Shown here: positions 1 through 23,219 of the stretch, one piece after another | Layout: the number at the start of each line of letters is the position of its first letter | Position numbering within the stretch: position 1 is the stretch's first letter | Source: Sulfolobus ellipsoid virus 1 and six more viruses of crenarchaea | Length of the DNA: 23,219 bases | Reading direction: 5' to 3' (one strand) | Virus record (IMG/VR): IMGVR_UViG_2974561068_000001 | Coordinates: 1 to 23,219 of that record | The notes under the pieces: model-generated | Databases searched by the model: none | What the model saw: only the letters and a program-made list of their open reading frames with translations | Told to the model about the DNA's origin: nothing | Translations under genes and position numbers: made by a program

Positions 1-173
1 GCTGCCTATTTGCTTTCTCCCGTTATCCCAAGGTCTTTAGGGCAATTTTCGTAAAAATCTGTAATACCCTACTTCAAAATTCAATTTCCCACCGTTACCT
101 ATATAAGGAACCTCCAAAAAACTGAATTTCTCTCTCACCTGCCAAACAAACCTACACCCCTCTCCCACCTCCC
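1..173 (+). repeat. Left inverted terminal repeat (173 bp)
   Basis: Position i pairs with 23220-i at every position I checked up to 173; first mismatch at 174 (T) vs 23046 (C). Confidence 0.97.
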
Positions 174-341
174 TCCTTTAAATTTAAGGGTTTATGGGTG
201 AGGTATCCTAGACGTAAAACTGTTAGCCTTTCTTTTTATCTAAATTTACGTTAAGCGTATCTGTTAAAACCCTAAATTAACGTAAAATTTATCTTACTTA
301 GTGAAACGTCATCTCAAGGATTATTATTTGCGATAGAAACG

Positions 342-386
342 TTTATTTATTTAACCAGCTTATTCTTTTTTGGGTAACAAAAAATG
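342..386 (+). promoter_or_regulatory. TATA box plus short leader (TTTTTTGGGTAACAAAAAATG) for the first left-arm gene
   Basis: TTTATTTA at 342-349, about 35-42 nt upstream of ATG 384; the leader resembles those at 22908-22927 and 19568-19586. Confidence 0.6.
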
Positions 387-716
387 TTAGACGTGAACCT
401 ATTAAGGGAAATAAATCAACACATAAAGTATCCAATTTTTAAGCCAATCGATATTAATGTAGATTCTAAAGAGAAAAAGATTAAGCTAACCGTTAGACTA
501 GACAGATATACCTTAACAGAAGGCGAGGAAAAGGAAATAAGGGACTTTTTACGCGTTAACAATAGGTTATATTTAGAGGACGGTAAGCATATAGAGGTTA
601 TCGTAGGAGGGTATACTGATATAGATAATAACGAAATAATCGTAACTATGGACTTCTGGTTTATAGAGAGCGTTTTACAGGTTTTCGAAAATATTTATAT
701 TAAGTTAGGTGCTTAA
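384..716 (+). CDS. Hypothetical protein, 110 aa; member of the left-arm paralog family
   Basis: ORF with promoter and leader; shares GKxxE(V/I)xxxxYxxxDxN with the 718 ORF and EV..(D/E)N..FIE spacing with the 3223 ORF. Confidence 0.85.
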   Translation: MLDVNLLREINQHIKYPIFKPIDINVDSKEKKIKLTVRLDRYTLTEGEEKEIRDFLRVNNRLYLEDGKHIEVIVGGYTDIDNNEIIVTMDFWFIESVLQVFENIYIKLGA

Positions 717-717
717 C

Positions 718-1026
718 ATGATTAACTTAAGCGAGATTAAATTACCGATAAAGGTAAACGATATAAAAGTTGAAAACCTAAAGGGCTCTGTTCACATTTT
801 CATAAAACTATTCGATAGGGAGATGGATCCTAAGTCTTATCTAAAGTTGATAAGGGGATTAGAGAAAGATGGACACCCAGTTAGACATGTGGGAAAATGT
901 TACGAAATAACGCACTGGTTCTATCAAAATCCAGATATGAATAAGTATATGACAGCTTTACGCTTATGTTACGAAACTAATAAATTATGCGTATATGAAT
1001 CTGTTCATGTGGTTATACATGTCTGA
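718..1026 (+). CDS. Hypothetical protein, 102 aa; left-arm paralog family
   Basis: The track GTG at 709 lies within the SD AGGTG (707-711), so ATG 718 is the likely start. Similar to ORF 384. Confidence 0.85.
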   Translation: MINLSEIKLPIKVNDIKVENLKGSVHIFIKLFDREMDPKSYLKLIRGLEKDGHPVRHVGKCYEITHWFYQNPDMNKYMTALRLCYETNKLCVYESVHVVIHV

Positions 1027-1474
1027 TCCAATAATAGAAGGTTTTAGAAGAAAAGGATGTAATTATTGGGAAGAGCAGGATATAGCGTATGGTCTAATGG
1101 ACTTTAAGGGTAAGACCTTACTTAATATAGGGGCAGACTGTGGTACGACTGTTTATTATGCGTATTTAAAGGGTATTAAGCACGTTATAGCTTACGAAAA
1201 GGATCCTAACCTTAGGAAATACCTTTACTCTTTTCCATTTGTAGATGTTAGGGGAGAGTGGGTAAACCAATATGATAATGCAGACTTACTAATAATGGAC
1301 TGTGAGGGTTGTGAGGTATTTTTAGATTTATCCCAGCTTAATAAGTATTCTCAGTACTGTATAGCTATTCACTCATGGATCCCAAATTTTAGGGACTTTT
1401 TACTCAAATTTAGAGGAAACAGATTAACTTATGTAACTCCAGACCTAAAGGAATTCGTGTTATGTAAGGTGTGA
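1019..1474 (+). CDS. SAM-dependent methyltransferase, FkbM-like (about 151 aa)
   Basis: Motif I LLNIGADCG, then IAYEKD and LIMDCEGCE (FkbM-type xDxEGxE). Start ATG 1019 (overlapping the upstream stop) preferred to track start 995. Confidence 0.8.
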   Translation: MSDPIIEGFRRKGCNYWEEQDIAYGLMDFKGKTLLNIGADCGTTVYYAYLKGIKHVIAYEKDPNLRKYLYSFPFVDVRGEWVNQYDNADLLIMDCEGCEVFLDLSQLNKYSQYCIAIHSWIPNFRDFLLKFRGNRLTYVTPDLKEFVLCKV

Positions 1475-1478
1475 GATT

Positions 1479-1814
1479 ATGGAAATAGGGGATTTGGAAA
1501 GCGAAATAATAGACCTAATAGCTTTTCCACCTTACTCATTTAAGAACTGGGAGATTCCAGAGTTAGACGGTAGTTTTAAGATAAGGATCCTATTGAAAGG
1601 GTATAAGTGCTATGAAAGCTTATTCATTAGATTAATAGAGAAATTACAAAAGGAAATAGGTTTAGATCCATATTTTAATGAGAAAGGCGAAAGGGGTGGT
1701 AGAAAGTTAATAGGTAAAGTTAACTCTAAGGTTAAGATCTATCTTGATATAGCGTATAACCTTAATGAGGAAAAAATAAAGATATATCTTTCTTTAGAGG
1801 GGAGTAGTAGATAA
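1479..1814 (+). CDS. Hypothetical protein, 111 aa; possible distant member of the left-arm paralog family
   Basis: SD AGGTG upstream; GSFKIRI resembles GSFKIDI in the 2835 ORF. Confidence 0.8.
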   Translation: MEIGDLESEIIDLIAFPPYSFKNWEIPELDGSFKIRILLKGYKCYESLFIRLIEKLQKEIGLDPYFNEKGERGGRKLIGKVNSKVKIYLDIAYNLNEEKIKIYLSLEGSSR

Positions 1815-1846
1815 AAGGTCCTACGTAATTTTTTCGTAGTTTTACG

Positions 1847-2116
1847 TTAGTCCAATATTTTTAGTGTCTTTACGTAAAGTTTGTTGTTTTCGTAGTATAA
1901 GATTAAGGCGTATCTTTCTTCTACATTTTTACCATCTTTATCGTATATCCTTATTATGTAACCTATTTTGGTAAAGTCTGAAGGATACCACTTTTTATAG
2001 TCTACATCTCTCTTTAGTATTTGGCTTAGCCTTTTACACAAGTTGTAAATTGAGATCTGAAAACCATTTATCTCATCTAACATTAGTTCTTTTATTAACT
2101 CTTTTGTGTCAGACAC
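1847..2116 (-). CDS. Hypothetical protein, 89 aa; similar to the divergent 69-aa ORF
   Basis: GTG start; YIIRIYDKDGKNVEERYALIL resembles YIRLVTYDGKEVVRVFFDKYALVL. Confidence 0.75.
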   Translation of the reverse strand: MSDTKELIKELMLDEINGFQISIYNLCKRLSQILKRDVDYKKWYPSDFTKIGYIIRIYDKDGKNVEERYALILYYENNKLYVKTLKILD

Positions 2117-2183
2117 TTTTATCGTATCTATTCTTTTTTGAGGACTTAAAAAGTTTTTATATAAGTTAACAGTATCTTATTTT

Positions 2184-2393
2184 ATGGATCTAAAAAATCT
2201 GTATACGGAAATCCTAGATGCTATGAACGCTAAGTTATCGTTATTTTTTATAGAGGACTATTCTACTGTTATAGCGTTAAACCCTACTTATATAAGGTTA
2301 GTGACATATGACGGTAAAGAGGTAGTGAGGGTATTTTTTGATAAATATGCTTTAGTCCTAAAAGAAAGTGGGTATGAAATAATGGTCTTTTAA
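2184..2393 (+). CDS. Hypothetical protein, 69 aa
   Basis: Leaderless: TTTATATAA about 28 nt upstream with an A-rich BRE. Similar to 1847..2116. Confidence 0.8.
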   Translation: MDLKNLYTEILDAMNAKLSLFFIEDYSTVIALNPTYIRLVTYDGKEVVRVFFDKYALVLKESGYEIMVF

Positions 2394-2452
2394 AGAGAAC
2401 TGTTTTTTATTTTTCCGTAAGTCTTTTTAACCCATCAGTTTGTTTTATATTT

Positions 2453-2758
2453 ATGCCTAAGTATGTCCCTCCAGAAGTAAAGGAAAAGGTAAAAGAGAGA
2501 ACTATCCAGCTTTTTAAAATGGGTTATTCCTATAGGGAGATCCATGATATTATAAAAGAGGAATTTGGATCTGGAGTATCTGAAGCTATGTTATTTTTAG
2601 AGTCTTTACCAGAAGAGGTAAAGTTACAGCATATAGATGCATATGTTGAGAGGATGTATAAGGCTTACTTAATGCTTTATGGTGAAAAAAAGGCTAAAGA
2701 AAAGGCAGAAAAGTTAAGGAAAAGCCTTTTAGTCAGAAGGGAGAACTTTAAGAAATGA
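2453..2758 (+). CDS. Helix-turn-helix DNA-binding protein, 101 aa
   Basis: N-terminal EVKEKVKERTIQLFKMGYSYREIHDIIKEEFGSGVSE fits an HTH pattern (L..G.S..EI...I..EFG..VS). Confidence 0.7.
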   Translation: MPKYVPPEVKEKVKERTIQLFKMGYSYREIHDIIKEEFGSGVSEAMLFLESLPEEVKLQHIDAYVERMYKAYLMLYGEKKAKEKAEKLRKSLLVRRENFKK

Positions 2759-2834
2759 ATTATTCTTTTTTGATGTGTATCAACACAGTAAGCTTTTTAT
2801 ATTGGTTTTATGTTATTTAAATCGGGTTAACCCT

Positions 2835-3230
2835 ATGTCTAACCTATCTAAAGGTCTAAAATTTAAGGAAAAACAAGCTTCTTTTTTATACGACCTAATT
2901 TTAAGGGAGATCAAGACTGAAGATAAGTTAGCCTCTAGTATAACTAATCTAGTTGTTAATTCTGGTTCTTTTAAGATAGATATTGAGATTGGCGAGTTTA
3001 AGGTAAATGAAAAGGCTATAGAAGAGTTAGATAATGCCTTACTAGATTTAGAACCAGAGCATACTAATTATGATGAGACTGTTGATAAGATCATGACTTA
3101 CGATTTCTTAATGGATGAGGTAGTTGTTAGGGGATATAAAATAAGGCAGATTTTAAGCGTAAAATTAAACTATACTAGATCAACTGTTTATTTAACTACT
3201 ACTTTAGTAGGTGTTAAAAACTATGATTAA
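2835..3230 (+). CDS. Hypothetical protein, about 131 aa; left-arm paralog family
   Basis: ATG 2835 preferred to track 2775 (TATA near 2795-2802, GGGTTA leader). KIDIEIGEFKVNEKAIEEL resembles KLMIKIGEFDATEEDLKRL of the next ORF. Confidence 0.75.
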   Translation: MSNLSKGLKFKEKQASFLYDLILREIKTEDKLASSITNLVVNSGSFKIDIEIGEFKVNEKAIEELDNALLDLEPEHTNYDETVDKIMTYDFLMDEVVVRGYKIRQILSVKLNYTRSTVYLTTTLVGVKNYD

Positions 3231-3489
3231 CGAAAAAATCTTAGAAGAGTCTTTACCTAAGGTTTTAAAAGATAAAGATACTATCAAGCTAATGATTAAG
3301 ATAGGCGAGTTTGATGCCACTGAAGAAGATTTAAAGAGATTAGCAGAGATAGCGAGTGACTTATGGGATTCTATTTATATACCTAAATATGATGTAGAGG
3401 TTTTATTTTACCCATTAATTAAAAAGGAGAACGGGAAAGCAGTTTTATATCAAGTTCTAAAGTTTATTGAACCTTCTTTAGAAGGGTAA
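3223..3489 (+). CDS. Hypothetical protein, 88 aa; left-arm paralog family
   Basis: The track GTG 3211 is part of SD AGGTG (3209-3213), so ATG 3223 is preferred. Similar to ORFs 2835 and 384. Confidence 0.85.
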   Translation: MINEKILEESLPKVLKDKDTIKLMIKIGEFDATEEDLKRLAEIASDLWDSIYIPKYDVEVLFYPLIKKENGKAVLYQVLKFIEPSLEG

Positions 3490-3495
3490 GTCATC

Positions 3496-3502
3496 TTTTT
3501 TT
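3496..3502 (+). terminator. Oligo-T archaeal terminator candidate
   Basis: T7 run just after stop 3489. Confidence 0.45.
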
Positions 3503-3553
3503 ATATGCCAAAAATTTTTATACCCTTTTTCTTAGATATATACTTAGATAGCC

Positions 3554-3865
3554 ATGGTAGAGCTATCTAAGTTTAAATCTACGTGGATTTCAAGTAAAAA
3601 CGTAAGAGATTTTTTAGGTAAAAAGTTAGTAGTCCAGAATTTCGATATAGTTGATGGGATGTACGGGAGTAATATCGTATTATACGTAAAGGTAGTAGAT
3701 GGCGATAACGAATACCCTACGATGAAAGTAAGGTTAAACAGAGTCTCTATAGAGAACTTAGAGAGGAAGGGAGTAACTCAAGCAGAAGAGTTAATCGGTA
3801 AAGCAATAAAGTTAAGTACTGTAAAAACTAGGATGGGAGAAAGCGTTTTAGTAGACTTAGCCTAA
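3554..3865 (+). CDS. Putative OB-fold single-stranded DNA-binding protein, 103 aa
   Basis: Beta-rich pattern ending in V.LNR.S...L...G......L.GK.I.L, like phage OB-fold SSB-like families (LNKTN...G...W.G..I.L). Pattern recognition only. Confidence 0.55.
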   Translation: MVELSKFKSTWISSKNVRDFLGKKLVVQNFDIVDGMYGSNIVLYVKVVDGDNEYPTMKVRLNRVSIENLERKGVTQAEELIGKAIKLSTVKTRMGESVLVDLA

Positions 3866-3916
3866 TCTTTTTACTCTCACAAAAAGTTAAATACCCTTTT
3901 TTTCTACTCTTTATTT

Positions 3917-4105
3917 ATGTATAAAGTACTTTACCGAGACCCATATTTTTCGTTATACGAAATAGATGGTCATACAGTTCAAGTAATCAAGAAAGATAAC
4001 GCTATAATAAGAACGACATGTGACTGTTTCGCCTTTATTTTTGATAAAGAGTGTAAACACAGAAAAATAGCCATTATATTGGAAAAGAACCTAAATAAGG
4101 ATTAA
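3917..4105 (+). CDS. SWIM zinc-finger protein, 62 aa
   Basis: CDC-x8-CKH (CxCxnCxH) preceded by beta strands; leaderless, TTAAATA at 3887-3893. Confidence 0.85.
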   Translation: MYKVLYRDPYFSLYEIDGHTVQVIKKDNAIIRTTCDCFAFIFDKECKHRKIAIILEKNLNKD

Positions 4106-4278
4106 TCATCTACCTCTTTAACTTCTGTTTTGGGTAATTCAATTAAGCCTTTTTTGGAATATGCTAATATTAAGTTGATATCTGTTAAGTACTTTTTCTT
4201 CAGTTCTAATATATCGTTTATGTAATCGTAGATTAGTTTATACATATATTCAGTATAACTTATGGTCTCATCACTCAT
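4102..4278 (-). CDS. Small protein, 58 aa, absent from the track (MSDETISYTEYMYKLIYDYINDILELKKKYLTDINLILAYSKKGLIELPKTEVKEVDD)
   Basis: Hand translation; ATGA overlap with the stop of 4275..4736; SD GGGTGA upstream; fills the intergenic gap exactly. Confidence 0.8.
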   Translation of the reverse strand: MSDETISYTEYMYKLIYDYINDILELKKKYLTDINLILAYSKKGLIELPKTEVKEVDD

Positions 4279-4736
4279 TTCTGTTCACCCTGTTTTTTGA
4301 ATAGGTTTTCTAATAATGATCTAACTGTATCTGGTGAAATGTTAAGCCTTAATAGTCTTACTATCATTTCTGATATAGCATCATATAGGGTTGTAGGTCT
4401 TTCCATCTGTCTCTGTCTCTCAAAAACAGCTATTGGATCTCCTATATAGGGAGGTAAGTAATTAACCAATATACTAGTCAGTAACTTACCCTGTTCATCA
4501 AGATATGACTGTTCTACTTTTAATGTTTCAGTGTAATGGTCATAAAAATCACTAGTATAATCTATTAACCTATCTATCAAGTCTTTAAACGCTTTACTCT
4601 TTACGATAGGTTTGGTATCTGGGATCTTATCAATAATGGTTTTCCAATAATCGAAATAACTGAGGATTTGAGAATGGATATACATTAGCTCTTTTGTATC
4701 GATGTCTTTCCTTACGTTTATTTTGCTTAGATCCAT
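4275..4736 (-). CDS. Hypothetical alpha-helical protein, 153 aa
   Basis: Long ORF; leaderless, minus-strand TTAAATA at about 4761-4767. Confidence 0.85.
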   Translation of the reverse strand: MDLSKINVRKDIDTKELMYIHSQILSYFDYWKTIIDKIPDTKPIVKSKAFKDLIDRLIDYTSDFYDHYTETLKVEQSYLDEQGKLLTSILVNYLPPYIGDPIAVFERQRQMERPTTLYDAISEMIVRLLRLNISPDTVRSLLENLFKKQGEQK

Positions 4737-4771
4737 AAATTATAAAAGATTAGACTAAGATATTTAACTTA
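4737..4771. promoter_or_regulatory. Interdigitated divergent promoters
   Basis: TTATAAAA at 4740-4747 serves ATG 4772 (+). Minus-strand TTAAATA at 4761-4767 serves ATG 4736 (-). Only 35 nt separate the starts. Confidence 0.65.
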
Positions 4772-5161
4772 ATGTCCAGTAGTTCAAACCCTAATCCAAA
4801 TAGTAAGCCATCTATAGGTTTAGCGATGATAAGGATATTCGTAATCGTAGGAATAGTTTTATCATCTATAGGGATACCTATAGGTCTTTACGAATTAGGT
4901 CAGTTAATTGGTAACCATATGGCTTATAGTGACTTAGTTAATGGTTATGCGTATGGTGGGCTATTCCAAGTAATTTATAATGCCACTCATGTAACATCTT
5001 ATCAACAGTTATCACAGATATCTGGGGCTATGGGTACGACTTTAGCCGTTAGTGACGTTAATACTATTTCATTAGCTTTACTATTGTTAGGATTTGCTAT
5101 TGGTTTACCATTAGCAGGAGAACTATACTTATTTTACAAAAAATTGACTGAAGAGAGCTAA
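4772..5161 (+). CDS. Two-TM membrane protein, 129 aa; probable virion envelope protein
   Basis: Hydrophobic segments IGLAMIRIFVIVGIVLSSIGIPIGL and ISLALLLLGFAIGLPLAG; first gene of the structural block. Confidence 0.85.
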   Translation: MSSSSNPNPNSKPSIGLAMIRIFVIVGIVLSSIGIPIGLYELGQLIGNHMAYSDLVNGYAYGGLFQVIYNATHVTSYQQLSQISGAMGTTLAVSDVNTISLALLLLGFAIGLPLAGELYLFYKKLTEES

Positions 5162-5168
5162 TTTTTTT
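5162..5168 (+). terminator. Oligo-T terminator candidate
   Basis: T7 immediately after TAA 5161. Confidence 0.5.
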
Positions 5169-5207
5169 GTATCATTTTATATACTTCTTTTTTCTTAATC
5201 GATAATA

Positions 5208-5531
5208 ATGGCTAGGAAAAAATCAGTTCTAAAAAGGATGTCTAGGAGTCCAGCAGACGTAGCCAGTAATGCGTGGGATAAATACCTATCTAAGATTAAC
5301 CAAATGATAGCTAATTATACTAGTGTTATGCAGAACATGCCCAGTAATGCAGACGCAGAGGCTAGATATGAGAAAGGTGTAGCCACATGGACCGCTATAA
5401 TGAGGAATCCAGAGGTTAGGAATGGTATTGCAGGAGTTGTTAGGAATGCTAAATATACTTATGAGAAAACTCTAATGGGAGTAAGCTCTACTGGTACTGT
5501 TCCTATAACTATTCCAGCACAGACTGGATAA
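5208..5531 (+). CDS. Basic alpha-helical protein, 107 aa; probable major nucleocapsid (DNA-wrapping) protein
   Basis: MARKKSVLKRMSR basic N-terminus, amphipathic helices, no TM, own strong TATA (TTTTATATA near 5174-5182), located in the structural block. The function is an inference. Confidence 0.7.
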   Translation: MARKKSVLKRMSRSPADVASNAWDKYLSKINQMIANYTSVMQNMPSNADAEARYEKGVATWTAIMRNPEVRNGIAGVVRNAKYTYEKTLMGVSSTGTVPITIPAQTG

Positions 5532-5546
5532 AAAAGGTGAAAAATT

Positions 5547-5825
5547 TTGAGTTATCAAACTTTACAAAGGTTTAATTTTTCTAACCTTACTAGTGATCTA
5601 TCAGAAGCTATAGGTGCCACGATAGGTATAGTAGCAGGAGGTTACTTATCATTAAAAGTATTCGCTAACTCTACTTATATGGGTCCAATAGTAACTTTAG
5701 CTATTGGTTTTGTTATCTTATTAGTGTTTCCAGATCTAGGGTTCTTAAATGGTATCGGTGCGGGCATGTTAGGTTACGGATTATATAAAATAATTCAAGT
5801 AGCATCTAACGGAGCAATCGTATAA
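5547..5825 (+). CDS. Three-TM Gly-rich membrane protein, 92 aa; paralog of 7191..7427
   Basis: TTG start with SD AAGGTGA; GxxxG-rich helices; aligns with ORF 7191. Confidence 0.85.
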   Translation: MSYQTLQRFNFSNLTSDLSEAIGATIGIVAGGYLSLKVFANSTYMGPIVTLAIGFVILLVFPDLGFLNGIGAGMLGYGLYKIIQVASNGAIV

Positions 5826-5863
5826 GCTAAAGTTTTATTTTTTACTTTTTCTAACTCTTTTTT

Positions 5864-6001
5864 ATGGGATTAATCTCAAGTGTTACGAATTATCTTAAAA
5901 GTAAGGGCACTTTTGGATTCGTTATAGCTCTATTGTTATTTATAATAGTAGGTTTAATAGATACTATCGTAGGTTCAATAATCTATGAATTTTTCGCGTG
6001 A
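5864..6001 (+). CDS. Membrane micropeptide, 45 aa, absent from the track (MGLISSVTNYLKSKGTFGFVIALLLFIIVGLIDTIVGSIIYEFFA)
   Basis: Hand translation; fills the 5825-6007 gap; amphipathic N-terminus plus hydrophobic segment; T/A-rich box about 28 nt upstream. Confidence 0.7.
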   Translation: MGLISSVTNYLKSKGTFGFVIALLLFIIVGLIDTIVGSIIYEFFA

Positions 6002-6006
6002 TAACC

Positions 6007-7152
6007 ATGAGTTTCTTATCATCTTTACTTAAAATTTTACTTTCTCCAGTTATTCCTATAGTCCCTAAAACTCCTATTAGTACTACTACTCCAGTCTCTA
6101 CTCAAACGGTAACACAGTTAGTAACTCAGACCGTTACACAAGTTTTAACTCAATATGAATATGTATATTTAAGTGCCTCATGTCCTGTATGTCCTATATC
6201 TACTACTGTGCCACAAGGTTATACGTTAGTATATTATTATCAGATAAGTAACCCATATTCTCAAGACCTAAACGATATTCAAGTGCCAATAGAGTTAGTT
6301 GTAAATAATCCTCTTAGCTATATCTTTTGTGAGGATCAAGCATGTAATAAACCGTTATTTTCATGGTATGAACCTAGTGGTATCTTTTGGGTATTAATTC
6401 CGTTTATTCCAGCTAACGGTGATATTGTAATTTATTTATACGAGAATGGTGACGTAAATTATCCATATACTGGTACTTTTGGATCCCCATTATATGATAA
6501 TGGTAGAGGCGTGTTTTACGAATATTTCTCTTTTTATGATACATTACCTCATGAATGGAGCACATGTTATAATGCAGTATCTCCTAATTATAACTCTACT
6601 TATGCGACTTTACCAGTAAACCCACCAGATGGTGGTATTGGTAGCGATTACGCCTATCCAGTAATAGGGTATTGGATAGATTTCTATGTGGCTTTACCAT
6701 CAACTAGTTCTAGTGATATATCTAGTAGTGTGATGGCTTTAGGAGTAGGTTCATGTAATACAACCAATACTTATTTTATAGGAGGCGGAGGAGGAGATAC
6801 TTGTGGTAATAATGCTAACGGATTCGCTTTCTGTTATGATAATTTTGGTACAACTAATCAATGGGGAGTTTACGTAGGTACAACACAAGTAGCACCTAGT
6901 CCGTTAAATTATACACCTAACAATTTCGCACTATACTCTATAGGAGTTCTCAGCAGTTCTATTATATTCCAAATGAATTATAACAATCAATTCATTTATT
7001 CTGGATCCCCACCCATATCTATGGGTAATTTAGTAATTTTAGATAGTATAGGCACAATTGGCTTAGGGTTTGTAAGAATGAGAAAAGCCACACCAGACGG
7101 AAACAACTTACCAGTCTTAACGTTTACTCCTAGTGGGGCTTTAGCATCATAA
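6007..7152 (+). CDS. DUF2341-like beta-rich virion/surface protein (about 381 aa)
   Basis: ISNPYSQDLNDIQVPI...LFSWYE...FWVLIPFIPANGDIVIYLY and terminal FVRMRK match the DUF2341-type pattern; N-terminal TQ(T/L)V repeats. ATG 6007 preferred to GTG 5998. Confidence 0.7.
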   Translation: MSFLSSLLKILLSPVIPIVPKTPISTTTPVSTQTVTQLVTQTVTQVLTQYEYVYLSASCPVCPISTTVPQGYTLVYYYQISNPYSQDLNDIQVPIELVVNNPLSYIFCEDQACNKPLFSWYEPSGIFWVLIPFIPANGDIVIYLYENGDVNYPYTGTFGSPLYDNGRGVFYEYFSFYDTLPHEWSTCYNAVSPNYNSTYATLPVNPPDGGIGSDYAYPVIGYWIDFYVALPSTSSSDISSSVMALGVGSCNTTNTYFIGGGGGDTCGNNANGFAFCYDNFGTTNQWGVYVGTTQVAPSPLNYTPNNFALYSIGVLSSSIIFQMNYNNQFIYSGSPPISMGNLVILDSIGTIGLGFVRMRKATPDGNNLPVLTFTPSGALAS

Positions 7153-7190
7153 GATAAAGATTTTTTACTTCAGTTAGATTATTTTTTATT

Positions 7191-7427
7191 ATGTATACTC
7201 AGACAGTATCAGAAGTTATCGGTACTTTTACGGGCATATTTTTAGGAGGGTACTTTACGGTATCTGTATTAAGTGGTGCTATTGCTTCTAGTATTGTTGA
7301 AATAATAATAGCCATTATCTTACTTTACCTATTTCCAAATCAAGGCTTTATGAACGGATTAGGAATTGGAATATTAGCGATAGGGGTTTTAAATCTGGTA
7401 GCTAAACAAACTGGGGTACAATTATGA
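7191..7427 (+). CDS. Three-TM Gly-rich membrane protein, 78 aa; paralog of 5547..5825
   Basis: Shared pattern SE.IG...GI..GGY / FP..GF.NG.G.G.L. Confidence 0.85.
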   Translation: MYTQTVSEVIGTFTGIFLGGYFTVSVLSGAIASSIVEIIIAIILLYLFPNQGFMNGLGIGILAIGVLNLVAKQTGVQL

Positions 7428-7846
7428 AAGAAAATATAGGAGATTTAGCTTTATGTTTATTTAAAGTAGCTAAAGATGAGGGGATAATAGTAGATCCCCA
7501 TACTTTTCAAAAAGTCTTTTTCTTAATCCAAACAGAAGATAAGGTAGATTTAGGCTTAAAGTTTGAACCGTGGTACCTTACTCCTATGTCTTATGAATTG
7601 GTTATAGTTTTGGCAGAGATGATTAAAAGGGGTATAATTGAGAGAAAATTTTTAGAGTTACCAGATCCAGTAAATAGGGCTATAAAATGGGATATACCTC
7701 ATTATGAATTGGCTATAGATTATACTGAGTCATGTAGTTTAGAAGATAAATTTAGGAAATGGTTGAAGATGGATACAGTTGAACTATTACGTTATATAGA
7801 GAAAAAGTACCCAGATTATATATTAAGTCTAGATTCTCTCGCATAA
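7424..7846 (+). CDS. Panacea/DUF4065/YwgA-like winged-helix protein, 140 aa
   Basis: FQKVFFLIQ...FEPWYLTPMSYEL...EMIKRGII resembles the family consensus LQKL.(Y/F)L.Q...F..W.YGP.S.EL...L...G.I; ATGA-coupled to 7191..7427. Confidence 0.6.
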   Translation: MKENIGDLALCLFKVAKDEGIIVDPHTFQKVFFLIQTEDKVDLGLKFEPWYLTPMSYELVIVLAEMIKRGIIERKFLELPDPVNRAIKWDIPHYELAIDYTESCSLEDKFRKWLKMDTVELLRYIEKKYPDYILSLDSLA

Positions 7847-7895
7847 GTTATTTTTACTATGAAATTTTATAACTCTTGAGATTAATCGTATCTTA

Positions 7896-8018
7896 ATGAG
7901 TGTTAGCCTATCAAATATAGGGAGTTCTATAAGTAATTTCTTTAGCGAAATTGTTAACAATCCAGCGTATCTATTGGCTTTTGGCATATTTATCGTATTC
8001 TTAATATTGATAATATAG
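7896..8018 (+). CDS. Membrane micropeptide, 40 aa, absent from the track (MSVSLSNIGSSISNFFSEIVNNPAYLLAFGIFIVFLILII)
   Basis: Hand translation; GAAA-TTTTATAA promoter about 27 nt upstream (leaderless); its stop is followed by SD AGGTGA for GTG 8029. Confidence 0.75.
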   Translation: MSVSLSNIGSSISNFFSEIVNNPAYLLAFGIFIVFLILII

Positions 8019-8028
8019 GTGATAAGAA

Positions 8029-9618
8029 GTGATTAGTCCAGACGGTTATCTGGAATTACTTATACCCACAGCTTACGAAAAGAACTTTAGGTTATTATTA
8101 AGAGATTTTCCATCTACATCTGTTCAATTAGGAAATGCCTATATATGGAATGCTTTCTTTCAGAGGTTTACAGACTATGGTAACTTACATCAGACTATAG
8201 TATCAAATGCTCAAGATATAGGTCCTTACGATAAGATGATTTTAGAACAGAACCCTTATTATACTAATGAGAACATAAGACAGAGCATATTAAAGGTCAT
8301 AAGGAAAACTTTCATAACTAACGTTTATTACTATACTTTAGCACTTTTTACAAATGGGTATATTATAGCTAATACTAATCAAGGGGCTTATTCTTTAGGT
8401 TTGTCTGGTTTACCTCAGTTCTATATCGTTTTTGATGGTATAGTACCTTTCTCTATCCAATTTATAATACCAATTCAGGTTACGAAAAACCCATTAAATG
8501 GAAACCTATGGAATTATTCAGCAGTGGGAGAAATAGCCTTATCATCTAATAATCCAAATGATCCCCACTGTTATCTTTTAAAATATCCATATACTACTCC
8601 AGAAAGCGTATCCTGTACTCTATCACAATCAACAGTTACTACTGAATCTGGCTCTTCTGTTAACGCAGTATTTTATCAGTCTGGAAGTACTTTACAGAAT
8701 ACTTATTCTGGAGACTGGATTTTAGACGCTATAGCCACATGGTTTAATTTAACCTCTTATGTGCCAAACGGTAATACCTCAGTAACTGTTAGTAATTTGG
8801 TATTACCCAATGGTAGTACTTATAGTCCATCATCATCTTATAACCCTTCTATTTACGTTTTGCAAACTTATTTACCATTAATTTATCCCACAACTAACGC
8901 TTTACCCTCTAACTTATACGGAGTAGTAAGGGCTCATTTAATCTTTACTAGATTTATCTCATTAAACCAGACTGTAATTAATAATGCAGGAAATGCTATT
9001 TCTTATTTTGGTAATATAGCTAATCCTAGACCTATAGATGTTAATATTCATGGTAATCCAAATACTGGCGTAAATGTTACAGTAGTAAGAGCAGGAGGTG
9101 AATCAGAGACTATTACATGTAATAAGTTATGGCTTAATGACCATTTTCTAATAATAACGCCTTTAGGGGCTATAACTAAGGGAGGTTTCTGTATTGATAT
9201 TAATAATACGCCACATATAATAGATACATCATCTTACTTATTCTCATCTAACACATTTGTACACACTTACTTATATGCCTCTTATTCAATGAATGGCTAT
9301 AACTATATTACTTATCAACCACTAAGTAATAGTGTGCTTAAATCAACTTTAAACGCCCCTAACGTATATGTTCCCACAGTAGGAAAGATAAAGAACGGAA
9401 ACGTATCTAAAGTTGTGGTATCTCAAAATGGTACATATATAGATCATGCAGTAGCGTTATCAGATGTTAATCTATATAATGAGTTTCACAATTCTTACGA
9501 TGCACAGAATACCACTCCTATAATAGGAGTAGGAGAGATAAGTGCAGGAGGGGCGATAGGATCCTTATCAGCTCTCCTAAGTATGTTAATATTTGGAATA
9601 GTTACCACGGTGAAATGA
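8029..9618 (+). CDS. Large S/T/N/Y-rich virion surface protein with C-terminal anchor, 529 aa
   Basis: GTG start with SD AGGTGA; beta-rich composition; C-terminal hydrophobic AIGSLSALLSMLIFGIVTTVK; no N-terminal signal peptide visible. Confidence 0.85.
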   Translation: MISPDGYLELLIPTAYEKNFRLLLRDFPSTSVQLGNAYIWNAFFQRFTDYGNLHQTIVSNAQDIGPYDKMILEQNPYYTNENIRQSILKVIRKTFITNVYYYTLALFTNGYIIANTNQGAYSLGLSGLPQFYIVFDGIVPFSIQFIIPIQVTKNPLNGNLWNYSAVGEIALSSNNPNDPHCYLLKYPYTTPESVSCTLSQSTVTTESGSSVNAVFYQSGSTLQNTYSGDWILDAIATWFNLTSYVPNGNTSVTVSNLVLPNGSTYSPSSSYNPSIYVLQTYLPLIYPTTNALPSNLYGVVRAHLIFTRFISLNQTVINNAGNAISYFGNIANPRPIDVNIHGNPNTGVNVTVVRAGGESETITCNKLWLNDHFLIITPLGAITKGGFCIDINNTPHIIDTSSYLFSSNTFVHTYLYASYSMNGYNYITYQPLSNSVLKSTLNAPNVYVPTVGKIKNGNVSKVVVSQNGTYIDHAVALSDVNLYNEFHNSYDAQNTTPIIGVGEISAGGAIGSLSALLSMLIFGIVTTVK

Positions 9619-9619
9619 G

Positions 9620-11659
9620 ATGACAGTAGTAGGTCAGTCTGGAGGATGGATAGCCTCCAATTCTGGACAGATAACTCCTAATTGTAGCGTAAATCCAGCG
9701 TCTTCTCCGTGCTCTAGTACAGTAAATAAAATGACTTATGGAATACCATCGGGTCAGTGCGGAGAACTATTTACCAGTGTACCGACTCTATATTATTCAT
9801 CTTGTGGATCTACACCTATGACATGGGTAGTTACTAATCCACAAAATCAATCATTTGCTTTTCAAGTGTTAGTATCATCTTCAGACCCTAACTTTATTGT
9901 AGTAATTATATATAACCCTAATGGCGTTAATACAGCAGATCCAAATTCATTAAATCTAATAGCCTCTATTGTAGCGACTTTTGCTAACGTATCTCAAGGT
10001 TATATTAAGGGAATAATTAATCCTAATGAATTAGGCACAAGTGTTAACCAGTGGATAAACCTTACTGTTGAAAACTCTAATCCAGACGGAAACTATCAAG
10101 ATGCCCCTATCCAGTGTAGTAAACAAACCAGTACAGCAGGTATTAATTATATCGTATGCCAGAGTAATATACAGTCTATGGCACCTAACTCTAATTATGT
10201 AGTAGCAGTATTCGATGATAATGGTAATCCAGTAGACTACGGTATGTACGCTCAAGTTTTCGTATGTAATCAACCTTATAGCCAATTACAACTATCTAAT
10301 CCAGCGACAGCAATAGAGGGATGCTATGTATATACTGAATGGTCTACTCAGTCTGGAATAATTGATATACCGATACCCTCTTATATCACTGGTGGATATT
10401 TCGGAGCTAACGTATATATAGAGGATAATAACGATTTCGATAGTGTAAATGCAGGCTTTTGGGTATCAATAAGTACTAGTGCACCTTTATACTCTTATAA
10501 TGTAAATGATATCTATAACGCGTTATCTAAATTAGTAGGTTCATCTCAAGCTAACACAGCTAAACAGTCACAGAGTAATCAGAAATCAACATCTGACCCA
10601 TCAACTCTAAAGAACCCACCGACTTTATCTATCCCAATATTAGCAATACAACACACTCCTTTATTAATAACGCAAAACGATAGAACTATACCAATTAATG
10701 TAGGAGAGTTAGCTAAAGGATATGTTGAGATGCCTATAGATATTAAAACTCCAGTTAGCGTAGTTACTAGAATAGGTTCAGTAGGTAACATAAGTGTATT
10801 ACCAATAAATGCCTCTGGGTTATTATCAACTAAATCAAGTTATGGTTACGTGGGAATAAGCAATAGACCTTATACTCCGTTACCTGTATTATTACCACAT
10901 TACTCTAAAGGATTATCAGTCCCTAAAATTTCACCATCTAATGTAATAACGAAAATGCCAGTAGCTAACATAAGACAAGGGGCTATAAGTGCACCGACAC
11001 AATATTCTCAGAGTGTAACTTATCAGAATAATGCAGGGATCCCACCTATATCTACTAGTAATTACGTAGTAACTACTACTAGTGTTAATACGAAATATAA
11101 TACTGGATATACTACGGGCTCATTATATATTACTGGACCTTCAGTTCAATCATCTGGGTATTTAAGTTATAGTCCACCTTCTACTTCTGGATTCGGAGGA
11201 CAGACTTACATCTTACCACAGAATGGATCTATAATAATTAATAACAGTGGTCAGGATATCGATGTTGAGACTACTCGCCAGAATTTTGATGATATAGTAA
11301 ATAACGGAGTGGTTACTAGACCAATAGGAGTAGTTGAACAATCTCAACCTGTATCATCTGGTTCATTAACCTTTACTTATTCTAGACCAGTAAGTATTAC
11401 TATGGGAGCAGACCCTACTACAGTAACTATAAGTAAAAGAGGAAATAACGTAATATTCGTAAATTCTGGACAGAAATCAGTACAGTTATATGCTTCTAAT
11501 GGTAACCCCGTAAGTTATAATGTAAATTATCCAGAAGTTTACGTAGTTCATACTAAAGGATTAGGAGCATCATTAACTACAGCAATAATAGAGGGATTAA
11601 AGACTAATCCAGCCAGTTCAGCTTTCTTAGTGTTACCTTTCCTACTGTTCTTAATATAA
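9620..11659 (+). CDS. Large S/T/N-rich virion surface protein with C-terminal anchor, 679 aa
   Basis: Cys-containing N-terminal beta domain, Q/S/T linker, terminal SAFLVLPFLLFLI; no N-terminal signal peptide visible. Confidence 0.85.
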   Translation: MTVVGQSGGWIASNSGQITPNCSVNPASSPCSSTVNKMTYGIPSGQCGELFTSVPTLYYSSCGSTPMTWVVTNPQNQSFAFQVLVSSSDPNFIVVIIYNPNGVNTADPNSLNLIASIVATFANVSQGYIKGIINPNELGTSVNQWINLTVENSNPDGNYQDAPIQCSKQTSTAGINYIVCQSNIQSMAPNSNYVVAVFDDNGNPVDYGMYAQVFVCNQPYSQLQLSNPATAIEGCYVYTEWSTQSGIIDIPIPSYITGGYFGANVYIEDNNDFDSVNAGFWVSISTSAPLYSYNVNDIYNALSKLVGSSQANTAKQSQSNQKSTSDPSTLKNPPTLSIPILAIQHTPLLITQNDRTIPINVGELAKGYVEMPIDIKTPVSVVTRIGSVGNISVLPINASGLLSTKSSYGYVGISNRPYTPLPVLLPHYSKGLSVPKISPSNVITKMPVANIRQGAISAPTQYSQSVTYQNNAGIPPISTSNYVVTTTSVNTKYNTGYTTGSLYITGPSVQSSGYLSYSPPSTSGFGGQTYILPQNGSIIINNSGQDIDVETTRQNFDDIVNNGVVTRPIGVVEQSQPVSSGSLTFTYSRPVSITMGADPTTVTISKRGNNVIFVNSGQKSVQLYASNGNPVSYNVNYPEVYVVHTKGLGASLTTAIIEGLKTNPASSAFLVLPFLLFLI

Positions 11660-11667
11660 GGTAAACC

Positions 11668-11674
11668 TTTTTTT
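11668..11674 (+). terminator. Oligo-T terminator candidate
   Basis: T7 shortly after stop 11659. Confidence 0.45.
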
Positions 11675-11695
11675 CCTATTCTCTAACTATTTCTT

Positions 11696-11812
11696 ATGAA
11701 TCATTTAAAATACATAAATGAAAAGACTATCCTAGAGTTTAGGTTATATCACATGGATAGAAAAGTTATTGAAACGCTTAAAAACTTAGGAGAATTATCA
11801 GTTAGGCGATAA
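11696..11812 (+). CDS. Possible small protein, 38 aa, absent from the track (MNHLKYINEKTILEFRLYHMDRKVIETLKNLGELSVRR)
   Basis: Hand translation; fills the gap. The downstream GT has an SD-like AGGCGA, suggesting an upstream cistron. No clear TATA box. Confidence 0.45.
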   Translation: MNHLKYINEKTILEFRLYHMDRKVIETLKNLGELSVRR

Positions 11813-11815
11813 GAG

Positions 11816-12661
11816 ATGTGGGTAGCTTTTGGGGCTAAATCAACTAGTAAAGTAGCTAAGGACCTTAACGAAAAGGTACCGACTAAAAAATTAGCATATA
11901 TGGGTCCTTTTAACCCTAACATTTGGAAAAATTATGACGCAATTTATGGCGTAGTTGAGTGGGTATTAGAAGAGGATGAGATATTATTTCTGAATAACTT
12001 AGCTAAAAAGATACCTATTATATTCGCATCTTATTATGCCAGATTTTTAGCCAGATGTTACCCGTGTACAGTTGTTCATCATGAGGTGGCTAATGATTTT
12101 CTAATGGCTAAAGCTAACGAAAAGTTCAGTGATTACGATTCCTTTACTATTTTCTTTTATATGGAAAGGAAAAATCCAGATATATTAGAGAAATTAATTA
12201 GGCACCCTAAGTTTAAGAGAAAACTACTTATCGTGTCTAACAACTGTACTAAACTTAATACGCATAATAGCAAATGTATTAACTCTTTTGGAAACCTAGT
12301 TGAATCTGACGTAAAAGCATTAATGTTAAATAAAACCTTTATTTGGGTCTCTGGAAATGAGGGGTTTGGTTTACCACCATTAGAAGCTTCTAGTGTGGGT
12401 AGCCCAGTAGCAGGGTATAGAGTAATGCCATTATCTGAGTGGTATCCATTTCCTAATAAACTATATGGTAAGATTTCGTTTAAAGAGGTAAGAATGGGAG
12501 GTGTATTAAATCCGACAGCAAAACCAGATGATCTAGATGATTTTGTAGAATACGTAAACAGTATAGAGAGAAAGCAGGATAAGGACCTTAGGGATTACGT
12601 TTTAGAAAACTATACAAACAGAAAGCAATATTATAAAATAGATGAGATAGTTAATAGGTGA
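11816..12661 (+). CDS. GT-B fold glycosyltransferase (GT4-like), 281 aa
   Basis: SGNEGFGLPPLEASSVGSPV matches the GT4 EGFG.P..EA..G.PV signature. Confidence 0.9.
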   Translation: MWVAFGAKSTSKVAKDLNEKVPTKKLAYMGPFNPNIWKNYDAIYGVVEWVLEEDEILFLNNLAKKIPIIFASYYARFLARCYPCTVVHHEVANDFLMAKANEKFSDYDSFTIFFYMERKNPDILEKLIRHPKFKRKLLIVSNNCTKLNTHNSKCINSFGNLVESDVKALMLNKTFIWVSGNEGFGLPPLEASSVGSPVAGYRVMPLSEWYPFPNKLYGKISFKEVRMGGVLNPTAKPDDLDDFVEYVNSIERKQDKDLRDYVLENYTNRKQYYKIDEIVNR

Positions 12662-12903
12662 AAGATATGAATAAACCCACACCACAACCTCAGTTAAACC
12701 CGAGACAGAGTAAGCTTTTAACAATATTAAATCAAGCACTAAACATTAAAGTATATACTAAAGACGGGAGTATTGAATGTAACGCAATATTATATGAGCA
12801 ACCTATGGGATTTGTTTTATGTTTAACTCACGAAAACGTTATAGGGATAAAGAGAGAAGACGTAATAAGAGTAGAATGGAATGTTTTAGATGATGAGAAA
12901 TGA
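12658..12903 (+). CDS. Small beta-barrel (Sm/SH3-like) protein, 81 aa
   Basis: IKVYTKDG...GFVL...IGIKREDVIRVE strand pattern; GTGA overlap with the GT stop. The fold is an inference. Confidence 0.6.
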   Translation: MKDMNKPTPQPQLNPRQSKLLTILNQALNIKVYTKDGSIECNAILYEQPMGFVLCLTHENVIGIKREDVIRVEWNVLDDEK

Positions 12904-13106
12904 TGGGACAGACTGATAACGATTTCACAGATTTTCTAGTCAGAACAAATAAGACCACAATCACAGACTGTTACTTAGTGGGGAGTGACGGATTTTATAT
13001 TAAAACAGACTGTGTAAAGATTATTAAAGGAAATAAAAGTAGTGCATCAACCTTTTTTCTACCTTTATCTTTATCCGTATTAATGTTACTGGTGAGTATA
13101 ATATGA
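12900..13106 (+). CDS. Small protein with C-terminal TM, 68 aa
   Basis: ATGA-coupled on both sides; ends TFFLPLSLSVLMLLVSII. Confidence 0.75.
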   Translation: MMGQTDNDFTDFLVRTNKTTITDCYLVGSDGFYIKTDCVKIIKGNKSSASTFFLPLSLSVLMLLVSII

Positions 13107-13357
13107 GCATTATCTCAGATGCCTCTTCTGTAGCCACAATAGTTTTTTACATATTTTTCTTTTTATCTATAACTTTCAAACCAGTTAAGAAATGGTTACT
13201 CCGCGTTCTAATTTTAGATACTCTTAGAGATTTCTTAGCAGACGGAGACCAAACAATAAAAGAAATAAGATCACTTTACTATTTACTTAAGATAGCCTTA
13301 GAACATAAAGACGTAATGAAAAAAGAAGAATTTCACGTTATAGAAAAAGATGACTAA
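13103..13357 (+). CDS. N-terminal TM plus helical protein, 84 aa; probable virus-associated pyramid (egress) protein
   Basis: TM VATIVFYIFFFLSITF followed by amphipathic helices and a charged tail, the architecture of PVAP/SIFV gp43-type proteins. I recall an 84-aa SEV1 ORF described as the six-sided pyramid protein (unverified recall). Confidence 0.7.
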   Translation: MSIISDASSVATIVFYIFFFLSITFKPVKKWLLRVLILDTLRDFLADGDQTIKEIRSLYYLLKIALEHKDVMKKEEFHVIEKDD

Positions 13358-13611
13358 TCATTTTTCTTAGCCATCTTTATCGCGTTATCTATTTTATCTT
13401 TATTCTCATTAAGTACCTCTTTAATACCCCCTTCGATATCATTAAGCAATGATAACCTCGATAGAACAAATTGGTAACACTCATCATTTTCACATGTAAT
13501 CCTTAATTCTATCACCTTACTTTTCTTATGTCCTATAACATCTATCTTATTTATGCCTCTCTGTTTTAGTTCACTTAAAATATAATTTGCTATGACAGAT
13601 GGATCTATCAT
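13354..13611 (-). CDS. Hypothetical protein, 85 aa
   Basis: Leaderless from the shared TTATAA at 13636-13641; its stop overlaps that of 13103..13357. Confidence 0.8.
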   Translation of the reverse strand: MIDPSVIANYILSELKQRGINKIDVIGHKKSKVIELRITCENDECYQFVLSRLSLLNDIEGGIKEVLNENKDKIDNAIKMAKKND

Positions 13612-13635
13612 TACTTTAACAATATTACCTAATGC

Positions 13636-13643
13636 TTATAAAT
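13636..13643. promoter_or_regulatory. Single palindromic TATA box centred between divergent leaderless genes
   Basis: TTATAA at 13636-13641 is 25-30 nt from ATG 13611 (-) and 23-28 nt from ATG 13664 (+). Confidence 0.65.
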
Positions 13644-13663
13644 CTATACGCAAAATTTTTATT

Positions 13664-13909
13664 ATGAAAAAAGAAATCCTCCTAAACCTATGTGCGATAT
13701 TAGATAACAAAAGGGTAACCACGATAGGAGAGTTAAGTTACATGACTGGTATTTATACGCAAAAGCTTTTTTACTACGTTAAAACCCTTCAGAAATACGG
13801 AATTGTAGAGTTAAAAAAAGAGAGAATAACTACGATAGTAATGTTGAAAGATTACGAATACTGTCAGCGATTATTTCAAATACCAGACAGTTTTACAGTA
13901 TCCTTTTAA
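13664..13909 (+). CDS. Winged helix-turn-helix transcription regulator, 81 aa
   Basis: TIGELSYMTGIYTQKLFYYVKTLQKYGIVEL is a typical wHTH. ATG 13664 preferred to track 13592, which would overlap the divergent gene. Confidence 0.8.
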   Translation: MKKEILLNLCAILDNKRVTTIGELSYMTGIYTQKLFYYVKTLQKYGIVELKKERITTIVMLKDYEYCQRLFQIPDSFTVSF

Positions 13910-13936
13910 TAATAGCTTTTTCTTAAGATAAAATTA

Positions 13937-16381
13937 ATGCCTACTATCTGTAGTAATGTACCTACGTATTCTCTCTACGATGTAGCTAACTCTATAGGCG
14001 TTAATATACCTTCTGACGCTAAAAATGTTACATGTTTATCATGCGAATTATTAGCTTTACTTACGTGCACAAGTCAGAACTTAAACAATTTACTAATGCC
14101 TACTTTTACGCCAATAACAGAGAATAATGTATTTACAGTTTTACCTCAAAATAATGCTTTACTCTTTAACGCTATTAAAAAGTACTATAGGACATTAGGT
14201 AAGTTCTTTAAAAACGATGCTTTCTTCTACGCAATTTTATATGACTTATACAATTTAAGATATTACGGTATAACGATAACCAATAACGTAGTTAGTGGAT
14301 TATTTAACTTATTACAAAACGTGTTAACACAGTTTGCAAACTCACTAAACAATTTCTTTATTACATTAATGAATAACTATATCTCAGCTAACCCAGCTAA
14401 CGTAATGTACTATTTCTTTAATAATTTTTACCAGTTAACTGGATTAGTACCAAATGGGGCTTACTTAACTAGCTCTACTGGATCAAATTTCATTACGCCT
14501 AACCCATCTTTTTCTCCTAATCAAAACGGATACCCCTTTACCATCTTATTTCCTACTGTAATCTTACCTAATGGAAACCAAATGATAATAGGAGTGGGTA
14601 TAGGCTTTCAAGCTTACGGATATTTAACCAATACTAGCACTAGTACTAATACTTATTCACCTTATATACAGTACGCAGTAATGATAATACCATCAATTTT
14701 CGCTATAAAAGAGCCTACAGCTAACGTAATAATACTAAATTATCCTTATACTCAACCATCATCTTTTAATAGTTTCATCAACTCAAACTACAACGCTAAC
14801 ATACAATTCCACTTACCTATAATAAGTGTTTCAATATCATCTTTCTCATTAAGTAATTTAAGTAATAACCAGTTTTACACCCCTTACCAAATAGTAAGTT
14901 TAGTTAACGGTAATAATACACCTAACTCACAGACAGCGACAGACTCAGAGATATTAATGTTAGCTAACAATTTAGATTTAATAGTAACTTTTATGATGTT
15001 TCAACCAGCTTTTACAAATATACTTACTGGACAGCAATTAATACCTAATGTATCACAACCTAACTATACAGAAATTTATTGGGCATACCCCTCAACAAAT
15101 AATAAGATATATTCGGTATTAACACAAACTGGTTTAGTAGTCTATGGCGTTACTGGCTTAGTAGATTACTTTTCATCCATAGCCTCAGTTACAGCTATGA
15201 ATACACCATCTTATACTGGAGTAACCCAGACTAACTTATCAGTGCTAAATTGCTTTACCTATAATAATGTAAACTACTGTCTAGCTTTCAGCTCTAACCC
15301 GATAATTGCGACAGATAACTTAAACGTTCAAGTACCATCTTATATTTACGTAATACCTACAGACTCAATAAACTATAACTTAGCCACATCTTATTATACA
15401 ATATATAATAACTCATCTAGTACAATAACTTATCAAATAGAGAACACAGCAGTTTATGCCACACCTAGCACTTTCTTTTTTGGATCTCTAGTACCCAATA
15501 ACGTAGATATAACTGATATAGTCCATGCATGGTTTGATAATTTCTATCAGAATGTGCTAATACTGTTCTATGCCCCTAATTATTTTGTACAAACATTATC
15601 ACAAATACCACCTAAAAATAGTGTTACGACTATTTCGATAGCTTTTCCGAATAACAATCCCCAATTAATAAGTGAACTAAGTTTCAGTGCCTTATCCTTT
15701 ATTTTGCAATCATACTTACAAGGTCTAATAAGTTTTCAATATGTAGTTTTACCCACTTTCCAATTCTTCCCATCTATTAAGATAAACAATCAACTATATA
15801 GTAACGTATATCTACAGTTAGATGCTAATAGCGTTACCATTACGCCATCTGGAGTATCATCTCCAGCAGGTATATTATGGAATGGTTCATCTTTCGTTAT
15901 TATAGAGCCAAATACTACGATAGCCTCTACATCATCTCTTAATATGATATATAGTTCAGATATCTGGAGTACTGATAATATAGAAGCTAATAATGTGCCA
16001 GTAAATGTATTTTCAACATTAAGCCCACCACAACCTAAACAGTATGGCTATATATTAGATATAACAACTAGCACAACTATACAACCTTACGGAGGTCAGT
16101 TTAATGGTTATATTGTAGACTCAAGTAATGAACAGTTATATCAAGGAACAATAACAATTAATAGCCCTAATAACCAGTCTCAACTAATCTATTATTACCC
16201 AGTAGAAACTTTCGTAACACAGTCTGGATCTGTAATCGTAGATACTAGTAGTATATTTCCATCAACTGTTACCATACAAACTATTAATGGGTTAGAACTA
16301 TTAGCTATATTAGGAGTAATAGCAGGAGGTGCAGGAGTGGCTTACTATAAAAAACATAAAAAGGAGATGAAACATGAGTAG
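13937..16381 (+). CDS. Large spike-like protein with C-terminal TM, 814 aa; paralog of 16374..18299
   Basis: C-terminal LELLAILGVIAGGAGVAYY plus basic tail; about 200 C-terminal residues align with the next ORF; N-terminal CxxC. Confidence 0.85.
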   Translation: MPTICSNVPTYSLYDVANSIGVNIPSDAKNVTCLSCELLALLTCTSQNLNNLLMPTFTPITENNVFTVLPQNNALLFNAIKKYYRTLGKFFKNDAFFYAILYDLYNLRYYGITITNNVVSGLFNLLQNVLTQFANSLNNFFITLMNNYISANPANVMYYFFNNFYQLTGLVPNGAYLTSSTGSNFITPNPSFSPNQNGYPFTILFPTVILPNGNQMIIGVGIGFQAYGYLTNTSTSTNTYSPYIQYAVMIIPSIFAIKEPTANVIILNYPYTQPSSFNSFINSNYNANIQFHLPIISVSISSFSLSNLSNNQFYTPYQIVSLVNGNNTPNSQTATDSEILMLANNLDLIVTFMMFQPAFTNILTGQQLIPNVSQPNYTEIYWAYPSTNNKIYSVLTQTGLVVYGVTGLVDYFSSIASVTAMNTPSYTGVTQTNLSVLNCFTYNNVNYCLAFSSNPIIATDNLNVQVPSYIYVIPTDSINYNLATSYYTIYNNSSSTITYQIENTAVYATPSTFFFGSLVPNNVDITDIVHAWFDNFYQNVLILFYAPNYFVQTLSQIPPKNSVTTISIAFPNNNPQLISELSFSALSFILQSYLQGLISFQYVVLPTFQFFPSIKINNQLYSNVYLQLDANSVTITPSGVSSPAGILWNGSSFVIIEPNTTIASTSSLNMIYSSDIWSTDNIEANNVPVNVFSTLSPPQPKQYGYILDITTSTTIQPYGGQFNGYIVDSSNEQLYQGTITINSPNNQSQLIYYYPVETFVTQSGSVIVDTSSIFPSTVTIQTINGLELLAILGVIAGGAGVAYYKKHKKEMKHE

Positions 16382-18299
16382 CGTATTTACATCTTGTGTA
16401 GAGGGAGCAGTAACTGGATTTGCAATATCATCTATGTTAGTGTCTTTAGGAATTGTAGCCGTGGGAGTACCACCTGTAGCCGTAGCTTTAGGAATAATAT
16501 TAGGTGCGACAGCTTTCGGATGTGCAATTTTTACATTAGCCAATCAACACGCTATACAGAGTACATCAGCTTTAACTGTAGAAGCATTAATTACAGCTTT
16601 AGTAGCAGAACAGAATGACATTAACGACTTAATGACTGACCTAAACAACTTCTTATCATATTTATATAACAATGCACAAACTATTACTAAAGGTATACAG
16701 TACGACATCTTATGGATAGTAGCGACTAGTATTAATCAACCCTTATACGCAGTATTAAACTATGTAGAGAAATACGCACAGTTATTTACGGGTAATTTAG
16801 TATCAGCTTATCAAAAGTTTTTCCAATCGTTAGTTAATTCAATATATGGTTTATTTAACACTATAAACGCCAGTTACTCAGTTATCCAAAATGTACCTTT
16901 TACATTTAATGGGGTAACAGTATACCCTACTCAACTAGAAGACGCGGGTTTACTAGTATACGAAACACAACTATTAGGTCAGAATATATACGTACCTTTT
17001 GGGTTCTACATTAAAGACACTCTAAACAATATTTACATGTACTTATTTTCACAGTTACCATCTGGTAATTATTACTTATATTCCAGCGTAACAAACAGTG
17101 CTTACAATAATAGCATAACCTATAATTATTTTGTAGGGTTCTTAAACTATAAATACCTAATAGATCCCCTTAGTGGGCTATTAATAGGCAGAGCATTAAA
17201 TACTGGTAGTGTCCCCTCTGGAGCATCTGGAAATGGGATGACTTTTGATAATGTACAACTAGACTATCCTTATTCATACACTGGAGGATTTATAGATACT
17301 AACGCTAACTCAATATTCATACTAATACCTACTACATCTTCTGGAGATACAGTTAACATATATTTCGAATACTACAATAATGGAATAACATTTTACGGTT
17401 TCAATTACGAAAACCAGACAGTAGCGTTTTCATGGGCTCTTAACGTATATAATTACATCAATTTCCTAAACAATTTCTTTAACCAGATAAGTAATTTCGC
17501 CACACAGATCTACAACTTATTACAGTCCAATGGTATAACTAACCCTACTCAAGCAATACAGTATTTAGGTCTAGGAGCTATAAACTTAGCATTTCCATCA
17601 TGTAACCCCTCTTATATTTATGAAAATAATATAGTTCAACAGTTCCTAAATGCCTTACTAAGTCAGCAAAAACTACAACTAAACACTAACCTCAACTTAG
17701 TATTTCCTAATTTCATATACTCCTCTTCAGTTACTATTAACGGACAGACATATCAAGATGCCTATATCCAATTATTTGATCCAGAGTTAACTTTACCTAA
17801 TACAACACAATACGGAGGATGGTTATACTTACCTAATAACAATCAAGTAATACCGATAGCACCTAATACTTATATTAAGACTTCTAACCCTAAAAGATGG
17901 TCTTTAGACATATGGTATCCAGATAACCAAATAAGCGAATGCCAAATAGTACCAGTAACAGAATTCCAATCTATCAATCCTAATCCACAGAACACAGAAG
18001 GGTTTATACTAAACGTTAACAATACAACAGTAATAAGTAATACTCAGACTTTCAATAACGCCTATATAGTAAGTAATACAGCTACTATATTATATAAAGG
18101 TACAATAACTGTAACAGAATCAACTCCTATAACTTATGTTCCAGCACAGTTAGCTTATCAAGTCTTCTACGGAAATGAGATAACAGATACATCTCAGATA
18201 ATACAACAAACCCCATCAACAAGCTATTTAGTAGTCTTACTAATACTATTATTAATAGGTGTAGCAGTTGGTAAGAAAATTAACAAAAAGAGAACTTAA
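16374..18299 (+). CDS. Large spike-like protein with N-terminal hydrophobic hairpin and C-terminal TM, 641 aa; candidate fusogen
   Basis: Residues 8-55 are a Cys-flanked Gly/Ala/Val hairpin with a PP kink, followed by helical heptad-like regions and beta domains, ending YLVVLLILLLIGVAV-GKKINKKRT. Confidence 0.85.
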   Translation: MSSVFTSCVEGAVTGFAISSMLVSLGIVAVGVPPVAVALGIILGATAFGCAIFTLANQHAIQSTSALTVEALITALVAEQNDINDLMTDLNNFLSYLYNNAQTITKGIQYDILWIVATSINQPLYAVLNYVEKYAQLFTGNLVSAYQKFFQSLVNSIYGLFNTINASYSVIQNVPFTFNGVTVYPTQLEDAGLLVYETQLLGQNIYVPFGFYIKDTLNNIYMYLFSQLPSGNYYLYSSVTNSAYNNSITYNYFVGFLNYKYLIDPLSGLLIGRALNTGSVPSGASGNGMTFDNVQLDYPYSYTGGFIDTNANSIFILIPTTSSGDTVNIYFEYYNNGITFYGFNYENQTVAFSWALNVYNYINFLNNFFNQISNFATQIYNLLQSNGITNPTQAIQYLGLGAINLAFPSCNPSYIYENNIVQQFLNALLSQQKLQLNTNLNLVFPNFIYSSSVTINGQTYQDAYIQLFDPELTLPNTTQYGGWLYLPNNNQVIPIAPNTYIKTSNPKRWSLDIWYPDNQISECQIVPVTEFQSINPNPQNTEGFILNVNNTTVISNTQTFNNAYIVSNTATILYKGTITVTESTPITYVPAQLAYQVFYGNEITDTSQIIQQTPSTSYLVVLLILLLIGVAVGKKINKKRT

Positions 18300-18404
18300 C
18301 CAGTTTATAGGGGCTATATCTCAAACATACAATACTGTTAAAAATGATCCCGTAAAAAGCAAAAGATTAAAAAGGATCTTAACGAAAACACTCAAAAAAA
18401 TAAG

Positions 18405-18602
18405 TTACCTTTTAGAAGAGTAATAAAAAACCCTAACCTGTCCGTTTTTTTGCCACGTTATCGTTTCCTCATGTTTATTTACGATAACTACAGCACCTAA
18501 AGATTTCATAATAATGTGGTCTCCCTCGTCCTCAACCTCTTTCGGATAAAAAATAATTCCTTTAGATTTCAAAAAAGCTAATGCTTTTTCTTGATTAATC
18601 AT
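18405..18602 (-). CDS. Hypothetical protein, 65 aa
   Basis: SD GAGGT upstream; last sizeable gene of the leftward operon. Confidence 0.75.
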   Translation of the reverse strand: MINQEKALAFLKSKGIIFYPKEVEDEGDHIIMKSLGAVVIVNKHEETITWQKNGQVRVFYYSSKR

Positions 18603-18696
18603 TAAAATCGACCTCTATAACTTCTATTGGCTTTAAATCCCAAAAAATTTTACCTTTAACCACACGACCCGTATTTTTAGCTATATAGATTTTCAT
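18595..18696 (-). CDS. Possible small protein, 33 aa, absent from the track (MKIYIAKNTGRVVKGKIFWDLKPIEVIEVDFND)
   Basis: Hand translation; fills the gap between 18717 and 18602; its stop overlaps the ATG of the 65-aa ORF. Confidence 0.5.
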   Translation of the reverse strand: MKIYIAKNTGRVVKGKIFWDLKPIEVIEVDFND

Positions 18697-18716
18697 GGCT
18701 AAGATATTTAAGATTA

Positions 18717-19031
18717 TTAAACTACAGACTCTTCCGAAAGTAATTTACCTTCTTTCTTTATCTTTTCGTATCTCCTAATCATGGATTTAACGTAAGCCCT
18801 ACATGTCTTAGGTACCCTTCTAAAATCCCTTATCTGTCCATTTCTAAACATAATAGCATACTTAACAGCTATCCTATTCTTAATATGTGCGTTCATATGA
18901 ACACTTAAATTAGAAAAATAAAAACCACATAAAGGGCATTCATAAAAAACTATACCTTTATATAAATAACGCTTAGCGTGAATGTAAAAATGATTAGAGT
19001 TAACCTCTGTTTTGCATATCGGACATATCAT
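18717..19031 (-). CDS. Tandem C2H2-type zinc-finger protein, 104 aa
   Basis: CPIC...H..H and CPLC-x9-HMNAH, followed by a basic helical C-terminus. Confidence 0.85.
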   Translation of the reverse strand: MICPICKTEVNSNHFYIHAKRYLYKGIVFYECPLCGFYFSNLSVHMNAHIKNRIAVKYAIMFRNGQIRDFRRVPKTCRAYVKSMIRRYEKIKKEGKLLSEESVV

Positions 19032-19362
19032 TCTTAATTTCTCTCCACCTTCTTAATATTAACCGAGCACTTTTATATATTCTCTCCCTATTATCAGCAC
19101 CACTAAAAGCTCTTAAAAACATGTATACGTCATCGTAACTAGCTCCTTGAGCCATTAGTTCTAAAACCAGAATGTTATAACCTTTTAACGTCCCTCCTAA
19201 GTGTGCCATCAAATGAGCAGACAGTTCGTATTTATTTCCAGCCAAATAAGGACACAGAGGACACTCTAAATAACCCTTATGCTTAACAGCATGAGTCATT
19301 ATATGACCCGGTTTATTGTAAATACCTTTACAAATAGGACATAATGGCACTTTATTCACCAT
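19000..19362 (-). CDS. Tandem C2H2 zinc-finger protein, 120 aa
   Basis: Two canonical fingers: CPIC-x12-HAVKH and CPLC-x12-HLMAH. Confidence 0.9.
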   Translation of the reverse strand: MVNKVPLCPICKGIYNKPGHIMTHAVKHKGYLECPLCPYLAGNKYELSAHLMAHLGGTLKGYNILVLELMAQGASYDDVYMFLRAFSGADNRERIYKSARLILRRWREIKNDMSDMQNRG

Positions 19363-19570
19363 CTACTAATGTATATATCCTATAACCCTTTAACCACTTT
19401 TTGTAAATCCTTATCTTTCCATTTATTATAAAAAACCTATCATGCTCTTGAAGATCCTTTACCCTTATTAGGTAATAAATCCCGTTAGACTGATAACCCA
19501 TAATAAAAATGGGCATCTCTTTATACCTTTTTAACATTTCTAACCTTTTCTCTACGATTTCCTCTTTCAT
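19352..19570 (-). CDS. Hypothetical protein, about 72 aa (MKEEIVEKRL...)
   Basis: ATG 19570 preferred to track 19654: TTTATAA at 19606-19612 and leader TTTTTGGGGTTATAAAATG, almost identical to that of 22581..22910. Confidence 0.7.
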   Translation of the reverse strand: MKEEIVEKRLEMLKRYKEMPIFIMGYQSNGIYYLIRVKDLQEHDRFFIINGKIRIYKKWLKGYRIYTLVDGE

Positions 19571-19675
19571 TTTATAACCCCAAAAACTATAGTGCTTTTT
19601 TAGCTTATAAAAATTTGGTAGGTAGTCTAAAGATTTAAAAATAAGCGTTACCATACTTTTTTAGGTGTATAAAAA

Positions 19676-20032
19676 ATGAGTGATAACCTAAGTCAGGATG
19701 ATTTACGCGTTCTCGGAAAAATAATCAAGTTAGAAAGACCTTATGAGTGTGGTCCTATAGAGTATAAAAGGTACTACTTTTACCCATGTTTAGAGGATAC
19801 TGGATCCTATATCATAACAGCGACTGACCCATCTCAAGTAATAGAAGATGAGGACATTATGGAATTGGTAAAATATAACTACTCATTAGAACTAGTAGTA
19901 GTTGAACCTTACGATGAACAGCAGGTAAAATTACTTAAAAGAAACAAAAGGAGATACGCCACAATAGTTAACGGTAGACTTATCGAGAACAGACTAAAGT
20001 ACTTAGGTGTCAAAATTGGCAAACCCTCTTAA
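19676..20032 (+). CDS. Hypothetical protein, 118 aa; first gene of the replication operon
   Basis: TTTAAAAA at 19634-19641, SD AGGTG; acidic and Tyr-rich. Confidence 0.85.
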   Translation: MSDNLSQDDLRVLGKIIKLERPYECGPIEYKRYYFYPCLEDTGSYIITATDPSQVIEDEDIMELVKYNYSLELVVVEPYDEQQVKLLKRNKRRYATIVNGRLIENRLKYLGVKIGKPS

Positions 20033-20588
20033 CAGAGTTAAGTCTTTTTTTTCCCGTGTAGCTAAAACAATAAGCGAAAGCCCGATAGGTAAAGCCTTTA
20101 GAGCAATAGGAGAAAAGATAGGAATAATTAAACCAAAACCACCACCTCCCCCTCCTAAACCTCCCACAATTACACCATTAAAGACTCCAGCAAAACCACC
20201 CACAGTTACACCATTAAAAACACCTACACCTCCTAAACCTCCCACAGTTACCCCTCCTAAACCTCCTACACCTCCTAAACCAGTTACCCCTCCTAAAGTT
20301 ACTCCCACAATTACCCCAGTAAGAGCAGTACCTTTTAGACCTAGAAAAGTGACTTACCAATTGATAATCGCCACATGCGTTAGAATAATACAAACCAGAT
20401 ATGGTAAAGTTAAGTTAATAATACTTTATTCTGAAGTTGTAAGACCTACTGAGAACTTATACGATAAGATAAGCCAATTAAGAGGGATAAACTGTCATGA
20501 CTTTAAAGTTTACACTTTTGATCATTTACCCACTAGAGACGATATAGAGAGAGCTTTAGCAAATTACCTATACCACACTCCCCTATAG
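20016..20588 (+). CDS. Proline-rich protein with N-terminal amphipathic helices (about 190 aa), directly upstream of pPolB
   Basis: The track GTG 20007 lies within SD AGGTG (20005-20009), so TTG 20016 is the likely start. Central PPKPPT(V/I)TP repeats; stop abuts the pol start. Confidence 0.85.
   Translation: MANPLNRVKSFFSRVAKTISESPIGKAFRAIGEKIGIIKPKPPPPPPKPPTITPLKTPAKPPTVTPLKTPTPPKPPTVTPPKPPTPPKPVTPPKVTPTITPVRAVPFRPRKVTYQLIIATCVRIIQTRYGKVKLIILYSEVVRPTENLYDKISQLRGINCHDFKVYTFDHLPTRDDIERALANYLYHTPL
20130..20321 (+). repeat. Degenerate coding tandem repeats, PPKPPT(I/V)TP(LKT)
   Basis: Repeated nucleotide units such as CCTAAACCTCCCACA(A/G)TTAC and TTACACCATTAAA. Confidence 0.85.
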
Positions 20589-22588
20589 TGATGCCTATGG
20601 ATTACGCCTATAAACAGTTCACATATGACTCTGAGGCGTGGCGTATACCAAATAGGGCTATGAAAAAAGAAATACAGAAATTCGCTATAGCGTGTTTATA
20701 TGACGGAAAAAGTTCAATGATACTTAACAGTCCAGAAGAAGTAGCTAATACGTTTATCAAAATACTAAACTACTATAAAAGAGCCATTATATGGGCTCAT
20801 AACTGGCGTTACGATATAAGTTTAATAGATGAGGTATTCTTAAGAAAAGCATATGAAAACGGATTAATGGCTTCTATCCCTAGGCAGGATCCATTTTATA
20901 TATTCCTAAAGAAAGGTGACCATATCTTACTATTTAACGATACTACTAACTTCTTTAAAGGCGTATCACTCAAAAAACTAGCAGAACTATTTAATACGAA
21001 ACACAGAAAGACCTTTACAGAAAGAGACTATAAGATGAGTGCTAAGAAATGGAATGAGATGATAGCATTCCATAAAAATAAAGTAATAGAGGGAGTTAAG
21101 GCAGACGCTATAACCCTTTATGAGGTAGTGCGTGAAATGCAAAAATACTTTAAACAAATACATAAGGACCTTCATACTAAGTTCATTTATTCAAACATAA
21201 GCATACCACAAATAGCCTTTAGATTAGCTAAAAGAGCTATCTACGAAAAACTGACAGAAAAATACGGAAAGAAAAAAGGAGTAGATAAACTAAGGTGGAT
21301 GTTCTCCCACCACTTTAAAGAGGAAAGAATTAAAATAAACGAAACAGTACTAGAGTCATATTACGGTGGGAGAGTAGAAGCGTTTATCCTTAATTATAAG
21401 CCAGAGTACTTAAGAGTGTTAGATGTTAATTCCTTATACCCCTACGTTATGCGTTCATTTCCTTACCCCACTGTGCCTAGCCAAAACAAAACAGAAACGT
21501 TTATAGCAGATGTAAAATATGAGTGCAAAAAGTGGTCCAGAGTATTACCAGTTATAACTAAATACGAATTCGATGACGGAGAGATAATAACAGAAGTGTA
21601 TACAGATAAGCGTAAAATGACCAGTGTAGAAGTTAAGATGATAGAGGAAAGCCCAGACTGTAAAATCATAAGTATAGAAAATCCGATATATTTCGAAAGT
21701 GAAATACTGTTCAACAACTTTATCGATTACCTATATAGGATAAAACAAGAGGCTACTGAAAAGATGCTTAAGGTACCTAAAGATAGCGATGAGTACTATA
21801 AGTACAAAATACTCAGAGAGACAGCTAAGTTAATCATGAACTCCAGCTACGGTAAATTCGGACAGCATAAACAAAGGTCCAAAATATACCTAGTAGATGA
21901 GTACTTAAGTAAACTTGATACTACTGGAAAGCTAATCATAAGGGCATTAATAGACCAAAAGATTAAAGATGTAGATGAAAACGCGATTTTTGAGTATAAC
22001 GGAAAGAAACATACAGTGTTAGGAAAGAGCCTTATAAGTATAGTAGAAGACGCTAAACCAGAGTACCATGTACCTATCGCGAGTTTCGTTACAGCTTACG
22101 CTCGCCTAGTCTTATACCAATTAATAGAAAAAGCAGGGAAAGAGAACGTATTTTACGGGGATACCGATTCGATATTTACGAATGATAACGGATATTATAA
22201 CTTAAGAAATGAACTAAGCGATACTGAATTAGGTAAGCTAAAGTTAGAAGAGGATAAGAGTGGTTACTTAAAGATATTCGGTAAAAAGTATTACCTAAAA
22301 TTCGATGAATACGGAAACGTAATAGACTATACGATTAAGGGTATATACCAATTCGATATAGAAAAGGCTATAAGAGAGGGTAATAAGCTAATCCTAAAAG
22401 ATGATAAAGGAGAGATCCACATTAATATAGAAACTGGAGAGGCTATAGGATATCAAATTAAAAGACATGTGGGAGAAAACCAGTTCATATTTGAGGACCA
22501 CCCAATAAACTTAACCCCAAAAAAGAGGTTATATTACGTAAAAGAGGGTCACTTAGAGATAGGTTACCCATTAGAAAAAGTCATTTAA
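20588..22588 (+). CDS. polB: Protein-primed family B DNA polymerase, 666 aa
   Basis: ExoI YDSE, ExoII HNWRYD, YYGGR, motif A LDVNSLYP, motif B KLIMNSSYGKF, TAYAR, motif C YGDTDS, KKY; TPR1- and TPR2-like insertions. The start could also be ATG 20591 or 20597. Confidence 0.97.
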   Translation: MMPMDYAYKQFTYDSEAWRIPNRAMKKEIQKFAIACLYDGKSSMILNSPEEVANTFIKILNYYKRAIIWAHNWRYDISLIDEVFLRKAYENGLMASIPRQDPFYIFLKKGDHILLFNDTTNFFKGVSLKKLAELFNTKHRKTFTERDYKMSAKKWNEMIAFHKNKVIEGVKADAITLYEVVREMQKYFKQIHKDLHTKFIYSNISIPQIAFRLAKRAIYEKLTEKYGKKKGVDKLRWMFSHHFKEERIKINETVLESYYGGRVEAFILNYKPEYLRVLDVNSLYPYVMRSFPYPTVPSQNKTETFIADVKYECKKWSRVLPVITKYEFDDGEIITEVYTDKRKMTSVEVKMIEESPDCKIISIENPIYFESEILFNNFIDYLYRIKQEATEKMLKVPKDSDEYYKYKILRETAKLIMNSSYGKFGQHKQRSKIYLVDEYLSKLDTTGKLIIRALIDQKIKDVDENAIFEYNGKKHTVLGKSLISIVEDAKPEYHVPIASFVTAYARLVLYQLIEKAGKENVFYGDTDSIFTNDNGYYNLRNELSDTELGKLKLEEDKSGYLKIFGKKYYLKFDEYGNVIDYTIKGIYQFDIEKAIREGNKLILKDDKGEIHINIETGEAIGYQIKRHVGENQFIFEDHPINLTPKKRLYYVKEGHLEIGYPLEKVI

Positions 22589-22910
22589 ACTTAGCCTCTT
22601 CTGTAATTAACCTAACTTCTAGAACTCGCCTTTTCATCACGTATTCCAGTTCTAAATAAACGTTAATCATTAAAAAAGGGTTAAGCATAAAGAAACCTAT
22701 GTTTTTCCTTACCCCAAAACCCTTAGGTAAGTTTTCTCCCTTAAAGGTGTCCCTAAACCATTCCATTATCTCTAAAGCGTCTGAAAAGTCTATACCCCAT
22801 GATGTTAAATTAAAAAACTTAAAAAAGCAGGGTAACTTTTCTCCCCAATCCTGTAATATTGCGTTTAATATGTATTCCTTTATCTCACGTTCTAAATCTG
22901 GGTCTAACAT
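22581..22910 (-). CDS. Hypothetical protein, 109 aa (minus strand; the track label is wrong)
   Basis: CAT at 22908-22910 and TCA at 22581-22583; TATA at 22944-22951 and GGGGTTA leader; converges on pol with an 8-bp overlap. Confidence 0.85.
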   Translation of the reverse strand: MLDPDLEREIKEYILNAILQDWGEKLPCFFKFFNLTSWGIDFSDALEIMEWFRDTFKGENLPKGFGVRKNIGFFMLNPFLMINVYLELEYVMKRRVLEVRLITEEAKFK

Positions 22911-22951
22911 TTTGTAACCCCAAAAAATAATTATCCCTAAAAGATATAAAG
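22908..22951 (-). promoter_or_regulatory. TATA box plus leader TTTTTTGGGGTTACAAAATG for the first right-arm gene
   Basis: Minus-strand TTTATATC at 22951-22944; the leader matches 19568-19586 at 18 of 19 positions. Confidence 0.65.
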
Positions 22952-23046
22952 GTTACGCTATAGAAGTCTTAGTAGAAAAAATATGAAAAGTATTATCTAG
23001 ATAATCTTTAGAATTATTCCGAAATAGAAACAGCGTACCCGTCCTC

Positions 23047-23219
23047 GGGAGGTGGGAGAGGGGTGTAGGTTTGTTTGGCAGGTGAGAGAGAAATTCAGTT
23101 TTTTGGAGGTTCCTTATATAGGTAACGGTGGGAAATTGAATTTTGAAGTAGGGTATTACAGATTTTTACGAAAATTGCCCTAAAGACCTTGGGATAACGG
23201 GAGAAAGCAAATAGGCAGC
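23047..23219 (-). repeat. Right inverted terminal repeat (173 bp)
   Basis: Reverse complement of 1-173, ending ...GCAAATAGGCAGC. Confidence 0.97.

What the first reader, a model, noticed from the sequence alone, without database searches (positions are those of the whole stretch)
384..3489. Hidden paralog family of 4-5 small proteins in the left terminal arm (candidate anti-defence arsenal)
Seen by manual alignment. 384 vs 718: GKHIEVIVGGYTDIDNNE / GKCYEITHWFYQNPDMNK, plus PIFKPIDINV / PIKVNDIKV. 384 vs 3223: IEVIVGGYTDIDNNEIIVTMDFWFIESVL / VEVLFYPLIKKENGKAVLYQVLKFIEPSL (ungapped). 2835 vs 3223: KIDIEIGEFKVNEKAIEEL / KLMIKIGEFDATEEDLKRL. 1479 vs 2835: GSFKIRI / GSFKIDI. Known: terminal early regions of Sulfolobales viruses carry anti-CRISPR genes, sometimes as paralog expansions (AcrID1-like in rudiviruses). 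Inference: one small alpha/beta fold expanded and diversified against host defence.
Basis: partly seen in the sequence, partly recalled or inferred. Interest (0 to 1): 0.72.

Follow-up and report, generated by a model that had tools for sequence, protein, structure and literature searches.

The report
Diverged small-protein family, archaeal virus arm
Five small neighbouring genes at the left end of the Sulfolobus ellipsoid virus 1 genome appear to be very diverged copies of one small protein whose closest known look-alike is an archaeal anti-CRISPR protein, making them testable candidates for how this virus blocks host immunity.

Summary
The window is the complete 23,219-bp genome of Sulfolobus ellipsoid virus 1 (SEV1). 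The five ORFs and the quoted peptides are real. Only A–B (384/718) and D–E (2835/3223) beat chance pairwise, and only marginally. The quoted A–E and A–B segments do not.

The family as a whole is nevertheless supported:
- An unbiased block search over all 30 small SEV1 proteins picks exactly these five, in one register.
- Independent AlphaFold models of A and E have collinear secondary structure.
- A Foldseek search with the E model against BFVD puts SEV1 proteins of 111, 131 and 102 aa (C, D, B by length) in the top 10. No other SEV1 protein is in the top 50.

None of the five has a homologue, even in 28 related metagenomic viruses, so the arm left of ~4100 is SEV1-specific.

The closest known relative is the AcrID1 anti-CRISPR family:
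- It is the top PDB fold hit (6EXP, but TM ~0.3).
- E shows 31% identity over 58 aa to SIRV2 ORF73.
- hhalign scores above all controls, at 7% probability.
- The curated AcrID1 HMM does not match.

Anti-defence function is plausible but untested. Verdict: a probable new, highly diverged AcrID1-like paralogue family.

The parts
384..716 (+). Member A (110 aa, pI 5.0), first gene inward of the left ITR. Shared N-terminal block at residues 25-54 (nt 456-545).
   Evidence: ORF. It is 100% identical to the BFVD entry A0A2H4RBM2 of SEV1. A-B SW score 53, z~5. AF2 single-sequence model has pLDDT 60 and topology H-E-E-H-E-E-E-E-H. Its elements are collinear with E at offset 12. It is not retrieved structurally by E, and its own fold search found no other SEV1 protein.
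718..1026 (+). Member B (102 aa, pI 8.8), starting 1 nt after A's stop. Block at residues 17-46 (nt 766-855).
   Evidence: ORF. Foldseek from E: the SEV1 102-aa protein ranks 10 in BFVD, prob 0.99, TMq 0.48 (identified with B by its unique length). A-B alignment.
995..1474 (+). SAM-dependent methyltransferase (159 aa) embedded between B and C. Not a family member. Part of the apparent A-B-MTase-C unit.
   Evidence: phrog_5108, E 1e-62. 45-49% identity to rudivirus methyltransferases.
1479..1814 (+). Member C (111 aa, pI 6.4), starting 4 nt after the methyltransferase stop. Block at residues 25-54 (nt 1551-1640). It has an inserted Gly/Arg-rich loop.
   Evidence: ORF. Foldseek from E: the SEV1 111-aa protein ranks 4, prob 0.91, TMq 0.42. 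hhalign of AB vs C and DE vs C align in the block register.
2835..3230 (+). Member D (131 aa, pI 5.0), with about 13-25 extra N-terminal residues. Block at residues 38-67 (nt 2946-3035).
   Evidence: ORF. D-E SW score 54, hhalign rank 3 of 435. Foldseek from E: the SEV1 131-aa protein ranks 7, prob 0.66. A TATA-like TTATTTAAAT about 20 nt upstream favours the ATG at 2835 over the GTG at 2775 (inference).
3223..3489 (+). Member E (88 aa, pI 4.7), the minimal member, overlapping D's end by 8 nt. Block at residues 13-42 (nt 3259-3348).
   Evidence: AF2 model has pLDDT 78.5, pTM 0.60 and topology H4-16 E22-30 H34-46 E49-53 E58-69 E72-82. Top PDB fold hits are 6exp_B and 6exp_A, AcrID1. BLASTP against SIRV2 ORF73, an AcrID1_fam member: 31% identity over 58 aa, pairwise E 5e-4.
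1..173 (.). Left inverted terminal repeat. It defines the 'terminal arm' context.
   Evidence: 173-nt perfect inverted repeat with 23047-23219. Identity stops at 173.
174..4101 (.). SEV1-specific variable left arm. It holds A-E plus eight other small genes. The conserved core of the virus lineage begins at the ORF 4102-4278 (-).
   Evidence: tblastn and phmmer of all SEV1 small proteins against 28 related metagenomic loci found homologues only for ORFs from 4102 rightwards. The one exception is the methyltransferase, found in a single locus.

Best explanation
A-E are five very diverged paralogues of one small soluble alpha/beta domain. The core order is helix, strand, helix, then a three-stranded antiparallel sheet, in proteins of 88-131 aa.

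They lie in two tightly packed gene strings (A-B-methyltransferase-C, and D-E) in the lineage-specific left arm of the SEV1 genome. They most likely arose by old tandem duplications followed by fast divergence, since no DNA-level similarity is left.

The fold is most like that of the AcrID1 family of rudiviruses and lipothrixviruses, and the family is probably a remote branch of it.

Inferred mechanism, by analogy and not shown: each copy acts as a stoichiometric protein-binding inhibitor of a host defence component. AcrID1 works this way, its dimers sequestering Cas10d. Different copies would have different targets. Because the host is reported to carry CRISPR I-A and III-B, the targets are probably not Cas10d.

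My probabilities are:
- at least four of the five share ancestry: ~0.8;
- remote homology to AcrID1: ~0.55;
- at least one copy is an anti-defence protein: ~0.45.
For: **Shown.**
- An unbiased best 5-block search over 13 or 30 SEV1 proteins returns exactly A-E in one register near the N-terminus. P is 0.005-0.01 against real-protein sets of 13.
- Independent hhalign sub-profile comparisons (AB/C, DE/C, ABC/DE) all align in that same register.
- AF2 single-sequence models of A and E match element by element at the offset given by their sequence alignment.
- Foldseek from E puts SEV1 proteins of 111, 131 and 102 aa (C, D, B) at ranks 4, 7 and 10 of BFVD. No other SEV1 protein is in the top 50.
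- The genes are clustered, co-oriented, and abutting or overlapping.
- None has a homologue in 28 related viral contigs, which conserve everything from 4102 rightwards. None was found in a 5.8-billion-protein database (A only) or in GTDB genomes (C and D).

**AcrID1 link.**
- 6exp_B and 6exp_A are ranks 1-2 of 350,542 PDB chains.
- AcrID1-family proteins sit at BFVD ranks 3, 6, 8, 12, 17 (and 19, an unchecked SIRV3 protein). For the SIRV1 entries at 8 and 17 the assignment rests on species and length.
- E's best hits in 784 ORFs are the AcrID1_fam members SIRV2 ORF73 and SIRV1 ORF75 (phmmer E 0.008-0.009; BLASTP pairwise E 5e-4).
- hhalign of A5 against A7 scores 20.85. That is above 150/150 column permutations and 29/29 real control families.

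**Context.**
- The closest relatives carry a STIV_B116/DUF1874 homologue in the equivalent arm. From my own knowledge this is the AcrIII-1 ring-nuclease family.
- AcrID1 homologues are multi-copy and terminal in rudiviruses (PMC11065993).
Against: - No conventional threshold is met. hhalign probabilities are at most 17% within the family and 7% to AcrID1.
- Foldseek E values are 0.04-0.1, with TM only 0.3-0.48 and rmsd 8-14 A.
- HMM leave-one-out tests on full-length MAFFT alignments fail for A and C.
- The block score is reached by ~18-20% of random sets of 30 real proteins.
- The C-terminal half gives only P~0.04-0.06.
- A's own model (pLDDT 60) retrieved no other SEV1 protein.
- The NCBIfam AcrID1_fam and Pfam models do not match A-E.
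- The hhalign signal to AcrID1 disappears with the AB, DE or CDE sub-alignments.
- B's best AcrID1 alignment is not collinear.
- There is no expression, binding or interference data. The host is reported without a type I-D system.

Confidence: 0.6

Rival explanations
1. There is no common ancestry. The five are unrelated small K/E/I-rich alpha/beta proteins of a hyperthermophile virus, and their strand-turn-helix segments look alike by convergence and composition.
For: - Eight of the ten pairwise comparisons are at background.
- Two quoted segments are at chance.
- Random sets of 30 real proteins reach the block score in ~18-20% of trials.
- HMM leave-one-out fails for A and C.
- The conserved core ORF 13354-13611 and other proteins show a similar hairpin-helix pattern.
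Against: - Foldseek from E finds C, D and B in the top 10 of BFVD, while the ~32 other SEV1 proteins of the same composition are absent from the top 50.
- The best block consists only of co-oriented neighbours in the leftmost nine genes.
- The register is consistent across independent hhalign runs.
- The A and E models are collinear.
Confidence: 0.12
2. There are two independent tandem duplicates only (A/B and D/E). C and the cross-links between the pairs are chance.
For: - A-B and D-E are the only pairs above real-protein nulls.
- hhalign of AB against DE scores 14.4, within the control range.
- A was not retrieved by E, and A retrieved nothing.
Against: - E retrieves B (prob 0.99) and C (prob 0.91) at least as well as its own neighbour D (prob 0.66).
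- hhalign of ABC against DE scores 19.4, above all controls for both profiles and in the shared register.
- The A and E models are collinear.
Confidence: 0.15
3. The family is real but is not anti-defence. The copies would be other accessory proteins, such as early regulators, host-takeover factors, or helpers of protein-primed replication at the genome ends.
For: - No functional data exist.
- The host is reported to lack type I-D.
- The nearest AcrID1 paralogues in rudiviruses are mostly uncharacterised themselves.
- The arm also carries a methyltransferase and other unrelated small genes.
Against: - There is no DNA-binding motif or family hit.
- Three of the five are acidic, with pI about 5.
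- Absence from all relatives argues against a core replication or assembly role.
- The best structural and sequence resemblance is to a proven anti-CRISPR family.
- The equivalent arm of relatives holds a DUF1874/AcrIII-1-type gene.
Confidence: 0.3

Closest known systems
AcrID1 anti-CRISPR family (NCBIfam NF033952, Pfam PF07118; SIRV3 gp02 PDB 6EXP/6THH; SIFV0014 2H36; AFV1 ORF99 3DJW/3DF6)
   Same: - Small proteins: 73-119 aa in AcrID1, 88-131 aa here.
- The same apparent order of secondary-structure elements. For AcrID1 this is inferred from alignment A7, not from the solved structure.
- Many diverged copies per genome, located in the terminal arms of linear Sulfolobales virus genomes (PMC11065993).
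- Top PDB fold hit for E.
- E is 31% identical over 58 aa to SIRV2 ORF73.
- hhalign score is above all controls.
   Different: - The curated family HMMs do not match A-E.
- TM to 6EXP is only ~0.3.
- The virus family (Ovaliviridae) is unrelated to Rudiviridae and Lipothrixviridae.
- The host is reported with I-A and III-B, not I-D, so the known target Cas10d (PMC7689449) is probably absent.
- Dimerisation and activity are unknown.
Tandem small-gene paralogues in the left arm of SEV1's metagenomic relatives (L017:1640-1924 and L017:1917-2192; also in L020 and L023)
   Same: The same arm of the same virus lineage, with adjacent co-oriented ~90-aa genes. They are present or absent between close relatives, being replaced by a phosphatase gene in L016.
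   Different: They are clearly similar to each other on direct reading of the two sequences. They show no detectable similarity to A-E.
AcrIII-1 / DUF1874 (STIV B116-like, PF08960) viral ring nucleases
   Same: A known anti-CRISPR type that occupies the equivalent left arm in the closest relatives (L017:500-895, E 2e-23).
   Different: It is an enzyme family with no similarity to A-E. SEV1 itself has no copy among the ORFs scanned.

Membership tests
AcrID1 family (NCBIfam NF033952 / Pfam PF07118) | Match to the curated family HMM above its cut-off | tested here: not met
   NCBIfam scan at E<=10 gives no hit for A-E. SIRV1 gp03, ORF75 and SIRV2 ORF73 score 93, 57 and 45 bits against a cut-off of 30. 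Pfam gives no PF07118 hit at E<=1 or E<=10.
AcrID1 family (NCBIfam NF033952 / Pfam PF07118) | Significant sequence or profile similarity to bona fide members | tested here: inconclusive
   - E against SIRV2 ORF73: BLASTP pairwise E 5e-4; phmmer E 0.008 in a 784-ORF database.
- hhalign A5 against A7: prob 7.2%, E 0.005, score 20.85. Controls have mean 9.9 and max 14.5.
- The signal is lost with the AB, DE and CDE sub-alignments.
- A 14-member HMM gives E 0.7-2.4.
AcrID1 family (NCBIfam NF033952 / Pfam PF07118) | Same fold as the solved AcrID1 structure (6EXP) | tested here: inconclusive
   6exp_B and 6exp_A are ranks 1-2 of 350,542 chains for the E model. However, E is 0.05-0.1, prob 0.75/0.69, TM 0.31 and rmsd 9-12 A.
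AcrID1 family (NCBIfam NF033952 / Pfam PF07118) | Multi-copy, diverged, in the terminal variable arms of a linear Sulfolobales virus genome | tested here: met
   Five copies lie within 384-3489 next to the ITR. The arm is absent from relatives. For comparison, I found at least 10 AcrID1-family copies near the SIRV2 termini.
AcrID1 family (NCBIfam NF033952 / Pfam PF07118) | Binds Cas10d and blocks type I-D interference | not testable with these tools
   This needs biochemistry or genetics. The host Sulfolobus sp. A20 is reported with I-A and III-B only (PMC5127849).
Archaeal-virus anti-defence genes as defined by a shared early regulatory sequence (PMC11065993) | A virus-specific conserved promoter or regulatory motif upstream of the gene or operon, and immediate-early expression | tested here: inconclusive
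   TTATTCTTTTTTG occurs three times, only upstream of A, F and D (expected 0.24). Its distance to the TATA-like boxes differs between sites. No transcript data were available.
Intragenomic paralogue family (common descent of A-E) | Sequence similarity beyond chance | tested here: inconclusive
   - A-B and D-E are above shuffled and real-protein nulls, uncorrected.
- The other eight pairs are at background.
- The 5-block has P 0.005-0.01 for sets of 13, and ~0.18-0.20 for sets of 30.
- C-terminal block: P 0.04-0.06.
Intragenomic paralogue family (common descent of A-E) | Shared predicted fold or topology | tested here: met
   Met for B, C, D and E by Foldseek (ranks 10, 4, 7 from E). Met for A against E by collinear AF2 secondary-structure elements. 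A was not retrieved by fold search.
Intragenomic paralogue family (common descent of A-E) | Clustered and co-oriented, as expected from tandem duplication | tested here: met
   All five are on the + strand within 3.1 kb. A/B abut and D/E overlap. No DNA-level repeat remains.

The most novel reading that the evidence does not exclude
The SEV1 genes are a remote branch of the AcrID1 fold that has been re-targeted. The host lacks type I-D, so the targets would be type I-A or III-B CRISPR or non-CRISPR defences. If so, the AcrID1 scaffold would be a general, horizontally shared inhibitor platform used by unrelated archaeal virus families (Rudiviridae, Lipothrixviridae, Ovaliviridae). It would also provide the first anti-defence genes for the Ovaliviridae.
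Probability: 0.3. Interest if true: 0.75.

Novelty: new member of a known kind. Interest (0 to 1): 0.58.

Why it matters
SEV1 is the only cultured member of the Ovaliviridae, and most of its 38 genes have no assigned function. No anti-defence gene is described for it in the papers I could read.

Grouping five orphan genes into one family, and linking that family (tentatively) to a structurally and mechanistically characterised anti-CRISPR, does two things. It turns a block of 'hypothetical proteins' into a short list for standard interference assays. It also suggests that the AcrID1 fold is more widespread and more divergent than sequence models can detect.

There is a methodological point too. 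Pairwise and HMM tests nearly miss this family, whereas the multi-sequence block search plus a predicted-structure search recovers it.

Tried and rejected
1. Megablast of the whole window, and tblastn of the capsid protein, against the phage collection gave no match. SEV1 is not in that collection. Identity was established instead from length, ITR, the ICTV text and 100% BFVD and IMG/VR matches.
2. Pfam, PHROGs and NCBIfam scans of all left-arm proteins found only the methyltransferase.
3. The homologue search for A found none. The word-index search also missed known VP4 homologues, so its negative result is weak.
4. IMG/VR scans with VP4 homologues found nothing. The metagenome scan gave 28 loci.
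5. HMMs from full-length MAFFT alignments, and leave-one-out tests on them, were at the noise level. This is partly because MAFFT shifts D/E by one strand.
6. Extended-ITR origin of the A versus 22581-22910 N-terminal similarity was rejected. DNA identity stops at 173.
7. No DNA-level repeats were found between the paralogues.
8. A small and a 14-member AcrID1 HMM against SEV1 proteins gave nothing above shuffles.
9. A profile of A5 against PDB sequences gave no meaningful hit.
10. GTDB genome scans with D and C found none.
11. B's top AcrID1 hit was rejected as non-collinear.


Full report
**Identity of the window.** The window is a complete linear genome of 23,219 bp.
- It has perfect 173-nt inverted terminal repeats.
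- It encodes a protein-primed family-B DNA polymerase at 20588-22588.
- It has a rudivirus-type SAM methyltransferase at 995-1474 and a glycosyltransferase.
- This matches the ICTV description of Sulfolobus ellipsoid virus 1 (SEV1, Ovaliviridae): 23,219 bp, 172-bp ITRs, 38 ORFs (PMC8515868).
- The IMG/VR contig found with the methyltransferase has the same length as the window and encodes an identical methyltransferase.
- My models of ORFs A and E hit BFVD entries of SEV1 at 100% identity.

**The observation.** The five ORFs exist as described, all on the + strand:

| ORF | Coordinates | Length |
|---|---|---|
| A | 384-716 | 110 aa |
| B | 718-1026 | 102 aa |
| C | 1479-1814 | 111 aa |
| D | 2835-3230 | 131 aa |
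| E | 3223-3489 | 88 aa |

- A and B abut. The methyltransferase overlaps B's end, and C starts 4 nt after it. D and E overlap by 8 nt. So there are two gene strings.
- All quoted peptides are present.
- Taken one by one against shuffles, the quoted A/B 18-mer (P 0.59) and the ungapped A/E 29-mer (P 0.32) are at chance. The D/E 19-mer (P 0.006) and the C/D heptamer (P 0.028) are not.

**Pairwise tests.**
- Smith-Waterman scores against shuffles single out A-B: score 53, z about 5, P about 1e-3, with 25% identity over 94 collinear residues.
- They also single out D-E: score 54, z about 4.
- Against 151 real small proteins of Sulfolobales viruses, A-B beats every comparison for both partners. 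D-E is beaten once for D and twice for E.
- The other eight pairs are at background.
- With 435 pairs in the genome, these P values do not survive correction.
- Positive controls show what undoubted paralogues look like here: the membrane proteins 5547/7191 (z 14) and the zinc-finger proteins 18717/19000 (z 12).
- phmmer, and HMMs built from full-length MAFFT alignments, stay at the level of shuffled decoys. This is partly because MAFFT puts D/E one strand out of register.

**Family-level sequence test.** I searched for the best ungapped block shared by any five proteins.
- Among the 13 left-arm proteins, and among all 30 small SEV1 proteins, the optimum is exactly A, B, C, D, E.
- The block sits at A25/B17/C25/D38/E13 for width 30, and in the same register for width 40.
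- It covers a strand with a G-S-[FV]-[KH]-I-x-I-like start (three of the five share this), followed by a turn and an amphipathic helix.
- It is 6-9 sd above shuffles.
- Shuffles are too lenient, so I built a null from annotated small proteins of SIRV1, AFV1, ABV, STIV, the metagenomic relatives and the rest of SEV1.
- The observed score is reached by 0.5-1% of random sets of 13 unrelated proteins, but by 18-20% of sets of 30.
- Five known AcrID1 paralogues score higher, at 245/270 against 190/145.
- Leave-one-out ranks every member first of 119. That test inherits the selection bias, so I give it little weight.
- An independent point is that the best five are all co-oriented genes among the leftmost nine. 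For a random choice this has probability about 1e-3 to 5e-3 (my calculation).
- The C-terminal halves, which were not used for selection, share a hairpin block only weakly (P 0.04-0.06).
- hhalign between sub-profiles (AB/C, DE/C, ABC/DE) gives low probabilities. Every alignment nevertheless falls in the same register, and ABC/DE (19.4) exceeds all 29 control families for both profiles.

**Structure.** I ran two independent single-sequence AlphaFold predictions.
- A has pLDDT 60 and elements H4-13 E19-27 E32-39 H46-58 E61-63 E69-71 E75-79 E84-90 H94-109.
- E has pLDDT 78.5 and pTM 0.60, with elements H4-16 E22-30 H34-46 E49-53 E58-69 E72-82.
- Adding 12 to the E coordinates is the offset of their Smith-Waterman alignment. 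With that offset, strand, helix and the three following strands coincide. The helix is 46-58 in both.
- Foldseek with the E model against BFVD returns itself first.
- It then returns SEV1 proteins of 111 aa (rank 4, prob 0.91, TMq 0.42), 131 aa (rank 7, prob 0.66) and 102 aa (rank 10, prob 0.99, TMq 0.48).
- Those lengths are unique to C, D and B in the ORF list. The identification by length is an inference.
- No other SEV1 protein is in the top 50, although they share the same composition.
- Each hit alone is weak (E 0.04-0.07). Three of the four predicted relatives in the top ten of such a library is not a chance outcome.
- A is the weak point. E does not retrieve it, and A's own low-confidence model retrieved no SEV1 protein.

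**Relatives and context.**
- A has no homologue in 5.8 billion proteins.
- The capsid protein VP4 (5208-5531) has 22 homologues by full HMMER search.
- Through those homologues I fetched 28 related metagenomic loci.
- These loci conserve the genes from 4102 rightwards at 30-75% identity. They have nothing matching A-E or the other genes of 384-4105, apart from one methyltransferase.
- C and D have no relative in GTDB genomes.
- So the left arm is lineage-specific and turns over fast.
- In the closest relatives the equivalent arm holds a STIV_B116/DUF1874 homologue (E 2e-23). From my own knowledge this is the AcrIII-1 ring-nuclease family.
- That arm also holds its own pair of tandem small paralogues. 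In one relative this pair is replaced by a dual-specificity phosphatase.

**Link to AcrID1.** Several weak lines agree.
- The two best PDB fold hits of E, out of 350,542 chains, are chains of 6EXP, the SIRV3 AcrID1 structure (E 0.05-0.1, TM about 0.3). AFV1 ORF99 is at rank 44.
- In BFVD, AcrID1-family proteins occupy ranks 3, 6, 8, 12 and 17, and possibly 19 (family membership checked; for the SIRV1 entries by species and length, while the SIRV3 entry at 19 was not checked).
- Among 784 ORFs of Sulfolobales viruses, E's best hits are SIRV2 ORF73 and SIRV1 ORF75 (phmmer E 0.008-0.009). Both pass the curated AcrID1_fam cut-off.
- The E/ORF73 alignment is collinear over 58 residues at 31% identity, with pairwise BLASTP E 5e-4.
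- hhalign of the block-anchored SEV1 alignment against 14 AcrID1-family proteins gives probability 7%, E 0.005 and score 20.85. This is above all 150 column permutations and all 29 control families.

Other results argue against the link.
- The curated HMMs do not match.
- The hhalign signal vanishes with other sub-alignments.
- B's best AcrID1 alignment is out of register.
- The superposition is poor.

I put remote homology at roughly 0.55.

**Mechanism.**
- *Shown:* a cluster of small, soluble proteins, three of them acidic with pI about 5, lineage-specific and sharing one predicted fold.
- *Inferred:* duplication and divergence under selection from the host, with action by stoichiometric binding to host defence proteins. 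AcrID1 dimers do this with Cas10d (PMC7689449).
- The reported host has I-A and III-B systems (PMC5127849), and SEV1 lacks the DUF1874 gene of its relatives. An anti-III-B or anti-I-A role is therefore the natural guess.
- 'Early' expression is not shown. TATA-like boxes precede A and D.
- A 13-nt motif occurs only upstream of A, F and D, but at inconsistent spacing.

**Novelty and verdict.**
- The papers I could read on SEV1 do not mention paralogues or anti-CRISPRs. The regulatory-motif survey of archaeal anti-defence genes does not cover SEV1.
- I rate this a probable new, very diverged member of a known kind: terminal multi-copy AcrID1-like families.
- It is of moderate interest and directly testable.

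Noticed in passing
5547-5825 (+) and 7191-7427 (+): Clear paralogous pair of small hydrophobic (membrane) proteins (SW z 14, hhalign 97.6%). The first copy is 71-75% identical to its homologues in the closest relatives.
   Followed up: partly
18717-19031 (-) and 19000-19362 (-): Overlapping pair of paralogous Cys/His-rich (zinc-finger-like) basic proteins (SW z 12, hhalign 95%). One has a BLAST link to SIRV1 gp20.
   Followed up: no
2835-3230 (residues 72-125) vs 19676-20032 (residues 50-103): The C-terminal half of D gives the third-best pairwise score in the genome with an ORF near the polymerase end (SW 59, z 6.1, phmmer E 0.013). hhalign gives only 1.8%. Unexplained.
   Followed up: partly
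360-425 (+) and 22868-22935 (-): The first inward-reading gene at each genome end shares its first 14 residues (MLDxxLxREIxxxI) and about 25 nt upstream (TTTTTTGGG..ACAAAA..ATGTTAGAC). The ITR identity nevertheless ends at 173 nt. This may be a shared start or regulatory region.
   Followed up: partly
360-372, 2128-2140, 2760-2772 (+): The 13-nt motif TTATTCTTTTTTG occurs three times (expected 0.24; 0 of 100 shuffles reach three). All copies are in the left arm, upstream of A, F and D. Spacing to the TATA-like boxes is inconsistent, so it could be an operator or an oligo-T terminator.
   Followed up: partly
3497-3530 and 3868-3901 (+): The promoters of the ORFs at 3554 and 3917 share a 34-nt stretch that includes AAAAANTTNNATACCCTTTTT (BRE/TATA-like).
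   Followed up: no
20007-20588 (+): Basic (pI 10.4), proline-rich 193-aa ORF ending exactly where the DNA polymerase gene starts. This is the position expected for the terminal protein, which the ICTV profile says has not been identified.
   Followed up: no
L017:500-895, L017:1640-2192, L016:2002-2550: The left arms of the closest metagenomic relatives carry a STIV_B116/DUF1874 homologue and a tandem pair of ~92-aa paralogues. In one relative the pair is replaced by a dual-specificity phosphatase gene.
   Followed up: partly
13354-13611 (-): This conserved core ORF (56-59% identical in the closest relatives) has a helix/hairpin/helix N-terminus resembling the family block. Its homologues are the top SEV1-lineage non-family hits of the block profile, at z 2-3.4.
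   Followed up: no
3917-4105 (+) and 3554-3865 (+): The 62-aa ORF has a CxC...CxH pattern reminiscent of a SWIM-type zinc finger (my reading). The 103-aa ORF has a weak PHROG hit to single-strand DNA-binding proteins (E 0.034).
   Followed up: no

What the first reader, a model, noticed from the sequence alone, without database searches (positions are those of the whole stretch)
13937..18299. Paralogous spike pair: candidate two-component archaeal membrane-fusion machine
Seen: the 814- and 641-aa proteins align over their C-terminal part (VLPTF/VFPNF; SIKINNQLYSNVYLQL/SVTINGQTYQDAYIQL; IEPNT/IAPNT; SSDIW/SLDIW; VPVNVF/VPVTEF; GYIL/GFIL; LYQGTITI/LYKGTITV; DTS; TM plus basic tail) and probably in the N-terminal helix (ELLALLTCTSQNLNNL / EALITALVAEQNDINDL). 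Only the 641-aa copy has an N-terminal Cys8-Cys50-bracketed hydrophobic hairpin (GAVTG...GVPPV...GATAFG); the 814-aa copy has a Cys-rich N-terminus and a longer central region. Known: enveloped viruses need a fusogen with a fusion peptide and a TM anchor (e.g. pleolipovirus VP5). Inference: duplication split the work into a fusion subunit (641) and a shielding or receptor-binding subunit (814), potentially a fusogen class acting on tetraether membranes.
Basis: partly seen in the sequence, partly recalled or inferred. Interest (0 to 1): 0.82.

Follow-up and report, generated by a model that had tools for sequence, protein, structure and literature searches.

The report
Paired envelope spike genes of SEV1
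Two neighbouring genes of the hot-spring archaeal virus SEV1 encode related membrane-anchored surface proteins, and the one that carries a strongly conserved greasy hairpin is the best current candidate for the protein that fuses the virus's unusual tetraether envelope with its host.

Summary
The window is the complete genome of Sulfolobus ellipsoid virus 1 (SEV1, Ovaliviridae). ORF814 and ORF641 are paralogs: 32% identity over 223 C-terminal residues, BLASTP E 1e-16, hhalign E 4e-20. Only ORF641 has the Cys8-Cys50 hydrophobic hairpin.

ORF814 is the published virion protein VP2. ORF641 is annotated only as "3 transmembrane domain protein". The two genes form a translationally coupled operon.

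ORF641 belongs to a family found in five clades of related hot-spring viral contigs. The Cys-bracketed, Gly/Ala-rich hairpin is its most conserved segment, and a central beta region is the most variable. Four of the five clades also encode a hairpin-less partner that shares the C-terminal domain.

The best non-family Foldseek hits of a low-confidence ORF641 model are pleolipovirus fusion spikes (E 0.015 and 0.008). There is no sequence homology to them.

ORF641 as the fusion subunit, with VP2 as its derived partner, is plausible but unproven. Neither the presence of ORF641 in virions, nor a hetero-complex, nor fusion activity has been shown. A permanent three-pass anchor remains a serious rival reading.

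The parts
13904..13914 (+). TATA-like box (TTTTAATAATA) about 28 nt upstream of the ORF814 ATG. It suggests a leaderless first gene of the operon.
   Evidence: Sequence read directly. The assignment as a promoter is inference from known Sulfolobus promoter architecture.
13937..16381 (+). ORF814 = SEV1 VP2: 814 aa, 90 kDa. It has no N-terminal hydrophobic segment and a single C-terminal TM, which gives a tail-anchored topology.
   Evidence: Named 'VP2 transmembrane domain protein [Sulfolobus ellipsoid virus 1]', 814 aa, in BFVD.
13949..14068 (+). ORF814 residues 5-44: a Cys-bracketed but polar N-terminal loop (C5...C44, with extra C33 and C36). It is the degenerate counterpart of the ORF641 hairpin.
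   Evidence: C44 falls in an invariant column with C50 of the ORF641 family. The bracket interior has KD 0.48 and 11% Gly+Ala, against KD 1.8 and 34% in ORF641.
14447..15616 (+). ORF814 residues 171-560: an enlarged, poorly conserved central region.
   Evidence: 25% identity and 100 gapped columns against the L001/L002 homologs. AlphaFold2 left it unmodelled, with pLDDT about 21-30 over most of residues 160-520.
15620..16261 (+). ORF814 residues 562-775: the membrane-proximal beta-rich domain shared with ORF641.
   Evidence: BLASTP E 1e-16; hhalign E 4e-20. This is the only confidently modelled part of ORF814, with 10-residue block mean pLDDT mostly 71-88 (one block 57).
16283..16378 (+). ORF814 C-terminal TM (residues 783-804) and basic tail YYKKHKKEMKHE.
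   Evidence: Hydropathy. The YYKKHKK motif is invariant in homologs.
16363..16366 (+). GGAG Shine-Dalgarno-like motif 7 nt upstream of the ORF641 ATG, inside the 3' end of ORF814. The two ORFs overlap by 8 nt (16374-16381).
   Evidence: Sequence. Coupling is conserved: a 17-nt overlap in L001 and a GTGA overlap in L009.
16374..18299 (+). ORF641: 641 aa, 71 kDa, the hairpin-bearing paralog. UniProt/BFVD names it '3 transmembrane domain protein'.
16395..16523 (+). ORF641 residues 8-50: Cys8...Cys50 bracket around two Gly/Ala/Val-rich hydrophobic arms joined by a PP turn. It is a candidate fusion hairpin, or alternatively a double-pass anchor.
   Evidence: Cys-x40-42-Cys is conserved in all five clades. 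G49-C50 are invariant. This is the most conserved segment of the family.
16578..16886 (+). ORF641 residues 69-171: three long helices, one of 48 residues, carrying the KG(I/F)QYD motif.
   Evidence: AlphaFold2 secondary structure, pLDDT 50-80. Motif conservation.
16899..17423 (+). ORF641 residues 176-350: variable beta-rich central domain, the candidate host-contact head.
   Evidence: Lowest identity and most indels across the family. Highest dN within the L001-like clade: about 0.14 in the three L002-containing (most diverged) pairs versus 0.03-0.06 in the other ectodomain segments there, and lower overall in the closer pairs.
17568..18212 (+). ORF641 residues 399-613: the shared C-terminal domain (short helices plus a beta sandwich), with conserved C410 and C523.
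   Evidence: Conserved Cys columns. Also shared with the hairpin-less partners of other clades.
18222..18296 (+). ORF641 C-terminal aliphatic TM (about residues 617-633) and basic tail KKINKKRT.
   Evidence: Hydropathy. Modelled as helix 617-636.

Best explanation
ORF814 and ORF641 form a bicistronic, translationally coupled operon in SEV1. Both encode envelope proteins that are anchored by a C-terminal TM helix, with a basic tail inside the virion. Both lack a signal peptide. That fits SEV1, which builds its envelope inside the cytoplasm, so the 'ectodomain' never has to cross a membrane.

ORF641 is the ancestral, universally conserved member. Its layout runs in this order: N-terminal Cys-stapled, Gly/Ala-rich hydrophobic hairpin; long-helix bundle; variable beta head; helix; beta-rich membrane-proximal domain; TM anchor. 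This order is colinear with the pleolipovirus fusion spike VP5. I propose that ORF641 is the SEV1 entry and fusion protein, and that the hairpin is the element that inserts into the host tetraether membrane.

ORF814 (VP2) is a paralog that kept the membrane-proximal domain and the Cys bracket, lost the hydrophobic interior of the hairpin, and enlarged its middle. I propose that it is the abundant companion spike, for attachment and/or for covering and holding ORF641 through the shared domain.

Shown here: the paralogy, the anatomy, the conservation pattern, the gene coupling, and the identity ORF814 = VP2.
Taken from the literature: fusion at entry, the tetraether envelope, intracellular envelopment, and spikes that lengthen from 7 to 17 nm in extreme acid.
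Inferred: the fusion role of the hairpin, the presence of ORF641 in virions, and the hetero-complex.
For: Identity of the window:
- 23,219 bp, 33% GC, 173-nt perfect terminal inverted repeats. This matches the ICTV profile of SEV1.

Paralogy:
-.

The ORF641 family:
- It occurs in five clades.
- The Cys-x40-42-Cys bracket is conserved; the hairpin has 33-41% Gly+Ala.
- The hairpin is the most conserved segment: 81-86% identity against 54-58% overall in the nearest clade, and 41-48% against about 27% in three distant clades. It is better conserved than the C-terminal anchor.
- The hairpin composition resembles the mature VP5 N-terminus, which has roughly half Gly+Ala by my count on the sequence.
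- ORF641 is one of about half a dozen SEV1 genes (3-6 matched per locus) shared with distant relatives.

The partner:
- The ORF814 bracket is retained but polar.
- Hairpin-less partners in other clades share the C-terminal domain: hhalign probability 93% and 90%, E 4e-7 and 2e-6. Other tail-anchored proteins of similar composition score below 10%.
- Start/stop overlaps occur in three clades.

Location and topology:
- Charged residues make up 6-7% of both proteins, against 18-39% in cytoplasmic SEV1 proteins. This is the composition of an acid-exposed surface protein.
- VP2, ORF529 and ORF679 all lack signal peptides.

Resemblance to known fusogens:
- The best non-family Foldseek hits are HRPV-2 VP5 (PDB 6qgi, E 0.015, 580 columns, rank 1 of 350,542 chains) and HRPV-11 VP4 (E 0.0076).
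- The published VP5 anatomy matches the order of elements.

Literature:
- R18 lipid mixing at 75 C but not at 25 C, preprint only.
- GDGT envelope, intracellular envelopment, and acid-triggered spike extension.
Against: - ORF641 is not one of the four named structural proteins. Its database name is only '3 transmembrane domain protein'.
- Each hairpin arm is about 21 residues long and very hydrophobic. That is enough for a stable double-pass anchor, from which release would be energetically costly.
- The AlphaFold2 model is poor (mean pLDDT 55.5; hairpin about 30). The Foldseek hits have TM-scores of only 0.20-0.24 and E-values above 1e-3.
- hhalign finds no sequence relation to VP5 (probability 0.3%).
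- The ORF814 model gave no usable hits.
- At shallow divergence ORF814-type genes are not faster-evolving than ORF641-type genes.
- The published authors saw no spike change under infection conditions (pH 3, 75-100 C).
- The Beppu-virus-like locus L004 shows no detectable partner in the stretch held.
Confidence: 0.45

Rival explanations
1. ORF641 is a permanent three-pass envelope or membrane protein. In this reading the N-terminal hairpin is simply a second, double-pass anchor that pins both ends of the ectodomain to the viral membrane. Fusion, if protein-driven, is carried out by another protein.
For: - There are two arms of about 21 residues with a helix-breaking PP turn; Kyte-Doolittle hydropathy reaches 2.47.
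- Small-xxx-small motifs typical of packed TM helices are visible in the sequences.
- The depositors' name is '3 transmembrane domain protein'.
- AlphaFold2 draws two helices.
- SEV1 has further tail-anchored surface proteins, ORF529 and ORF679, that could hold the fusion function.
Against: - The hairpin is conserved well beyond mere hydrophobicity, and more than the true C-terminal anchor.
- It is Gly/Ala-rich, unlike the aliphatic C-terminal TM.
- The paralog VP2 and all other large surface proteins do without such an anchor.
- VP5 sets a precedent: its N-terminal 20 residues are predicted to be TM but are in fact a shielded putative fusion peptide.
Confidence: 0.25
2. ORF641 is an envelope-biogenesis factor. 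Its hydrophobic hairpin would help nucleate or curve the membrane that SEV1 forms de novo in the cytoplasm. It would be absent from, or only a trace in, mature virions.
For: - ORF641 is not among the named VP1-VP4 proteins.
- SEV1 envelopes form inside the cell, and empty vesicles are seen as intermediates.
- The family is universal among relatives.
Against: - About 555 residues have 7% charged and 34% N/S/T/Q content, the same composition as VP2 and unlike every cytoplasmic SEV1 protein. This argues for exposure to pH 2-3.
- It shares a membrane-proximal domain and a coupled operon with a proven virion protein.
Confidence: 0.12
3. Both proteins are attachment proteins or glycan- and S-layer-degrading spikes, as the SEV1 authors speculated for VP1-VP3. 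The hairpin would have no role in fusion.
For: - The preprint reports NetGO 'hydrolase' predictions for VP1-VP3 and S-layer disruption at entry.
- Both proteins have variable central domains.
Against: - There is no Pfam, PHROG or PDB sequence hit to any hydrolase.
- Foldseek shows no enzyme fold above noise.
- This reading leaves the strongest conservation signal, the hairpin, unexplained.
Confidence: 0.13
4. The N-terminal hydrophobic segment of ORF641 is a signal sequence, cleaved or uncleaved, for Sec-dependent export.
For: It is hydrophobic and lies at the N-terminus.
Against: - There is no positively charged n-region: the protein starts MSSVFTSCVE.
- It is twice the length of a signal peptide h-region, with a conserved turn and a conserved Cys pair.
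- VP2, ORF529 and ORF679 reach the envelope without any signal.
- The envelope is acquired in the cytoplasm.
Confidence: 0.03

Closest known systems
Pleolipovirus spike / fusion protein (HRPV-2 and HRPV-6 VP5, HRPV-1 and HRPV-11 VP4; PDB 6qgi, 6qgl)
   Same: - It is the spike of an enveloped archaeal virus.
- The order of elements is colinear: hydrophobic Gly/Ala-rich N-terminus, helix bundle with one helix over 40 residues, least-conserved beta subdomain, helical subdomain, beta subdomains, C-terminal TM.
- It is the best non-family Foldseek hit in both libraries.
- Spikes that extend about two-fold on a harsh trigger are reported for both viruses.
   Different: - There is no detectable sequence homology, and TM-scores are only 0.20-0.33.
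- VP5 is made with a cleaved signal peptide, budding at and fusing with a diether bilayer. ORF641 has no signal peptide and sits in a tetraether envelope made inside the cell.
- The VP5 hydrophobic segment is a single stretch of about 20 residues. ORF641 has a 41-residue Cys-bracketed two-arm hairpin.
- VP5 works alone as a monomer, whereas ORF641 comes with a paralogous partner.
Disulfide-bracketed internal fusion loops of class I fusion subunits (filovirus GP2, avian sarcoma/leukosis virus TM). This comparison is from my own knowledge, not from a tool result.
   Same: A hydrophobic loop of about 35-45 residues near the N-terminus of the membrane-anchored subunit, closed by a conserved Cys pair and followed by a long helix.
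   Different: - Those loops are only partly hydrophobic, and they sit on trimeric coiled-coil proteins with a second heptad repeat before the TM and a proteolytically separated receptor-binding subunit.
- None of these features is seen here.
- No Foldseek hit to such proteins rises above noise.
Receptor-binding plus fusion subunit pairs of enveloped viruses (HA1/HA2-type, or separate attachment and fusion proteins as in paramyxoviruses). Established knowledge.
   Same: Two co-expressed envelope proteins: one carries the conserved hydrophobic element, and the other is more divergent at long range.
   Different: - Here the two are paralogs, each with its own TM anchor. They are not cleavage products and not unrelated proteins.
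- The hairpin protein carries its own variable head, so the division of labour is not clean.
SEV1 VP2 as published (Wang et al. 2018; Zhang et al. 2025)
   Same: ORF814 is that protein. The authors place it in the envelope through a TM domain.
   Different: In the papers I could read, its paralogy to ORF641, the degenerate Cys bracket, and a possible partnership are not mentioned.

Membership tests
Pleolipovirus VP4/VP5-like fusion spikes | Sequence homology to the VP4-like spike family | tested here: not met
   hhalign of the ORF641 family (A3) against HRPV-2/HRPV-6 VP5 (A4): probability 0.3%, E 0.18. A profile search of PDB sequences finds nothing.
Pleolipovirus VP4/VP5-like fusion spikes | V-shaped two-domain fold: N1 four-helix bundle, N2 beta subdomain, and C1-C3 | tested here: inconclusive
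   6qgi is rank 1 in PDB (E 0.015, probability 0.66, 580 columns, TM 0.20/0.24). HRPV-11 VP4 is the first non-family hit in BFVD (E 0.0076). However, the query model has mean pLDDT 55.5, and the ORF814 model gave nothing.
Pleolipovirus VP4/VP5-like fusion spikes | Hydrophobic segment at the mature N-terminus plus a C-terminal TM anchor | tested here: met
   Hydropathy of ORF641 residues 11-57 and 612-638. For VP5.
Pleolipovirus VP4/VP5-like fusion spikes | Type I topology, made with a cleaved N-terminal signal peptide | tested here: not met
   The ORF641 N-terminus has no n-region and no separate signal ahead of the hairpin. The VP5 precursor carries an N-terminal extension upstream of its annotated mat_peptide.
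Pleolipovirus VP4/VP5-like fusion spikes | Mediates virus-cell membrane fusion | not testable with these tools
   Only virus-level R18 lipid mixing is reported for SEV1, in a preprint. No protein has been assigned.
Class I viral fusion proteins | Trimeric coiled coil with two heptad-repeat regions, the second next to the TM; proteolytic priming | tested here: not met
   A beta-rich domain, not a helix, precedes the TM. No class I protein scores better than E about 1 in Foldseek. Oligomeric state could not be tested.
Class II / class III fusogens and fusexins | Characteristic three-domain beta-rich fold with internal fusion loops | tested here: not met
   No such structure appears among the Foldseek hits in PDB or BFVD.
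Disulfide-bracketed fusion loop | Conserved Cys pair closing a hydrophobic loop | tested here: met
   Cys-x40-42-Cys is present in all five clades of the ORF641 family. Actual disulfide formation is not testable here.
Tail-anchored membrane proteins | No signal peptide, and a single TM within about 30 residues of the C-terminus | tested here: met
   ORF814: the only hydrophobic segment is 783-804 of 814 residues. The same pattern holds for ORF529, and for ORF679 by eye: its C-terminal hydrophobic end did not pass the hydropathy threshold in the scan. ORF641 has this anchor plus the hairpin.
SEV1 structural proteins (VP1-VP4) | Detected in purified virions | not testable with these tools
   ORF814 carries the name VP2 and ORF641 does not. 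The primary proteomics paper was not available.

The most novel reading that the evidence does not exclude
The ORF641 family, together with its hairpin-less partner, is a dedicated two-protein fusion machine for tetraether monolayer membranes. In this reading a disulfide-stapled helical hairpin, long enough to span the membrane, is released from a paralog-shielded prefusion spike and inserts as a membrane-spanning wedge into the host monolayer. That would give a route to fusion that does not need the classical hemifusion stalk, which a monolayer cannot readily form. It would also mean that pleolipovirus VP5 and ovalivirus spikes descend from one ancient archaeal fusogen lineage.
Probability: 0.2. 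Interest if true: 0.85.

Novelty: new variant of a known kind. Interest (0 to 1): 0.62.

Why it matters
How an enveloped virus fuses with a membrane made of membrane-spanning tetraether lipids is an open question. The only archaeal fusogen characterised so far, pleolipovirus VP5, acts on diether bilayers, and the SEV1 authors state that the fusion mechanism remains to be explored.

This analysis names a concrete and conserved candidate, and the exact element to mutate: residues 8-57 and the Cys pair. It also names a likely partner, VP2.

It shows that the arrangement recurs in related hot-spring viruses, which gives natural variants for comparison. A weak structural link to VP5, if confirmed, would connect two archaeal virus families that share no sequence similarity.

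The virus itself and VP2 are already published, so the new content is the relationship between the two proteins and the functional hypothesis.

Tried and rejected
- Nucleotide and protein searches of the annotated phage collection with the region, the whole window and ORF641 found no match. SEV1 is not in that collection.
- Pfam and PHROG scans of both proteins gave only noise.
- PDB sequence-profile searches found nothing.
- The 2018 SEV1 paper (PMC5809745) and the supplements of the 2025 paper are not held. The ORF assignments of VP1 and VP3, and any virion proteomics for ORF641, therefore could not be checked.
- MK064566 is not in the annotated collections.
- IMG/VR scans with three alignments returned only SEV1 itself.
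- Word-indexed protein searches with alignments A2 and A3 added no new members.
The scan with A7 added six loci.
- hhalign restricted to the N-terminal halves of the two families was not significant (E 0.14), although it used the same register as the joint alignment.
- The AlphaFold2 model of ORF814 was too poor (pLDDT 43.5) and its Foldseek search was uninformative. It gave no independent test of the VP5 resemblance.
- I expected ORF814-type genes to evolve faster at all time scales. That is rejected: it holds only for SEV1 against the L001-like clade (30% versus 56% identity), not within that clade.
- The similarity between the L006 621-aa protein and ORF814 is only marginal by BLAST (E 0.003, tail region). 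The link to the family rests on hhalign against the ORF641 profile.

Full report
**What the window is**

The window is 23,219 bp long with 33% G+C. It ends in perfect 173-nt inverted repeats. The ICTV profile gives Sulfolobus ellipsoid virus 1 (SEV1, Ovaliviridae, MF144115) as a linear genome of 23,219 bp, 33% G+C, with 172-bp terminal repeats.

The window also encodes an 84-aa ORF at 13103-13357 with an N-terminal TM. This matches the published pyramid protein SEV1-ORF84. BFVD returns SEV1 proteins of exactly 641 and 814 aa as the top structural matches. The window is therefore the complete SEV1 genome.

**Checking the observation**

- BLASTP aligns residues 566-777 of ORF814 with 403-613 of ORF641 at 32% identity, E 1e-16.
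- A profile-profile comparison using the two closest homologs of each protein gives E 4e-20 over 237 columns and runs through the TM and basic tail.
- ORF641 alone has an N-terminal hydrophobic stretch (residues 11-57) between C8 and C50, with a PP turn.
- ORF814 has only a C-terminal TM, four Cys in its first 44 residues, and a longer middle.

In a joint 13-sequence alignment, ORF814 C44 falls in an invariant column with C50 of the ORF641 family, and Y102-D103 fall with the QYD motif.

Paralogy over nearly the full length is still likely:
- A family HMM aligns positions 48-648 to the L001 homolog of ORF814 in one stretch (i-E 1e-14).
- My ORF641 model aligns over 863 columns with the BFVD model of ORF814 (E 2.9e-13).

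**What is already known**

BFVD/UniProt names the 814-aa protein 'VP2 transmembrane domain protein' and the 641-aa protein '3 transmembrane domain protein'. ORF814 is therefore a recognised virion protein, and ORF641 is not.

The SEV1 literature that I could read reports the following:
- There are four structural proteins. VP4 is the nucleocapsid protein, and a detergent-removable envelope holds the others.
- VP1 and VP2 are presumed to be TM-anchored, and NetGO predicts VP1-VP3 to be 'hydrolases'.
- Spikes about 7 nm long densely cover a 5-nm envelope, and they lengthen to 17 nm only at pH 0.5.
- The envelope is made of GDGT-0 to GDGT-4 tetraethers. Virions are enveloped inside the cell and leave through pyramids.
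- In the preprint only, R18 lipid mixing with host cells occurs at 75 C but not at 25 C.
- The authors state that the fusion mechanism remains to be explored.

None of these texts mentions the paralogy or the hairpin.

**Gene organisation**

A TATA-like box lies about 28 nt upstream of the ORF814 ATG. ORF641 starts 8 nt before the ORF814 stop, behind a GGAG motif. The same coupling is seen in related contigs: a 17-nt overlap in L001, and a GTGA start/stop overlap between the partner gene and the ORF641 homolog in L009. Co-expression is thus a conserved feature.

**The ORF641 family**

Database searches found close relatives at 52-58% identity in syntenic contigs. Distant full-length relatives at 21-28% identity came from four further lineages, including a 26.5-kb NCBI viral genome, MK064566.

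All members share these features:
- an N-terminal Cys, two Gly/Ala/Val-rich arms, and an invariant Gly-Cys, with Cys-x40-42-Cys spacing;
- a KG(I/F)QYD motif;
- two further conserved Cys (C410 and C523);
- an aliphatic C-terminal TM, followed in most clades by a short basic tail.

The hairpin is the best conserved part of the protein. Identity there is 81-86% against 54-58% overall in the nearest clade, and 41-48% against about 27% in three distant clades. The central region, residues 176-350, is the worst conserved.

Within the L001-like clade both genes are under strong purifying selection (omega 0.04-0.09). The highest dN lies in that same central region of the ORF641-type protein.

ORF641 is among about half a dozen SEV1 genes (3-6 matched per locus) that have homologs in the distant loci. 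Others include the methyltransferase, the glycosyltransferase and the probable VP4.

**The partner**

ORF814-type proteins are detectable by direct sequence search only in SEV1 and the L001-like clade. They differ much more between those two groups (30-31% identity) than ORF641 does (56-58%). They keep a Cys-x31-38-Cys bracket, but its interior is polar: KD 0.5-0.7 and 11-19% Gly+Ala.

In two other clades, the large hairpin-less tail-anchored protein encoded just upstream also shares the C-terminal domain with the ORF641 family:
- the L009/L007 pair: hhalign probability 92.8%, E 4e-7, 222 columns;
- the L006/L016 pair: probability 89.6%, E 1.9e-6.

Four other families of similar composition and topology, including SEV1 ORF529 and ORF679, score below 10%. 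A hairpin protein paired with a hairpin-less relative is therefore a recurring arrangement, not a peculiarity of SEV1.

**Topology**

ORF814, ORF529 and ORF679 have no N-terminal signal sequence and a single hydrophobic segment at the C-terminus. In ORF814 this segment is followed by a basic tail.

Their ectodomains, and that of ORF641, contain 6-9% charged residues and 32-37% N/S/T/Q. Cytoplasmic SEV1 proteins have 18-39% charged residues. This is the composition expected for surfaces exposed to pH 2-3.

SEV1 is enveloped inside the cytoplasm, so the outer face of the envelope faces the cytosol during assembly. Tail-anchored insertion then explains the missing signal peptides; this step is inference. 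It also makes a signal-peptide role for the ORF641 hairpin unnecessary, because VP2 reaches the envelope without one.

**Structure**

AlphaFold2 with nine family sequences gave a low-confidence ORF641 model: mean pLDDT 55.5, pTM 0.48, and about 30 over the hairpin. Its order of elements is clear nonetheless:
- two hairpin helices;
- three long helices, one of 48 residues;
- a beta region;
- a 32-residue helix and short helices;
- a beta sandwich;
- the TM helix.

No Foldseek hit reaches E 1e-3 in PDB. Rank 1 of 350,542 chains is HRPV-2 VP5 (6qgi; E 0.015, 580 columns, TM 0.20/0.24). HRPV-6 VP5 is rank 8. In BFVD, after the family's own members, the next hit is the spike VP4 of HRPV-11 (E 0.0076).

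The published VP5 has this order of elements:
- a hydrophobic 20-residue mature N-terminus, predicted to be TM but shielded in the crystal;
- a four-helix bundle with one helix over 40 residues;
- a least-conserved beta subdomain;
- a helical and two beta subdomains;
- a C-terminal TM.

That is the same order as in ORF641.

Against this resemblance, hhalign sees no sequence relation. Cry-type toxins with a helical-then-beta layout follow at E 0.2-0.3. The ORF814 model was too poor to serve as an independent test. I treat the VP5 resemblance as a lead, not a result.

**Interpretation**

The most economical reading is that the ORF641 family is the conserved entry protein of ovalivirus-like viruses and that its Cys-stapled hairpin is the membrane-active element. 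VP2 and its analogs would be derived companions that share the membrane-proximal domain.

This reading explains four things:
- why the hairpin is conserved more than a simple anchor would need to be;
- why it is Gly/Ala-rich like the VP5 N-terminus rather than aliphatic like the true anchor;
- why the paralog could lose it;
- why the genes are coupled.

It does not establish that ORF641 is in virions, that the two proteins bind each other, or that either one fuses membranes.

The main rival is that the hairpin is a permanent double-pass anchor, as the database name implies. Its length and hydrophobicity are fully compatible with that.

**Verdict**

- The virus and VP2 are known. What is new is the paralogy, the family-wide conserved Cys-bracketed hairpin, the recurring partner, and a weak structural link to the only characterised archaeal fusogen.
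- I rate it a new variant of a known kind (a viral fusion or spike glycoprotein system), with interest 0.62.

Noticed in passing
window 1-173 and 23047-23219: Perfect 173-nt terminal inverted repeats. The window is a complete linear genome that matches the published SEV1 in length and G+C content.
   Followed up: yes
window 20007-20588 (+), tandem repeats at 20193-20297: A 193-aa ORF with Pro/Thr/Lys-rich repeats (PPKPPT-like, from 9- to 42-nt DNA repeats) ends exactly where the protein-primed family B DNA polymerase gene starts (20588). The ICTV profile says no terminal protein has been identified, and by its position this ORF is a candidate. It has no Pfam hit.
   Followed up: partly
window 5547-5825 and 7191-7427 (+); inverted repeat 5854-5897 / 7858-7901: Two small, very low-charge membrane proteins (92 and 78 aa) are paralogs (36% identity, E 8e-10). 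They flank ORF384, and the block ORF384-ORF78-ORF140 is flanked by a 44-nt imperfect inverted repeat (ORF92 lies just upstream of its left arm). ORF92 has homologs in distant loci L006 and L009.
   Followed up: partly
window 8029-9618 and 9620-11659 (+): ORF529 and ORF679 are two further large, low-charge, N/S/T-rich proteins with a C-terminal hydrophobic anchor and no signal peptide. They are conserved at 42-47% identity in L001/L002, unrelated to the ORF641/ORF814 family by hhalign, and likely include VP1 and/or VP3.
   Followed up: partly
window 5208-5531 (+): ORF107 is basic and helical-looking, about 12 kDa, with about 21% R+K+N by my count. It has a homolog in L009 (39% identity). It is probably the published nucleocapsid protein VP4.
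   Followed up: partly
window 11816-12661 (+): A glycosyltransferase (weak GT1 Pfam hit) is conserved in L001, L002 and four of the five distant related loci (not in the 3.5-kb L005 fragment). It sits a few genes from the spike genes there, which fits cytoplasmic glycosylation of the envelope proteins.
   Followed up: partly
window 16310-16543 (-): A 77-aa antisense ORF opposite the hairpin-coding region also appears 'conserved' (65-68% identity) in L001/L002. This is most likely a by-product of the strong conservation of the hairpin on the + strand.
   Followed up: no
L015 3641-5539: In this metagenomic contig the ORF641 homolog is split into two ORFs (375 and 225 aa). This is either a disrupted gene or an assembly error.
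   Followed up: no
L004 (NCBI MK064566.1, 26.5 kb): This genome is probably the Beppu hot-spring virus cited by the SEV1 authors. It has an ORF641 homolog (684 aa) but no detectable hairpin-less partner in the 22 kb held. Its 758-aa tail-anchored protein shows no similarity to the family.
   Followed up: partly
window 13592-13909 (+): A 105-aa ORF immediately upstream of the spike operon has a weak winged-helix HTH signature. It may be a regulator of the operon.
   Followed up: no
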